Source: a virus (taxonomy: Duplodnaviria; Caudoviricetes). Taken from it: 63,259 nt of DNA. Below the pieces are notes generated by a model that ran no database searches, had not been told where the DNA came from, and saw only the letters and a program-made list of their open reading frames with translations. The DNA is taken from the IMG/VR virus record IMGVR_UViG_3300025108_000002, positions 1-63,259 of that record; one strand, given 5' to 3'. Each line of letters opens with the position of its first letter. Position 1 is the stretch's first letter. The translations under genes were made by a program, and so were the position numbers. Below are positions 1 to 63,259 of this stretch, piece by piece.

Positions 1-7087: not shown

Positions 7088-8809
7088 ATGCAGACAACAG
7101 AGATCAATGGATTCTTGATTGACGAGTTCAATCAATATAGGCTTGAAGAGGGAAAAAAGCAGGGTGTATGTCCTCTTTGTTCTCACGATAGAAAACCCAA
7201 GAATCAAAAGGCAAAATGCGCGTCTTATGATTGGGAACGTGGTCTCGGCACTTGTCACAATTGCAATACATCATTTCAGTTACATACTTATCAACGTAAA
7301 GGAGCTAGTGAAAAAGAATATGTAAGACCACAGGGTCCACCTAATTCTAAAGAACATCCTGAGTTTTTAAGTGACAAAGTAATTGAATGGTTTAAAGCAA
7401 GAGGTATAGGAACTCAGACCCTTCAAGACTTAGAAGTCAGCGAGGGTCTTGAGTATATGCCACAAACCGGTAAGTCCGAGAATACTATAAAGTTTAATTA
7501 TTTCATGGGCGATCAACTTATTAATGTTAAGTATCGCGACGGAAGAAAGAACTTTAAATTATATAAAGGTGCTGAAAAAGTATTTTATAATATAAATAGT
7601 ATTGTAGGTTATGAGTATTGTATTATAACTGAAGGTGAAATGGATGTGCTAGCGTTACATGAGGCTGGTATGCCTAACAGTATATCAGTGCCTAACGGTG
7701 CTACATTAAATTCTAACAACTTAGATTATCTTGATAATTGTATTGATTATTTTGAAGATAAACAAAAAGTAATATTAGCTGTTGACTCAGATGAAGCAGG
7801 GCAAGCATTACAATCAGAATTAGTCCGTAGACTTGGAGCTGAAGTTTGTTATCTAGCATCGTTTGATGATTGTAAAGACGCTAATGAATACCTTTTAAAA
7901 TATGGAAAACAAAAACTGGCAGAGCGTATTTCTCAATCACGACCAGTACCGCTTGAGAACGTCACAACCTTTAAAGACATCGAAGACGAAGTTACAGACT
8001 TTGTTCGCAACGGTTTTAAGAAAGGATATCAAGTTGGTTTGGAAAACTTTGATGATATATTTAGCACGTACACCGGTCAGTTTATTACTGTTACTGGTAT
8101 ACCTAGTAGTGGTAAGTCTGATTTTGTTGACCAGATGGTTGTAGGTTACAACCGTAACTATGGCTGGAAAACAGCTTTTGCATCACCAGAAAATGCGCCT
8201 ACATATTTACACGCACATAAGTTAATGCGTAAGACTTGGGAAGGTATGCCAACATCCGCTGATATACACAGCGATAAATGGAACCAAATAGCAGATCATT
8301 GTAACACTAATTATTTTCATATTGATATGGAGCGTTATACATTAGAGTCTGTGCTTAGAAAAGGCGCAGAGCTTGTTAAGCGTAAAGGTATTAAATGTTT
8401 GGTTATAGATCCATTTAATAAGATTAGAGACATTGATTGTAAGACAGAAGATGTTAATCGCTATACGATGGAGTACTTAACTAAGATTGAAGTCTTTGCT
8501 AAAAAGTATGATGTACTAGTGTTTATAGTAGCTCACCCTACTAAGATGTATAAGACGCAAGATGGCAAGATTGAAGAGCCTACGATGTATAATATAAAAG
8601 GTGGTGGTGAATGGTATGATGCTAGTTATCATGGTATATTAGTTCATAGAGATTATGAAGCTAAAACAGTTAAGGCTAAAGTATTAAAAGTTAAGTTTCA
8701 AAACCTCGGTGAAAACGGAGCTGAAGCACACTTTAAATGGGAACCAAAGTCTGGTTGTTTTATACCACACGAACCTATATCAAACAATGACCCAATGCCA
8801 TGGGAGTAA
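7088..8809 (+). CDS. Primase-helicase (T7 gp4/Twinkle-like)
   Basis: Zn finger CPLC...CHNC; TOPRIM ITEGEMD...AVDSDEAG; Walker A GIPSSGKS; VIDP; VAHP. Confidence 0.95.
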   Translation: MQTTEINGFLIDEFNQYRLEEGKKQGVCPLCSHDRKPKNQKAKCASYDWERGLGTCHNCNTSFQLHTYQRKGASEKEYVRPQGPPNSKEHPEFLSDKVIEWFKARGIGTQTLQDLEVSEGLEYMPQTGKSENTIKFNYFMGDQLINVKYRDGRKNFKLYKGAEKVFYNINSIVGYEYCIITEGEMDVLALHEAGMPNSISVPNGATLNSNNLDYLDNCIDYFEDKQKVILAVDSDEAGQALQSELVRRLGAEVCYLASFDDCKDANEYLLKYGKQKLAERISQSRPVPLENVTTFKDIEDEVTDFVRNGFKKGYQVGLENFDDIFSTYTGQFITVTGIPSSGKSDFVDQMVVGYNRNYGWKTAFASPENAPTYLHAHKLMRKTWEGMPTSADIHSDKWNQIADHCNTNYFHIDMERYTLESVLRKGAELVKRKGIKCLVIDPFNKIRDIDCKTEDVNRYTMEYLTKIEVFAKKYDVLVFIVAHPTKMYKTQDGKIEEPTMYNIKGGGEWYDASYHGILVHRDYEAKTVKAKVLKVKFQNLGENGAEAHFKWEPKSGCFIPHEPISNNDPMPWE

Positions 8810-9051
8810 AAAAGAAATCAGTAGGATATCAATATAGTCCTGATGAGTTCAAAGCATATCAATGGTGTATAAATAATGGAATTTATATATCTCCATTTTG
8901 CAAAGAAAATTTTATATCATGGCATATAGACATAGAAATAAATAAAAAAATAAATAGATCACCTCAAGTTTTTGATACAAGAGAACTATGGGAGACAATA
9001 TTTAAATACTATAAATATTATTATGATAAACAGCACAAAAAACGCAAATGA
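8800..9051 (+). CDS. Hypothetical protein
   Basis: Overlap-coupled ORF within the operon. Confidence 0.65.
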   Translation: MGVKKKSVGYQYSPDEFKAYQWCINNGIYISPFCKENFISWHIDIEINKKINRSPQVFDTRELWETIFKYYKYYYDKQHKKRK

Positions 9052-9664
9052 AGCTTATGAAGCATTGTTGGATCAAGTCATTTTACATGGCGTAGATTTT
9101 GATAATACTAAAGCTTTGTTTAACTGTGGTTTTTACATACAAAACCCACAAGACAATCATATTACAAATAAACAACGTAACTGGAGCTTAGAATATGCTG
9201 AGGCTGAATGGCAATGGTATTTATCTGGAGATTCTAACATTGCTAAACTAGGTGAGCTATATGGTAAAATACCACCTATATGGAAACGTATGGCTGATAG
9301 TTACGGTTATGTTAATTCTAATTATGGTTGGCAGTGGCAACGAAAAGATCAATTAGATTATGTTGTTGCTAAATTAAAAGACAACCCTAACACACGGCAC
9401 GCTGCAATAAGTATATATGATTGCAAAGAACATAATACTTATTCAAAAGATACTCCGTGTACATATGCAGTTCAATTTACAATTATAAACAATAAGCTTT
9501 GTATGTCTGTCTATATGCGTTCTAATGACATCTGGTACGGTTTCTGTAATGATCAGTATCAGTTTTCATCATTGCAAAAAATGATCGCAGAGAGATTAAA
9601 TATTGAAATTGGTTGGTATTACCACCATGCTCACAACATGCATTTGTATAACGATAAACTTTAA
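9023..9664 (+). CDS. Thymidylate-synthase-fold enzyme, dCMP hydroxymethylase-like
   Basis: DTPCT catalytic Cys, MRSNDIWYGFCND (Asp at the specificity position as in T4 gp42), NMHLY. Confidence 0.8.
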   Translation: MINSTKNANEAYEALLDQVILHGVDFDNTKALFNCGFYIQNPQDNHITNKQRNWSLEYAEAEWQWYLSGDSNIAKLGELYGKIPPIWKRMADSYGYVNSNYGWQWQRKDQLDYVVAKLKDNPNTRHAAISIYDCKEHNTYSKDTPCTYAVQFTIINNKLCMSVYMRSNDIWYGFCNDQYQFSSLQKMIAERLNIEIGWYYHHAHNMHLYNDKL

Positions 9665-9669
9665 AAATT

Positions 9670-10428
9670 ATGTATTATTTATACCACATACCAGGTAAAA
9701 AGATCGGTGTTACACGTAATCTTAATACACGGGTTACCCTTATGCAAGGTTATAAGGAGAATGAGTATGAAGTTCTTGAACAGTCAGACGATATAGATTA
9801 TATATCAGACCGTGAAATAGAACTTCAAAAGTCTTACGGCTATAAAGTCGACAGAAAATTATATAAAAACTTATTTAATAAAATGAAAATAAACGCAACA
9901 CAACAAACCTCAACTTTTCCAGTACCAGTTAATAAATTAAAAGGTAGATTAAGGGATAACATAGGTTTAAAATGGCAAACTGATTTTGGCCAGTTCGAAA
10001 TTACAGAACAAAACGTTTTGTGGATAATGGCTAACGTTAAAGAGTCAATGTATAACGCTAAGAGATGTTATATATATAACAAAGCTTTTTATGAAGCGTT
10101 TTTTAATCCTCATCATACACCAAGTTCTTCGGCAGAAAGATTTGATTTAATACGTGATTGGGCAGCTAAAAGAGGTATATACCAAACAGGCAACTCACAT
10201 ACTCAGTACGTCAAGCTTATGGAAGAGGCTGGCGAGCTTGCTCAAGCATTGCTTAAAAAAGACAAGCCTGAAATACAAGACGCTATAGGTGATATGGTTG
10301 TTGTATTGACTAACTTAGCTTATCAAGAGGGTTTTGAAATTGAAGACTGTATTGATGCTGCTTACACTGAGATAGCTGCTAGAACAGGTAAAATGATTAA
10401 CGGAACATTCGTAAAAGATGCAAATTAA
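9670..10428 (+). CDS. MazG-like NTP pyrophosphohydrolase with N-terminal GIY-YIG-like domain
   Basis: C-terminal KLMEEAGELA...DAIGDMVVVL; N-terminal YYLYHI..KKIGVTRNLNTR. Confidence 0.75.
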   Translation: MYYLYHIPGKKIGVTRNLNTRVTLMQGYKENEYEVLEQSDDIDYISDREIELQKSYGYKVDRKLYKNLFNKMKINATQQTSTFPVPVNKLKGRLRDNIGLKWQTDFGQFEITEQNVLWIMANVKESMYNAKRCYIYNKAFYEAFFNPHHTPSSSAERFDLIRDWAAKRGIYQTGNSHTQYVKLMEEAGELAQALLKKDKPEIQDAIGDMVVVLTNLAYQEGFEIEDCIDAAYTEIAARTGKMINGTFVKDAN

Positions 10429-10714
10429 AACACAAGACAAGATAGTACAAAACGTACTAAGGAAGATGGACGAACGTAGCTTGATAGGTCAAAAGAAATA
10501 TGGAGCTACAATGATGCAAGAGATCGAAGGTCAGAAAAAAGATCTAGGTAGATTCATTGTTGATGTACAGGAAGAGCTTATGGATGCTATATTGTATCTT
10601 GAATCAGCAAGACATTGTTTACGTGATGAAATTGAAGAAGCTTTATTACATCAAAAATGGGAAGACAACGAGGGTATTAACAATATAGATGTTTATGGGG
10701 AAGAAATCTTTTAA
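10418..10714 (+). CDS. Putative all-alpha NTP pyrophosphohydrolase
   Basis: RSLIGQKKYG...VQEELMDAILY. Confidence 0.55.
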   Translation: MQIKTQDKIVQNVLRKMDERSLIGQKKYGATMMQEIEGQKKDLGRFIVDVQEELMDAILYLESARHCLRDEIEEALLHQKWEDNEGINNIDVYGEEIF

Positions 10715-11150
10715 ACGCAAAAAAGGTCCAGTACAGTCGAAGAAGATCTCATATGATGGGATCAACTTCGCGTCTGGTCTTGAGCGTTATATGTATATGG
10801 CCTTACGTAAAGCTAAAATAACTGCTTTATATGAAGGTCAAACATTTGAGTTATCAGAGTCTTTTGACTTCCCATTTGAATCATACGAAAGGTGTGGCAA
10901 TGGCAAAGGGGACTACAAAAACAGAGGTAACAAAAAAATACTTAATATAAAATATACACCAGACTTTGTAGGTAAGGGTTTTATAATTGAAACTAAAGGT
11001 AGAGCAAACGAATCATTTCCATTACGTTGGAAATTATTTAAAAAACTAATTACTGAAAGACGATTAGGGCCACTTACATTATATAAACCACAAAATCATA
11101 AGGAATGCGACGAGACAGTAAGGTTAATCCTTTCGAAGCTAAAAGATTAG
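10695..11150 (+). CDS. T7 endonuclease I-like resolvase
   Basis: FASGLE, YTPDF, IIETKG motifs. Confidence 0.85.
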   Translation: MGKKSFKRKKGPVQSKKISYDGINFASGLERYMYMALRKAKITALYEGQTFELSESFDFPFESYERCGNGKGDYKNRGNKKILNIKYTPDFVGKGFIIETKGRANESFPLRWKLFKKLITERRLGPLTLYKPQNHKECDETVRLILSKLKD

Positions 11151-11275
11151 CTAGAAAAAAGTATGCTGAACGGCAAATAGATAAATGGTGGAAGTGGAGC
11201 TGGGAAGTTAGAAACAAAGTTAAATTTAAAGAATTAGTAGAAATACAAGATAAATATGGAATCAAAACAGAGTAA
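11105..11275 (+). CDS. Hypothetical protein (56 aa)
   Basis: MRRDSKVNPFEAKR... tiles the gap on the coding strand. Confidence 0.55.
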   Translation: MRRDSKVNPFEAKRLARKKYAERQIDKWWKWSWEVRNKVKFKELVEIQDKYGIKTE

Positions 11276-11405
11276 AAACTGGAGTTTATCAGTAGGCACA
11301 TATCCAGGTGTATTACTAGGAGCAAGAACTTACGATGAACGAGATCAAATAACGCATGTATTATATATACCTTTTATTGATATAGCATTAGAAATTTTTA
11401 AATAA
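11256..11405 (+). CDS. Hypothetical protein (49 aa)
   Basis: MESKQSKNWSLSVG...; stop abuts the nrdB start. Confidence 0.6.
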   Translation: MESKQSKNWSLSVGTYPGVLLGARTYDERDQITHVLYIPFIDIALEIFK

Positions 11406-12374
11406 ATGGGATTATTCGATGAGCGCATAGCGTACAAACCATTTGATTATCCTGAATACTACAACGAAGGTTGGTTAAAACAAGCTCAAGCATTTTGGTT
11501 ACATACTGAAATCTCAATGCAGAGCGATATAAAAGATTGGAATGAAAGACTTAACGAAAAAGAAAAACACCTTGTCGGGAACATACTTCTTGGATTTGCG
11601 CAAACGGAATGCGCGGTATCAGACTATTGGACCCAAAACGTCGTATCGTGGTTTCCTAAACACGAAATAAGACAAATGGCTATGATGTTTGGCTCACAGG
11701 AAACTGTGCATGCTGTGGCATACAGCTATTTAAATGAAACTTTAAAGCTAGAAGATTATGAAGCATTTTTACACGAACCAGCGACGTCTGCTAGATTTGA
11801 TAATTTGGTTGCTTACGACGGTAATGATCATGTGGGTATTGCGAAAAGCTTGGCTGTATTTTCAGCCTTCGCTGAAGGAGTTAGTTTGTATAGTGCTTTT
11901 GCAGTGCTTTATAGTTTTCAGCTTCGAAATTTACTCAAGGGTATCGGGCAACAAATGAAATGGTCAGTAAGAGACGAATCATTGCACAGTAAAATGGGTT
12001 GCAAGCTATACCGTGATATGTGCAGTGAAAACGATCAATTACTTCACTTATGTAGACAAGATATAATTAAAGCCGCTGAGACTATGGTCAAGCTTGAAAG
12101 TAATTATATTGACAAAATGTTTGAAGCTGGAGATATTGAAGGTATATCAGCTAATGATTTAAAACAATTTATAAAAAAGAGAGCAAATGAAAAACTTGTG
12201 GAACTTGGTTATGTTGACCTTGGATCGTATTTCGCGTATGACAGTAAAGCAGCGAGTAATCTTGATTGGTTCTATCATCTTACCGGCGGGGTCACTCATA
12301 CTGATTTTTTCGCGATTAGGCCAACGGATTATTCAAAAGCTGGCGAAGGAGAAGACTTCGAAGATATATGGTAA
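11406..12374 (+). CDS. nrdB: Ribonucleotide reductase class I beta subunit
   Basis: QAFW, ETVHAVAYS, AEGVSLYSAF, RDESLH, TDFF. Confidence 0.95.
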   Translation: MGLFDERIAYKPFDYPEYYNEGWLKQAQAFWLHTEISMQSDIKDWNERLNEKEKHLVGNILLGFAQTECAVSDYWTQNVVSWFPKHEIRQMAMMFGSQETVHAVAYSYLNETLKLEDYEAFLHEPATSARFDNLVAYDGNDHVGIAKSLAVFSAFAEGVSLYSAFAVLYSFQLRNLLKGIGQQMKWSVRDESLHSKMGCKLYRDMCSENDQLLHLCRQDIIKAAETMVKLESNYIDKMFEAGDIEGISANDLKQFIKKRANEKLVELGYVDLGSYFAYDSKAASNLDWFYHLTGGVTHTDFFAIRPTDYSKAGEGEDFEDIW

Positions 12375-12455
12375 AATAAATATAACCGAGCAAGATATAT
12401 ACAACGACCTTAACTGGACAGGTGTAAGAAACTTTGTAAAAAAAGAAAAATTAAA

Positions 12456-12686
12456 ATGAAAGAAAACACACTAATAGAAATGAAAAACAAAGTTGATGCA
12501 ATGGCTAGAGTCATGCAGCAGCTTATAACCGAAATACAATTTACTAGAGAAGTAGCTGTAGGTTCTTTAGAAACAATTAAAAAAATGCCAGGATATGACG
12601 AAGCGTTGGAGCAACTTAAAAATGAAGTTACTGAAAAACCTAGTGAGGCAGAAGAGGCTAAGTCCTTGGAAGCGGTTAGCGACTAG
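12456..12686 (+). CDS. Hypothetical protein
   Basis: ORF with A-rich leader. Confidence 0.7.
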   Translation: MKENTLIEMKNKVDAMARVMQQLITEIQFTREVAVGSLETIKKMPGYDEALEQLKNEVTEKPSEAEEAKSLEAVSD

Positions 12687-12861
12687 GGCAGGATACATGG
12701 GTGCAGGCTTTTTGATTGCAGCACAATGGACATTAGAACCTAGGCTTTATATCCTAGGTTTTATTTGTGTCATGATACAAACAGCCTCAAGAAAACAATG
12801 GAATTTAGTAGCTTTAAACCTTAACGGTTTAATAGCTTGGATAAAACATCTTATAGTATAA
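12622..12861 (+). CDS. Small membrane protein (start uncertain)
   Basis: Three short hydrophobic segments GAGFLIAAQW / LYILGFICVMI / WNLVALNLNGLIAWI. Confidence 0.55.
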   Translation: MKLLKNLVRQKRLSPWKRLATRAGYMGAGFLIAAQWTLEPRLYILGFICVMIQTASRKQWNLVALNLNGLIAWIKHLIV

Positions 12862-12863
12862 AT

Positions 12864-14582
12864 ATGTGGAATAATGAATGGAAAAAAGGAGAAGATTACC
12901 CTAAGTGGGGTGATACAGAAGTATACAAAAAAACAATATCTGGTGGATACTTATTACAAGATGAGACTCCTCGTGATGCTTACATGCGTGTTGCTAAAAC
13001 TGTGGCTAGACGATTATATAAGCCCGAAATGGCAGAAACGTTTTTTGATTACATTTGGAACGGCTGGCTTTGTTTGGCTAGTCCTGTGTTATCCAATACA
13101 GGTACTGATCGCGGTTTACCTATCAGCTGTTTTGGTATCGATGTTGCTGATTCTATACAGGATATTGGTCAAAAAAACTTAGAGATGATGCTACTCGCTA
13201 AGCACGGCGGTGGAGTTGGTATCGGTATAAATCAAATAAGACCCGCCGGCGCTAAAATAACAGGTAATGGAACAAGTGATGGAGTTGTGCCGTTTTGTAA
13301 AATATACGATTCAACTATACTTGCCACTAATCAAGGATCTGTCCGACGAGGAGCAGCATCGGTTAATATCAATATTGATCATGCCGATTTCGAAGAGTGG
13401 CTTGAAATACGTGAACCCAAAGGAGACGTCAATCGTCAATCGCTCAACTTGCACCAGTGTGCTATTGTCGGCGATAAATTCATGCGAAGACTTGAAGCTG
13501 GAGATAAACAAGCAAGAAAACGTTGGGGAAAACTTCTTCAAAAACGTAAAGCTACTGGAGAACCTTATATCTTATTTAAAGGGAACACAAATAAAAATAA
13601 CCCTAAAGCGTACAAAGACAACGGTCTCAAGGTACACATGACAAACATATGCTCAGAGATTACATTGCACACAGATGAAAATCACAGCTTTGTATGTTGT
13701 TTATCATCATTAAATCTAGCAAAATATGAAGAGTGGAAAGGTACTAACCTTATTTATGACAGCATATGGTTCCTTGATGGAGTCATGGAAGAGTTTATAC
13801 AACGAGCTAAAGGCTTACGAGGCTTCGAGAATGCAGTACGATCAGCTACGAAAGGAAGAGCGCTTGGCTTGGGAGTTCTGGGCTGGCACACATACCTACA
13901 AGAAAAAGGTATATCGTTCGAAGGCTTACTTGCTCAGTTTGAAACTAGGAAAATTTTTAGTCAAATCAAAATTGAAAGCGAAAGAGCTTCCATGGCACTT
14001 GCTGAAACTTACGGCGAGCCTCTGTGGTGTTCTGGTACTGGTATGCGTAATACTCACCTGCGTGCTGTTGCTCCCACTGTTAGTAATTCAAAGCTTAGTG
14101 GAAACGTCTCGCCAGGCATAGAACCTTGGGCTGCAAATGTATTTACTGAGCAAACCGCCAAAGGGACTTTTATACGTAAAAACCCTACCTTGTTAAAACT
14201 ATTAAGAAAACTTAAAATAAATAACAATGAAACGTGGGATAAGATCATGGCTGATGGTGGTAGTGTGCAAAATATTGCTGAGCTTGATGATGTTGTGTTG
14301 GCACACGAAACACCCGCAAAGGAGGTATTTAAAACTTTTAAGGAGATTAATCAACTAGAATTAGTTAATCAAGCTGGACTGAGACAGCAGTATGTAGATC
14401 AGTCGGTTAGTTTAAACTTAGCTTTTCCTAGTGTAGCTACACCTAAATGGATTAACAAAGTACATTTTGAAGCATGGAAGAAAGGTGTTAAAACTTTATA
14501 TTATACGCGGACAGAATCTGTCTTGCGTGGAGATATTGCACAGCAAGCTATGAGTGAAGATTGCATTGCGTGTGATGGCTAA
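12864..14582 (+). CDS. nrdA: Ribonucleotide reductase class I alpha subunit
   Basis: ASPVLSN, ISCF, GGGVG, TNICSE, GLGVLG, APT, DQSVSLN, KTLYY, C-terminal CIAC. Confidence 0.95.
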   Translation: MWNNEWKKGEDYPKWGDTEVYKKTISGGYLLQDETPRDAYMRVAKTVARRLYKPEMAETFFDYIWNGWLCLASPVLSNTGTDRGLPISCFGIDVADSIQDIGQKNLEMMLLAKHGGGVGIGINQIRPAGAKITGNGTSDGVVPFCKIYDSTILATNQGSVRRGAASVNINIDHADFEEWLEIREPKGDVNRQSLNLHQCAIVGDKFMRRLEAGDKQARKRWGKLLQKRKATGEPYILFKGNTNKNNPKAYKDNGLKVHMTNICSEITLHTDENHSFVCCLSSLNLAKYEEWKGTNLIYDSIWFLDGVMEEFIQRAKGLRGFENAVRSATKGRALGLGVLGWHTYLQEKGISFEGLLAQFETRKIFSQIKIESERASMALAETYGEPLWCSGTGMRNTHLRAVAPTVSNSKLSGNVSPGIEPWAANVFTEQTAKGTFIRKNPTLLKLLRKLKINNNETWDKIMADGGSVQNIAELDDVVLAHETPAKEVFKTFKEINQLELVNQAGLRQQYVDQSVSLNLAFPSVATPKWINKVHFEAWKKGVKTLYYTRTESVLRGDIAQQAMSEDCIACDG

Positions 14583-14662
14583 AGGCTAAAAGTTATAACT
14601 TTTTTATACATATGAAAACCAATTCGTATAAAAAATTCAATAATCTATACATATAAATCAAA

Positions 14663-14689
14663 AAAGGGCTCTCGATATGAGGGCCCTTT
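14663..14689. terminator. Probable bidirectional intrinsic terminator at the convergence of the two arms
   Basis: AAAGGGCTCTC-GATAT-GAGGGCCCTTT with an A-run on the left and a T-rich run on the right. Confidence 0.85.
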
Positions 14690-14739
14690 CTTGGTTACAG
14701 GAACTTTTGGGTATGGTACGCCCATTTTATTTTTGTTCC

Positions 14740-15441
14740 TTATAGTTTATCAACGCCTTTTATGGCTCCTTTTTTCAAAACATTTTTTGCTACATATTTA
14801 CCGATATTGTAAAGACCTTTAGCTCCTCCTCCTAATATTAAGCCTAAGCTGCCTGAGCTTCCAAGTCTTTGCTGCATCATTGCCTCAGGAATATCTCTTA
14901 ATAAATCTTGCTTATGTTTTTCTTCTTTTGAAATATTGTTTTCACTATTCATTCTTTCTTTAGTAGCTTTAATTTCAGCTAATCTTTCATAAGTAGAATC
15001 ATCTAACTCATTTTGTTTTAAAGCACTATTTCTTTTTACCTTGACTAGTCTTTTTTCTTGTCTAGCAAGTTTTTTCTGAGCTCTTTTTTCACTTCTACTT
15101 TCTTCATAATCTTCAGAAGGTGAATTAGATCTAATAAAAGCTTTTTTTCTAGTTTTTTCTATTTTTTCTCTTAATTTTTGCTCTCTTTGTAGTATTGGAT
15201 TATCTGTTTTTGGCTTTTTTGATTTAATAACCTCTCCAGGACTATAATAATTGTTTTCTGCTCTTCTTGATTCAGAGTCATAAATATAGTCAATATGCTT
15301 GTTAAAAGGATCATTTGTTTTTAAGCTGTCTATAAATTTTTTAACCTCTGGTTTTTCAAATCTACTAAAGTTTTCGTATTGTTGTTTAGCATTTTCTTTT
15401 TTTGCAAAAGGAGATGATTGATGTGGTAGTTTAAAGCTCAT
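14740..15441 (-). CDS. Hypothetical charged protein, SP[FL] family
   Basis: MSFKLPHQSSPFAKK start. Confidence 0.75.
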   Translation of the reverse strand: MSFKLPHQSSPFAKKENAKQQYENFSRFEKPEVKKFIDSLKTNDPFNKHIDYIYDSESRRAENNYYSPGEVIKSKKPKTDNPILQREQKLREKIEKTRKKAFIRSNSPSEDYEESRSEKRAQKKLARQEKRLVKVKRNSALKQNELDDSTYERLAEIKATKERMNSENNISKEEKHKQDLLRDIPEAMMQQRLGSSGSLGLILGGGAKGLYNIGKYVAKNVLKKGAIKGVDKL

Positions 15442-15722
15442 GATTTTTTTTCTTTATGTTTATTACAAAATGTTTTAGCAGCAGCAACACTTCCAAATCC
15501 CCATTTTTTTAAAGCCATAGCTTTTTTAGTTGGTTCTCCTTTAGCGTCTTTCATAGCGCCGGCCATACCTGCGAATCTACACGCAAATGATACTCTTCGT
15601 TTACCGGTTCCAGACGTCTGTCTTGATCCTAGTGATTTACCAGTTTCTTTTTTATACTTAGATCGCATCTTGCGATTAGACTTTTCGTAAGCCTCTTCTT
15701 TTATGTTTAGTGGTGATTTCAT
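15438..15722 (-). CDS. Small basic protein
   Basis: MKSPLN start; RRVSFACRFAGM...ALKKWG motif of small basic phage proteins. Confidence 0.75.
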   Translation of the reverse strand: MKSPLNIKEEAYEKSNRKMRSKYKKETGKSLGSRQTSGTGKRRVSFACRFAGMAGAMKDAKGEPTKKAMALKKWGFGSVAAAKTFCNKHKEKKS

Positions 15723-16144
15723 ATATTACAATATTCATTATAAGCGTCAAAGCACGGACAACTTTTTGCAGCAAACTCGTTGTGACCATGTATCGTAGCG
15801 CTTGGGTGCATTTTCTTTAATGTTTTAAGCAGTAATAACAAGCTTTCTTTTTGCTCAGATGTTCTAGTATCTTTAGCAATCCATTTGCCATTAGAGCCAC
15901 GTTCTGATTCAACGCCTCCAATATAACAAATTCCTATAGAACCTTCATTTTCACCTTTTACGTGAGCTCCTTGCTTGTATATGCTACGGCCATATTCTAT
16001 AGTACCGTCTAGCAAAACAACATAATGGTAACCTATACCATTCCAGCCTCTTTTTAAATGCCACCGATTTATTTCAGCGGCATCTAAATCTCTACCTTCT
16101 TGAGTTGCAGAACAATGAACGATAATTTTATTTATCGATCTCAT
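15719..16144 (-). CDS. Endolysin, N-acetylmuramoyl-L-alanine amidase (T7 lysozyme-like)
   Basis: IIVHCSAT, GIGYHY, GAHVKG, SIGICYIGG, GHNEF..KSCPCF. Confidence 0.95.
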   Translation of the reverse strand: MRSINKIIVHCSATQEGRDLDAAEINRWHLKRGWNGIGYHYVVLLDGTIEYGRSIYKQGAHVKGENEGSIGICYIGGVESERGSNGKWIAKDTRTSEQKESLLLLLKTLKKMHPSATIHGHNEFAAKSCPCFDAYNEYCNI

Positions 16145-16292
16145 CTTTTTTGTTTAAATTTATCCATTTAGTAACGGTATACCCTATTGTTACTGCCAAA
16201 AGCAATATTTTCATACCCATTTCTAAAGTAGTAAAGGTTGTAACGCCTAATGTCGAAGCGTTTATTATGTATAGTTTTATTTGCTCGGTCAT
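16128..16292 (-). CDS. Holin-like membrane protein (54 aa)
   Basis: MTEQIKLYIINASTLGV...KILLLAVTIGYTVTKW with charged tail, directly upstream of the endolysin. Confidence 0.65.
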   Translation of the reverse strand: MTEQIKLYIINASTLGVTTFTTLEMGMKILLLAVTIGYTVTKWINLNKKDEIDK

Positions 16293-16438
16293 TATATTAA
16301 TTTTTTACAAACACATTCCGCTACAGGACAGTCTTTTACGTTAACAATTAATTTTGAAACTAACCAGTTCCATTTACACATTAGCTTACACCAATAAGCC
16401 TGCATCCATAATCCTAATCTTACTAATAATTTTCCCAT
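16292..16438 (-). CDS. Small Cys/Trp-rich protein (48 aa)
   Basis: MGKLLVRLGLWMQAYWCK...CPVAECVCKKLI; TAATG coupling to the holin-like gene. Confidence 0.6.
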   Translation of the reverse strand: MGKLLVRLGLWMQAYWCKLMCKWNWLVSKLIVNVKDCPVAECVCKKLI

Positions 16439-16441
16439 AGT

Positions 16442-16621
16442 TTATATTTTTTTACAATCATTAACTGTTTCACCTGTTCCGCTTGGTGATGGCTTAGTGC
16501 CAACTTTTTTATATCCGTCCCAACATTTTGAATTCTTAGAATTAGCACCTTTGAATTGTGTAGGTGCAGAGTATTTCATTTTGTAAGGTGATTTACATTT
16601 TGTTTTTTGTAACGCGCTCAT
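16442..16621 (-). CDS. Small protein with CWxGY...C motif (59 aa)
   Basis: CWDGYKKVGTK...VNDCKKI; ATGA-coupled to the giant gene. Confidence 0.6.
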   Translation of the reverse strand: MSALQKTKCKSPYKMKYSAPTQFKGANSKNSKCWDGYKKVGTKPSPSGTGETVNDCKKI

Positions 16622-19600
16622 TTTTTGTTTTTCTTTTGTAGTTCAATTATTTTTTTAACTCTGTTTTCTTCGTATTTTAATGCCTTTATTTCTTTTTTAG
16701 TTAATCCTAAATCTAATAGCATTGTTTTTTGTTCAGCCGCAGAAGTTTCTTTTTTCATAACGTTTATTTCTTCTATAGCTTTTTCTTCTGCTGAAAGCTC
16801 TTTTCCTTCACCAACTCCATAATAAGGTAATCCAACGTCCCATGTGCTCCAACCTAATCCTAAAGCTATTTTTTGCCAAGCTTTGGTTTGATCGCTTAGT
16901 ATATTTCTTAAAGCGTTTATTTTTACAACAGCCTCGTCTGTAGGTATGTTTGTTAAAGCAGATATAGTTTGAGCTACTGCTAAGTAAGCTGGATTGTTTA
17001 AATGAATACCTTGTCTTTCTATGTCTTTTTTATTCCAAGAAAAAGTATTAGCAGAACTATTTAGTTTTCTTAATTTAGCTTGTATTGGAGGTGATATAGA
17101 AAATAAATCATCTACAGCTTTAGAATAATCGGAAGAGTTTTTACCCATTTCTTCAGCTATTGTCATTAAAGTATTTTTTAACGTAACAGTTAAAGCTCCT
17201 TGTATACCTAAACCTCTTACTTGAGAATCAAACATGCCATTTAAAGTTCTTGATATTCTCTGTGATCTTTTAGCTTGATCTTTTTCATCTGACTCATCAC
17301 CGTCAAACAACAGGAATTGTACTCCTTGTTGTAAAGCGTTAAACATAAGGTTTTGCACTGTAGAGTAATATACTAATTTAGATAAGTTTTCTTTATCATT
17401 ACCTCTTCTATTAACCAAGTCTTGTATTGCTCTTTTTTGTATTCTAGCATACTGCATTTGTGTGTTACCAAAAGATAATATTAATCTACCAGCAGCTGAT
17501 CTTTGTTGATCGCTAATCTTTGCGGCATTACTAGACTGCTGACTAGTTTCTGATATATCTCTAAAATCTTCAAAGGCTTGTTTCTCAGCTGTTTCAGGAT
17601 CCATACCTTGCTTAATAAGAGAATCATATCTATTTCTATAAAACGTTGCACCACCTGTTGCTATAGCAAAACTATCTGCGTATCTTGTAAATACAAAACC
17701 TTTGTTTAAAGCAAGAGCTATAAAGCCTTGTATTTTATTTTCTTTACTAGCAGCTAAATCAGCTATTTCAGATTCACTAATGTTTATTTTTAAACCATCT
17801 CTTCTAGATTTTAAGTAAGGAGAGTTTAATAAAAACATTACATCTTTCCAGTATTGTGGTTGATTAGCAACTGCTTTTGCAGCTTTTAAAGGGTTGTTGT
17901 CACTCCAGTTTACAAAGTTAACATTAGATATCATTTGTAATAAAGCTGATCTAGTGTTAAGGAACATAACAACACCAACGGAGTTATTTATCCAATCATA
18001 CCATTTCTCTGTAATAGAATCAGTGTTACTACTTCTGTTGCTACCACGTTTCATAGCATCTAAACTGTTTCTTAAAGCTTTAACATAACCACTTCCAAAT
18101 GCAGCTTCTAGTTTATTTATTATAGCGTCACTAAATATAATATCTACATTTTCTTGCCATTCTTGTAAATATAGTTTTCTATTAACTTTATTTATACCGT
18201 TTATTATATCTGTAGTTATAGTACCTGCAACCCAACCAGCGCCTGGTTTAGGATATTCTTTTCCTTTTTGAATTTTAATAAGCTCATCAGAAAAAACTTT
18301 TAAATCTGGATCAGCTTTTACAAAATCACTTAATCTTTTTAAATCTCTTTTAGATAAACCAGGTATTGTCATACCTTGTTGCCCCCATATATAAGCTCTT
18401 ATTGCGTGTTCAAATGTAAATTTACCTATACCAGTTTCTTTTTTTAAACTTTTTGGAAGTTTAGGAAAAGCAGCCTTTAATGCGTTATAGTCACTAGCTG
18501 CTGATATTTTAGCTGCATCAATTTCTATTTCAGCTCTGTTGTAGGGATCTAATACATTGTCTTTGAAGAAAGCCATTTGCGCATCACCTATTTTTCCTTT
18601 GCCTAACATTTTATATATTAAGCCAGTAAAATCTTCAGCAGAAGGTGGTATGTAAAAATTATATTTACCTTTTCCAGCTCCTATAGTTTTAGCTTTTGCT
18701 GCTGAGTAGTTTTTGTAAGCTTCAATACCTGTCTTTTTCTCTATTATATCATTCATAATAGTTGTAAAGTTATTTTGCTTACTTCTCATAGCTTGAACAA
18801 CAGTGCCTTTAATATCTAATGCATTGTAAACGTCACCTACAGCTTGAGTGTTTAATATAGCATCGTCACTAAAATAGAAGTCGTTGTAACCTTCAGCTAC
18901 TTTGCTTACCATCCAATTTGCCTTGGCTTGCGCCGCTCCATCTGCTAAACCTACTATGTTATCAAACTTAAGTGTTACACCTTCAGATTTTAACCATTCA
19001 AATATAGCTGTAGCTGCTTCTGGTGCTCTTGCTGTCAGTATAAATACATTTGAGTTACCGTATTTATCTACTGCTTTTTTTAGTTTATCAAATAAAGGTC
19101 CTCTTTTACCATCAACAACTTTATTAAAATCACTAAAATCAAACTCTGCTCCTAATGCTTCTAAATTACTATGTTCTAAAGCAAACTCTGTGGCGTTTAA
19201 TATTCTTATACCACCATTTGGCATTGTAACAACAATCTTACTATTAGTTATACCAACTGTATCGTCAAAATCTAAAACAGATATACCTTTTACAGGCGCG
19301 TTAGGATCTTGAGCTACTCTTCTAGCTTTATCGTAGTCATCTAATATTTTTATTTTATCAGCAACAGTTTGACTACGCATTACTTTTTTACCAAAAGTTC
19401 CGTCTATGTTTTCAGCAGCTTTTATTTTTAAAGGTAAAACTTTTGTTTTAAAGCTTGTAAATTCTGCTTTTGCTTCTGCCAAAGTTATTTCACCTGTTAA
19501 AACTTTAGTTATTAAACCATTAGCAAACTCACCTGCTATTGCTGCACCAGTCTCAGATTTTATATTTAATTTACCTACAAAAAACTCACCTATAGTCATT

Positions 19601-22600
19601 TTAGGTTTTATAAGTTTGTACTCAAAAGGGTTTGATGTATTGTTAGTACTATATCTTATCCAAGAAGCTAAACCATCTGGTAAAAAATCTAATTTACCTT
19701 GCTCTATTAAAGGTATTACAATTTCATAAAAACTAGCAGGCATAGATTCGTTTAAACCAAGTGGTTTTAAACTTAAGTCCTCATTGTATCTTAATCCGCC
19801 TTGAGCGTAAGACTTTTGTATAATTTTAAATTCAGATTCAACTTTACCTTTTATTGCAGCATCTAATAATTGCTTAGCAGCTTGAGTAGCTGGCATCATG
19901 TGTTCTTCTGTTATTTTAGTAACATCTATTTCACCTGTAATAGGATTTATAGGATAAAAAACAGTCGGTGCTAAAAACCTCAAAGGATGGTTTTGATCTG
20001 CGGCACTATCAGCTATAAATCTAGCAAAATCTGGAGCTGAGTCTGGGTTTTTCTTTATATAATCTTGTATAGAAACAAAAAGTTTTTTAAGTAGATCTAG
20101 TTTCTTTTTTATTAAACCAGGATCATCTATAAATCTTTCTATAGTTTTTTTGTTTAACACGCTACCTTTGTTACTATACTTTATTCTACCTATAGGACCT
20201 TTTTTTATTTCAGTAGATATAGCTGCTTGAAACTTAGGTACAGTATTAAAAGTTAAACTAAAACCGCCAGTCATACCTCTTTGAATAAGATATCCTAATT
20301 CAGGATTTAATTTAATAAAATCATCTATAGTATTAACAAACTTTCTACCTTCTGGAGTTGTTAAATCAAATTCTTTTTTAGGAACTCCTTTAGAGTTTAA
20401 AATCGAAGTTGCTATTTTAGTCAACAAAGGTAGTTCTACTGGGAAAACACCTTTTAGCCAATTTCTTTTAACTTCTTTTGATCTTTTAACTTGTGCTTTT
20501 TGTCTAGCTCCTTCTGCTCTTGTCTTAACACCTTCTGCTACTTGTTGATCAATAGCTAATTCAACACCTTTTAAAACTTGAAGTCTAGCTAACAACTCCA
20601 TAAAACCTTTAGCTGCTTGAGCCGTGCCTGATCTTGCGTCTTTAATATTACCAGAAGGATCCATTCCAAACACAGAATAAAAATAAGGTAGATCTAGTTT
20701 GTTTGGATCTAGTCTATATTGTATTTGATTGTTTACTTTTAAAGGCTTGCCATCTGGACCTTTTAATTGTATATAAAAAGCATCTAATAGTTTTTGAGCA
20801 AGCTTTCTACCTTCACCACCTATTTTTATAGGTTTACCGTTTTTATTTTTTATAGTTAGTATGTCAGCATTACCTTTTATTTGTTTTAATATAGATAAAA
20901 AAGCTGGTCCATTGTTTTTTATAAACATTTGTACAGGTGTAACTTCACCTTTACGTAAGTTATCTTTTGGGTTTAATATACGTGATACTGGTATACCTAG
21001 TTGGTCTGCTATTTGCTGTGCAGCGGCTTCTGAAAAAGGCTTTAAATCTTTTAAAGTTATTTTATCTAAATCTATGTTACCTAAATCTATTTCTGATTTA
21101 ACTATTTCAACTATAGATTCAATGTCAGGATTCTTCATAACCTTAAAAGGATCAACATCTATTGTTGTTGCTTCAAGCGAGTCTGATGTTTCGATTTCTG
21201 TAGTACCTTCTGATCCTCCATCTAGTTCACTTGTATTAAAAACTACATCACCAAGATCTTTTGCTCTTTCATATATTATGTCAGCTCTATTACCTAGTCT
21301 ACCTAAATAAGTTGTTACTTCAAACTCAGGATTATAACCTTCTCCTTCCTCAAATAAAGGCGTTGTTTTACCGGACCAAGACGCTATATCACCACCTATT
21401 ATAAGCTCAACAATAGCTTGTTTTATTCCGTTTTCATCTATTCCTTTTACACCTCTTCGTTCATAACCTAGCTTACCTTTTATAAATCCAAAATTTGCCT
21501 CAACAATTGCTTCAGCTGCAGCGTATTGCTCGTCACGTTGTTTTTGGTCTGCAGGTTTTTTTCTAACTATTATAACTAAATCTTTATTAGTTAAAATTCC
21601 TTCTTTAAACCCATCGTAAAGCTCAATGCCTCTAGGTGTTAGTTGAGATCTTTTACCTTTTTTAGCTGTAATAACAACTTCATCAAGAGTTCCCGCGCCT
21701 TCACCTTGCCAAACGTCGGCGTCCATTATACTATTTAAAGCATCGACAGTTAGTTCCCCGTTATTCCAAGCGTCTGCCATAGTTTGAAAAAACTGTAAAG
21801 CTCCATCTGGTCCAGAAAAATCCATATTAAAATCAGACTCAGTACCTGCTTTGATAGCGTTATTCACACCAAACCCTAGTTTATTCCATAGATTAAAACT
21901 AGACGCTTTTTTTATATTTATTCTTCTACCAGAAAGCTCCTCTAAAAACGCCATAACAACTTCATCTGCTTTAGATGTGTCAGCTTTTTGAGTTATTCTA
22001 GTATAAGCTTTAGGGTCGTTTTCTGCTAAATAATCTAGTATACTCTGAGCAACAGGTATAAATGCATCAGAGTTAGTGCTAAGAGCTTCTGAAGCTATAA
22101 CATGGTTTAATTCGTGAAACGTAGTTTCGCTAGCTTGATTAGCTACTGAATTTGTTTGACTCACCACAACATCATAAACTAATTTAGTATCACCATTAGC
22201 CGTTGTTACTGTTGATACAAAAGTAGTTCCGTTCATTGTACCGTCTTTTATACCTTTTGTAAATTCCTCTAGCTCTACTTTTGCTTCTTCTTCTGTTAGA
22301 TTGTTTTTAGGATCATTAACCCTAGCATCTAGCATTGCCTTATATCTCTTTATTAAATCTGAGTTGTTTCTTTCCAAAGCAAAACTCACATCTAAACCTT
22401 TTTGTTTTAAAGATTTTAAAAGATTAAGACCTTTTGATATATTAGCTTCAAACATGTTTGTTATATGAATCTGCTCTGCTTCATTAAATATTTGACTTTC
22501 AGAAGGGTTAATTACGCCACTTTTGTTTAGACTTGCAGCAGCTTCAGCTTTTAATGATTCTCTTTCTGCTTTTGGTAATAAATTAAATGTTTTAGTAAAA

Positions 22601-25497
22601 GCTTGAGTATATTCGTTTCTAGCAGAAACAGTGAGTTCAAACTCGATTCTTAAAGGCTCTAGTAATTTTTCTTTTGTAGCTCGGTCATAAGCTGGATTCT
22701 CATTTATTGCTAAAGCTTTAGCTTGTAGATCAGCTAAACGCTGCATAGCGTCGGAGTATATTTTAAATCCATCTAAGTTAATGTTTTTTAGCTTAGGTTG
22801 TAAATCTAATAATATACCTTCATTTGCTCTTAACAACCCTTCTTGCTGACCTAGCATGTCTTGTACTTGCTCTTCAGTTAAACCTTTTCTAATAGTTTTT
22901 TCTTTAAACCTGCTGTCATATAACGATGCTTCTATGGTGTTCCACAAAGCTACATTGTACTTAAACTCAGCATTCATTTTAGGTGTTGACAAGGCGCTCA
23001 TTATACCTCCAGCAAATTGAGGCGCTACATACATTGTATTTGCAAAAACTAAAGACATAAAACCAGCTTCTTTCATACCTGTAAAAATAGGTCTTCCATC
23101 TATTATATTCTGTCCTGCTTGAGTTAAAGCTACCTCACCTGCAACATCTAATGCTACTAACTTAGCATACTCAGGTAGGCCATTCATTCTTCTTCTTCCC
23201 CAAGCTTTTATTCCAGCTTCTAGTTTTTCGCTACCTACAGTTCCAGCCCATTTACCTTTTAATGCTTTAAAAATTTTCCAATTAGGCAATTGTCCACCAA
23301 CAAACTCTAATGAACTATACCCTAGCATTGCAAGATTCATATCATCAAAATCATACTGTCTACCACCGTTTAACATTTCGTTATATCTTTCTCCAGCGTA
23401 CATACCTCCAGAAGTACCAGACGCAACAGCCATGCCAAGATACGGGTTTCCAGTTACATAAGTAGTACCTATCATAGCGGCATAAAATGGAGCCATTTCC
23501 AGACCTTGATCAAACAAGTATTCACCCATATTTCCCAAGCTACTAAAAGCATTATCAAAAGTAGGTGCTTCTACATATCTTTCTTTTCTTTTATTTCTAT
23601 AATCTATAAAACTAGACTGTATTTCTAATAATTTTTTTTGTTGGTTTTTAATAGACATATCACTTTGTGGAGTACCGCTAGTCATATCTATTAAACCCAG
23701 TAATTGTTGTAATCCACCTAAAGCATAACTTGCTGAATTTATTACTAAATCACCTGGTTCACCAAACCCACCAAAGTATTTCTGTAATTGACTATAATTT
23801 CTTTTCAACCAATTAATTTCGTAAGAATCACTTACGTAATCTTTTTGATTGTTTATATATGCGGAATAATCTAGTTGTATATCTTCAAAACCAAACTTTA
23901 GATCTTTTTTATAAGAATTAACACCCTCTATTCTTTTATTCATTATAGTAAGAGTAGAATTGTATTTTTGCGATAATTCAGTTACGTCAAAACCATTTGC
24001 TTGAGCTGTTTTTATTTCTTGAGCAAGCTCTTGTAGTATTGATTTGTCTTGATATATAGCCGTAGTTAGTCTTCTTATATTGCCAGCCGTACTACCTGTT
24101 TTTAATTTTTCAAGTCTATCTTCGAAATCTAATCTTTCTTTTAGTTCTTTTCTTTTTATTGTCTCTCCTCTAAACTCAATTTGCTTTGGAAGTTTACCTT
24201 TATATATTTGTTCGTTTTTTCTAACTCTATTTAGAACAAAATCAAAAAACTTTAGTCTTTCTTCTTCAGGTAGATTTTCTAAAAAATCTTTTTTTAATTC
24301 ACCATTAGCAGAATCTATTTTTTTATTTTTTATAATTTCTCTAGCAAGACCATGTACTTGATCTATAGTTATAGGTTTAGAATCAACCACGCTTGAAGCT
24401 TGTTGTTTTAGGATCTGTCTTGCTCTATCTAACTCCTCTTCGTAAGGTTGAAATTGATATGAAGTAGGTGATCCACTTGATATGCCCGTTGTAGATGATG
24501 TTCCTGCTGAAAAATTTACTTTAGTTACAGGAGTAAAATCAATATCATTAACAAATCTTTCTATTTCAATCTCCTTTTCAGGACTTATAGTAGTGTCAAA
24601 TACATAGTTGTCATATTTTTCTTCAATAGAACCTATGTAACCAGTTCCTAATTCTTCAACTTCAGAATTTGCGTCTTTATGAGCTTGTATATACTCACTA
24701 ACTTTTGTGAAATTTTCAAAACCTTTTTTGTTATTTCTTATAGAGTTTCTTAGCTCTGCATGACTATATATATAACCGTTTATTTTGTACTTATTTTTAT
24801 TCTCAATAAGACCTTGAAGATTAACTTCATCTAAGTTTTCAGAACCCATAACGAGTTCTTTATTATCTTCTACTTTTGCTTCTGTAAATTCTGGTATTTC
24901 TATATCATAATCATCTACGTTAAAATCCGGATCTCCAATTCCTAATATTTTAGCTATAGTAGCTGTTCTAAGAGGATCACCTTCAGCGCTAGACCAATTC
25001 TCATCACCTATTGGTTTAGAGAAAAAAGTAGCACCTCCATTGTCGTTATATTCTACTTTATAAGCACCAGCTCCTAAATTATAAGTTTTATTTTGTTCAG
25101 GTAGATTTACTATTCTAGCTGTTTGTCTAGTTAGTTCGCTTCCAAAAGCTTCTAAATCAAATATTGTTTCATCACCTCTTTGAGTAAAGTATGATTCCGA
25201 TGTAGAATCTACCGATGTTGATTCCGTATTTTTTTTGTCTGACTCCACAACAGGAATCGCATTCGCAGAGTCTTTTTCTTTTTTTGATGCTTCGTTTGTT
25301 TTTATAGCTGTTTCTTTAGTGTCATCTGAAAAATTATCCACATTTAAACTACCATCATCTTTAAATAAAGACTTATCCTCTTCTTTCTTTTCTAAAGGTT
25401 GATTAGCTAATTTCCACTCTTTTATTTTAGCTTTAATTTCTTCTTTACCTAAACCTTGCTCTTGAAGTGAAGCTACGTATTTTTGTAATTCGTTCAT
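16618..25497 (-). CDS. Giant multidomain virion/ejection protein (zincin, sigma-like, HAD domains)
   Basis: 2959 aa after the tail and ejection genes; HELNH, IVEANFGFI...YNPEFEVTTYL, EEHMMP, LDFDDT...ILTAR...FSDD. Confidence 0.8.
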   Translation of the reverse strand: MNELQKYVASLQEQGLGKEEIKAKIKEWKLANQPLEKKEEDKSLFKDDGSLNVDNFSDDTKETAIKTNEASKKEKDSANAIPVVESDKKNTESTSVDSTSESYFTQRGDETIFDLEAFGSELTRQTARIVNLPEQNKTYNLGAGAYKVEYNDNGGATFFSKPIGDENWSSAEGDPLRTATIAKILGIGDPDFNVDDYDIEIPEFTEAKVEDNKELVMGSENLDEVNLQGLIENKNKYKINGYIYSHAELRNSIRNNKKGFENFTKVSEYIQAHKDANSEVEELGTGYIGSIEEKYDNYVFDTTISPEKEIEIERFVNDIDFTPVTKVNFSAGTSSTTGISSGSPTSYQFQPYEEELDRARQILKQQASSVVDSKPITIDQVHGLAREIIKNKKIDSANGELKKDFLENLPEEERLKFFDFVLNRVRKNEQIYKGKLPKQIEFRGETIKRKELKERLDFEDRLEKLKTGSTAGNIRRLTTAIYQDKSILQELAQEIKTAQANGFDVTELSQKYNSTLTIMNKRIEGVNSYKKDLKFGFEDIQLDYSAYINNQKDYVSDSYEINWLKRNYSQLQKYFGGFGEPGDLVINSASYALGGLQQLLGLIDMTSGTPQSDMSIKNQQKKLLEIQSSFIDYRNKRKERYVEAPTFDNAFSSLGNMGEYLFDQGLEMAPFYAAMIGTTYVTGNPYLGMAVASGTSGGMYAGERYNEMLNGGRQYDFDDMNLAMLGYSSLEFVGGQLPNWKIFKALKGKWAGTVGSEKLEAGIKAWGRRRMNGLPEYAKLVALDVAGEVALTQAGQNIIDGRPIFTGMKEAGFMSLVFANTMYVAPQFAGGIMSALSTPKMNAEFKYNVALWNTIEASLYDSRFKEKTIRKGLTEEQVQDMLGQQEGLLRANEGILLDLQPKLKNINLDGFKIYSDAMQRLADLQAKALAINENPAYDRATKEKLLEPLRIEFELTVSARNEYTQAFTKTFNLLPKAERESLKAEAAASLNKSGVINPSESQIFNEAEQIHITNMFEANISKGLNLLKSLKQKGLDVSFALERNNSDLIKRYKAMLDARVNDPKNNLTEEEAKVELEEFTKGIKDGTMNGTTFVSTVTTANGDTKLVYDVVVSQTNSVANQASETTFHELNHVIASEALSTNSDAFIPVAQSILDYLAENDPKAYTRITQKADTSKADEVVMAFLEELSGRRINIKKASSFNLWNKLGFGVNNAIKAGTESDFNMDFSGPDGALQFFQTMADAWNNGELTVDALNSIMDADVWQGEGAGTLDEVVITAKKGKRSQLTPRGIELYDGFKEGILTNKDLVIIVRKKPADQKQRDEQYAAAEAIVEANFGFIKGKLGYERRGVKGIDENGIKQAIVELIIGGDIASWSGKTTPLFEEGEGYNPEFEVTTYLGRLGNRADIIYERAKDLGDVVFNTSELDGGSEGTTEIETSDSLEATTIDVDPFKVMKNPDIESIVEIVKSEIDLGNIDLDKITLKDLKPFSEAAAQQIADQLGIPVSRILNPKDNLRKGEVTPVQMFIKNNGPAFLSILKQIKGNADILTIKNKNGKPIKIGGEGRKLAQKLLDAFYIQLKGPDGKPLKVNNQIQYRLDPNKLDLPYFYSVFGMDPSGNIKDARSGTAQAAKGFMELLARLQVLKGVELAIDQQVAEGVKTRAEGARQKAQVKRSKEVKRNWLKGVFPVELPLLTKIATSILNSKGVPKKEFDLTTPEGRKFVNTIDDFIKLNPELGYLIQRGMTGGFSLTFNTVPKFQAAISTEIKKGPIGRIKYSNKGSVLNKKTIERFIDDPGLIKKKLDLLKKLFVSIQDYIKKNPDSAPDFARFIADSAADQNHPLRFLAPTVFYPINPITGEIDVTKITEEHMMPATQAAKQLLDAAIKGKVESEFKIIQKSYAQGGLRYNEDLSLKPLGLNESMPASFYEIVIPLIEQGKLDFLPDGLASWIRYSTNNTSNPFEYKLIKPKMTIGEFFVGKLNIKSETGAAIAGEFANGLITKVLTGEITLAEAKAEFTSFKTKVLPLKIKAAENIDGTFGKKVMRSQTVADKIKILDDYDKARRVAQDPNAPVKGISVLDFDDTVGITNSKIVVTMPNGGIRILNATEFALEHSNLEALGAEFDFSDFNKVVDGKRGPLFDKLKKAVDKYGNSNVFILTARAPEAATAIFEWLKSEGVTLKFDNIVGLADGAAQAKANWMVSKVAEGYNDFYFSDDAILNTQAVGDVYNALDIKGTVVQAMRSKQNNFTTIMNDIIEKKTGIEAYKNYSAAKAKTIGAGKGKYNFYIPPSAEDFTGLIYKMLGKGKIGDAQMAFFKDNVLDPYNRAEIEIDAAKISAASDYNALKAAFPKLPKSLKKETGIGKFTFEHAIRAYIWGQQGMTIPGLSKRDLKRLSDFVKADPDLKVFSDELIKIQKGKEYPKPGAGWVAGTITTDIINGINKVNRKLYLQEWQENVDIIFSDAIINKLEAAFGSGYVKALRNSLDAMKRGSNRSSNTDSITEKWYDWINNSVGVVMFLNTRSALLQMISNVNFVNWSDNNPLKAAKAVANQPQYWKDVMFLLNSPYLKSRRDGLKINISESEIADLAASKENKIQGFIALALNKGFVFTRYADSFAIATGGATFYRNRYDSLIKQGMDPETAEKQAFEDFRDISETSQQSSNAAKISDQQRSAAGRLILSFGNTQMQYARIQKRAIQDLVNRRGNDKENLSKLVYYSTVQNLMFNALQQGVQFLLFDGDESDEKDQAKRSQRISRTLNGMFDSQVRGLGIQGALTVTLKNTLMTIAEEMGKNSSDYSKAVDDLFSISPPIQAKLRKLNSSANTFSWNKKDIERQGIHLNNPAYLAVAQTISALTNIPTDEAVVKINALRNILSDQTKAWQKIALGLGWSTWDVGLPYYGVGEGKELSAEEKAIEEINVMKKETSAAEQKTMLLDLGLTKKEIKALKYEENRVKKIIELQKKNKK

Positions 25498-25502
25498 TAA
25501 AT

Positions 25503-26606
25503 TTAGTTTAATTCGTTATCGTCTAAAAATTTTTGTGCTTTAGCTTTTTTAGCTTCTGCTAAATCAAACACAGCCGCGTCTTCTTTTACGCTTGGTATTT
25601 GATTAGTCATAAACTCTTTTAAATAATTATATAAAAAATATTCTTTATATTTTTTAGAAAATAATACTTTTTTATCTTGTTTTAATGGAAGATCTTTTTC
25701 ATAAGACCAAGATTTACTACCAGCATTAGCGTCTTGAACCATTTGATCGTCTTCATCAGCTGTAGATCCTTGACCAATATAAACATTCCAAGCAGCAACA
25801 GCATCTTGTTCAGAGCTTAATAAACCAGAAACCTCAGCATTTACAAAAGGATCTATTTTAGCTGATATTTTCTCTATATCATATTTTAAAATATTCCTAC
25901 CTTTTCCATTACCAAGATCTATTATTTCGTAATCTGGCTCACCTTCTTCGTTTAATAATATAAACTCTTCGTTAATTTTAGCGCTTGGTAATAATTCTTC
26001 TTTTTCGCTGTCTATCATTTCAGCTGCAAATAAACCAACTTCAGTCAACAGTCTTAGCATGTCTTTGTTTATATTTGGAGTTGACACAACTAAAGAGGTG
26101 TCTGAATCTACTAAACTTTTTAAAGTATCACTATTAACTTTAAAGTCTTTTTTAAAACCTGGACCACTAAAAATTATTTCTTGACTACCATCTTGAAGTA
26201 GATTTAATTGAACGTTATAGCCATCTGTTTTAGAAAACCCTGGACGCTTCTTTAATATACATTGAGCTACTAAAAAACTATAATCATTATTAACATCATA
26301 ATTATCATCTTCCGTAGCTTCTAGTTCTGCATTTAAAGATTCCATAAACTCTATAGACTTTGCTGGAGCAGCTTCTAATTGTAACAACATTTTATTTTCA
26401 AACGTACAATAATCATCTTCACATTGGTTGTTTTGTATAGCTAATTTAAGCTTAGCGTATAACTTTCCAGTTTCTTTATAAGCGTTGTTAAACAGTCCAA
26501 AATCTGAATCATTAGCTGAAGCTACATACTCTTTATTATAAGCCATAACATCACTTTGTAACATTTGCTTTATAACAAGATTCATGGTTATATTTTCGTT
26601 TTCCAT
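25503..26606 (-). CDS. Putative internal virion protein
   Basis: Acidic 367-aa ORF between the ejection-like gene and the giant gene. Confidence 0.6.
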   Translation of the reverse strand: MENENITMNLVIKQMLQSDVMAYNKEYVASANDSDFGLFNNAYKETGKLYAKLKLAIQNNQCEDDYCTFENKMLLQLEAAPAKSIEFMESLNAELEATEDDNYDVNNDYSFLVAQCILKKRPGFSKTDGYNVQLNLLQDGSQEIIFSGPGFKKDFKVNSDTLKSLVDSDTSLVVSTPNINKDMLRLLTEVGLFAAEMIDSEKEELLPSAKINEEFILLNEEGEPDYEIIDLGNGKGRNILKYDIEKISAKIDPFVNAEVSGLLSSEQDAVAAWNVYIGQGSTADEDDQMVQDANAGSKSWSYEKDLPLKQDKKVLFSKKYKEYFLYNYLKEFMTNQIPSVKEDAAVFDLAEAKKAKAQKFLDDNELN

Positions 26607-26616
26607 TTTTTAATTT

Positions 26617-27333
26617 TTATTCGGCTCCCATTCTTTGACCACCTAATTGTGCTAAACTACCAAACATACCTGTTATAGCGCTAGTTTGATCAGCTCCAGC
26701 TTGTGCTTCGGCTCTTGCAGCTCCAGATATTTGAGAAGCAACTCTATTCATTTTAGCAACTTCTCTTTGCTCTGTAGCTCCAAAAACAAATTGCTTACCA
26801 GCTGCCTCAGCTTGTTGTATTCTTTGACCTTCACTAAGTTGAATTCCTTGCAGTCTTCTTGCTTCTGCTAGTTTTTGCATTTCCATTTGTTGTTGACCTT
26901 GAGCTCTTTTATCTTCATTTGCTTTTTCTTGTGCCTCTATGCTAGCGGCTACGCCTTGTTTAGATTTTAAAGCTGCTTCAGCTAAAGCTGTCGCTCCACC
27001 CGCGCTAGCTCCAGTTGCTCTTAACGTGTCTAATGTGTTGGCTAAAGCTATATTGCTTTGATCTATTTTCATTTCAGCAGCTTGAGTTGCTACGCTTAAA
27101 TTTGCAAAAGGATTACTTATTTTATTAGACAAATCTTGAGCTATACTAGATAAGTTTGTAATGCCTTCATACGGGTTTATAACAGCTTGTCTATTATTTT
27201 CAAGTTCTGTCAATTTTTTCTGAAGCATTTTTCTGCGCTTGCGTGCTCTTCTTTTAGCTCGTCTAGCTTTACCTCCGCCAATAAGACCGCCAGCTATACT
27301 AGCTACGCCGCTACCTACCATTATATAACTCAT
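26617..27333 (-). CDS. Putative DNA ejection/internal virion protein
   Basis: Gly/Ala-rich hydrophobic N-terminus, basic patch and A/Q-rich helices typical of podoviral ejection proteins. Confidence 0.65.
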   Translation of the reverse strand: MSYIMVGSGVASIAGGLIGGGKARRAKRRARKRRKMLQKKLTELENNRQAVINPYEGITNLSSIAQDLSNKISNPFANLSVATQAAEMKIDQSNIALANTLDTLRATGASAGGATALAEAALKSKQGVAASIEAQEKANEDKRAQGQQQMEMQKLAEARRLQGIQLSEGQRIQQAEAAGKQFVFGATEQREVAKMNRVASQISGAARAEAQAGADQTSAITGMFGSLAQLGGQRMGAE

Positions 27334-27791
27334 TTTTTATCTATTTTTTTTGTTTCATCTTGTTGTAAATAATACTGTTCGTATGTATCAACAACGTTAT
27401 TTTTTTCTAATTTTTTAATGTCTTTTTCATTAGTGGGATTAGAAAACACATTTGTAAATATACAATCTTCTAAAGCATAAACAGCTCTTTTAATACCAGG
27501 TTTAGATATTATAGTAGTAGGAGCTTCTATAACTTGTCTTCCATTTTCTTCATCTACAATGATCATTTTGCCTTTTAATAAAAAACTAACATGCTCATGT
27601 AAATGTATTTTTCCAATAGCAAATATATCTTTAGGTATAGTTATTTCCCTTATATGCATGCCCTTTGCAAAAGTATTTTTAACAGGGCAATTATCAGTAT
27701 CTCCAAAAAAAACGTCTAGATCTTCTGAGTTTTCTAAACTTGTTTGGAAATCAACTATGCTATTTCTAATTTTTTTAGCTAGTTTATTCAT
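27330..27791 (-). CDS. Cupin-fold protein
   Basis: HIREITIPK...GKIHLHEHVSFLLKG...SKPGIKRAVYALEDC. Confidence 0.65.
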   Translation of the reverse strand: MNKLAKKIRNSIVDFQTSLENSEDLDVFFGDTDNCPVKNTFAKGMHIREITIPKDIFAIGKIHLHEHVSFLLKGKMIIVDEENGRQVIEAPTTIISKPGIKRAVYALEDCIFTNVFSNPTNEKDIKKLEKNNVVDTYEQYYLQQDETKKIDKK

Positions 27792-27801
27792 TTAATTTTA
27801 T

Positions 27802-29094
27802 TTAATAAGATGATTCGTTGTATTCTGTAGATACAGCAAATAATTCGTTTTTATCAGTATCTGAAGCATTTGTAGCTGAAAAAACAGCTGTTGCAAAAAA
27901 TCCTTTAACACCAGAAACTTGACCGCCATAAACAACTTCACCTTGATTAACAGACGATGTGTTAATTAAATCTGCAAAATACTTGTTTTCTTTTGATTTA
28001 AATATATTCTGTAAAACTTGAGCTTCCATTTGAGCTAAAGTAGTAGGTATTACATTAACGCCTACAGGTGTTACTGTGTCATTGTCACTTGTAATAAAAC
28101 TATTTAAAGCCCAATTATTGTCTCCTTCGTAGTTTATAGTTCTAAATCTTTTAACTAAAGAAGGTTGTTGATTAAATATAGTTGTAATAGTTGAATCAGT
28201 GGATCCACCTTGAGCTCCATTATAAAAAGTTGCTCTGTTTACTGCTGTTGAATAATGTTGAAATATAGCTCCACTGTGTGTAGTATAAAAGTTATTTTGA
28301 ACACTAAATAATTGATTTGGTAAATAATTATACCTACTAGTCCAACCATTTACTTTTTCATCAAAACTAAGTGTTGTAAATGTTCCTTGAGAAAATTTAT
28401 TTTTTTCATATAACGACAAAGTGTAACACTTATTGTATATATCCCATCCAGCTCTAACTCTATCATCACTTAAATTAGCAAAAGCATCTCTAAAATAATC
28501 ATACATACCAAACGCAGATATTTCAGTTATACCATTATTACCTAATCTTAAAACAGCACCCTTATCTTTGTCTGTAAAATATTTATTATAACCATATATT
28601 GCAAAGCTTTCTGGATTTCTACTTATACCCCAATCACCTGTATAAGGTTGTATTCCACCAATAACAACATTTGAAGCTGTTTGAACTGGTTGACCTTCTT
28701 GTGTGTAAATAGCGTCTTTGTCTATCAAAGCTCTGTTAACTTTTCTCTCTTGGAATATAGTTAAATTAGTGTCTTCAGCATAAAGTTTTTGTATCGAGCC
28801 TTTGTGAGGATCAACTGTTCTTGTTATGTCTGCGCCAGAAGGAAAAACATTTGTTTGGTTTATACCTGTTCTTGAGTTAAATATACCTGAGTATATTATA
28901 GAAGATGGTCTAGGTTTTTGAGCATTATCTTCAGAAGCTAAAAAAGCTCTAGGGGCTAAACCAGTTTGCACATTGTTATAACCTCCTTTTATTCTTGACT
29001 CTTCAACAAACCAATTATAACCAGCAGGTACACCAACTCTATTTATTTTTTTTAAAACGTAAGTATTGTAATATTTAACTCTTATAAACGTCAT
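27802..29094 (-). CDS. Tail stabilization protein, C-terminal part (crAss-like)
   Basis: EESRIKGGYN, GSIQKL, GISRNPESFA, TLSFDEKVNGWTS, KENKYF. Confidence 0.7.
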   Translation of the reverse strand: MTFIRVKYYNTYVLKKINRVGVPAGYNWFVEESRIKGGYNNVQTGLAPRAFLASEDNAQKPRPSSIIYSGIFNSRTGINQTNVFPSGADITRTVDPHKGSIQKLYAEDTNLTIFQERKVNRALIDKDAIYTQEGQPVQTASNVVIGGIQPYTGDWGISRNPESFAIYGYNKYFTDKDKGAVLRLGNNGITEISAFGMYDYFRDAFANLSDDRVRAGWDIYNKCYTLSLYEKNKFSQGTFTTLSFDEKVNGWTSRYNYLPNQLFSVQNNFYTTHSGAIFQHYSTAVNRATFYNGAQGGSTDSTITTIFNQQPSLVKRFRTINYEGDNNWALNSFITSDNDTVTPVGVNVIPTTLAQMEAQVLQNIFKSKENKYFADLINTSSVNQGEVVYGGQVSGVKGFFATAVFSATNASDTDKNELFAVSTEYNESSY

Positions 29095-29098
29095 AATT

Positions 29099-29127
29099 TA
29101 TTATTACTTGTTTTTTTTAATTTTAAC
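29099..29127 (-). promoter_or_regulatory. Class II promoter-like motif
   Basis: GTTAA-N15-GTAATAATA, only 4 nt before the ATG of the 29094 gene. Confidence 0.45.
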
Positions 29128-29130
29128 ATA

Positions 29131-32100
29131 CTATGGTCCAGCTGCTATAGGCACCGCTGTTTGATAGTATTGAGTACCAACCGATGTTCCTCCGCTTACA
29201 TAAAAAGGATCTTGTGTTACAGGATTTATTGTAGTTGCATTAGTCGCACCAGCAATAGTAACATTTGCTCCACCTGCTTGACCTAATTGAGTAGTCCATT
29301 GTAGTGTAAATGTAGCACCTGTAAAATACTGAGTAAACTGCGCTCCAAAATTAACCATAGCAGAATTACTAAAATCATAAGTACCAGCAGTACCACCACT
29401 TGACGGGCTTTTTTGACCTGGTCTTACTCCAGCTGATTGCTGCACAGCATTAGGAGTAAAAGCTTTTAATCTACAAACTACAACAGAATAAGTCCCAGGT
29501 GAAGTTGTTATTGTTTGGTTTATGTCTGCTTGAAAGGTAACTGGGCCGTAAGTACTAGCCCAAGCTTGACCATCTGGTTTTTCACCTAATTGACCTGTGT
29601 TTCCTGGAGCAAAAGGTTGACATCTAGCTGTAGCTGATCCTTGATTAGCACCACTACCAGGAGATAATATAGCCCAAACATCTACGTCAGTTGTTGTCCA
29701 GTTTTGTATTTGACCTAACCATTTTGCAAAAGTAAAACCTGGGCCACCTGTAATAGCGCCCCAAGATTGAGAATTTGAATTACTATTTGGAAAACCAAGT
29801 CTAGGTACTTGACCATACGTAGAGGTATTACTTGCTTTTTGATTGTACGCTTTTGTAATTACTTGACCAGTATAATTTGTAGCAGCACAATTATAGCATA
29901 TTGTAAAGTCTACAGTGTCACCATATGTATCGGTTAATCTTAATCCATAACAATAGTTATATCCAGCTTGAGTACCAGCGCTTGTAGCATTCATGCCAAA
30001 AACCCAATAACTAGGTTGGTTACCACTTCCAGAGGGAAAAACATTTGAAAATTGAGGACTTATACTAGCTATATCACTTATAGGGTTGTTTCCTGTTGAA
30101 TCTAAATCACCGTAGTAAATAGTAGGATTAGTTCCAGCTCCAACCCAAGTTTTAGTACAATTTAATATAGTATAACCTGAGTTAGAAGGTGTTCCGTTAA
30201 AAGTTCTTGAATTATCACTAGTATGAGCCTGTTGTAAAGCATATGTATTTGCTGCACAACCATTAGACCCTATAGGTGTTGCTGCTGGACCTGTTGGACT
30301 TGAACTAGTATAATTTGGATTAGGAACAATTACTGTAGTACTAGAAGCTGTGCTTGGTGCTATATCAAAAGTAGAAGGTACATTTTGAACTAATGGACTT
30401 GAGTTTTGTAATTGTAAATCTATTGTTTGGTCAACAGTTACGCCATCAGCCTGAGTCCATCTAATATTTATTTGAAAATTACCTCTAGTGTCTGTGTCAA
30501 ATAACGTTTCACCTGACACAGCTCCGTTTCCTGCATAAAACGTATCTAGCGTTTGTATAGCATAACCACCACTACCATCAGCAACTAAACCAAGTCTATT
30601 TGTTCCGTTTGGTCCATAATCTATACTAGTATCTATAACATTATTTGGATATGATCTAGAAAATATACTTAATATTTGTAAAGTAGCTGTTGTTACTTGT
30701 TGCCCACTTGCTGTAGGATAAAAATAAGATGTAACAACTGTACCTATTGGATCATTTTCAGTTAAGTCTTTTACTGCATTATTCCACGTGTTACCTGTTA
30801 TATCAGTGTTTTCATTTTGTACATCTAAGTTTAAATCAGATATTAAACCTGTGGTTGATGTTTCGTAAAATAATTCTAAAGGAGAAACTAAAGGCGTTGT
30901 TTCTAATACAGCTAATCCCATGTTAGGCGGATAAGGATAGTTACCTGTTCCTGAAGCTGGAGTAGCGTAATCACTTTCTGGAATACCAACTCTTAAATTA
31001 GTAGAAAACTTAGCTAACATAGGTTGACTTTCATCGTCATATATAGCTTCTTCTTTTATATTAGGGGCAGTTCCTCCATCAACTGGAGCAGGAAATAAAT
31101 CACTAACAGTACCTATTAACTCCACTTTATCAGGCGAAGTAGCTGGATCTATTTGTTTATTTACAGCAAAAAACCCAGCTGGCGCTGAATTTACATGAAC
31201 TATGTTAGTAACTCTTGGATAAACTTTAGCATCACTAGTAAATTGAACATCTCTTGGCCCTACTGACTGTAGATCTCTAGGTACTTTATTTATATTATCA
31301 GATATTAAAGTTACAAAACCTATTTCATCTAGCTCTAACGTTTCATTTACAACTGGATAACCATTTATTATACCAGGTAAATAAACATTATAATAATCTT
31401 GTTCTATTTGTTTAACACCAAACTTATAGCTATAAAAACCTTTTACATTAATATCGTATGTAGCAAATACTTCTTCCGTTCCATTGGTCCATGTTTTTTC
31501 AGGTCTAGTTGTAGGTGCTCCATTATATAGGTAACTTTTATTCACTTGTTCTTCAGTCATAAAGTCTACCTTATAAACACCGTCTGTATCACTTGTTGGA
31601 GTAGCTGAAACTATTTCTGTATAATCTATGTATTGTCCAGACAAGTATTTACCTACTCCAAAGTAGTTTTCCCATTGTGCAGGAAACTCTGGAAACAAAG
31701 GCCTAGCGGCACTAGCACTAGCAGTTGTGTAACTATAAAGATTTTGCGTAGTGTATAGTAATTGCACTTTTACATTATGATTTAATGTTATTCCATTTGT
31801 AAAAGTTATTCTTACTTTTCCTGTTACATTAGAAACAGCATAACCTAAGTTACTATCAGATGGATCTCTTAAAACATAACCATCTCCGCTATTAACATAA
31901 ACACTTAGTGTATTTGCGCCAGCCTGTGAGTCTGCGTAATCAATAGCTTGTGTTGTAAAAACTGTTTGACTTGCAGTTGCTGTAAAATACTGAGAGCTAT
32001 TACTCCAGAAATAAGGATACCTAGCATCAGTAGTTGACTCCATTTTAACAGTAAAATAATTGCCTTGCGCGTAAGCTCCAGGATATGCTCCAGATTCATT

Positions 32101-34116
32101 TTCTGGTATTGGCTGTAGATAATTAACTTGAAGAGTATCTCCTGTCCAAGCATCTATATCATTAGTAAAAGATAAGGGTTTATAATCACTAAAATAATTA
32201 GAACCTGCCTGAGGTTTTCCTTCAGAATCTAATCTAGCATCTTGAGAGGATAATATTATATCTGTTTGTCTACCAAATTTATCTGCAAGAACTATACCTA
32301 CTTGATAGTTTCTATTTTGTTTTAATGAGTGTTGAGGATATTCTACAAATTGTTGTTGTGATTTGTTGGTGACATCAACATAATAATCTAATGATCTAGG
32401 AGCTGTCCAACCTTCTAAATAATTAGAATACATTACTCTATTACCAGTAATTTCTTGAGCTAAAGCTTGTACCGGAACTTTATCAAATACTCTTGATGTT
32501 TCAAAAGAAGGTAATGTAGTTATTGGAATTGTAGACTGATAGTTGTATTTGTATATATTAGTGTTGTTTAAATTATTTATAAAGTCCTGGTCAACAGTTA
32601 TTGACTCTAAAACTTGATAAGATAATTTATCAGACTCTTTAAATATAATATCAATTGCTTTTATTTTATATTTATCTATTATATCAATACAAGGTAAAGG
32701 TATATTTAAAACAGCATTGTTAATAGAATTAGTCATAAATTCTACAACTGTTGTTATAAAAGCTTGGTTTTCGTCATCATTAACAAATTTACCTTCTTGA
32801 AAAGGTATAAAAACATCTTGACTAAAAGGCGCTACTACAGAATATTCGTTGTCGTTAAATTTAAATCTATAACTAAATCTAACAAATTTTTCTGTTAAAA
32901 AATCTTCATCACCATTCCATCCTTGATACTGCTGACTTGCATCTTCTACAACTCTTATAGACATACCCGCTTTAGTATCTGTTTGACCAGACACATCAGC
33001 TGTAGCAGCTGTAGTATCACTATATTTAACAAAAGGAGTATTAGATCCAGCGGCAGAGTCGCTTGTCCAATAGAAAGCATTACCAGTTATATGCTGAAAA
33101 GTATTAGAACTTGTGTTTGGTCTATAGCCACCAGGTCTAACGTTTAAACCTGATAAATTGCTACCTGGATTATTAGCCCAATAATTTATACTTTTTTGCT
33201 GAGTCATTGAGTCAGCTTGTACAATAGTTGTCCATTCTGCTAGACTTGGAACTTTAAATCCTATTGGAGCTAAACCTCTAGGATCTATAACCGCCCATTT
33301 GTTATATAAAAAACCATAAGTTACTCCGTTTCCAGTATAGTCTTCATAAATACAATATGCGCCTACTTGAGCAGAGTCTTTAGCATCCCACTCAGCAACT
33401 GTAAACAAAGGTCCATCTATTTGATCTCCATTTCTATATTTTGTTACAGCTAAGTTTTCATTAGAAACTGTTAATATATTAGCTCTAACTGTTGATGGAT
33501 CAGAAGCATTACTCATAGTTGATGGCTTTAAATCCGTAGTACCGTACCAGTTAGTCTCTGTATCTCTTAAATTTATGTATTCAGGTGGGTTTATAGGAGC
33601 AAATTTAGCAACAGATATTTGATCTTCGTTATAATAATAGCTAGAATCACTTTGCGCTCTATTTACGTTTATTTTTCTAGGTTGATTTCTATTGTCTGTC
33701 CAAAAAAGTAAATCTTCAACTAAATTAATACCTGTAACACGATGTGATTTAGAAAAATTCAACCAACTACCACTAACTAAAACAGTCGTGGTACCTGTTT
33801 GATTACCTAAAGTTATCATTTCAATAGAACAATTAGCAGTTGTAGGTGCTGCTGAATTAGAATTATGATCTGTTTTAAGATAATAAACAACGCGGTTAGT
33901 ATCATCAACTACATATCCTATTATTTCAGCATTAGTTGAAGTTACGTTTCCTACTAATTGATTACCAAGTATAGCCTCTAGCGCACCAACGTCACTAGCT
34001 TCTGATCTAGATATAGCAACATTAGTAGCGTCTCTATATTCGTTATTTGGAATTAATCGCTCATCTAAGTCTTTGTTCATTTTAGACTTAATGAAACTAT
34101 TTTTACCTTCTGCCAT
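29131..34116 (-). CDS. Tail stabilization protein, N-terminal part, with inserted FISUMP-like domain
   Basis: KMNKDLDERLIP..EYRDATN, LLFWTDNRNQPRKIN, HSLKQNRNYQVGIVLADKFGR. Confidence 0.75.
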   Translation of the reverse strand: MAEGKNSFIKSKMNKDLDERLIPNNEYRDATNVAISRSEASDVGALEAILGNQLVGNVTSTNAEIIGYVVDDTNRVVYYLKTDHNSNSAAPTTANCSIEMITLGNQTGTTTVLVSGSWLNFSKSHRVTGINLVEDLLFWTDNRNQPRKINVNRAQSDSSYYYNEDQISVAKFAPINPPEYINLRDTETNWYGTTDLKPSTMSNASDPSTVRANILTVSNENLAVTKYRNGDQIDGPLFTVAEWDAKDSAQVGAYCIYEDYTGNGVTYGFLYNKWAVIDPRGLAPIGFKVPSLAEWTTIVQADSMTQQKSINYWANNPGSNLSGLNVRPGGYRPNTSSNTFQHITGNAFYWTSDSAAGSNTPFVKYSDTTAATADVSGQTDTKAGMSIRVVEDASQQYQGWNGDEDFLTEKFVRFSYRFKFNDNEYSVVAPFSQDVFIPFQEGKFVNDDENQAFITTVVEFMTNSINNAVLNIPLPCIDIIDKYKIKAIDIIFKESDKLSYQVLESITVDQDFINNLNNTNIYKYNYQSTIPITTLPSFETSRVFDKVPVQALAQEITGNRVMYSNYLEGWTAPRSLDYYVDVTNKSQQQFVEYPQHSLKQNRNYQVGIVLADKFGRQTDIILSSQDARLDSEGKPQAGSNYFSDYKPLSFTNDIDAWTGDTLQVNYLQPIPENESGAYPGAYAQGNYFTVKMESTTDARYPYFWSNSSQYFTATASQTVFTTQAIDYADSQAGANTLSVYVNSGDGYVLRDPSDSNLGYAVSNVTGKVRITFTNGITLNHNVKVQLLYTTQNLYSYTTASASAARPLFPEFPAQWENYFGVGKYLSGQYIDYTEIVSATPTSDTDGVYKVDFMTEEQVNKSYLYNGAPTTRPEKTWTNGTEEVFATYDINVKGFYSYKFGVKQIEQDYYNVYLPGIINGYPVVNETLELDEIGFVTLISDNINKVPRDLQSVGPRDVQFTSDAKVYPRVTNIVHVNSAPAGFFAVNKQIDPATSPDKVELIGTVSDLFPAPVDGGTAPNIKEEAIYDDESQPMLAKFSTNLRVGIPESDYATPASGTGNYPYPPNMGLAVLETTPLVSPLELFYETSTTGLISDLNLDVQNENTDITGNTWNNAVKDLTENDPIGTVVTSYFYPTASGQQVTTATLQILSIFSRSYPNNVIDTSIDYGPNGTNRLGLVADGSGGYAIQTLDTFYAGNGAVSGETLFDTDTRGNFQINIRWTQADGVTVDQTIDLQLQNSSPLVQNVPSTFDIAPSTASSTTVIVPNPNYTSSSPTGPAATPIGSNGCAANTYALQQAHTSDNSRTFNGTPSNSGYTILNCTKTWVGAGTNPTIYYGDLDSTGNNPISDIASISPQFSNVFPSGSGNQPSYWVFGMNATSAGTQAGYNYCYGLRLTDTYGDTVDFTICYNCAATNYTGQVITKAYNQKASNTSTYGQVPRLGFPNSNSNSQSWGAITGGPGFTFAKWLGQIQNWTTTDVDVWAILSPGSGANQGSATARCQPFAPGNTGQLGEKPDGQAWASTYGPVTFQADINQTITTSPGTYSVVVCRLKAFTPNAVQQSAGVRPGQKSPSSGGTAGTYDFSNSAMVNFGAQFTQYFTGATFTLQWTTQLGQAGGANVTIAGATNATTINPVTQDPFYVSGGTSVGTQYYQTAVPIAAGP

Positions 34117-34122
34117 TTAATT

Positions 34123-35367
34123 TTAGTGTTTTATCCATTTAGACTTACCTCTCATAACTTGTACTATTTCGTCAAGTTTAATATTAGACAGTCTTATTTT
34201 AGCGTTTCTTAGCTTAGCACTTTTTTCTTTTCTTAATCTTTGAACTATGTATTCTTGTACATTTGCTCTACCTGCTAATACATTATATAGTATATAAGCA
34301 TATAATGCATCTTCGGCCATCTTAGGCACCTTGGTATCCATGTCATAAGCTAAACCGTCAGATACATATTCTATTATTACAAGTTTGTCAACACAATTGC
34401 TAGAAAAAGTAAATCTACCTTCTCTTTCATTAATACCAAACCAACCGTTTGCTTGTGAGTACTGAGGATCTAAACCATAAAGTCTTCCCCAATTAAAAGG
34501 TCCATTTATACCATAGTTGTCCCAAGCATAACCAAAGTTATCCCAGTTTTGATACCATGTTCCGTTTATTAATTGAGTATTAGCTTGACCCCATCTTTCT
34601 TCTGTTATAGATGTTCCTTCTGTATTTTCACCATGACTGTCTTGAGTAGGTTGTCCAGCAGAATCTTGTAGAAAAGTATTATATGGATTTGTAGTTAAAT
34701 TGTTATTAGGGTATAAAGGTCTTTTTACACCAAAACCATCTATATAGCAAATACTAACATAGTTAACATAGTCTTGAGGTATTGTTAAAGAAAGTGAATC
34801 TGGAATTGTTAATTCAGATGATTTAATACTTTTTAATGTATCGTAGCTAAATTCTTGCAAACCTCTTTTAGCATGAAATATTATATCTGTTCTTTTAGCT
34901 TCTGGTATTAATTTATCTTTACCTACGTAACCTACTAAAAAATTACTTACAATATCATTTAACTTAACGTAAGCATAACTACCATAGTTGTTTTCTACCG
35001 TTTGACCAAAAGCTTTTTCGTTATCTGTGTTACCGTATTTACCTCCATTTAAAGATTTTAATTGAACAACTATATATATATTAGCGCCTGGAGCAGCATT
35101 TAATATTAATGTTTTACCATCAGATCCTACTGACATTGCTGTTGTCCACTCTGACCAAGTACCAGCAAAACCACTAGAACTAGTATAAACTTTAAAATTA
35201 TTTAAAACATAATCAGCATTTGTAGTGTTCCAACTACCTGCACTACCCATTTTTAAATCTGTGTCAAAACTAGTAACAAATTCTTGATTTTGATCGTTTG
35301 CGTTGTTACCTCTGAAACCTTGTGATCCAGCGTAGTATTGTTGATTTGTTTCTGTTATTAAACCCAT
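34123..35367 (-). CDS. Tail/neck ring structural protein
   Basis: FHAKRGLQEFSYD, PQDYVNYV, IEYVSDGL; position after the capsid module. Confidence 0.65.
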   Translation of the reverse strand: MGLITETNQQYYAGSQGFRGNNANDQNQEFVTSFDTDLKMGSAGSWNTTNADYVLNNFKVYTSSSGFAGTWSEWTTAMSVGSDGKTLILNAAPGANIYIVVQLKSLNGGKYGNTDNEKAFGQTVENNYGSYAYVKLNDIVSNFLVGYVGKDKLIPEAKRTDIIFHAKRGLQEFSYDTLKSIKSSELTIPDSLSLTIPQDYVNYVSICYIDGFGVKRPLYPNNNLTTNPYNTFLQDSAGQPTQDSHGENTEGTSITEERWGQANTQLINGTWYQNWDNFGYAWDNYGINGPFNWGRLYGLDPQYSQANGWFGINEREGRFTFSSNCVDKLVIIEYVSDGLAYDMDTKVPKMAEDALYAYILYNVLAGRANVQEYIVQRLRKEKSAKLRNAKIRLSNIKLDEIVQVMRGKSKWIKH

Positions 35368-36305
35368 TATGATCTTTGATTTTGTTGTTCTTTGGCTACC
35401 TCTGCAGCTGCAACTTCAATTATAGTTCTGTCTTTTATAACAACCCCAGCGTACATTAATATTTGCAATATAATATTTGTTTGCTCTGTATCATCGAGCT
35501 CAAAGTCCACTGAGTTTGTATTATCATATTCGTAATAACCATTTGTTGATGTAAAATTCCACATTACATCTGCTGGTTTTTTAATATACGTAGCCTGTAC
35601 TCTGTCTAAAATTGTTTGTGGATGTATTATTATTTGTTTATTTTCATACAAATAAACTGGGAAATAATCTGTAGGCTTACTAATAGGTGACATGTTTAAT
35701 TGTGCTAGCTTGTTTCTTTGTATTGGCTCTACTTCTCTATCATCTCTATATAAAACAGTTCCTAATTTATAAAAATCATTAGGATACAATGTTATAACTA
35801 AATTATTAGCATTGCCAGCAGGTAAATTACCAGCTAATAGTGTTAGTTGTCCACCTATTATAGAATAATTGTTAGCAGGATAAACAACGCCTAAATAAGT
35901 CACTATTACATTGCTAATGTCTACTTGTGTTTGAGTTATAGTTGTTAAGGTATATACTGATTGAGTACTAACTGTTGTAAAGTTTTGTACGCCGCTGGGT
36001 GTTCCTGAAGAAGCTGGAACACTAAAATAACCAGGAGTGGTTGCGGTAGGAGCTGTATAAGCACAATCGCCTATTCTTTTAAATATATCTAATTGTTCTT
36101 GAGCGTTTTTAAGTCTATTAGCATATTCTGTTTCATTTTGCAATACACGTGTTTGTTGATTAATAGTTTCAAAATAAGTGTCTATTATTTCTAATTGAAC
36201 TTGCGTTGCTAGCCTATTAAACTCACTTGGAGTTAGATAACCTCTTTGTTCTTTATTTGTTATTAATAAGACTGTTTTGTATACTTGATCTACGTTTACT
36301 GCCAT
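35367..36305 (-). CDS. Tail tubular/adaptor protein
   Basis: MAVNVDQVYKTVL..NKEQRGYLTPSEFN, YIKKP, SVDFEL. Confidence 0.7.
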   Translation of the reverse strand: MAVNVDQVYKTVLLITNKEQRGYLTPSEFNRLATQVQLEIIDTYFETINQQTRVLQNETEYANRLKNAQEQLDIFKRIGDCAYTAPTATTPGYFSVPASSGTPSGVQNFTTVSTQSVYTLTTITQTQVDISNVIVTYLGVVYPANNYSIIGGQLTLLAGNLPAGNANNLVITLYPNDFYKLGTVLYRDDREVEPIQRNKLAQLNMSPISKPTDYFPVYLYENKQIIIHPQTILDRVQATYIKKPADVMWNFTSTNGYYEYDNTNSVDFELDDTEQTNIILQILMYAGVVIKDRTIIEVAAAEVAKEQQNQRS

Positions 36306-36323
36306 TTTAAATATTTTTATACT

Positions 36324-36346
36324 AAAAAGGCGGCCGAAACCGCCTT
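36324..36346 (-). terminator. Intrinsic terminator
   Basis: AAGGCGGT-TTCG-GCCGCC followed by TTTTT on the - strand. Confidence 0.85.
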
Positions 36347-36365
36347 GTATTAGTATCACATGTTT

Positions 36366-37184
36366 TTATAGTTTTTTATCTATAGATCTATAAACCTCTA
36401 CACCTTCATCAGTTTTTAACCAAGCAGCAAATGCAGAATATGGATTTTCATCAAAAGGTACGTTCATTAATTTTCTACCGTTTGATCCCCATGTAAATGA
36501 TCTTTGATCACCAGATAACTTAATTATGTTAGCTTCAACTGCTCTTATAGCAAAGTTTCTAAGCTGTACGTTTTCATCTTTAGCTAGACTTATAAATAAT
36601 GATGGATTATTTCTAGCAAACAACATTAAGTCTCTTCTTAATTCTTTAGAGCTCATAGTGTTTACTTTAGAGCCTATTTCAACTCTTAGTATTGCTTCTG
36701 CAAAATCTACATCCATTTCTCTTGCTGCATTTAAAGCGTCTACTTGAAGATCTAATACATCTAATTCATCTTCGGCAACAGCAACAGCGCTAAATTCTTC
36801 ATAAACTTTATTTTTTAAAGGGTGATATAAAGATAATAGCTTTTGTAAATTTTGTTTAGATTTCTCTACTACCATTTTACCGTCTTTAAATATAATATGC
36901 CCCATAGTGCACTCTCCGTTTTGTTCATCTACAAGCGGTGAGTCTTGATTTGTTGCGTATCGTATTTCTCTTTGCTTACCTGATTCTTGATCAAAATAAA
37001 GCAGCGCATGCTTTTTTGTGTGCCTACCAGGTATTGTATAGGTTAAAGGAGTTTTACTTCCTTTAAGATAATAGATTCTGTCTTTTATTTCCCAACTAGG
37101 TTTTGTTGGTTTTTTTGGTGCAGTTTTTACTGCTACCTCTTGAGGTGCAACCTCAACAGCTTCTGCTTTAGCTTGTTTAGCCAT
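36366..37184 (-). CDS. Conserved protein downstream of the major capsid gene
   Basis: 272-aa ORF between the capsid and tail genes. Confidence 0.7.
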   Translation of the reverse strand: MAKQAKAEAVEVAPQEVAVKTAPKKPTKPSWEIKDRIYYLKGSKTPLTYTIPGRHTKKHALLYFDQESGKQREIRYATNQDSPLVDEQNGECTMGHIIFKDGKMVVEKSKQNLQKLLSLYHPLKNKVYEEFSAVAVAEDELDVLDLQVDALNAAREMDVDFAEAILRVEIGSKVNTMSSKELRRDLMLFARNNPSLFISLAKDENVQLRNFAIRAVEANIIKLSGDQRSFTWGSNGRKLMNVPFDENPYSAFAAWLKTDEGVEVYRSIDKKL

Positions 37185-37211
37185 AATATAATATAATATA
37201 AATGTTAATAA

Positions 37212-37247
37212 GGGTAATAATTACCCCCGTCAGTTCAACGAGGGTAA
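37212..37247 (-). terminator. Stem-loop after the major capsid gene
   Basis: TTACCCTCGTT-GAACT-GACGGGGGTAA then TTATT on the - strand. Confidence 0.55.
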
Positions 37248-37270
37248 GAATTACATTAATGTTGAATCAA

Positions 37271-38746
37271 TTAGATTCCTTTGAATAATACAAAGTTGTT
37301 AGCAGCTTGAGTTACTAAACATCTTTCTGATAGGAAGTTTACTTCCATAGCATCAAGAGTTGAAGTAAATGCACCACCAGCAGAACCAGTTAACCAAGAC
37401 TTCATTCTTCTGTCGTCAGCTTGTGAAGCTCTGTAACGTACATGTAAGAAAGGTCTACGAATATTAGTTCCTAAGATTTGGTCATATACTGTTGAAGTTC
37501 CAGCAGGAATTAATACACCTTCAATTGAATTAATACCATTGATAGCACCACGTGTAGAAGCGTCATTTAAGTATTTCCAATCAGTTTTGTAAAAATCGTA
37601 AGAACCTCTTCTGAATCCTGAGAATCCAAGGTTAAGAGCCATTTCTTCTGAGTTTTCAAATAAACCAAAAGCAGTTCCTCCAGCGTATCCACCAGAGATG
37701 CTAGCTAGCATATCATCAAAATCAAGAGCAGTTTGTCTTTGTAAGAAAAGCATGTTTTCTTCAATAGCACCTTGAGTATCTAAGTTTTTAAGAATAGCAT
37801 CGAACTCATCAAGACCAGCAGCGGCTGTAAATCCTGATTGTACGTTACCTCTAGCTTGGATAGCAGCAAATAAACCTTCAGATCCTGGGCTTGCAGCAAC
37901 TCCTGCAGCACCACCAACTTGGTTAAATTCAGCTTCTACCATACTCATTTCTAGGTAATCTTCAAAACGTAGTCTTGTTTCAGACTCAGCTTTTAAGTAC
38001 CATAAGTATCCAGATGTTCCGTCTTCAGTTGCAACTTCTACCCATCCAATTTGAGCCATATCAGATCCAGATACTACGTATTGGCTTCTTAATATGATTG
38101 GTGAATTAGAGTATTGAGTAAGCTGAGGATCAACACTTATACGTCCTTGGTTTAAAGCAGCAACGCTACCTTGAACAGTATCAGTTCCTTTTCTGTAATC
38201 AGAACCGTATACAAATACTTTTTTATCTGCAGCAACTGACCATCCGTTTCCAGCAATAAGAGCTACATTATCAAAAGTTTGTACAGTAAGAACTTGAGCA
38301 CCAAGTCCAGAAGCTGCGTAAGCACCAGAATCAGTAACAATAGCTTTAGCTTCAGCTCCAGTTACAGGATCTAAAATAACAATTGTATCATTAATAGAAA
38401 CAACGTTAGCTTGTGCAGCTGGTAAAGTTACAGCTGTATCATTTCCAGCACCTGGTCCAGCAGCTACACCTACACCAGTGTAAGCGATGTGTAATCTATT
38501 TTGTTCAGACCAAATTACTTGATCAGATGTCATTGGCATTTCAGCGCCAACCATACGTAAAAAACCAGATAACGTTCTGTTTCCATAACGCTCTACTTCT
38601 TGTTCGTATACTTCAGGTAAGTATTGTTGTGCAAAGGTGTTTGTATCACCAGCACCACCACCACCATTAAATTGTAGGTAGTTGCTGTTCAATACCTCCT
38701 GAACTTGTGAAGGGATTAACCCTCCGAATTGTGGAGATAAACTCAT
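37271..38746 (-). CDS. Major capsid protein
   Basis: QQYLPEVYEQEVERYG, WSEQNRLH, GSEGLFAAI, LNLGFSGF, FLSERCL; follows portal and scaffold. Confidence 0.85.
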   Translation of the reverse strand: MSLSPQFGGLIPSQVQEVLNSNYLQFNGGGGAGDTNTFAQQYLPEVYEQEVERYGNRTLSGFLRMVGAEMPMTSDQVIWSEQNRLHIAYTGVGVAAGPGAGNDTAVTLPAAQANVVSINDTIVILDPVTGAEAKAIVTDSGAYAASGLGAQVLTVQTFDNVALIAGNGWSVAADKKVFVYGSDYRKGTDTVQGSVAALNQGRISVDPQLTQYSNSPIILRSQYVVSGSDMAQIGWVEVATEDGTSGYLWYLKAESETRLRFEDYLEMSMVEAEFNQVGGAAGVAASPGSEGLFAAIQARGNVQSGFTAAAGLDEFDAILKNLDTQGAIEENMLFLQRQTALDFDDMLASISGGYAGGTAFGLFENSEEMALNLGFSGFRRGSYDFYKTDWKYLNDASTRGAINGINSIEGVLIPAGTSTVYDQILGTNIRRPFLHVRYRASQADDRRMKSWLTGSAGGAFTSTLDAMEVNFLSERCLVTQAANNFVLFKGI

Positions 38747-38762
38747 AATTTTAAGTTTTTAA

Positions 38763-39968
38763 TTAGTTAAATTTTCTTGTTTTTATTTTTAATTTTGTAG
38801 AATCAGCACCACTAATTGATTTTACTTTAAGACCGTTTATAAAAACATTACCTTGTTGAGATCTTGCTTTTGTATCAGTTAAATTCTTTGATTTATTAAC
38901 CACTTCTTTAACTGCGTCGGCTTTACCTTGTTCGTAAAAATGAGCGGCAATCTTATCTACATTTTCAGCAGCATACATAGCTTTGTGATAACCTTTCGTA
39001 TCATTAACATTACCTTCGCTGTCTAGAAACTTTCCGACAAGGTTTGTTAGATTTGATTGGTTTTCAGCAACGTTTTGAGCATTTTGAATATTATATTTAT
39101 ACCTTTTATCTCCAACTTTAATATCGAAACCTTCGAAATCGTCATTAAATAATTTTTTGGTATTTTCTTTAAACTGCTCATGTTGCAACGTAGCCTGTTC
39201 TTGTTGCTTGTTATATCGGTTGAAAAAATCCATAGCTTTTTGTTGTTCCTGAGTGACGCCCGGTCTCAACTTGATCTCGTCGTAATATTTACTCTTTGTT
39301 TCCTCTAAAAAACCTTTGGCTTTTGCAACTTCTTCTTTAAACGCAATTTTCTTTTTGCGTATATCTTTTGGTTCGTCTAAATCTTCATCAAATGAAAAAT
39401 CTTCTAACAAAAGATCAATATCTTCACCTTCTAAATAAGGTTTATTTTTTTTGTAATACTCTTTTAATAATGTTTTATCATCTATTTTAGAATAATCAGT
39501 ATTAAGTCTAGTGTAATCTTCTATAGTTCCACCAGTTTCTTCCATAAAGCTAACTAGTTTTTCTATGTTTTCTGGTAGTTGTTTACCTAAAACCTTTTCA
39601 TCTCTAATAGCTTCTTTAACTTCTGCTTCAACTTGTTTAACTTCAGCTTCTGTTATTTCTTTGATTGCAGAAAACCCTTCAGTAGTCTCGTTGGACTCTT
39701 GTACAGGTTCTTCCACCTTAACGCTATCTCCGGATGATGTATCTCCAGATACTTCTTTTGTTTCTCCGATTTGAATGGCATCTTCTTCTTTTTTTATTTC
39801 AACCTTAGTAATATTATCTGGTACCTCTACTAAAGGTTCTTTTGGATTAACATTTACTTTTGTAATGTTATCTTTTGTTTCTACTAATTTTTTAGGAGTT
39901 GTTTTCTTTTTTAATTTAAACTCACCTTCCTGTTTAACAGGTTCATTTGTTTTTACTTCTTCTGACAT
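38763..39968 (-). CDS. Capsid scaffolding protein
   Basis: Very acidic N-terminus, helical body, HFYEQGKADA; between portal and capsid genes. Confidence 0.75.
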   Translation of the reverse strand: MSEEVKTNEPVKQEGEFKLKKKTTPKKLVETKDNITKVNVNPKEPLVEVPDNITKVEIKKEEDAIQIGETKEVSGDTSSGDSVKVEEPVQESNETTEGFSAIKEITEAEVKQVEAEVKEAIRDEKVLGKQLPENIEKLVSFMEETGGTIEDYTRLNTDYSKIDDKTLLKEYYKKNKPYLEGEDIDLLLEDFSFDEDLDEPKDIRKKKIAFKEEVAKAKGFLEETKSKYYDEIKLRPGVTQEQQKAMDFFNRYNKQQEQATLQHEQFKENTKKLFNDDFEGFDIKVGDKRYKYNIQNAQNVAENQSNLTNLVGKFLDSEGNVNDTKGYHKAMYAAENVDKIAAHFYEQGKADAVKEVVNKSKNLTDTKARSQQGNVFINGLKVKSISGADSTKLKIKTRKFN

Positions 39969-40001
39969 AATATAATATAATTAAATAATTAATAATACAG
40001 T

Positions 40002-42392
40002 TTAAATAACTGTAGGAAACGGCTGAAGGCTATTTTCTGTTTCAAAATCAATAGGTCCTGTGTCGTTTTTTCTTTGGCTTATCATTTCACTCTGTTGAGT
40101 TGCTTGAATTTTTGTTCTTTTATCTTTTCTGTTTTCTATTCTATTTTCTTTTGCCTCCATGCTTTTTACGTCCATTTGCTTCAACTGCATGTCGTATTGA
40201 AATTGCTGTTGTAGTCTTTGTTGCTCTATTTGAGCAGCGATTTGCATACGTTCAATTTCCATTTGGCTTTTAGCTTGTTCGTATTGAACATTAGCACCTG
40301 ATATAGCTTCTTGTTTTTGAACTTCTGCCATAGCTGTTTTTTCTGCAGTGTCCGCTTGAGCAGCAGCTTGAGCTTGTATATTAGCTTGCTGAGACTGTTG
40401 GTCTTGGATCATTTTTTGCTTACGTTTTATTTTAAGCATTTGGTTTGCTAGTTTAAGATTTTTAATTTGTCTTAAATCTATAGCGTCTTCAAGATCTATA
40501 CCACCTGATTGTAAAGCTACTTGTATATTTTCTTCTAATTTTGCTTGTTCTTCTTCATCTGGTTCTAGTTCTAAAAATATACCAAAATCATGTAGATTTA
40601 AATTATTAACTTCTTGTAAAGTTTCAACATTATAAGTTGATATGGAATTTTCTAAAGCTTGTCTCGTTAATGGAAACTCTAAAGCATCTGAAACTTTTAA
40701 AGCAATATTTTCTGCTATTTTTAAAGTTAAATATAAACTAGACTGTTTGATGTGTCTAGTTGCTACATTAGAAGCATTAGCCGCTATTTTTTGCAACCCA
40801 ACAAGTGTTTGTTTGTCAGGCGTACTACCATCTCTAGCCTCATTAAGTCCTGTCACATCACGTATCATTTGTAAATAATACTGATAAGTAGTTATTAGAC
40901 TTTGTATTTTTGCTTGACCATTAGAACTATTTAATTCTTGTATAGGTACTTTACCGTGATTAAACTCGCCATCTTGTGTCATTGATCTACCTACAATAGA
41001 ACCAGTTTGAAAATACATATTAAGCGCTTCGGCAGGATTATAATTAGTACCATTGCCCAGGTCAACTTCCGCAAGCCCATCCATGTCTAAATAAACGCCA
41101 TCTGGCACCATTCGAGATAAAACTTGTTGTAATTTTAAATGAGTTAATTGTATTATATCAGCAAAGCCAACACACTTACTTACTAAAGATTCTATTTTAC
41201 CTTTGTATATTCTAGGCGCACATATAGCGTAATTCATTTCTACTTTTGTAGTATCCGCGTAAGGTCTAGACATGTTTTCTGCTAACTCCCATTTTAAAAG
41301 AGTATTTGTTCCTAAAACCTTAGCTCCGCTATATAAAACCTCTATAGATCTTGATACTCTTTCAAAGTTATCATTTTCAGGTGGATTAAAACTATCATCT
41401 TTTTCAATAGCTTTCATTAAACCTTGATCTGTTTGTTTTATTTTAAATACTTGATTGTGATATGTTTTGTAATCAAAATATAACACTTGAACTGTATTTT
41501 CGTCGTAATCACCCCAACCAGTAACATAAGATTTGTTACCAGGCATAGCTTGTATTCTCTTTAACTCATCTTCACTGATATCTGGAAACTCTTTTTTTAA
41601 CTCTGGGATTGTTATAGCTTTTAACTCACCTACATAGTATATGTCTTCAAAATTTGGATCTTCTGTATAAGAATGCACAATATAAGCAGGATCAACGTAA
41701 TCTATAGTAACTCCATTAGCTGTGTTAAAGTTAGTTTTAGCAGCAGCAATACCGCAAACTGTCAAGTCCATGTTTAACCTGCGTCTCACTAAGTCGTATT
41801 TGTTTTGAGCTAATATAGAAGATATAGCCTCTTCTTCTGCTATTTCAACTGATTGTTTATAACTTAATTGCATATGAAGTTCTAGTTGCTCAGCTGTTTC
41901 TGGAATTACTTTTTTATTAGGTGATTGATATAAATCAACTCCTAGTGTGTTTTTTAAACTATCAAGATATTCTTTAGCAAGCATGTCTTCTTGAAGTCTA
42001 GAAGCGTACTCTGTTCTTTTTCTTATAGATTCTGGATCTTGAGAATATGCTTTTATGTCATAACTTTTAGAAGAAATACCATTAACTACAATGTCAACAA
42101 ATTTTGATAAAATAGGAACTGGCTTCCAGTCTAAATTAAGATAAGACAAATCGCCATTAATAGACAATTCATCTTTGTATTTTTGTATGCTTTGTTCTCC
42201 TCTTGCGTATTGACGAAGTTGATGATAATTGTTCCAATTAGTTAAATATCTATTGCCACTAGTTCTGCCTCGACCAAACCACTCTTGTTCTATTGCTTGT
42301 GCAACTTGAGATCCGTACTCCCAACTTGCTTTTTCAGCAGTGCTTACAACTTGGCTAGGAAAAGCGCTATTAGTGTTAGTATATATGTTCAT
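40002..42392 (-). CDS. Portal protein
   Basis: Follows terL; LDWKPVPILSKFVDIVVNG, IRDVTGLNEARDG, Q-rich C-terminal coil. Confidence 0.9.
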   Translation of the reverse strand: MNIYTNTNSAFPSQVVSTAEKASWEYGSQVAQAIEQEWFGRGRTSGNRYLTNWNNYHQLRQYARGEQSIQKYKDELSINGDLSYLNLDWKPVPILSKFVDIVVNGISSKSYDIKAYSQDPESIRKRTEYASRLQEDMLAKEYLDSLKNTLGVDLYQSPNKKVIPETAEQLELHMQLSYKQSVEIAEEEAISSILAQNKYDLVRRRLNMDLTVCGIAAAKTNFNTANGVTIDYVDPAYIVHSYTEDPNFEDIYYVGELKAITIPELKKEFPDISEDELKRIQAMPGNKSYVTGWGDYDENTVQVLYFDYKTYHNQVFKIKQTDQGLMKAIEKDDSFNPPENDNFERVSRSIEVLYSGAKVLGTNTLLKWELAENMSRPYADTTKVEMNYAICAPRIYKGKIESLVSKCVGFADIIQLTHLKLQQVLSRMVPDGVYLDMDGLAEVDLGNGTNYNPAEALNMYFQTGSIVGRSMTQDGEFNHGKVPIQELNSSNGQAKIQSLITTYQYYLQMIRDVTGLNEARDGSTPDKQTLVGLQKIAANASNVATRHIKQSSLYLTLKIAENIALKVSDALEFPLTRQALENSISTYNVETLQEVNNLNLHDFGIFLELEPDEEEQAKLEENIQVALQSGGIDLEDAIDLRQIKNLKLANQMLKIKRKQKMIQDQQSQQANIQAQAAAQADTAEKTAMAEVQKQEAISGANVQYEQAKSQMEIERMQIAAQIEQQRLQQQFQYDMQLKQMDVKSMEAKENRIENRKDKRTKIQATQQSEMISQRKNDTGPIDFETENSLQPFPTVI

Positions 42393-44612
42393 TTAAATAA
42401 TTTTTGATGTAATTCCTTTGTTATCGTATTTTTTAAAACCTAAGTCTACAGATTTTAATTCTCTTTTAGCTTGAGGTAAATATCTATGCTTGTTGCAAGC
42501 CATTAAAGCTAAACCTGTACTGATAGAAGCATCATGTTTAGTTCTATTATTTATATTAAATGTAGCCCAGTCTTCTAAGGTTTTTTGAAAATACATATCG
42601 CCATATCCATTTTCTCTTAGTCCAACAAAATGTTCTATGTATGTTTCTATAGCAGCTGCGTGTGCTTGTTTAATGTCTTCACTTGAATTAGGTATACCAC
42701 CTATCTCTCTTTCTGTAACAGATAATTTATTTCTTTTTTTATCTGGTCTATTCATTGCGTAACCTCTATATCCTCTTCTTTTAAAATGATATAGTAATCT
42801 AGGTTTATTATTTTCTACTAATATTGGCATACCGTAAAAAACACAAGCCATAAGTACATCTTCAAAAAATATTTCAGCAGTTTGTGGTCTAGCTATATAT
42901 TCTAAAAAGAAATGATTAGGCGGAACGTCCATCATGCTAAACTTAGTTAAACCATGTAATGAACCGTTAGATCCCTTACCATCAACCGTTCCTGATATAT
43001 CATAAGGATCACAACCAAAAGCTCCTAGTGATTCATTTCCTGGATAATTAACTCCATTTTTTATATATCTTACGTTTTGCATTTCTAACGGCGGAACCCA
43101 AGTTATTTTAAATCTACCGTTTTTGTTTGGCATAAATATAACTCTAGTATCTTTTTTAGCATCTTCCCATTGAAAACTACCTGTAGTTATAGCTAATTCA
43201 TTTTTAGAATCTTCATTAAAATCTATTTGTTGGTAAATCTTAGTTAAGTTAAATAAAGATTCTTTTGACTCATCTCTAAAAGCGTGTTTTGTAGTTCTTG
43301 GAAATTGTCTATAAAATTCATTTAAACCATCTTGATCGTCTTTAAGTCCTTCTACTTCGTTTTTCCAATATTCTATTACACCTATTTTTATTTTATCACC
43401 TTGTGGTCCTTCAATAGGTTTTTTTGGTGTGTCGAATACAGGTAAGCCATAAGAATCAATGTATCCCTCGTAGTTCCATTCCATAGGTATGAACAAAGAA
43501 TAGAGTCCTGAGCGAGTCTGTCCGTTGCTGTTTCTTTTGGTAACGTCTGAATCATCATACAATTTCTTAAAGTTTCTACCACCTTTATCTAAAGCGTTAG
43601 ATGTTGATCCCATCATACACTTACCAATAATTCTAGAACCTAGTCTTAAGGTTGTTTTCGTAACCCTCCAGTTGTTGAGGATGTTGTTCGGCCTTTCCCA
43701 TTTACCGCTCTCATCGTGGACGAGGAGTTTGAGTTTCTCACCATCGTAGGAGTTGTCACCCGTGTTCTTCCAGTCGATTGTGGTGTCCAAGCCCTGGAGT
43801 TCGCCCTGTAAGGTTTCGTCTGTGGTCGTGGCGGTAAGTTTACGACGGGTGTACTTGGTTGCGGGGACACGATAGGCAAGCTCGGTCTTGGGCCTGTCCA
43901 TACCGTCCTGGGTCGGCTTGAAAAAGAATGGGTAATTAACGGATATCGGTACCACCTTGTCTGTAAACATCTTCTTCGCATCAGGTCCAGTCTTAGATAA
44001 TACTCCATATCTAGAGTCGGAGGATATTGTAGCCAAGTTGACCACCTCTCCTGAGGCCATAAATGAAAAACCGGAACGTCTGTTCTTAAGGTAGCACAGT
44101 CCATAGGATCGTATATCGGCCTTGCAAGCCTCCCAGAAAATGAAGAATAATCTATTTGATTCCCGAAAGTCTGGTGCCCCAACGTCAATTTTGCTCCACT
44201 GCAAGTACATGTAATGAGTACCAGTAAGGTAAGTAGCAACGCTTTTGTTATAAAACCAAAAACCTTCCTCCCTACGGGTAAACTCTTTATCAATGTAATC
44301 ATACCATTTTTCTTTAAAATCTTGTGGATATTGCTTCCAGTCGAACGTTGTTTTTATCTTGCTTAAAACCTTAGGATATTCAGTTTTATTCCATTTGTTA
44401 TTATCAAACGTATGAATATCTTTCTTTTCAGGCAAAGCTATTTTTAGGTTTTGTATTTCATAAACCTCTCCAATTTTACCGGTTTTACTTATCACAACCA
44501 TGTCGTGATCTTCGTTGTAACCGTATTCCCACTTGTTATACCTATTCATTCTTTTAAGAACCTTAGGTTTTATGTGGTCGGGTAATACTTTATATAGAGT
44601 TTGTTGATACAT
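42393..44612 (-). CDS. terL: Terminase large subunit
   Basis: KNRRSGFS (Walker A variant), LVHDESGKW (Walker B), GSTSN, FGCDPYD, ENNK, HDASIS. Confidence 0.93.
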   Translation of the reverse strand: MYQQTLYKVLPDHIKPKVLKRMNRYNKWEYGYNEDHDMVVISKTGKIGEVYEIQNLKIALPEKKDIHTFDNNKWNKTEYPKVLSKIKTTFDWKQYPQDFKEKWYDYIDKEFTRREEGFWFYNKSVATYLTGTHYMYLQWSKIDVGAPDFRESNRLFFIFWEACKADIRSYGLCYLKNRRSGFSFMASGEVVNLATISSDSRYGVLSKTGPDAKKMFTDKVVPISVNYPFFFKPTQDGMDRPKTELAYRVPATKYTRRKLTATTTDETLQGELQGLDTTIDWKNTGDNSYDGEKLKLLVHDESGKWERPNNILNNWRVTKTTLRLGSRIIGKCMMGSTSNALDKGGRNFKKLYDDSDVTKRNSNGQTRSGLYSLFIPMEWNYEGYIDSYGLPVFDTPKKPIEGPQGDKIKIGVIEYWKNEVEGLKDDQDGLNEFYRQFPRTTKHAFRDESKESLFNLTKIYQQIDFNEDSKNELAITTGSFQWEDAKKDTRVIFMPNKNGRFKITWVPPLEMQNVRYIKNGVNYPGNESLGAFGCDPYDISGTVDGKGSNGSLHGLTKFSMMDVPPNHFFLEYIARPQTAEIFFEDVLMACVFYGMPILVENNKPRLLYHFKRRGYRGYAMNRPDKKRNKLSVTEREIGGIPNSSEDIKQAHAAAIETYIEHFVGLRENGYGDMYFQKTLEDWATFNINNRTKHDASISTGLALMACNKHRYLPQAKRELKSVDLGFKKYDNKGITSKII
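43646..44302 (-). CDS. Overprinted lipoprotein-like protein in the +1 frame of terL
   Basis: 218 stop-free codons; RK, hydrophobic LLLTLLVLI, then CTCSG; P/T/S/R-rich tail; local shift of terL to C/G-ending codons. Confidence 0.65.
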   Translation of the reverse strand: MITLIKSLPVGRKVFGFITKALLLTLLVLITCTCSGAKLTLGHQTFGNQIDYSSFSGRLARPIYDPMDCATLRTDVPVFHLWPQERWSTWLQYPPTLDMEYYLRLDLMRRRCLQTRWYRYPLITHSFSSRPRTVWTGPRPSLPIVSPQPSTPVVNLPPRPQTKPYRANSRAWTPQSTGRTRVTTPTMVRNSNSSSTMRAVNGKGRTTSSTTGGLRKQP

Positions 44613-44887
44613 TATTTTTTAGATCTACCTTCTGCAAAGCCTTTAAAATTACTTTGCTTTATTTCTTTTGGTTTTTCATCTAACATATCCTGCTCTTCTT
44701 GTATTCTATTTAATATTTCAAAAGCATCAAATATTGCTAATTTTTTTGTTGCTGCTGCATTTTTAAGTCTGTCAGCAGATATATCATCATCTGAATCTAC
44801 AATAGGTTCTTTAGCTACCTTTATCAACTCCTCAACTGCTATTTGCCCAGCTTGGATTATATTTTTCTTCGTCTCCTTGGTTTTCAT
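44612..44887 (-). CDS. Probable terminase small subunit
   Basis: Small helical protein directly upstream of terL. Confidence 0.6.
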   Translation of the reverse strand: MKTKETKKNIIQAGQIAVEELIKVAKEPIVDSDDDISADRLKNAAATKKLAIFDAFEILNRIQEEQDMLDEKPKEIKQSNFKGFAEGRSKK

Positions 44888-45437
44888 ACTTAATTACAAT
44901 ATCATTTGATTTCATACAATAAAGTCTTTCGTTATTAACTAAAAACTCCCATTCACCATTTGGTGTATAGCCAACTAAGTCGCCAGGAGTTATTTCTAGC
45001 TTGTTTAACGAGCTATTGCCATACTTTAGTATACCAATAAGACTACGCTCTTTATCTAGTGTTAGATCTTGATTATCTTTTATAGGTTGTATAAAACATC
45101 TATCGCCAAACGAGTGATAACCTTTATTATTTTTATATAAATAAATTTGATCTATAGCACAAAAATATAAATTATCTTTAAAATAAGATCTACTTTTTTT
45201 CTTAACACCTTTCATGTCGTAAAATGTTCTAAAAACATTTTGATGCACAACTATTAAATCACCTTCTTTTATTAGTGTCTTAATAGCTAGTGGTGTTTTG
45301 ACAACCTTAGCTATTCTGTTTACAAATTTCCAGTTTTCTATTTTAGTGTTAACTACTAGTTCTTTGTTACCCACTTTCACCGTGTTACTGTATTTTTCAC
45401 CTACAGGTTTTACGATAAAGTCATATAAACTGTTCAT
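44832..45437 (-). CDS. GroES-like protein
   Basis: YDFIVKP...IKEGDLIVVH and GDRCFIQP...PGDLVGY resemble two GroES-type units. Confidence 0.55.
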   Translation of the reverse strand: MNSLYDFIVKPVGEKYSNTVKVGNKELVVNTKIENWKFVNRIAKVVKTPLAIKTLIKEGDLIVVHQNVFRTFYDMKGVKKKSRSYFKDNLYFCAIDQIYLYKNNKGYHSFGDRCFIQPIKDNQDLTLDKERSLIGILKYGNSSLNKLEITPGDLVGYTPNGEWEFLVNNERLYCMKSNDIVIKYENQGDEEKYNPSWANSS

Positions 45438-45664
45438 TAATATTGCAGATCGTATTCTACTGATATTGCCATGTTAGAGTTAAATTTCTTCCAAGGCAAT
45501 ACTTCGTTGCTTTTCTTTATATGTATATTATAAGAATTATCTGAATCTTCAAAAAGTATATGAGATATTTCATGACCACCATAAACCTGTTGACCTACTG
45601 AATAATGCATGGCGTCATTCTTGTAGTCAGATCCAATACTAATTTTTCTAATATTACTCGGCAT
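45437..45664 (-). CDS. Hypothetical protein
   Basis: Coupled ORF IRKISIGSDYKNDAMHY. Confidence 0.75.
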   Translation of the reverse strand: MPSNIRKISIGSDYKNDAMHYSVGQQVYGGHEISHILFEDSDNSYNIHIKKSNEVLPWKKFNSNMAISVEYDLQY

Positions 45665-45902
45665 CTTCTTTTTCTATATCAGTATAAGATCCGTCTTTAA
45701 GATCAATATTAATTGAGCCGTATTCGTCTTCTAGTTCTTTTTTAGTATTTTCAATTTCAGCACTAAGTTTGTCAATTCTAGAGTGTGCATTCATTTTTTG
45801 TACTTCAATAACACCAATTGATCTTAGTAATCCATTTAACTGAGTTTGTTGCTCATTAACTAATTTTAGTTGAGCTTCTTTTATTTTTTTAGCTTTTGCC
45901 AT
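45654..45902 (-). CDS. Hypothetical coiled-coil protein
   Basis: Coiled coil ending YGSINIDLKDG. Confidence 0.75.
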   Translation of the reverse strand: MAKAKKIKEAQLKLVNEQQTQLNGLLRSIGVIEVQKMNAHSRIDKLSAEIENTKKELEDEYGSINIDLKDGSYTDIEKEDAE

Positions 45903-45936
45903 AATTTAATTTAATTTAATTGTTATTATATATTTA

Positions 45937-45964
45937 TATAGTCACCTATATATTAACTATTTAC
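45937..45964 (-). promoter_or_regulatory. Class II promoter-like motif
   Basis: GTAAA-N14-GTGACTATA ahead of the packaging/head operon. Confidence 0.55.
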
Positions 45965-46529
45965 ATATAACTATATCAGCTTCTACTATTCCTGTGCCAA
46001 ACCCTGTAACATAATCTACAGCCACTGGTAAAAATGATCCAGCTTGTATTTCTTTGAATGTTATAGCTTGTGCTACAACTGGTACGCCACCATTAACCGC
46101 TGTTATTACGGCTGTTGCTCCTCCAGCGCCACCGCCCGCTTCAGTAACAGTGATAATGTCGCCAGGATTATAACCAGATCCAGCGTCTACAATAGCTAAA
46201 GACTGTATAACCCCACCTGTTTGTGTTATAGCTACAGTTAAACCTTGAGCCATATTATTAGAACATGTTGTTGTTGCGGTTACAGTAGTGTAAGCAGCGC
46301 CTCCTGATGTTAGACTTAGTGAGCTAACAGAATTTAAACTAGTTCCAGCTAATATAACGTCTAGATCTCCTGTTTTTTGCATGTATATTATGGAGCTACA
46401 TAGATTAGTACCTAAAACTCCTGATTGATTTTCAAAAACCCACGCTGGTTTACCGTTAGGAGTTCCTGTTTTACCTACAGGTCTCATAGCTTTGCCAGCT
46501 ATACTGTCACTTATTGGAAATTTACCCAT
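45957..46529 (-). CDS. Putative structural protein
   Basis: G/T/A-rich beta repeats (AGSGYNPGDIITV), GSFLPV. Confidence 0.65.
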   Translation of the reverse strand: MGKFPISDSIAGKAMRPVGKTGTPNGKPAWVFENQSGVLGTNLCSSIIYMQKTGDLDVILAGTSLNSVSSLSLTSGGAAYTTVTATTTCSNNMAQGLTVAITQTGGVIQSLAIVDAGSGYNPGDIITVTEAGGGAGGATAVITAVNGGVPVVAQAITFKEIQAGSFLPVAVDYVTGFGTGIVEADIVICK

Positions 46530-46533
46530 TTTT

Positions 46534-46932
46534 TTATTTATTACTTATTGATTTATATTTCTCAAAACCACGTGATCCAAAGTAAGCCACGTATACGGTT
46601 GTTAATAGTTGTTTTAATAATTCTATCCATTCTTGTTCTACAGTAAAAGATATTTCGTGATGACTATCAACCCATATAAAAGCTATAGCCATAAACGATA
46701 AGAATATAAGCGCCATAGGACGCGTGTTTTTACTAAGCCAAGAGTCAGATGTCATATCTGATTCCCAACGTTTTGTGATTTGATCTTCAGCTGTAGCGGC
46801 TGCTTTCTCAACTATAACCTGTATGTCTTTTTTGATTTGAAGTTTTTCCTCTTCAGTGGTTGTTAGTTTATCGATAACTTCACCAACATCTTTGATTACG
46901 TTACCGCTTAACCATTGCCAGATTTTTTTCAT
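46534..46932 (-). CDS. Holin (3TM holin family-like)
   Basis: RWESDMTSDSWLSKNTRP, two TM segments, YFGSRGFEK. Confidence 0.75.
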   Translation of the reverse strand: MKKIWQWLSGNVIKDVGEVIDKLTTTEEEKLQIKKDIQVIVEKAAATAEDQITKRWESDMTSDSWLSKNTRPMALIFLSFMAIAFIWVDSHHEISFTVEQEWIELLKQLLTTVYVAYFGSRGFEKYKSISNK

Positions 46933-46942
46933 CGATCTTTAT

Positions 46943-47146
46943 TTAAATTTTTGTTTCTATCACATATTTAGCTCCTGGAAAAGTATAATCATATCCAGGA
47001 TACATAACCTTCGTATAACCTCTATCGTCTGTTCCTAGTACTTTAAAATTAACACCTTTCATTGTTATTTTATTTCCTTGTATTATATTTTGATGTTTAT
47101 TTACATCAGGACTATCACTTAGATAACCTTTTTCTGAAAAATTCAT
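46943..47146 (-). CDS. Hypothetical protein
   Basis: ITMKGV..VLGTDDRG..KVMYPG.DYTFPG. Confidence 0.7.
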   Translation of the reverse strand: MNFSEKGYLSDSPDVNKHQNIIQGNKITMKGVNFKVLGTDDRGYTKVMYPGYDYTFPGAKYVIETKI

Positions 47147-47454
47147 TATGCGTTTTTATATGCTTCAGCTTCCCATGGTAAGTTTTTAGCACCTTCTTCC
47201 ATGTCAGCTCGTGAATATTTTTTACCTTTCCAGTACACAAAATTATCGTCGTAATTTAAATCACCACGTTTCATTTGATCTAAATGCACTTTTTCATGCG
47301 CAATAACTTCCGCACACTCAGATGGATCTAAATCTTTATTTAAAATTATAGTTCCATTGTTGTTCGCTTTACCCATAACGCCGTCTTCCATATCTACATT
47401 GTAAACTGGAGTATTATCAATTTTATAAGGAGGATTGCTAAGTTTAAAAGCCAT
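47146..47454 (-). CDS. Small zincin-like metallopeptidase
   Basis: VIAHEKVH (HExxH) and PWEAEAY. Confidence 0.65.
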   Translation of the reverse strand: MAFKLSNPPYKIDNTPVYNVDMEDGVMGKANNNGTIILNKDLDPSECAEVIAHEKVHLDQMKRGDLNYDDNFVYWKGKKYSRADMEEGAKNLPWEAEAYKNA

Positions 47455-47456
47455 AG

Positions 47457-47612
47457 TTATTTTTTATATGGAAACATTTTATTTAATGCTCCTTTTCTAG
47501 CAGCACAACCGCAAGGGATATTTAACCCCTTGCTAACTGTGTCTACCATTTTTTTAATACCAGTAGCTTTAGTAAACTTTTCTATATCGTCTCCTAAACC
47601 TGTTGATCTCAT
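47457..47612 (-). CDS. Small CGC-motif protein (51 aa)
   Basis: GLGDDIEKFTKATGIK...PCGCAARKGALN; TAATG coupling. Confidence 0.7.
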   Translation of the reverse strand: MRSTGLGDDIEKFTKATGIKKMVDTVSKGLNIPCGCAARKGALNKMFPYKK

Positions 47613-47992
47613 TACGCGTATAAAAATGCTGTAAATGTTACATAAACCGCATCAGCAACGATTGGTTGACGTCCTTGTCCGCCAGCGTTTGGATTTGGAT
47701 TTTGCGCAGTGTTAACTGGCTGTCCAACAGTTGATACAACTCCTCCTGGGTTTGCAGCTAAAGCAGCATTAAAAGCAGCTAATACGTCTCCTGCAGTAGC
47801 AGCAGCTGTATGAGTTATTTCTAATGTATTAAATCCAGCTCCTTGTCCAAAAAGAATAGTTGTTTTAGTAGTTGGGTTAGCAGTAGCATCGCCATCCTCA
47901 CCTGGTCTTATACCGATAATTTTGTCAGTTGCTACTAAAATTTCTGGTGTATTAGCCACTCCAGATAGTGGGATTTTTAAAAATTTTGCCAT
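47612..47992 (-). CDS. Hypothetical protein, possibly virion
   Basis: A/T/G-rich ORF with codon usage like the capsid gene. Confidence 0.75.
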   Translation of the reverse strand: MAKFLKIPLSGVANTPEILVATDKIIGIRPGEDGDATANPTTKTTILFGQGAGFNTLEITHTAAATAGDVLAAFNAALAANPGGVVSTVGQPVNTAQNPNPNAGGQGRQPIVADAVYVTFTAFLYA

Positions 47993-47995
47993 TTT

Positions 47996-48029
47996 TGTTA
48001 GTGTTAGTGTTAGTGTTAGTGTTAGTGTT
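47996..48029. repeat. Hexamer tandem repeat (TGTTAG)5 plus TGTT
   Basis: Direct reading; lies in the 5' leader of the 47992 gene. Confidence 0.95.
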
Positions 48030-48061
48030 TGGCTGAGGTTTTTACAGTCCTCTCTGTTTTA

Positions 48062-48430
48062 TTAATAGTTTCCAGACTTAATATTTCCAATTAATTTATT
48101 CATTTTTGTATTAGCATCATTAATAGAATCTCTAACAAATCCAGTCCTTTCAGATAATGCTTTAGTCTTGTTAAATTGTTCTTCTGTCGGAAACTTAGTT
48201 TTATTATAGTTTTCAATAGCCTTTTTTGCGTCTGAGTCTGCTTTATTAATAACTTCCTCTTGAGTTTGTCCTTGTTTATTTAGTCTATCATTATAGATAG
48301 TCATGCTTTCTTCATTTTGATTTAAAGGTGACATTCTAGACGATTGCGCATGTTTTGACATCCAAGAAGCATGAGATGCTACTGGATTATCATGCATTAA
48401 GTTGTACTTTTCTTGTTTGTTTGATTCCAT
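48062..48430 (-). CDS. Hypothetical protein, SP[FL] family
   Basis: SWMSKHAQSSRMSPLNQ. Confidence 0.7.
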   Translation of the reverse strand: MESNKQEKYNLMHDNPVASHASWMSKHAQSSRMSPLNQNEESMTIYNDRLNKQGQTQEEVINKADSDAKKAIENYNKTKFPTEEQFNKTKALSERTGFVRDSINDANTKMNKLIGNIKSGNY

Positions 48431-48436
48431 GATTAG

Positions 48437-48736
48437 TTATTTGTGATTTATGTTATTTTTTCTTGTAAATTCGTTGTGCATTTTGGCAACAGATCCATGA
48501 TGTTCTTTGTCATATTTCATATCGCCAGCTAACTTTGATATGTGTTTTTCGTCAGCAGTCATGTTTTCGTCACTATGCCCGTGTTTATTATCATATAACA
48601 CATCTCTTTTTAAATAATCTATATGCGCAGCATCGTCTCTTTCAGATGCTTTATAATTGCTACTAGTTACTTTTGTGTTTGAGCAACATCTAGCGTTTCC
48701 AGTATATTGTCCGTAATGTCCTTTTGAATATCCCAT
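48437..48736 (-). CDS. Hypothetical His-rich protein
   Basis: ERDDAAHIDYLKRD...DEKHISKLAGDMKYD. Confidence 0.7.
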   Translation of the reverse strand: MGYSKGHYGQYTGNARCCSNTKVTSSNYKASERDDAAHIDYLKRDVLYDNKHGHSDENMTADEKHISKLAGDMKYDKEHHGSVAKMHNEFTRKNNINHK

Positions 48737-48751
48737 TTTTTATTTATTTAT

Positions 48752-49458
48752 TTAACTACAAACACCATTTTTATAAGTACCACCAGCTAAAATACAATCT
48801 GCCATAGCTTGTTGCTGTTTAGTGTTAGTGTTTGATTTATTTTTTGTTGCTTTTGCTGCAATTAATTCTGTTTTTTTATTGAATTTAGAATTAGCATCAG
48901 TAGGCAAATAATTACCACTTGTATCGAATGTTCCTTCTCCTTTTTTAACTCCTCTTTTTTCCCTTCTAGCAACTCTTTTTTCTTGGTAATTACCTATGTT
49001 TTCAGGAGTCATAGCAGCTCTAGATCCAGCTACTATATTATCTTGTAATCTTTGAAAATCTGCAGCGTTAGAAACATAATGATAATCATCAGCGTTTTGA
49101 TAACTACCGCGTAAAGGACTACCGTAATTGGCTACGCTTTCAGTTTTTTTTTCATCTTATGATCTGCTTTGGCCTCTTTGATTTGCTTTTCTACTTGTAC
49201 TTGTAACTCGTAATCTACTCCTCCTTGGCCTTCAGCTCCTTCTTCTCCTTTTTTTACTCTAGCTAATTTAGCTTCTAATGCTGCAATAGCTTTAGGGTCG
49301 TGCTTTTTAGCTGGTGAATCGTGATGCATCTCTGCTGGAGACGCTAATATAGCCGCTTGGTGCTCTGGTGATAATTTGTTTTGACCTCCAACTAATGCTT
49401 TAGAAGCTGGACTCATAGGTGATTTAGCCGAAAAGGCTTTTTGAAATGGTGAACTCAT
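48752..49458 (-). CDS. SP[FL]-family protein split by a frameshift at an A9 run (49144-49152)
   Basis: ORF from 49458 stops at 49132; its -1 frame is open from the A9 run to 48752. Confidence 0.55.
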
Positions 49459-49460
49459 AA

Positions 49461-49727
49461 TTATATTTTTTCGTATGTTGATGTATTTTTTGGTGTGTTT
49501 GTTAATACGCCATCTTCGCATTCAACGTATTTTCCATATTTTTTACTATAAAAAGGTTTATCTCTTTTACAAGCTACTTGCTGTAAAGAATCTTTTGTTT
49601 TTTGAGATAACTCTCTTTTTTCTTTGCTAGCGTCTGTCTCTACAACAGAAGGTTCTTTTTGTCCAAATTCTTTTTTTTGATACAGTGGACTTTTGGCCAT
49701 AAATGGGCTTGTGAAATTACTACTCAT
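49461..49727 (-). CDS. Hypothetical protein, SP[FL] family
   Basis: MSSNFTSPFMAKSPLYQ. Confidence 0.7.
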   Translation of the reverse strand: MSSNFTSPFMAKSPLYQKKEFGQKEPSVVETDASKEKRELSQKTKDSLQQVACKRDKPFYSKKYGKYVECEDGVLTNTPKNTSTYEKI

Positions 49728-49738
49728 AATGTTTATTT

Positions 49739-49987
49739 TTATTGATCGTCTCCAGTTTTCTTAAGAACAATCTTTCCATTAACACATTCGAATTCTCCTT
49801 TTTCTCTATTGTATTCAGCTAAATTTTCTTCTGCGCTAATTGGAATTTCTTTTTTATCATATCCTCCAGCTTTGTTTTTCTTAGACATATCTAAACTAGT
49901 CTTAGATTTTCTTGACATATAGCTTTCTTTTTTCTTTGCCCAAGCAGCGGCACACTTATCTTGATAGAATGGTGAATTACTTTTCAT
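49739..49987 (-). CDS. Hypothetical protein, SP[FL] family
   Basis: MKSNSPFYQ start at 49987. Confidence 0.7.
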   Translation of the reverse strand: MKSNSPFYQDKCAAAWAKKKESYMSRKSKTSLDMSKKNKAGGYDKKEIPISAEENLAEYNREKGEFECVNGKIVLKKTGDDQ

Positions 49988-49988
49988 A

Positions 49989-50186
49989 TTATTTTTTTTT
50001 ACAACCAAAGTTATTTGCGTAATTAGCCATTTTAACTACTTCATCGCTGTATTTATTTTTACTTTTCATTACGGCGCTAGCTGCAGAACACGCGTCTTTA
50101 AACCCGTTTTTTTTAGCCCAAGCAGTAAACTTGCCTTTGTTCTTTTCCTTTATTTCAGGGAAATCTTTAAATAGTGGACTAAACAT
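49989..50186 (-). CDS. Small basic protein, SP[FL] family
   Basis: MFSPLFK; IKEKNKGKFTAWAKKNG...KMANYANNF. Confidence 0.75.
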   Translation of the reverse strand: MFSPLFKDFPEIKEKNKGKFTAWAKKNGFKDACSAASAVMKSKNKYSDEVVKMANYANNFGCKKK

Positions 50187-50407
50187 TAGTAACCTCCTTT
50201 TCCTTTAGCACACTCTGTTATAGGCATACCTTTATAATAGGTTTTTGCTTTTAACAATTGCATACCTGTTATTCCTGAACTTGAACCAACACCGTGTATT
50301 CTACCTTGTTGATCTAATGGTCCGTCCCATATTGCGCTTTCACCTACAACGCCGTGAGCGTTTTTAGATGCCATCGTCGCATTGTAATTTGGATCTGTTT
50401 TATGCAT
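50186..50407 (-). CDS. Hypothetical protein
   Basis: Coupled ORF VGESAIWDGPL. Confidence 0.7.
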   Translation of the reverse strand: MHKTDPNYNATMASKNAHGVVGESAIWDGPLDQQGRIHGVGSSSGITGMQLLKAKTYYKGMPITECAKGKGGY

Positions 50408-50431
50408 AATATTTATTTTAATTTTTTATTT

Positions 50432-50965
50432 TTAATATTTTCGAAAATGTCTTCCAGCAAAAGGTCTTAATGTATCTCTAGGTTGATCTTCACCTTGGTC
50501 GTAATTAGAAACAGTAGAGCTTGTAGGTCTTGGACCACCATAAGTTTCATTTTGATCTAAAGTTGTCATAAATTGACCTTTATCATCTTCTTGTATTTCA
50601 CTAAGATTTTCAACGTTGTACTTCATTCCTGAGATCTTGTCTTTCAAGTTATTAGATTTGTACGTGCTTTTTTCGTGAATACCTTCCTCTATTAGATCTC
50701 CAACATTTGCGTTTTGCGTTCCTAGTTTTTGCTGAAAAGGTGTAACTGAATTTTGTCTCATTTGCGTACTTCCAAAAACCCCTTGAGCAGCTGTCATAGC
50801 TGGATTATTAAAAACAGGATTAGCGTTACCCATCGTATTAGATGGTTGAGGAGGCATATTACCCATGTTTGCAGAAGCGGGCATTCCAGTTATTGGATTT
50901 ATCGCAGAAGCTATAGCTCCAATTCCAGCGGCTAATTGTTTATTTGGTGAATCTTTATAGGCCAT
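50432..50965 (-). CDS. Hypothetical protein
   Basis: MAYKDSPNKQ start; low-complexity N-terminal half. Confidence 0.7.
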   Translation of the reverse strand: MAYKDSPNKQLAAGIGAIASAINPITGMPASANMGNMPPQPSNTMGNANPVFNNPAMTAAQGVFGSTQMRQNSVTPFQQKLGTQNANVGDLIEEGIHEKSTYKSNNLKDKISGMKYNVENLSEIQEDDKGQFMTTLDQNETYGGPRPTSSTVSNYDQGEDQPRDTLRPFAGRHFRKY

Positions 50966-50966
50966 G

Positions 50967-51413
50967 TTATCTATTTTTATCTTTGTTTACGTTGTATATA
51001 GCTTTTGTTAAAACTTTATCAGTATAACTTTTACCATTTATTAATTTATTTCTTCTTTTACTTGTAGGTAAATCTTCTTCACCTAACATTATTCTGTATA
51101 TTCTATGTATAAGTTGTTTGCATTTAAATGATACTTGATACATATTGTGTTTTTGAGTTGTTCTGTTTCTTTTTCTCCATATAACAATCCAACCACTATC
51201 AACAAGTCTACTCCATCTTCTAGTTTCCCAGCTATAAGAGTATGTGCCTATTTTAAAATCTTTTATATTAAAAACACCTATAGAATCTAAATAAATTAAT
51301 AATTCTAAATCAGCGTCATTTAAATCATTATTCTTACATGCCCATTTCCTAATTATCCTATAATGCTTAAGTAAGTTTAATTCTTTAATGTCACTAACAC
51401 TTAAGCTTCTCAT
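50967..51413 (-). CDS. Putative winged-helix protein
   Basis: LNDADLELLIYL...RLVDSGWI...YQVSFK, MarR-like pattern. Confidence 0.5.
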   Translation of the reverse strand: MRSLSVSDIKELNLLKHYRIIRKWACKNNDLNDADLELLIYLDSIGVFNIKDFKIGTYSYSWETRRWSRLVDSGWIVIWRKRNRTTQKHNMYQVSFKCKQLIHRIYRIMLGEEDLPTSKRRNKLINGKSYTDKVLTKAIYNVNKDKNR

Positions 51414-51670
51414 GTCACTATTACTACGTCTTGAGCTTTTATAACGTGATATAATATTTTTTCAAATTCTACTTTATGACCAGCATGTCTATCAAAAAAT
51501 ATATTATCGTCTTTTTTTATACCAACAACTTCTTCACCTGCAGATACAACTACGGCTTTAACGTACCTTATATCTTCTCTTTGGTTTTCAGCAAGAAGTA
51601 AACCACCTTTAGTTTTAGTAGTACCTTCTTTTTCTTTGATTATTATTAAATTTCTACCTACTGCCTTCAT
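51410..51670 (-). CDS. groES: Co-chaperonin GroES
   Basis: TKGGLLLAE, VVSAGE, adjacent to GroEL. Confidence 0.9.
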   Translation of the reverse strand: MKAVGRNLIIIKEKEGTTKTKGGLLLAENQREDIRYVKAVVVSAGEEVVGIKKDDNIFFDRHAGHKVEFEKILYHVIKAQDVVIVT

Positions 51671-53210
51671 CTATTCTCAAATTATTGATTACACAATCTG
51701 TTGACAATATCGTAGTAGCTACTGAAGCTGCATTTTGAAGTGCACTTTTTGTTACTAGCAATGGATCTATAATGCCTGACTTAATCATATTTACCATATT
51801 TCCTGTAACCACGTTTAACCCTCTTCCTGTTTTTTTAGGTACTTCATAATCTTCAATACCAGCGTTGCTAAGTATTGTTTCAAATGGAGATTTTATTGCT
51901 TTTAATAAAACCTCTTCACCAATAGATTTAGATTTTATTTTACCTGAAGCATTCAAGAGAGCTATACCACCACCAGAAACTATACCTTCCTTTATTGCAG
52001 CTTTAGTAGCACAAATAGCGTCTTCAACTCTATCTGTTTTTTCTTTTAATTCAATATCAGAATTAGCACCAATTTTAACAATAGCAACTTTAGCGGCTAG
52101 CATTGCTAATCTTTTTTCTAATCTTATAACATCAGGTGTAGTATTTTTTTCTAATAACTTAGACTTAATGTCATTTATTATGTTTTTAACCTGCTCTGAG
52201 GTTTCTTTGACCTGTATAATAGTTTCACTATGAGTTGTAATACTTTTAACGCATTTACCCAAATGTTCTATTTGAATAAGATCCATATCATCTCCTAAGT
52301 CTTCATTTATAATTGTAGCGTTTGTAAGCATTGAAAGATCATCAAGCATTTGTTTTCTATTAACACCGTAAGTAGGTGCGTCAATAACATTTATGCGTAT
52401 GTTTCCTTTCATTTTATTCATAGCTAGAGCAGATAAAACACCTTGTTCTAAATCGCCTATAATAAGCAAAGGTTTGTTGTTTTTTATTACGTACTCTAGC
52501 ACTGTTTGAATCTGCCTTATTGTATCAATAGGTGATTCAACCAATAGCACTAGTGGATTTTCTAGTTCAGCAGACTTTGTTTCTTTATTTGTTACAAAAT
52601 GAGAGTTTTTTAATCCTTTTTCATATTGAACACCATCAACTATTTCTATAGCTGTTTCACCTATTGGTGATGGTTCCATTATAACAACACCCGTGTTATC
52701 TACGGCTCTAAAAGCGTCTGCTATTAATTTTCCTAAATTTTTATCATTATTAGTAGATATTGTTGCAACATTATCTATCATATCTCCAGTAACTTTTACA
52801 GATACTGATTCTAAATAGTCTACTACTTTTTTTACAGCTAAGTTGATCCCTTCTTTTAGTTCTCGTGAGTTTGTCTTAGTAGCTACTTTGTATGCTTCTT
52901 TCAATATAGCATGAGCAATCACGGTGGCTGTGGTTGTCCCGTCTCCAGCTTCTCTAACAGTTTTACGAGCAGCTTCTTTTAGTAAAGTAGCACCCATGTT
53001 TTCAACAGGATCTCTTAGTATCACCGAGTCTGCGACCGTTACACCATCTTTTGTAATCACTGGTCTTCCAGCATTATCTTCTAACATTACACATTTACCG
53101 CTAGCCCCAAGTGTGGAGCTAACAGCAGTTGTGAGTTTTGTTATACCTTTAAATACTTCTTCCCTAGCTTTGTCACCAAAGTTAAGGTTCTTGACTATTA
53201 AGTCTGACAT
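51654..53210 (-). CDS. groEL: Chaperonin GroEL
   Basis: ITKDGVTVA, AGDGTTTAT, EDAICATKAAIKEGIVSGGG, GIIDP. Confidence 0.97.
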   Translation of the reverse strand: MSDLIVKNLNFGDKAREEVFKGITKLTTAVSSTLGASGKCVMLEDNAGRPVITKDGVTVADSVILRDPVENMGATLLKEAARKTVREAGDGTTTATVIAHAILKEAYKVATKTNSRELKEGINLAVKKVVDYLESVSVKVTGDMIDNVATISTNNDKNLGKLIADAFRAVDNTGVVIMEPSPIGETAIEIVDGVQYEKGLKNSHFVTNKETKSAELENPLVLLVESPIDTIRQIQTVLEYVIKNNKPLLIIGDLEQGVLSALAMNKMKGNIRINVIDAPTYGVNRKQMLDDLSMLTNATIINEDLGDDMDLIQIEHLGKCVKSITTHSETIIQVKETSEQVKNIINDIKSKLLEKNTTPDVIRLEKRLAMLAAKVAIVKIGANSDIELKEKTDRVEDAICATKAAIKEGIVSGGGIALLNASGKIKSKSIGEEVLLKAIKSPFETILSNAGIEDYEVPKKTGRGLNVVTGNMVNMIKSGIIDPLLVTKSALQNAASVATTILSTDCVINNLRIDEGSR

Positions 53211-53238
53211 AATTTAATTTAATTTAATTTTATTTATT

Positions 53239-53529
53239 TTATTTAAAAGTCTTAACGACTTGTGGTCCACGAATATGAGCTAATTTTTTCTCATAATGGT
53301 TAATAGAAGCATCTATTGCTGATTCAGCGCCTTCCATTGTTTCGCGTCTCGTTACATCGATCCAACAATCTTCTTTTTTAGGATCAAGGTATTCTGTTTG
53401 GTAAAATCCATTTGGTAGTTGTACAATCCTCCAGTTTTTCTTCTGAACTATGTGTTCCCAAATTTTCTTGGTTTCTTCCGTAATTTGTGGTTGACTAGTC
53501 CACGTGTTAGTCTGGTAAAATAGTGTCAT
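53239..53529 (-). CDS. Hypothetical protein
   Basis: First ORF after a class II motif. Confidence 0.75.
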   Translation of the reverse strand: MTLFYQTNTWTSQPQITEETKKIWEHIVQKKNWRIVQLPNGFYQTEYLDPKKEDCWIDVTRRETMEGAESAIDASINHYEKKLAHIRGPQVVKTFK

Positions 53530-53584
53530 TGGTTTTGGTTTTAGTTTGACATTGGTTATCGCTCTTACCGAGCAGGTATATTTC

Positions 53585-53613
53585 TATTATCACTGGTTTT
53601 ATAACATTTTTAC
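53585..53613 (-). promoter_or_regulatory. Class II promoter-like motif
   Basis: GTAAA-N15-GTGATAATA. Confidence 0.6.
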
Positions 53614-53615
53614 TA

Positions 53616-54341
53616 TTATGTCATTACTTCTAATTTAATATATAAAAAGCCCATATTTGAACCAAGATTACCTCTCCAGTAATCTAAACTTTGGTTACCA
53701 CTAGTTATTGAAACCGTTGGGCTTCTTAGCCAAAAATTTTTATTTGAATATCCTGGACTAGATGTTTCAGCATAGTAATAAGTGCTGTCTCCTCCTGTGT
53801 ACGGTGGTGGCGATAAACCAGTTCCTCCTGATGGAGGAGCGCTGTTAGCTCTTTTGTTCCATCTTAAAGCCGTTGTACCTGTAGCTATATCAAACCAGGT
53901 TACGCTTGAATAAGAGGCAGTATTACTTCTACTGGTCTGCCACGCTGTTCCTGAATAAGTATCAAAATCAAAAGTTGTTGTACCCAAGGTTGCGTTTCCA
54001 CCAACTTGTAGATCTCCTCTAAAGCCAGTTCCACTAACGTAGTGCCATATAAACTTAATATCATGCCCTATGTAAGCATCATCAAGAGTTATCACTTGAT
54101 TAGTCCAACTGCTAGAACTAGATAATGATTGTCCAAAAATAGTATTAACTTGACCTGCAAAAACACCGTTGTAATTTCTAAAATTAGATAATCTATCTTT
54201 AGAACCTTCATAGGCTGGATCAAATGCGTTAGCATTTGCATTGGCAAAACAGTCTACCAGATCATCTGGCTGAGGGTTAAGTTTATCAAACTCGTCAACT
54301 ACATCTTGTAAAGAAAAAGTATTAGTGTCTGGAACCGCCAT
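53616..54341 (-). CDS. Tail-fibre-associated protein with MAM-like C-terminal domain
   Basis: YYYAETSSPG...WLRSP...GSNMGFLYI; follows the fibre gene. Confidence 0.6.
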   Translation of the reverse strand: MAVPDTNTFSLQDVVDEFDKLNPQPDDLVDCFANANANAFDPAYEGSKDRLSNFRNYNGVFAGQVNTIFGQSLSSSSSWTNQVITLDDAYIGHDIKFIWHYVSGTGFRGDLQVGGNATLGTTTFDFDTYSGTAWQTSRSNTASYSSVTWFDIATGTTALRWNKRANSAPPSGGTGLSPPPYTGGDSTYYYAETSSPGYSNKNFWLRSPTVSITSGNQSLDYWRGNLGSNMGFLYIKLEVMT

Positions 54342-55768
54342 TATTTTTCTAGCTTTTTAATTCTTGCTTCTAACTCAACAATTTTACTTATTAATAAATC
54401 TATATAAGCAACAGACTTTGTTCCGTCTACATCTTCTCTTACAAACTCTGGATTTGTTTTTTCTAACTCTTGAGCTATTACACCAACTCTTTTATAATCT
54501 GGTTCTAGCTTTAATTCAAAGCTCTTCCATTTAATATCTATTTTTTTAGGCTCTAAATCTTTTATATTCTTTTTTAATCTTTCATCTGAAGATAATATAA
54601 AATTTGTAGCAGTTGCGGTTCCGGTACAATAGATATTTGTTGTATTAGCCACAGGTCCTATACTAAAATACACTGTCTCGTTTGTAGTACCTGTGCTTAT
54701 ATAAGTTTGACTACTTGCTTGTAGTATTTGCACGTATTTATTTGAAGTAGATCCCGTATATCCAGTTATACTTCCAAAAAAAGCAGAGTTTCCTCTGACA
54801 TCTAGTTTAGCAACTGGACTCCCCGTGCCAATACCTAAATTGCAATTAGCAAATTCAGCCACTTCATCTGGTGATGAAATCTCAAGATAAGACTGTTGTT
54901 CACCTCCACTTATGTCACCAAATTGATAAACATAACCATCATTGTCAATATCAAGACCCGTTTCGTTTCCATTTGTTACTCTAAAACCAGATCCGTTAAC
55001 GTGTAACTTGGCAGTTGGTGCATTAGTTCCTATTCCAACGTTATTATTAGAATGAATCCGCATTATTTCAGTCGTGCTTCTTAAAAACGCGTGTGTGTTA
55101 GCTATATAGTTTAGAGCGTTGGTTGCGTTGTCTATAGTGCTGTATGTAGTCTCAGATCTAACGCTGAATCTATTTGTACCGCCTGTATCTCTTAATATTA
55201 AATATTGCTCACCTCTTATAACTCCATCTACATCTAATTTAAAACTTGGGCTATTATTTCCAATCCCGACGTTGCCTGTATTTCCTTCAATAAACATTTT
55301 AGTCGTGGTTGTTGTTCCCGTGCTAAAATAAATATCATCGACGTCTCTAGTTGTTCTTAGATTTAAATGATTATTTAACGCTCTCACATATGACGTTCCT
55401 GAATCATCAGTCAATAAAATTCCTCCATTGTCGCCAAACCTACCTTCTCCATCAACATCTAGTTTGTATGAAGGACTAGCTGTCCCGATACCAACATTAC
55501 CTCCATTAAAATATGAAGTAGAATCAGAACGTACCAGTACATTTGTATTACCAGCATCATCTCGAAGATACATACTAGCATCATTACCGGAGTCAAAGAA
55601 AAATCCAGAATAGTTGGATCCATTAGAATCATATCTAGCTGCCCAGCCATTAGCTGTAGCTTTACCTAATATACCTACAGAACTAGCTCCTCCAGTGTTT
55701 GCATTTATTCTTCCAGTAACAGTAAGATCACCGTTTATATTTTCATCACAATATAATTCTATTGCCAT
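54341..55768 (-). CDS. Tail fibre with peptidase S74 intramolecular chaperone
   Basis: Repeated GNVGIGT..P..KLDV units; SDERLKKNI...GVIAQELE. Confidence 0.9.
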   Translation of the reverse strand: MAIELYCDENINGDLTVTGRINANTGGASSVGILGKATANGWAARYDSNGSNYSGFFFDSGNDASMYLRDDAGNTNVLVRSDSTSYFNGGNVGIGTASPSYKLDVDGEGRFGDNGGILLTDDSGTSYVRALNNHLNLRTTRDVDDIYFSTGTTTTTKMFIEGNTGNVGIGNNSPSFKLDVDGVIRGEQYLILRDTGGTNRFSVRSETTYSTIDNATNALNYIANTHAFLRSTTEIMRIHSNNNVGIGTNAPTAKLHVNGSGFRVTNGNETGLDIDNDGYVYQFGDISGGEQQSYLEISSPDEVAEFANCNLGIGTGSPVAKLDVRGNSAFFGSITGYTGSTSNKYVQILQASSQTYISTGTTNETVYFSIGPVANTTNIYCTGTATATNFILSSDERLKKNIKDLEPKKIDIKWKSFELKLEPDYKRVGVIAQELEKTNPEFVREDVDGTKSVAYIDLLISKIVELEARIKKLEK

Positions 55769-55788
55769 TTAATTTAATTTTATTATTA

Positions 55789-58302
55789 TTATGCTATTAC
55801 TTTAGTAATTAATACTCTTATGTTTCCTGCTGGGAAACTACCTCCAGAAATACCGACTGCATTTGTAGAGGTTCTATCAACACACGCGTGTATTGTTTCA
55901 TAGTTAGTAGCATTATAGAGTTGCACTATTACATCATAAGATCCTAAATTGTGTGTTACTGTTCCAAACCCAGTTATAGTAGCAGCATATGAATTAACAT
56001 CATGTGTTGCTGCTGCTAGGTTAGATATGGTAACTGCTTTGTTAGTATCACTGCTTGCATCGTAAATTATTAACTCATCAGTAGTTGCAGGTGCACCACC
56101 TAAATTTGTTTGACCTTTAATATCAAGACCAACTTTTGGTACAGGGCCTGTACTGTCTGTTACTTTTATACCTCGTTCGTCACTTACTGTTGCAGCTGAT
56201 ACAGCTGTTACGTCACCTTGTGGTATAGCTGGGAAAGTAACTAAATTACCTTCACCATTTATATATTGACTAGAAGAACCAACAACATCAATATCTATAG
56301 CAGGTGTTGTGGTTGCACTACCAACGCTTACAGTAAACGCGTTTCCTTCGTGCGAAGCACTAACGCTAGTTACAGTACCACCTGAGTTGGTATTTGACCA
56401 AGGCACGTTGACTACTAAATTGTCTGAACCATCAACTTGAACCTTGTATGTTCTAGATGCTGTTGTAGTCGAAGTATTAGCAGCTGTGCTTTGAGTTCCG
56501 TCTACGTTTGCATTTATAGTGTTTCCTGATAAACTTAAACCTGTACCCGCACTTCTCTGTGTGTTTGTATCTGTCGATGTTATGGTTAGAGTATCTCCAA
56601 CGACAGCAGTAGACGCGCCACCGGCACCAACTATTGTTAACGTATCATTGTTATTATCAGCTACGGCTGTACCAGATGATGATGCTACGTTTTTGAATAT
56701 GTTTTGAGAAGAACCTTTATCTGTGTTAGTTAAAGTTGCTTGACCTGATGAAATGTTTGAGCTTATACCAGTTCCGCTTGGATTTATAAACATTAAACCA
56801 GGTGTCGAGTTAGTTGCAAGATCTGTATCAGATTGTACAACTATGAAATCTGCTTCAGTGGCATTACCTGCTGTTTTAGCTGTTTGAACTATAACAGAAT
56901 CTCCAGGAGTTAAAGGTGTTGCAGTGTTTCCAAAGAAATTACCAGCTGTAGTTACTACATAGTAATCACCTACTGATATAGCGACATTAACATATAAATC
57001 TCCACTTAGCGGTGAATCTAAATCACCCGTGTTGGCGTTGAAACCACCTTTGAATTCTAATAAACCTGTAAGAGCAGATTGTACGAAAGCGGTTGTTGCT
57101 ATTTTTTCTGAACTATCACCAGAAGACGGTGTGTCAACATAACCAAAACCACTAGCATCTCTAGCTATAAGTCTTGAAGGTGTAGAAGCTGTAGTTCCTA
57201 AAGCATTAATAGTAGGTACTGGGCCTGAAGCATTAGATATACTTATATAATCTCCCTCTGTAAGACCTGTTAAATCTCCTTGAGGAATATTAGGGAATGT
57301 TACTAAATCACCTTCACCATTTACGTATTGAGATGATGTTCCTTGCCATACACCTGTCATTGTGCCAGATCCTGTAATCGTGTTTGAAGCTACATTTAAT
57401 GAGTTACCGTCAGTTTTAAAGTTTACACTTGTAACACCAGATACTACTGATGACGATGCAAACGGTAAATCAGAAACTAAACCTCTTTTAACAGCGTCAC
57501 TAGCACTAGAGTCTGCATACATTACAAGATCAGTGGTAGCTATAGCAGTTCCTTCAGCGTTTGCAGCTTTAACTACAACGTTGTTTGTACCTGTGTATTG
57601 TACGTTTACTTCTGGAGTCGCTGTAGATCCGTCGTCTATTCTAATACCATCTCCAGCATCAATACCTGTTACATCACCTTGAGGCGCTAAAGCTATTATA
57701 CTACTTATTGATGATTTTTTTGTTAAGTTTGAATCGCTTACATCTTGTATAGCTACAAAGTCTCCAGTCGCTGCTGATACACTCGTTAATTCACTTACAT
57801 CTAAATTAATAGTTAAAGTATCTGTTGCGCTAACTGCTGTATCAATACCTGTACCACCTACAAATGTAGCTGTGTTTCCATCAGCTATTGCTTGAGGTGT
57901 TCCTGTATCTCCATCTAACGTCCATGAAGTATAAGATCCAGATGGTGTTGCCCATGTTCCATCACCTCTATAGAATTGAGTGTTATTTCCAGTTCCTCCA
58001 GCCAGTGTACTAGTTAAAGTTACAGCGCCAGTAGACACGTTGACTGAATTTGTTATATATGTAGATGTACCGCCAGCTAGTGAAGATACGCCTGAACCAG
58101 TTCCATCCATTTCAACCCATGCGCTTCCATTATAAAAATACATAACGTTAGTGGTGGTGTTGTAATACATTTGACCTTCTACCTCACTACCTGTCGCTGG
58201 TGCAGAGGTTTCATTGTCTATGACCGGAAGCACAAGCTCATTACGGTTCATTTCAATATCAGAGCCATTCATCGCGATGGCGCAGTAGTAATTAATAGGC
58301 AT
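55789..58302 (-). CDS. Tail fibre/structural protein
   Basis: T/S/G-rich with internal repeats (SSQYxNGEGxLVTFPxIPQGD twice); THNLG..DVIVQLY C-terminus. Confidence 0.8.
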   Translation of the reverse strand: MPINYYCAIAMNGSDIEMNRNELVLPVIDNETSAPATGSEVEGQMYYNTTTNVMYFYNGSAWVEMDGTGSGVSSLAGGTSTYITNSVNVSTGAVTLTSTLAGGTGNNTQFYRGDGTWATPSGSYTSWTLDGDTGTPQAIADGNTATFVGGTGIDTAVSATDTLTINLDVSELTSVSAATGDFVAIQDVSDSNLTKKSSISSIIALAPQGDVTGIDAGDGIRIDDGSTATPEVNVQYTGTNNVVVKAANAEGTAIATTDLVMYADSSASDAVKRGLVSDLPFASSSVVSGVTSVNFKTDGNSLNVASNTITGSGTMTGVWQGTSSQYVNGEGDLVTFPNIPQGDLTGLTEGDYISISNASGPVPTINALGTTASTPSRLIARDASGFGYVDTPSSGDSSEKIATTAFVQSALTGLLEFKGGFNANTGDLDSPLSGDLYVNVAISVGDYYVVTTAGNFFGNTATPLTPGDSVIVQTAKTAGNATEADFIVVQSDTDLATNSTPGLMFINPSGTGISSNISSGQATLTNTDKGSSQNIFKNVASSSGTAVADNNNDTLTIVGAGGASTAVVGDTLTITSTDTNTQRSAGTGLSLSGNTINANVDGTQSTAANTSTTTASRTYKVQVDGSDNLVVNVPWSNTNSGGTVTSVSASHEGNAFTVSVGSATTTPAIDIDVVGSSSQYINGEGNLVTFPAIPQGDVTAVSAATVSDERGIKVTDSTGPVPKVGLDIKGQTNLGGAPATTDELIIYDASSDTNKAVTISNLAAATHDVNSYAATITGFGTVTHNLGSYDVIVQLYNATNYETIHACVDRTSTNAVGISGGSFPAGNIRVLITKVIA

Positions 58303-58322
58303 AGTTTATTTTTTTAAATTTG

Positions 58323-59030
58323 TTAGTTTAGTATTGATGACCCCGCGACGCTTTCGTCAAAGTCAACTGTTATTGTTGTTGCGTTAGTATATGTTATACT
58401 TCCTTTTATTTCGTTTGGCGGATTTGCTGTGTCAGTTAACGTCACTGAAGGTTCTGCCTTGCCTGTTGTGTTATTTATAACCCATTGATTAGCTAGGTTA
58501 AAATTTTGTTTTAAGTTTACATCTCCACTATTTATGTCAAAATGTATCAATGTGTATTGTGTTCCTTCTGGAGCTATTATTCCGTTGCCACCAATATAAG
58601 TTAATGAGGCTATATAATAAAAAGCATCTTGCGGGTCTACACTATATGAATCTAAACTATAGTTACCAAATTGACTTATCTCATCACCTTGTCCTAATAG
58701 TATGGATCTACCTGTTATGTACTCTAGAAACTTTACTACATTCTGGCCGTTTAGTTCAGTTGTAGATATTCTTATCTCTGTTAAGGTGCTAAGTTCATCT
58801 CCAGTGCCACCACCGCCAGTTTTAGATATACTTCCATTTCCGCCGTTCTGTGTATTTGACCACTTAAAAGACATTTGACCACCTATATTAACTTTAGCAT
58901 TAATATTTAAATAAGTAGCTACTGCCGATGCAGTGAATTGCTTTGTTTGTTTATTACTGGCTTCGCTGCCTATCCAAGCATCGTTGTCAGTAACAGTAGT
59001 ATCAAATGGATACGAACTTATTCTTGCCAT
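58323..59030 (-). CDS. Putative tail structural protein
   Basis: MARISSYP start shared in style with the neighbour; beta-rich. Confidence 0.65.
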   Translation of the reverse strand: MARISSYPFDTTVTDNDAWIGSEASNKQTKQFTASAVATYLNINAKVNIGGQMSFKWSNTQNGGNGSISKTGGGGTGDELSTLTEIRISTTELNGQNVVKFLEYITGRSILLGQGDEISQFGNYSLDSYSVDPQDAFYYIASLTYIGGNGIIAPEGTQYTLIHFDINSGDVNLKQNFNLANQWVINNTTGKAEPSVTLTDTANPPNEIKGSITYTNATTITVDFDESVAGSSILN

Positions 59031-59037
59031 GTTTTTA

Positions 59038-59586
59038 TTATATTACTTGATATCTAACCGTAATAGAAACAAATCCTGTTCCTGTAATGGTAGCTGAGCT
59101 TATTACTCCAAAAGTTACAGGACTGTTAAGAGCAGGTGATGTAGCTCTTAAAGCAAAAACATCTATTTGACCTGTAGTGTCTGTATCTCCAAAAGAAGCA
59201 GGTATGCTAGCCTGTATGGAATCTGCATTTATGTTGCTGTAAGAAGCCTGCGCTCCTAGAACAAGATCAGCATTCCAATTTAAAGACGTTAAAGGATTTG
59301 TCGGGTAACCTAACACTGTTAAGTAAGCTTGAGTCACAAGTGTTCTCCCTGCTTGAGCTGGCACGATAGTTATTGCTGAAGTTGCTAAAGCTAGCCACTC
59401 TGCATTTGTTAATGTTCTTGTTACTTCCGTGTAGTCCTTGGTTATTAGTGTAGATATTTGACCTACCGAGAAGTTTCTTGTTAAATTCTTTTTAGTACCG
59501 TCTGATTGCACAACGTCCATCTGCGTTCCTACTAGCATAGTGTTTACTGCTGCCGTACCTTGTGGATATGCTTGTATTTCTGCCAT
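59038..59586 (-). CDS. Putative tail structural protein
   Basis: MAEIQAYP...TRNFSVGQI; first gene of the late arm. Confidence 0.65.
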   Translation of the reverse strand: MAEIQAYPQGTAAVNTMLVGTQMDVVQSDGTKKNLTRNFSVGQISTLITKDYTEVTRTLTNAEWLALATSAITIVPAQAGRTLVTQAYLTVLGYPTNPLTSLNWNADLVLGAQASYSNINADSIQASIPASFGDTDTTGQIDVFALRATSPALNSPVTFGVISSATITGTGFVSITVRYQVI

Positions 59587-59613
59587 AATAGTTTATTAGT
59601 TTCTTATACTATA

Positions 59614-59642
59614 TATACTTACAGGTAAAGTGAGGTTTTTAC
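59614..59642 (-). promoter_or_regulatory. Class II promoter-like motif at the start of the late arm
   Basis: GTAAA-N15-GTAAGTATA. Confidence 0.6.
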
Positions 59643-59646
59643 AAGT

Positions 59647-59690
59647 GTGACACTAGCCCATTACTTATACTTCTTAAAAGGCTAATGTCC
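59647..59690. promoter_or_regulatory. Bipartite inverted-repeat operator-like site
   Basis: GTGACActAGCCC-N20-GGCTAATGTCC; matches 3719-3763. Confidence 0.65.
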
Positions 59691-59857
59691 TATTTTAAAA
59701 AAATATCACAAATAGAGAGCTGTAGCGTCCCTACTCTCCTCTGATATTGCTAATTTTTCAGTAAAATCGTTTCATATTTGCCAGCCCCGGCGACTTTTTA
59801 TCATGTTTTACACATACTTTTAACATTTTTTCTAGATATATCATAATCTTTCATCTT

Positions 59858-59890
59858 TTACAAACGAAATATTGTAGGCAACAGATAATA
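59858..59890 (+). promoter_or_regulatory. Class I promoter-like motif
   Basis: TTACAAACGAAATA-N9-ACAGATAATA. Confidence 0.75.
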
Positions 59891-59919
59891 TAGACGAATA
59901 ACAACTAATAATAACAACT

Positions 59920-60027
59920 ATGTTTAAAAAAGAAAATCTACCTGAAACAATTGGCTTAACAATCACATTCTTATTCATCATTCCATGTCTAACTTGTGTA
60001 ACTGTCTCAATCATTCACTCATTATAA
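59920..60027 (+). CDS. Small membrane protein (35 aa)
   Basis: MFKKENLPETIGLTITFLFIIPCL... after a class I motif. Confidence 0.55.
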   Translation: MFKKENLPETIGLTITFLFIIPCLTCVTVSIIHSL

Positions 60028-60031
60028 CTAC

Positions 60032-60116
60032 ATGACACAATGACATGACAGTAAGTCACTGATAACTATGACAATATGTCTTCATGACAATATGACATAA
60101 CTATGACATTATGACA
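60032..60116. repeat. Cluster of eight ATGACA repeats (iteron-like)
   Basis: ATGACA at 60032, 60040, 60045, 60068, 60084, 60092, 60103, 60111. Confidence 0.9.
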
Positions 60117-60168
60117 TTGCAGCCAGTACTTTCAACACATTACTAACAACTAAATAAATATACAACTT

Positions 60169-60201
60169 TTACAAACAAAATATTCTATCAAACAGATAAT
60201 A
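60169..60201 (+). promoter_or_regulatory. Class I promoter-like motif
   Basis: TTACAAACAAAATA-N9-ACAGATAATA. Confidence 0.75.
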
Positions 60202-60249
60202 TAAATGTAACTAACAAATAATAATAATAACTAATAAAATAATAATACT

Positions 60250-60360
60250 ATGTCTTCTAAATACTTAAACATTTCTTTCAACTTATATGGCAAACACTTC
60301 AATAAGTTAACTAAAGAACAAAAAGATAAAGTCATTGAAATCTATTATGACTTCTACTAA
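60250..60360 (+). CDS. Small early protein (36 aa)
   Basis: MSSKYLNISFNLYGK... between two class I motifs. Confidence 0.6.
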   Translation: MSSKYLNISFNLYGKHFNKLTKEQKDKVIEIYYDFY

Positions 60361-60367
60361 AATCTTT

Positions 60368-60400
60368 TTACAAACAAAATACTGTGCTAAACAGATAATA
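60368..60400 (+). promoter_or_regulatory. Class I promoter-like motif
   Basis: TTACAAACAAAATA-N9-ACAGATAATA. Confidence 0.75.
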
Positions 60401-60442
60401 TAATAAACTAATAAATAATAATAATAAATAAATAAATAAACT

Positions 60443-60673
60443 ATGTCAAATTTAATTTCTAAAAGATTCGTAATCAGAAAATCTTTAATCGGTAAAAATC
60501 AAAACATTACTGTCAATTTCAAAAACGGTAAAACTTGTACTTATAATCATGATAAAGTATTCGAAATTATGAAAAGTAAACTAGAAACAATGCCATGTTT
60601 CATCAAGTATAAATCTTATACTTCTTCAAATAATGTACCAGTTTCAGTAAGAAATGTAGTCGAAGTACAGTAA
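60443..60673 (+). CDS. Early hypothetical protein
   Basis: KRFVIRKSLIG...YNHDKVF. Confidence 0.75.
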   Translation: MSNLISKRFVIRKSLIGKNQNITVNFKNGKTCTYNHDKVFEIMKSKLETMPCFIKYKSYTSSNNVPVSVRNVVEVQ

Positions 60674-60692
60674 ACTACATTTCAAAACAAAA

Positions 60693-60764
60693 TATCACAC
60701 GGGTGACTGTCCGAACCTGTGGCCTTGGAGCAGGCTTAACTGGGCAGATTAAATACAAGTGATA
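60693..60764 (+). ncRNA. Putative structured RNA hairpin
   Basis: TATCAC/GTGATA, CTGTCC/GGGCAG, GGCCT/AGGCT nested stems, GC-rich and intergenic. Confidence 0.5.
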
Positions 60765-60765
60765 A

Positions 60766-60809
60766 AGATATAATGGTTGATGTGAGTTCGATTCTCACCA
60801 TATCTACAA
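60766..60809 (+). ncRNA. tRNA minihelix-like RNA (acceptor stem plus T-arm)
   Basis: AGATAT/ATATCT, T-arm GTGAG-TTCGATT-CTCAC, then A-CAA. Confidence 0.6.
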
Positions 60810-60836
60810 ACAAAATAATTTTTAATACAGATAATA
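60804..60836 (+). promoter_or_regulatory. Class I promoter-like motif
   Basis: CTACAAACAAAATA-N9-ACAGATAATA. Confidence 0.7.
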
Positions 60837-60843
60837 TAATAAA

Positions 60844-60975
60844 ATGAAACGTATAAAATACATATCGCTCTTATCACTCTGGCTACAAAGTAACCATGAA
60901 ATACTACCAGTTCTTCCACAAGAATTACTCGATGAAGTATATGTATACCAACGCTTTCAAACTAAACTAATATAA
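60844..60975 (+). CDS. Small early protein (43 aa)
   Basis: MKRIKYISLLSLW... after a class I motif. Confidence 0.55.
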   Translation: MKRIKYISLLSLWLQSNHEILPVLPQELLDEVYVYQRFQTKLI

Positions 60976-60977
60976 CT

Positions 60978-61112
60978 ATGCAATTTATACTAAATCTACC
61001 TAACGGTAAACAAATCGATATGTCAAGTGACGTACTAAAACAAATAAAAGGCGAGATATCTCGTAAAGATGTTCAAGACAGAATAGACTTTTATCAATCA
61101 ACTAATAAATAA
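60978..61112 (+). CDS. Small early protein (44 aa)
   Basis: MQFILNLPNGKQIDM...; tiles the gap. Confidence 0.65.
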   Translation: MQFILNLPNGKQIDMSSDVLKQIKGEISRKDVQDRIDFYQSTNK

Positions 61113-61116
61113 TACT

Positions 61117-61314
61117 ATGCAATTTCAAGATTATCCTGCAGAGCAAATAGCTGCAAAACTAGAACAAATAAATAAATTCGAAGCACAATTCGGTGAAAAA
61201 CCTGTGAGTAAATCATGGCGTAAATGGTGTACTGACTACGAATATCGTAAGCGTGAGTGGCAGTTTCGTCAAGGTGTTGCAAACAGTATTCAACCTAATA
61301 TTGACTACAGATGA
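61117..61314 (+). CDS. Early hypothetical protein
   Basis: ORF with typical leader. Confidence 0.7.
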   Translation: MQFQDYPAEQIAAKLEQINKFEAQFGEKPVSKSWRKWCTDYEYRKREWQFRQGVANSIQPNIDYR

Positions 61315-61457
61315 AAAGAAATCACTCACACAATAGAATAATAAGAATAACTCGTGCTCAAATAGAATCAATAGAGCGACAGTATTGGACAAGATATAAT
61401 AATGATTCATTAGAATCTATGTTATATTACAAACAAAATAACATTACTAACAGATAA
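61311..61457 (+). CDS. Small early protein (48 aa)
   Basis: ATGA-coupled MKRNHSHNRII...YKQNNITNR. Confidence 0.6.
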   Translation: MKRNHSHNRIIRITRAQIESIERQYWTRYNNDSLESMLYYKQNNITNR

Positions 61458-61459
61458 TA
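61427..61459 (+). promoter_or_regulatory. Class I promoter-like motif
   Basis: TTACAAACAAAATA-N9-ACAGATAATA. Confidence 0.75.
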
Positions 61460-61471
61460 TAATAAAAAACT

Positions 61472-61663
61472 ATGCAAACAATTAAATTCTTACCAAACAA
61501 TCACATTAAATTATCAAACAAAACCTACAAAGGCTATCACGTCGGCGAATTACCTCCTAAATTTGCTTTTATCTACGACGAAGATAGTGACAAAGACGGT
61601 ATTAGCTCTTGGTTTAACTACAAAGGTTTAACATACATCGAAAAAACTATGTTACCATGGTAG
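61472..61663 (+). CDS. Early hypothetical protein
   Basis: ORF after a class I motif. Confidence 0.7.
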   Translation: MQTIKFLPNNHIKLSNKTYKGYHVGELPPKFAFIYDEDSDKDGISSWFNYKGLTYIEKTMLPW

Positions 61664-61908
61664 TTACTAACATGAAAGAGCTGTGCGCCTATGCAAAAGC
61701 ACAACGAAAACTTAGAGCAGACGGGCATAGACGTCTAACTCTTCACAACGGCACGTGTAGTGGACTCACTGATGCAGAGTACAATCGAGTACGATACAGG
61801 CAGAAATCTACATTCAGCAAAGCACGAAAGTTCACTCACAACCGTATGTGGCGAGAAACATCAAAGAAATTTACAACAGAACAATTAAAACAAATAAAAA
61901 CCCTATGA
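61657..61908 (+). CDS. Early basic hypothetical protein
   Basis: Overlap-coupled ORF. Confidence 0.65.
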   Translation: MVVTNMKELCAYAKAQRKLRADGHRRLTLHNGTCSGLTDAEYNRVRYRQKSTFSKARKFTHNRMWRETSKKFTTEQLKQIKTL

Positions 61909-62306
61909 GAAATTTAGAACAAGAAAATATGGACTGGAAACAAAGACGTATAGAGTTAGTAGATTTATTCGCTAAACGTATGCTTGTAGAATATAATATT
62001 AAAGAAATGACTACTGACAGACAAAAGAAAAATGGCACAAGACAATTTGTGTTACCTAACGGCGACCAACTTGCGTCGTATAAAACAGGCTATGTTAGAA
62101 GATGTAACTCAAGCGACAGAATATATCAACTAAACAAAGTATATAAGCGCGAAGAAAGATGGACAGTCGTACAAGACGGTGAGCTAAAAACTTTAAAAGC
62201 TACGTGTTATGCTAGAGAATTAATACATGACCCGCTTGCGAGACTAATGTACATCATAGACTTTTGCAAAAGAAATTATAATATGAGAAACTTAACAATG
62301 TATTAA
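61905..62306 (+). CDS. Early hypothetical protein
   Basis: ATGA-coupled start MRNLEQ at 61905; ASYKTGYVRR...YQLNK. Confidence 0.7.
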   Translation: MRNLEQENMDWKQRRIELVDLFAKRMLVEYNIKEMTTDRQKKNGTRQFVLPNGDQLASYKTGYVRRCNSSDRIYQLNKVYKREERWTVVQDGELKTLKATCYARELIHDPLARLMYIIDFCKRNYNMRNLTMY

Positions 62307-62307
62307 T

Positions 62308-62502
62308 ATGAGTAAAATGTCAGAATTGGATTTGATTGCACAAGGTGTAGCAGACCACATGAAAGAATTATTATATGACACTGTAGAGTGGCAGATAGCT
62401 GAGCAACCTGTTGACGGCGATGATTATAACGCGTTACACAGTATGGTTATGAATAAAGCTATAGAATATCTTTACAAACAAAATAATATAACTAACAGAT
62501 AA
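62308..62502 (+). CDS. Early hypothetical protein
   Basis: MSKMSELD...; ends inside a class I motif. Confidence 0.7.
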   Translation: MSKMSELDLIAQGVADHMKELLYDTVEWQIAEQPVDGDDYNALHSMVMNKAIEYLYKQNNITNR

Positions 62503-62504
62503 TA
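62472..62504 (+). promoter_or_regulatory. Class I promoter-like motif (upstream of the Zn-finger gene and RNA array)
   Basis: TTACAAACAAAATA-N9-ACAGATAATA. Confidence 0.75.
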
Positions 62505-62532
62505 TAAATGTAACAAATAAAAATAAATAACT

Positions 62533-62721
62533 ATGTATTGTAAATGCGGCACAGAAGTGCACCCTGTAAGATTAAAGTTAGGCTACAAAACTTGTATGCC
62601 TTGCTCAACGACTCAAACGTACTCGTATGTTCCTATCATCGAGCACAAAACAGGTAATACAATACAAATCGTCAGCCAAGAAGTTAGCGCCTCTGTACAC
62701 AGAGCTTGGCGACGTAAATGA
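62533..62721 (+). CDS. C4 zinc-finger protein (DksA/TraR-like finger)
   Basis: CKCG.EVHPVRL.LGYKTCMPC. Confidence 0.6.
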   Translation: MYCKCGTEVHPVRLKLGYKTCMPCSTTQTYSYVPIIEHKTGNTIQIVSQEVSASVHRAWRRK

Positions 62722-62750
62722 TGGAAGAACCGTAATGGTCCATCAAAAAT

Positions 62751-63259
62751 GCTAGACGAGTAGCTTAACTAGGTATGATTAAAGGCGAACGAAGATTAAT
62801 TAGAAGCATCATTGCATCACCTTCTATTCGGCTCGATGATTACACATAAGTGAATAGCTAGCGGGAACTAGGTCAGGTTAGAGACGCAAGACAGGCTTCG
62901 CGACTCGGGCTACCGACGGGTATGAGGTTCGAATCCTCACTAGTTACAAATAGTACAGTATCACGGGTTGCAGAGTAATTTACTGCATGCACGGTGGAAG
63001 TCCGATTGTTGAAGCGGTGAGGGATCGTTATGAACTCGTGGAAACAGAGATAACTGTATTTATAAGCAGTAGTAAGTATAAGTCAGGGTACATACCGGTA
63101 AATGACGTGCATCTTATTACTGCTTTATGGGCGTGAAATGGTTAGACTACAAAATAGGTGGGCGAATGCTGTAAAGATACCGCGAGGAGCGGTACCTAAA
63201 TTGTAGTAACGCAGGTTCGATTCCTGCCACGTCCACTAATTTTAAATATAAACTATGAA
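62751..63259. repeat. Terminal direct repeat, right copy (includes the RNA array; mini-tmRNA at 63129-63238)
   Basis: Identical to 1-509. Confidence 0.97.

What the first reader, a model, noticed from the sequence alone, without database searches (positions are those of the whole stretch)
43646..44302. 218-codon lipoprotein-like gene overprinted on the terminase ATPase domain
Seen: the +1 frame of terL is open for 218 codons from an ATG and has a coherent architecture: basic N-region, hydrophobic LLLTLLVLI, Cys (CTCSG), W/Y-rich middle, then a long P/T/S/R tail. In much of this span terL switches to C/G-ending codons (GAC ACC ACA ATC GAC TGG AAG AAC ACG GGT GAC AAC TCC TAC) and reverts to A/T endings outside it; several stops follow immediately after 43646. 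Established: lambda Rz1 is an overprinted proline-rich lipoprotein, but it lies within Rz. Inference: a spanin-like or superinfection-exclusion lipoprotein hidden in one of the most conserved phage genes. The lipobox is non-canonical. A shorter same-frame ORF follows at 43388-43582.
Basis: partly seen in the sequence, partly recalled or inferred. Interest (0 to 1): 0.85.

Follow-up and report, generated by a model that had tools for sequence, protein, structure and literature searches.

The report
New gene hidden inside phage terminase
A second, 218-codon gene is written in a shifted reading frame inside the DNA-packaging (terminase) gene of a marine phage; selection keeps it readable in most relatives, and it seems to encode a young membrane-targeted, positively charged, unstructured protein rather than a lipoprotein.

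Summary
The ORF at 43646-44302(-), 218 codons, lies in the +1 frame of terL (42393-44612) and coincides with the most GC-rich stretch of the window.

Evidence that the frame is kept open by selection:
- Of 80 relatives (77-96% TerL identity), 50 carry the GC3-rich patch together with an open +1 frame of 186-219 codons. 22 have neither (9-17 stops). 9 are intermediate.
- Given each TerL sequence and its local codon use, 3.5-6.8 stops are expected. 46 of 50 ORF-bearing alleles have none.
- The trinucleotides that would be +1 stops occur 5 times against 304 expected.
- A sister clade with equally high GC3 has 6-17 stops in the same region.
- ORF-bearing and ORF-less alleles encode the same TerL; all consistent differences are synonymous.
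- The segment has been moved between terL backbones by recombination.

Evidence against strong protein-level constraint: synonymous variation is not suppressed overall. Only a few ORF residues (start Met, CTCSG, S176) are fixed through synonymous sites.

The product is an orphan with one hydrophobic N-terminal helix and a disordered S/T/R/P-rich tail (net charge about +20). The lipobox test fails, so the lipoprotein/spanin reading is unsupported.

Verdict: a real overprinted accessory gene. Its function is inferred only, and translation is not shown directly.

The parts
43646..44302 (-). Overprinted ORF: 218 codons plus stop, in the +1 frame of terL
   Evidence: Kept open in 50 of 80 relatives, and shorter in 8 more. 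Stop depletion shown.
42393..44612 (-). terL (terminase large subunit, 739 aa), the older gene that hosts the ORF
   Evidence: phrog_6681, E 2.7e-162, covering residues 24-737. Intact in all 80 relatives.
44300..44302 (-). ATG start of the ORF, formed by terL codons Tyr(TAT)-Asp(GAT)
   Evidence: Met in 50/50 ORF-bearing alleles and 15/22 ORF-less alleles. Five intermediate alleles have a stop at ORF codon 4 and restart at Met5, which argues for internal initiation rather than a frameshift.
44195..44263 (-). Hydrophobic N-terminal helix (ORF residues about 14-36): putative signal peptide or signal-anchor
   Evidence: Kyte-Doolittle 19-residue maximum is 2.30 in the window and averages 2.14 over 50 alleles. 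It is the only AlphaFold2 helix (residues 10-35, pLDDT 60-73). terL keeps T-ending codons here (pos3 T 0.46).
44195..44209 (-). CTCSG motif (ORF residues 32-36)
   Evidence: T33, C34 and S35 are fixed in 50, 50 and 49 of 50 ORF-bearing alleles through the terL synonymous choices TAC, TTG and CAG. ORF-less alleles mostly read CIYNG.
43649..43927 (-). Cationic S/T/R/P-rich disordered tail (ORF residues 126-218)
   Evidence: Composition S 15%, T 14%, R 13%, P 9%; net charge +12.6. pLDDT about 40 with no secondary structure. terL pos3 shifts from T 0.44 to 0.19, C 0.07 to 0.36 and G 0.09 to 0.23.
43646..43648 (-). Stop codon of the ORF, where the GC3 patch ends
   Evidence: In the full-length class, GC3 falls from 0.50-0.92 (terL codons 310-321) to 0.05 (322-327). 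In the shorter class it falls from 0.81 to 0.12 at that class's own stop, near codon 291.

Best explanation
The ORF at 43646-44302(-) is a genuine protein-coding gene that arose by overprinting in the +1 frame of terL, within one clade of marine Flavobacteriia-type podophages.

Shown:
- Selection keeps the frame free of stops.
- Selection shapes terL's synonymous sites differently along the ORF. T-ending codons are kept over the hydrophobic N-terminus; C/G-ending codons dominate over the polar tail.
- The ORF-bearing segment is an allele of terL that encodes the same TerL protein as the ORF-less allele, and it has been moved between terL backbones by homologous recombination.

Inferred:
- Ribosomes start at the conserved internal AUG on the late terL mRNA.
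- They make a protein of about 218 aa, in some lineages about 186 or 165 aa.
- Its N-terminal helix, followed by the small-residue CTCSG stretch, acts as a Sec signal peptide or signal-anchor.
- That places a roughly 180-aa cationic, disordered S/T/R/P-rich tail at the inner membrane or in the periplasm.
- Because about a quarter of close relatives and all outgroups lack it, it is an accessory factor. My best guess, at about 30%, is an envelope-directed role late in infection, such as helping outer-membrane disruption at lysis or excluding other phages.

It is not a lipoprotein. The confidence given is for the claim that this is a real, selectively maintained coding gene with this architecture; the specific function is far less certain.
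For: (1) Distribution. Among the window's terL and 80 relatives (81 alleles), 50 have the GC3 patch and an open +1 frame of 186-219 codons, 22 have neither, and 9 are intermediate.

(2) Synonymous shuffles that keep TerL and local codon use.
- Whole region: 4.4-6.8 stops expected and 0 observed in 13 of 13 full-length alleles tested, each with P <= 6e-4. The +2 frame is not depleted.
- Block-wise, all 50 alleles: 46 have 0 stops against a mean expectation of 3.5. P <= 0.05 in 41/50 and <= 0.001 in 16/50.
- One least-favourable representative from each of 14 allele clusters (synonymous codon difference >= 0.35): 5 stops in total against 39.7 expected.

(3) Junction test. Stop-forming codon junctions after T at terL position 2 number 5 against 304 expected (ratio 0.02). 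The same junctions after C, A or G run at 0.79-1.16. The T class is at 0.92 in the flanks and 0.78 in ORF-less alleles.

(4) Natural control. In the sister clade, 38 of 80 terL genes have region GC3 >= 0.45 yet carry 6-17 +1 stops.

(5) Same TerL. Amino-acid identity between allele classes equals that within classes, and 0 of 739 columns differ consistently.

(6) Extent. The GC3 rise ends within 6 codons of the ORF stop in both length classes.

(7) Residues fixed through synonymous sites: M1, T33, C34 and S176 in 50/50; S35 and T133 in 49/50.

(8) Architecture. The N-terminus is more hydrophobic and the tail more hydrophilic than synonymous shuffles in 12 of 12 alleles tested, out of 50.

(9) Age and ancestry. 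The ORF is absent from outgroups at 61% and 44% TerL identity. It matches no family or fold. AlphaFold2 predicts one helix and disorder elsewhere.

(10) Recombination. Allele state needs 12 changes on the flank tree and 1 on the segment's own tree.
Against: - No overall suppression of terL synonymous change inside the ORF. For close pairs the in/out ratio is 1.21 (24 ORF-bearing pairs) against 1.11 (4 ORF-less pairs). For all pairs, synonymous differences are 0.43-0.49 inside against 0.36-0.38 outside.
- Per-site codon entropy is no lower inside the ORF than in the flanks (that script stopped before its last rows). Fewer third bases are fixed inside the ORF (10/153) than in the flanks (43/288). 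Most of the protein sequence therefore evolves almost freely.
- Most invariant ORF residues (C32, C69, C112, W135 and the Gly residues) are imposed by TerL and are equally present in ORF-less alleles.
- The coincidence of the GC3 edge with the stop could partly reflect recombination breakpoints followed by the dense stops of AT-rich sequence.
- The plus/minus classes were defined by GC3 and ORF length, so class contrasts in those two traits are circular.
- There is no direct evidence of translation. RNA-library contigs cover the region but give no strand, start or ribosome information, and terL mRNA would cover it anyway.
- The signal-peptide reading rests on hydropathy and inspection. No signal-peptide predictor was available.
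Confidence: 0.78

Rival explanations
1. The GC3-rich segment is a compositional allele with some other cause. It happened to be stop-free in +1 when it arose, and the open frame is inherited rather than selected. On this reading the ORF is not a gene.
For: - The segment genealogy is compatible with a single origin (1 change) and the segment spreads by recombination.
- There is no overall synonymous constraint.
- Open +1 stretches of 100-130 codons occur by chance elsewhere in the genome.
Against: - Synonymous sites among ORF-bearing alleles differ at 43-49% of identical-residue codons, and at 47-58% of fourfold sites. The frame has therefore been re-tested many times, yet 46/50 alleles have no stop against 3.5-6.8 expected.
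- The depletion is specific to the stop-forming trinucleotides (ratio 0.02, against 0.79-1.16 for the same junctions after other bases).
- 38 sister-clade genes with equal GC3 have 6-17 stops.
- Third-base use differs between the N-terminal part and the tail in the way a hydrophobic-then-polar protein requires.
Confidence: 0.07
2. The frame is read by programmed +1 frameshifting out of terL. This would give a fusion of TerL residues 1-100 with the ORF, rather than an independently initiated protein.
For: - An A-rich run (AAAGAAAAATGG) lies just upstream of the ATG.
- One database protein, P0042, is exactly such a fusion.
- In several relatives the +1 frame is open for up to 45 codons upstream of the ATG.
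Against: - In many alleles a +1 stop lies only 6 codons upstream of the ATG.
- In 5 intermediate alleles a stop lies immediately before the Met that is used.
- The ATG is kept in 50/50 ORF-bearing alleles.
- The other long database proteins switch frames at scattered positions, as assembly indels do.
- There is no 0-frame stop, and I recognise no known +1 shift motif at the site (from recall).
Confidence: 0.06
3. One reading: a lipoprotein, either Rz1-like (o-spanin) or a superinfection-exclusion lipoprotein.
For: - A basic n-region and a hydrophobic stretch are followed by Cys.
- C34 is conserved by selection.
- The tail contains proline.
Against: - Position -1 of either Cys is T or I, not G/A/S, across 50 alleles.
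- The gene is not nested in or next to an i-spanin gene.
- The tail is about 180 aa, strongly cationic and only 9% Pro.
- No PHROG, Pfam, NCBIfam or PADLOC family matches.
- About a quarter of close relatives lack it, which is odd for a core lysis gene.
Confidence: 0.04
4. The GC-rich patch serves a nucleic-acid function, such as a structured RNA or a DNA site like a packaging signal, and the ORF is a by-product.
For: It is the highest-GC stretch of the genome and lies in a packaging gene.
Against: - RNA folding is no more stable than shuffles (z = +0.54; 13 of 20 shuffles fold at least as well).
- There is no Rfam match.
- The changes are confined to terL third positions and are frame-specific.
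- The antisense and +2 frames are full of stops.
Confidence: 0.03

Closest known systems
Overprinted (de novo) overlapping genes of viruses, as reviewed by Pavesi (PMC8227390, PMC6195259; abstracts seen in the listing)
   Same: - A new ORF nested wholly inside an older, conserved gene in another frame.
- A narrow phylogenetic range.
- An orphan sequence with biased composition (S, R, L, T, P rich) and predicted disorder.
   Different: - The host gene is terL of a tailed phage.
- ORF-bearing and ORF-less alleles coexist in nature and recombine.
- The usual signature of reduced synonymous variation is absent except at a few sites.
Lambda Rz1 nested in Rz; also T7 18.7 in 18.5 (o-spanin inside i-spanin; from my own knowledge)
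   Same: - A same-strand, +1-frame gene completely embedded in another phage gene.
- An N-terminal hydrophobic export-like signal followed by a Pro-containing tail.
   Different: - Rz1 is a short lipoprotein with a canonical lipobox and lies inside its functional partner.
- This ORF fails the lipobox test, is about 3.5 times longer, is cationic, and sits in terL, a gene with no lysis function.
Cationic outer-membrane 'disruptin' of phage PhiKT (gp28), which replaces spanins
   Same: A strongly cationic phage product that could act on the anionic outer membrane. This is a functional analogy only.
   Different: As I recall it, gp28 is a peptide of about 56 aa, is not embedded in another gene and has no signal sequence. 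No sequence similarity was tested or found.
Phage T4 holin T (class III holin: one N-terminal transmembrane domain and a large periplasmic domain; recalled)
   Same: A single N-terminal transmembrane helix and a similar total length.
   Different: T has a folded periplasmic domain, whereas this tail is predicted disordered. No PHROG or Pfam match was found.

Membership tests
Overprinted viral overlapping gene | ORF wholly nested in an older gene in a different frame | tested here: met
   43646-44302 lies inside terL 42393-44612, at frame offset +1.
Overprinted viral overlapping gene | Frame kept open in diverged relatives beyond what composition predicts | tested here: met
   46/50 alleles have 0 stops against 3.5-6.8 expected. 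The junction ratio is 0.02. Sister-clade genes with equal GC3 have 6-17 stops.
Overprinted viral overlapping gene | Younger than the host gene: narrower distribution and no homologues elsewhere | tested here: met
   Absent from outgroups at 61% and 44% TerL identity and from 80 sister-clade genes. No hit in Pfam, PHROGs, NCBIfam, PADLOC or the PDB, and the best Atlas score is 0.79. All 101 database relatives are this same ORF (I read only 10 of the 101).
Overprinted viral overlapping gene | Reduced synonymous variation of the host gene across the overlap | tested here: not met
   The in/out ratio is 1.21 in ORF-bearing pairs and 1.11 in ORF-less pairs. Codon entropy is no lower inside. Only 10 of 153 third bases are fixed, including those of codons 136-138, 236 and 279.
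Overprinted viral overlapping gene | Product is translated | not testable with these tools
   Only contigs of RNA libraries were available. They show neither strand, nor start, nor ribosomes.
Bacterial lipoprotein / o-spanin (Rz1-like) | Lipobox [LVI][ASTVI][GAS]C at the end of the signal peptide (motif recalled) | tested here: not met
   The family reads L-(I/T)-(T/I)-C32 and (I/T)-C-T-C34. Position -1 is never G, A or S in 50 alleles.
Bacterial lipoprotein / o-spanin (Rz1-like) | Embedded in or adjacent to an i-spanin gene | tested here: not met
   The host gene is terL. Its neighbours are the portal gene, a 91-aa ORF with no PHROG match and a GroES-like gene.
Sec signal peptide or signal-anchor | Basic n-region, hydrophobic h-region, small residues at -3/-1 | tested here: inconclusive
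   The first 40 residues carry net +3.5. The 19-residue hydropathy maximum is 2.30. C34-S35-G36 are small and fixed by selection. No signal-peptide predictor was available, so cleavage and topology are inferred.
Programmed frameshift product of terL | An open path from the terL frame into the +1 frame at a shift site, with no need for its own start | tested here: not met
   +1 stops lie 0-6 codons upstream of the Met in many alleles, and the ATG is kept in 50/50.

The most novel reading that the evidence does not exclude
A de novo gene was born inside terL and is still polymorphic in the ocean. The ORF-bearing allele is being carried across many phage lineages by recombination because it confers an advantage. 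Its product would be a secreted or membrane-anchored polycationic disordered protein whose composition, not its sequence, is what selection maintains. It would act on the anionic cell envelope, either as an outer-membrane disruptor at lysis or as an exclusion factor. A second, shorter +1 ORF just downstream (43388-43582), open across the whole clade, may be a further product of the same process.
Probability: 0.25. Interest if true: 0.85.

Novelty: new member of a known kind. Interest (0 to 1): 0.66.

Why it matters
- terL is the hallmark gene used to classify tailed phages, and annotation pipelines treat it as single-coding. No library I searched names this ORF, and the two annotated relatives I fetched do not list it. 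A well-supported second gene inside terL shows that even the most conserved phage genes can hide coding capacity.
- Natural ORF-less alleles encode the same TerL. Together with the length variants of about 218, 186 and 165 codons, they form a ready-made comparative series for studying de novo gene birth.
- The case separates selection for an open frame and for composition from selection for sequence. It shows that a screen based on synonymous constraint alone would have missed this gene.
- Two literature searches listed no paper describing a gene overprinted on terL. I saw listings and abstracts only, and paper supplements were closed.

Tried and rejected
- Higher-GC donor. Rejected. TerL identity between allele classes equals that within classes, no amino-acid column differs consistently, and the 80 closest relatives have GC3 of 0.09-0.29 outside the patch.
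- RNA structure or known RNA family. Fold z = +0.54 and no Rfam hit.
- Antisense gene. Only 50- and 74-codon ORFs lie opposite the region.
- Family and fold searches for the product. Pfam, PHROGs, NCBIfam, PADLOC, a PDB profile search and the ESM Atlas gave nothing usable. AlphaFold2 on 76 sequences gave pLDDT 43, so I ran no fold search.
- Bacteroidetes -7 promoter motif TAnnTTTG (recalled). There are 93 matches in the window against 98.6 expected, so the two hits 103-138 nt upstream of the ATG mean nothing.
- Sequencing runs. Marine metagenomes of 13 studies hold the stretch. Contigs of RNA libraries from 2 studies cover it but cannot show strand, start or translation. I do not count this as expression evidence.
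- Literature. Two searches gave listings and abstracts only. No paper was read in full, and supplements were closed.
- Not done: a tree-aware neutral simulation, OLGenie-type dN/dS, a signal-peptide predictor, and a comparison of gene content between ORF-bearing and ORF-less genomes.
- Dropped or caveated rows: the 9 'mid' alleles were left out of plus/minus contrasts. In some searches, four alleles show 1-4 'observed' stops; I attribute these to an ORF end that I assigned too far downstream, but I did not check this.
Full report
WHAT IS THERE

The window is a complete phage genome of about 62.7 kb. Its first 400+ bases recur at 62750. Overall GC is 33.9%.

The minus strand carries portal (40002-42392; phrog_6547) and terL (42393-44612; 739 aa; phrog_6681, E 2.7e-162). 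The nearest cultured relatives infect Flavobacterium, Cellulophaga, Maribacter and Tenacibaculum, at 31-44% TerL identity.

The reported ORF is exactly as described: 43646-44302(-), ATG start, 218 codons, +1 frame of terL. It is the longest nested ORF in the genome.

The codon switch is real. terL GC3 is 0.63-0.73 over codons 211-315, against 0.07-0.23 over codons 400-739. The stretch 43651-43950 is the most GC-rich 300 bases in the window (0.523, against mean 0.339 and sd 0.043).

COMPARATIVE TEST

The viral contig collection returned 80 terL relatives at 77-96% protein identity. I codon-aligned them to the window. Counting the window, the 81 alleles split sharply:
- 50 alleles ('plus') have GC3 of 0.45-0.70 over the patch and a +1 frame open for 186-219 codons.
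- 22 alleles ('minus') have GC3 of 0.10-0.25 and 9-17 +1 stops.
- 9 alleles are intermediate, most with shorter ORFs of 112-182 codons.

In total, 58 of 81 have a stop-to-stop +1 ORF of at least 150 codons. The +2 frame has 15-43 stops in every allele.

IS THE OPEN FRAME JUST HIGH GC? No, on four counts.

(a) Synonymous shuffles within the region, which keep TerL and local codon use:
- 4.4-6.8 stops are expected. 13 of 13 full-length alleles tested have none (P <= 6e-4 each; 5000 shuffles each).
- The +2 frame shows no depletion.

(b) A stricter shuffle within four blocks of about 50 codons, run on all 50 plus alleles:
- It still expects 3.5 stops (range 1.0-7.3), and 46/50 alleles have none.
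- P <= 0.05 in 41/50, <= 0.01 in 28/50 and <= 0.001 in 16/50.
- Plus alleles form 14 clusters separated by synonymous codon differences of at least 0.35. The least favourable representative of each gives 5 stops in total against 39.7 expected.

(c) The depletion is specific to the trinucleotides that would be stops:
- After T at terL position 2, the junctions A|A, A|G and G|A occur 5 times against 304 expected (ratio 0.02).
- After C, A or G the same junctions run at 1.16, 0.96 and 0.79 of expectation.
- The T class is at 0.92 in the flanks and 0.78 in minus alleles.
- This independence null is crude where the protein is conserved, so I rely mainly on (a), (b) and (d).

(d) A natural control. 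A sister clade of 80 terL genes (61-65% identity to the window's TerL) spans whole-gene GC3 of 0.14-0.64.
- 38 of the 80 have GC3 >= 0.45 in the homologous region, yet they carry 6-17 +1 stops (median 9.5).
- No gene in that clade has an open +1 stretch longer than 110 codons.

WHAT DISTINGUISHES THE TWO ALLELES

Only synonymous sites do.
- TerL identity between plus and minus (0.81-0.92 by sub-region) equals identity within each class.
- No TerL column out of 739 has different majority residues at >= 70% in both classes.
- This rules out import of a diverged segment from a higher-GC phage.

The segment does move, however.
- On a tree built from TerL outside the overlap, allele state needs 12 changes, and well-supported branches force at least 9-11.
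- On the segment's own tree it needs one change (98% SH-aLRT). That tree carries a compositional-bias warning. With codon positions 1+2 only, it needs 5 changes, with one origin not excluded.
- Outgroups at 61% and 44% TerL identity lack both patch and ORF.
- The simplest history is one birth inside this clade followed by spread through homologous recombination.

EXTENT

GC3 tracks the ORF in each length class.
- In full-length alleles it is 0.50-0.92 over codons 310-321 and 0.05 over 322-327.
- In the class ending near codon 291 it is 0.81 over 286-291 and 0.12 over 292-297.
- This fits coding constraint. A recombination breakpoint followed by the dense stops of AT-rich sequence could also produce it, so I treat it as supporting, not decisive.

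PROTEIN-LEVEL SELECTION

The evidence is mixed, and I report the negative part fully.
- terL synonymous change is not suppressed inside the ORF. For close pairs the in/out ratio is 1.21 (24 plus pairs) against 1.11 (4 minus pairs).
- For all pairs, synonymous differences are 0.43-0.49 inside against 0.36-0.38 outside.
- Site entropies are no lower inside.
- Fewer third bases are fixed inside (10/153) than in the flanks (43/288).
- Every terL third position is an ORF second position, so most ORF residues change freely.

Three things are nevertheless selected.
1. Specific residues that depend on synonymous terL choices are fixed in plus and variable in minus:
- M1: 50/50 against 15/22.
- T33-C34-S35: 50, 50 and 49 of 50, where minus mostly reads I-Y-N.
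- S176: 50/50, against L in 21/22.
- T133: 49/50.
2. Third-base use is region-specific. Over the N-terminal 36 codons T stays at 0.46 and A drops from 0.30 to 0.14. Over the tail T drops from 0.44 to 0.19, C rises from 0.07 to 0.36 and G from 0.09 to 0.23.
3. As a result, the N-terminus is far more hydrophobic (19-residue hydropathy 2.0-2.5, against 0.5-1.1) and the tail more hydrophilic than synonymous shuffles, in 12 of 12 alleles tested out of 50.

The virtual tail of minus alleles is hydrophobic (mean +0.25, against -0.70 in plus). The N-terminal hydrophobicity pre-exists in minus alleles (1.92). The derived step was therefore to open the frame and make the tail polar.

THE PRODUCT

- Net charge is about +20 and pI about 10.7-11.2.
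- Tail composition is S 15%, T 14%, R 13% and P 9%.
- AlphaFold2 on 76 sequences gives mean pLDDT 43. The only element is a helix at residues 10-35; everything else is disordered.
- No family, solved structure or Atlas cluster matches.
- Gene callers have called this ORF on many contigs: 101 clusters, none with a Pfam domain and two named only 'hypothetical protein'. Of the 10 I read, the longer ones are frame-switching chimeras of TerL and the ORF, as expected from assembly indels.

START

- Five intermediate alleles have a stop at ORF codon 4 and restart at Met5.
- In many others a +1 stop lies 6 codons upstream of the ATG.
- This favours internal initiation over frameshifting from terL.

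LIPOPROTEIN?

No. Position -1 before either Cys is T or I in all 50 alleles, against the recalled lipobox rule. The selected change from CIYNG to CTCSG makes positions -3 to -1 small (C-S-G), which suits a signal-peptidase I site or a helix cap. That is my inference, not a prediction from a tool.

MECHANISM

- Shown: a selectively maintained open frame, region-specific composition and a recombining allele.
- Inferred: internal initiation on the late terL transcript; Sec targeting or membrane anchoring through the N-terminal helix; and a polycationic disordered tail at the envelope.
- Guessed: because a quarter of close relatives lack it, it is accessory. An envelope-directed late function (aid to outer-membrane disruption, or exclusion) is my best guess, at about 30%. 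A DNA-binding or virion-internal role for so basic a protein is not excluded.

RIVALS

- An inherited but unselected open frame, about 7%.
- A frameshift fusion, about 6%.
- A lipoprotein or spanin, about 4%.
- An RNA or DNA element, about 3% (fold z = +0.54, no Rfam hit).

NOVELTY

Overprinting is a known route to new viral genes, and nested +1 genes such as Rz1 in Rz are known in phages. This is therefore a new member of a known kind. Its setting in terL, its natural presence/absence and length polymorphism, and the lack of a synonymous-constraint signature are unusual. Two literature searches listed no description of a gene overprinted on terL (listings and abstracts only).

LIMITS

- There is no direct evidence of translation. 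RNA-library contigs cover the region but carry no strand or start information.
- No signal-peptide predictor was available, and no tree-aware simulation was run.
- The allele classes were defined by the traits they are compared for.

Noticed in passing
window 43388-43582 (-), terL codons 344-408: The second, 64-codon +1 ORF is stop-free in 65 of 81 alleles regardless of plus/minus class. It averages 0.28 stops against 1.11 expected under synonymous shuffles. In the sister clade only 5 of 80 are stop-free. GC3 over codons 351-400 is about 0.34 in all classes, against about 0.2 beside it. This may be another small overlapping ORF shared by the whole clade.
   Followed up: partly
window 1-400+ and 62750-63259: The first 400 bases (the longest stretch tested) recur exactly at 62750. 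This implies a terminal direct repeat or circular overlap of about 510 bp, so the window is a complete phage genome of about 62.7 kb.
   Followed up: partly
window 12864-14582 (+): The ribonucleotide reductase large-subunit gene (phrog_84, E 3e-152) has three same-frame +1 ORFs of 102, 124 and 131 codons. It also has 20 +1 stops and no GC3 patch. It looks ordinary and serves as a baseline for chance +1 ORFs in this genome.
   Followed up: partly
proteins P0018, P0042, P0054, P0063, P0093, P0094, P0100: These database 'proteins' switch between the TerL frame and the ORF frame at scattered positions, as assembly indels would. P0042 joins TerL residues 1-100 or so to the ORF at the A-rich run just upstream of the ATG, which is where a slip, if real, would occur.
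   Followed up: partly
window 44832-45437 (-) and 44612-44887 (-): A GroES-like co-chaperonin gene (phrog_13932, E 7e-21) lies just upstream of terL. A 91-aa ORF with no PHROG match sits between them and may be the small terminase subunit.
   Followed up: no
loci L083-L162 (sister clade of terL): Whole-gene GC3 of terL ranges from 0.14 to 0.64 among phages whose TerL is 76-82% identical to that of MW202828. Synonymous composition therefore varies widely within this phage group.
   Followed up: no
window 43300-44700: Near-identical sequence is held by marine or seawater metagenome runs of 13 studies from 2017-2025, including RNA libraries of several studies. The laid contigs show many co-occurring variants.
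   Followed up: partly
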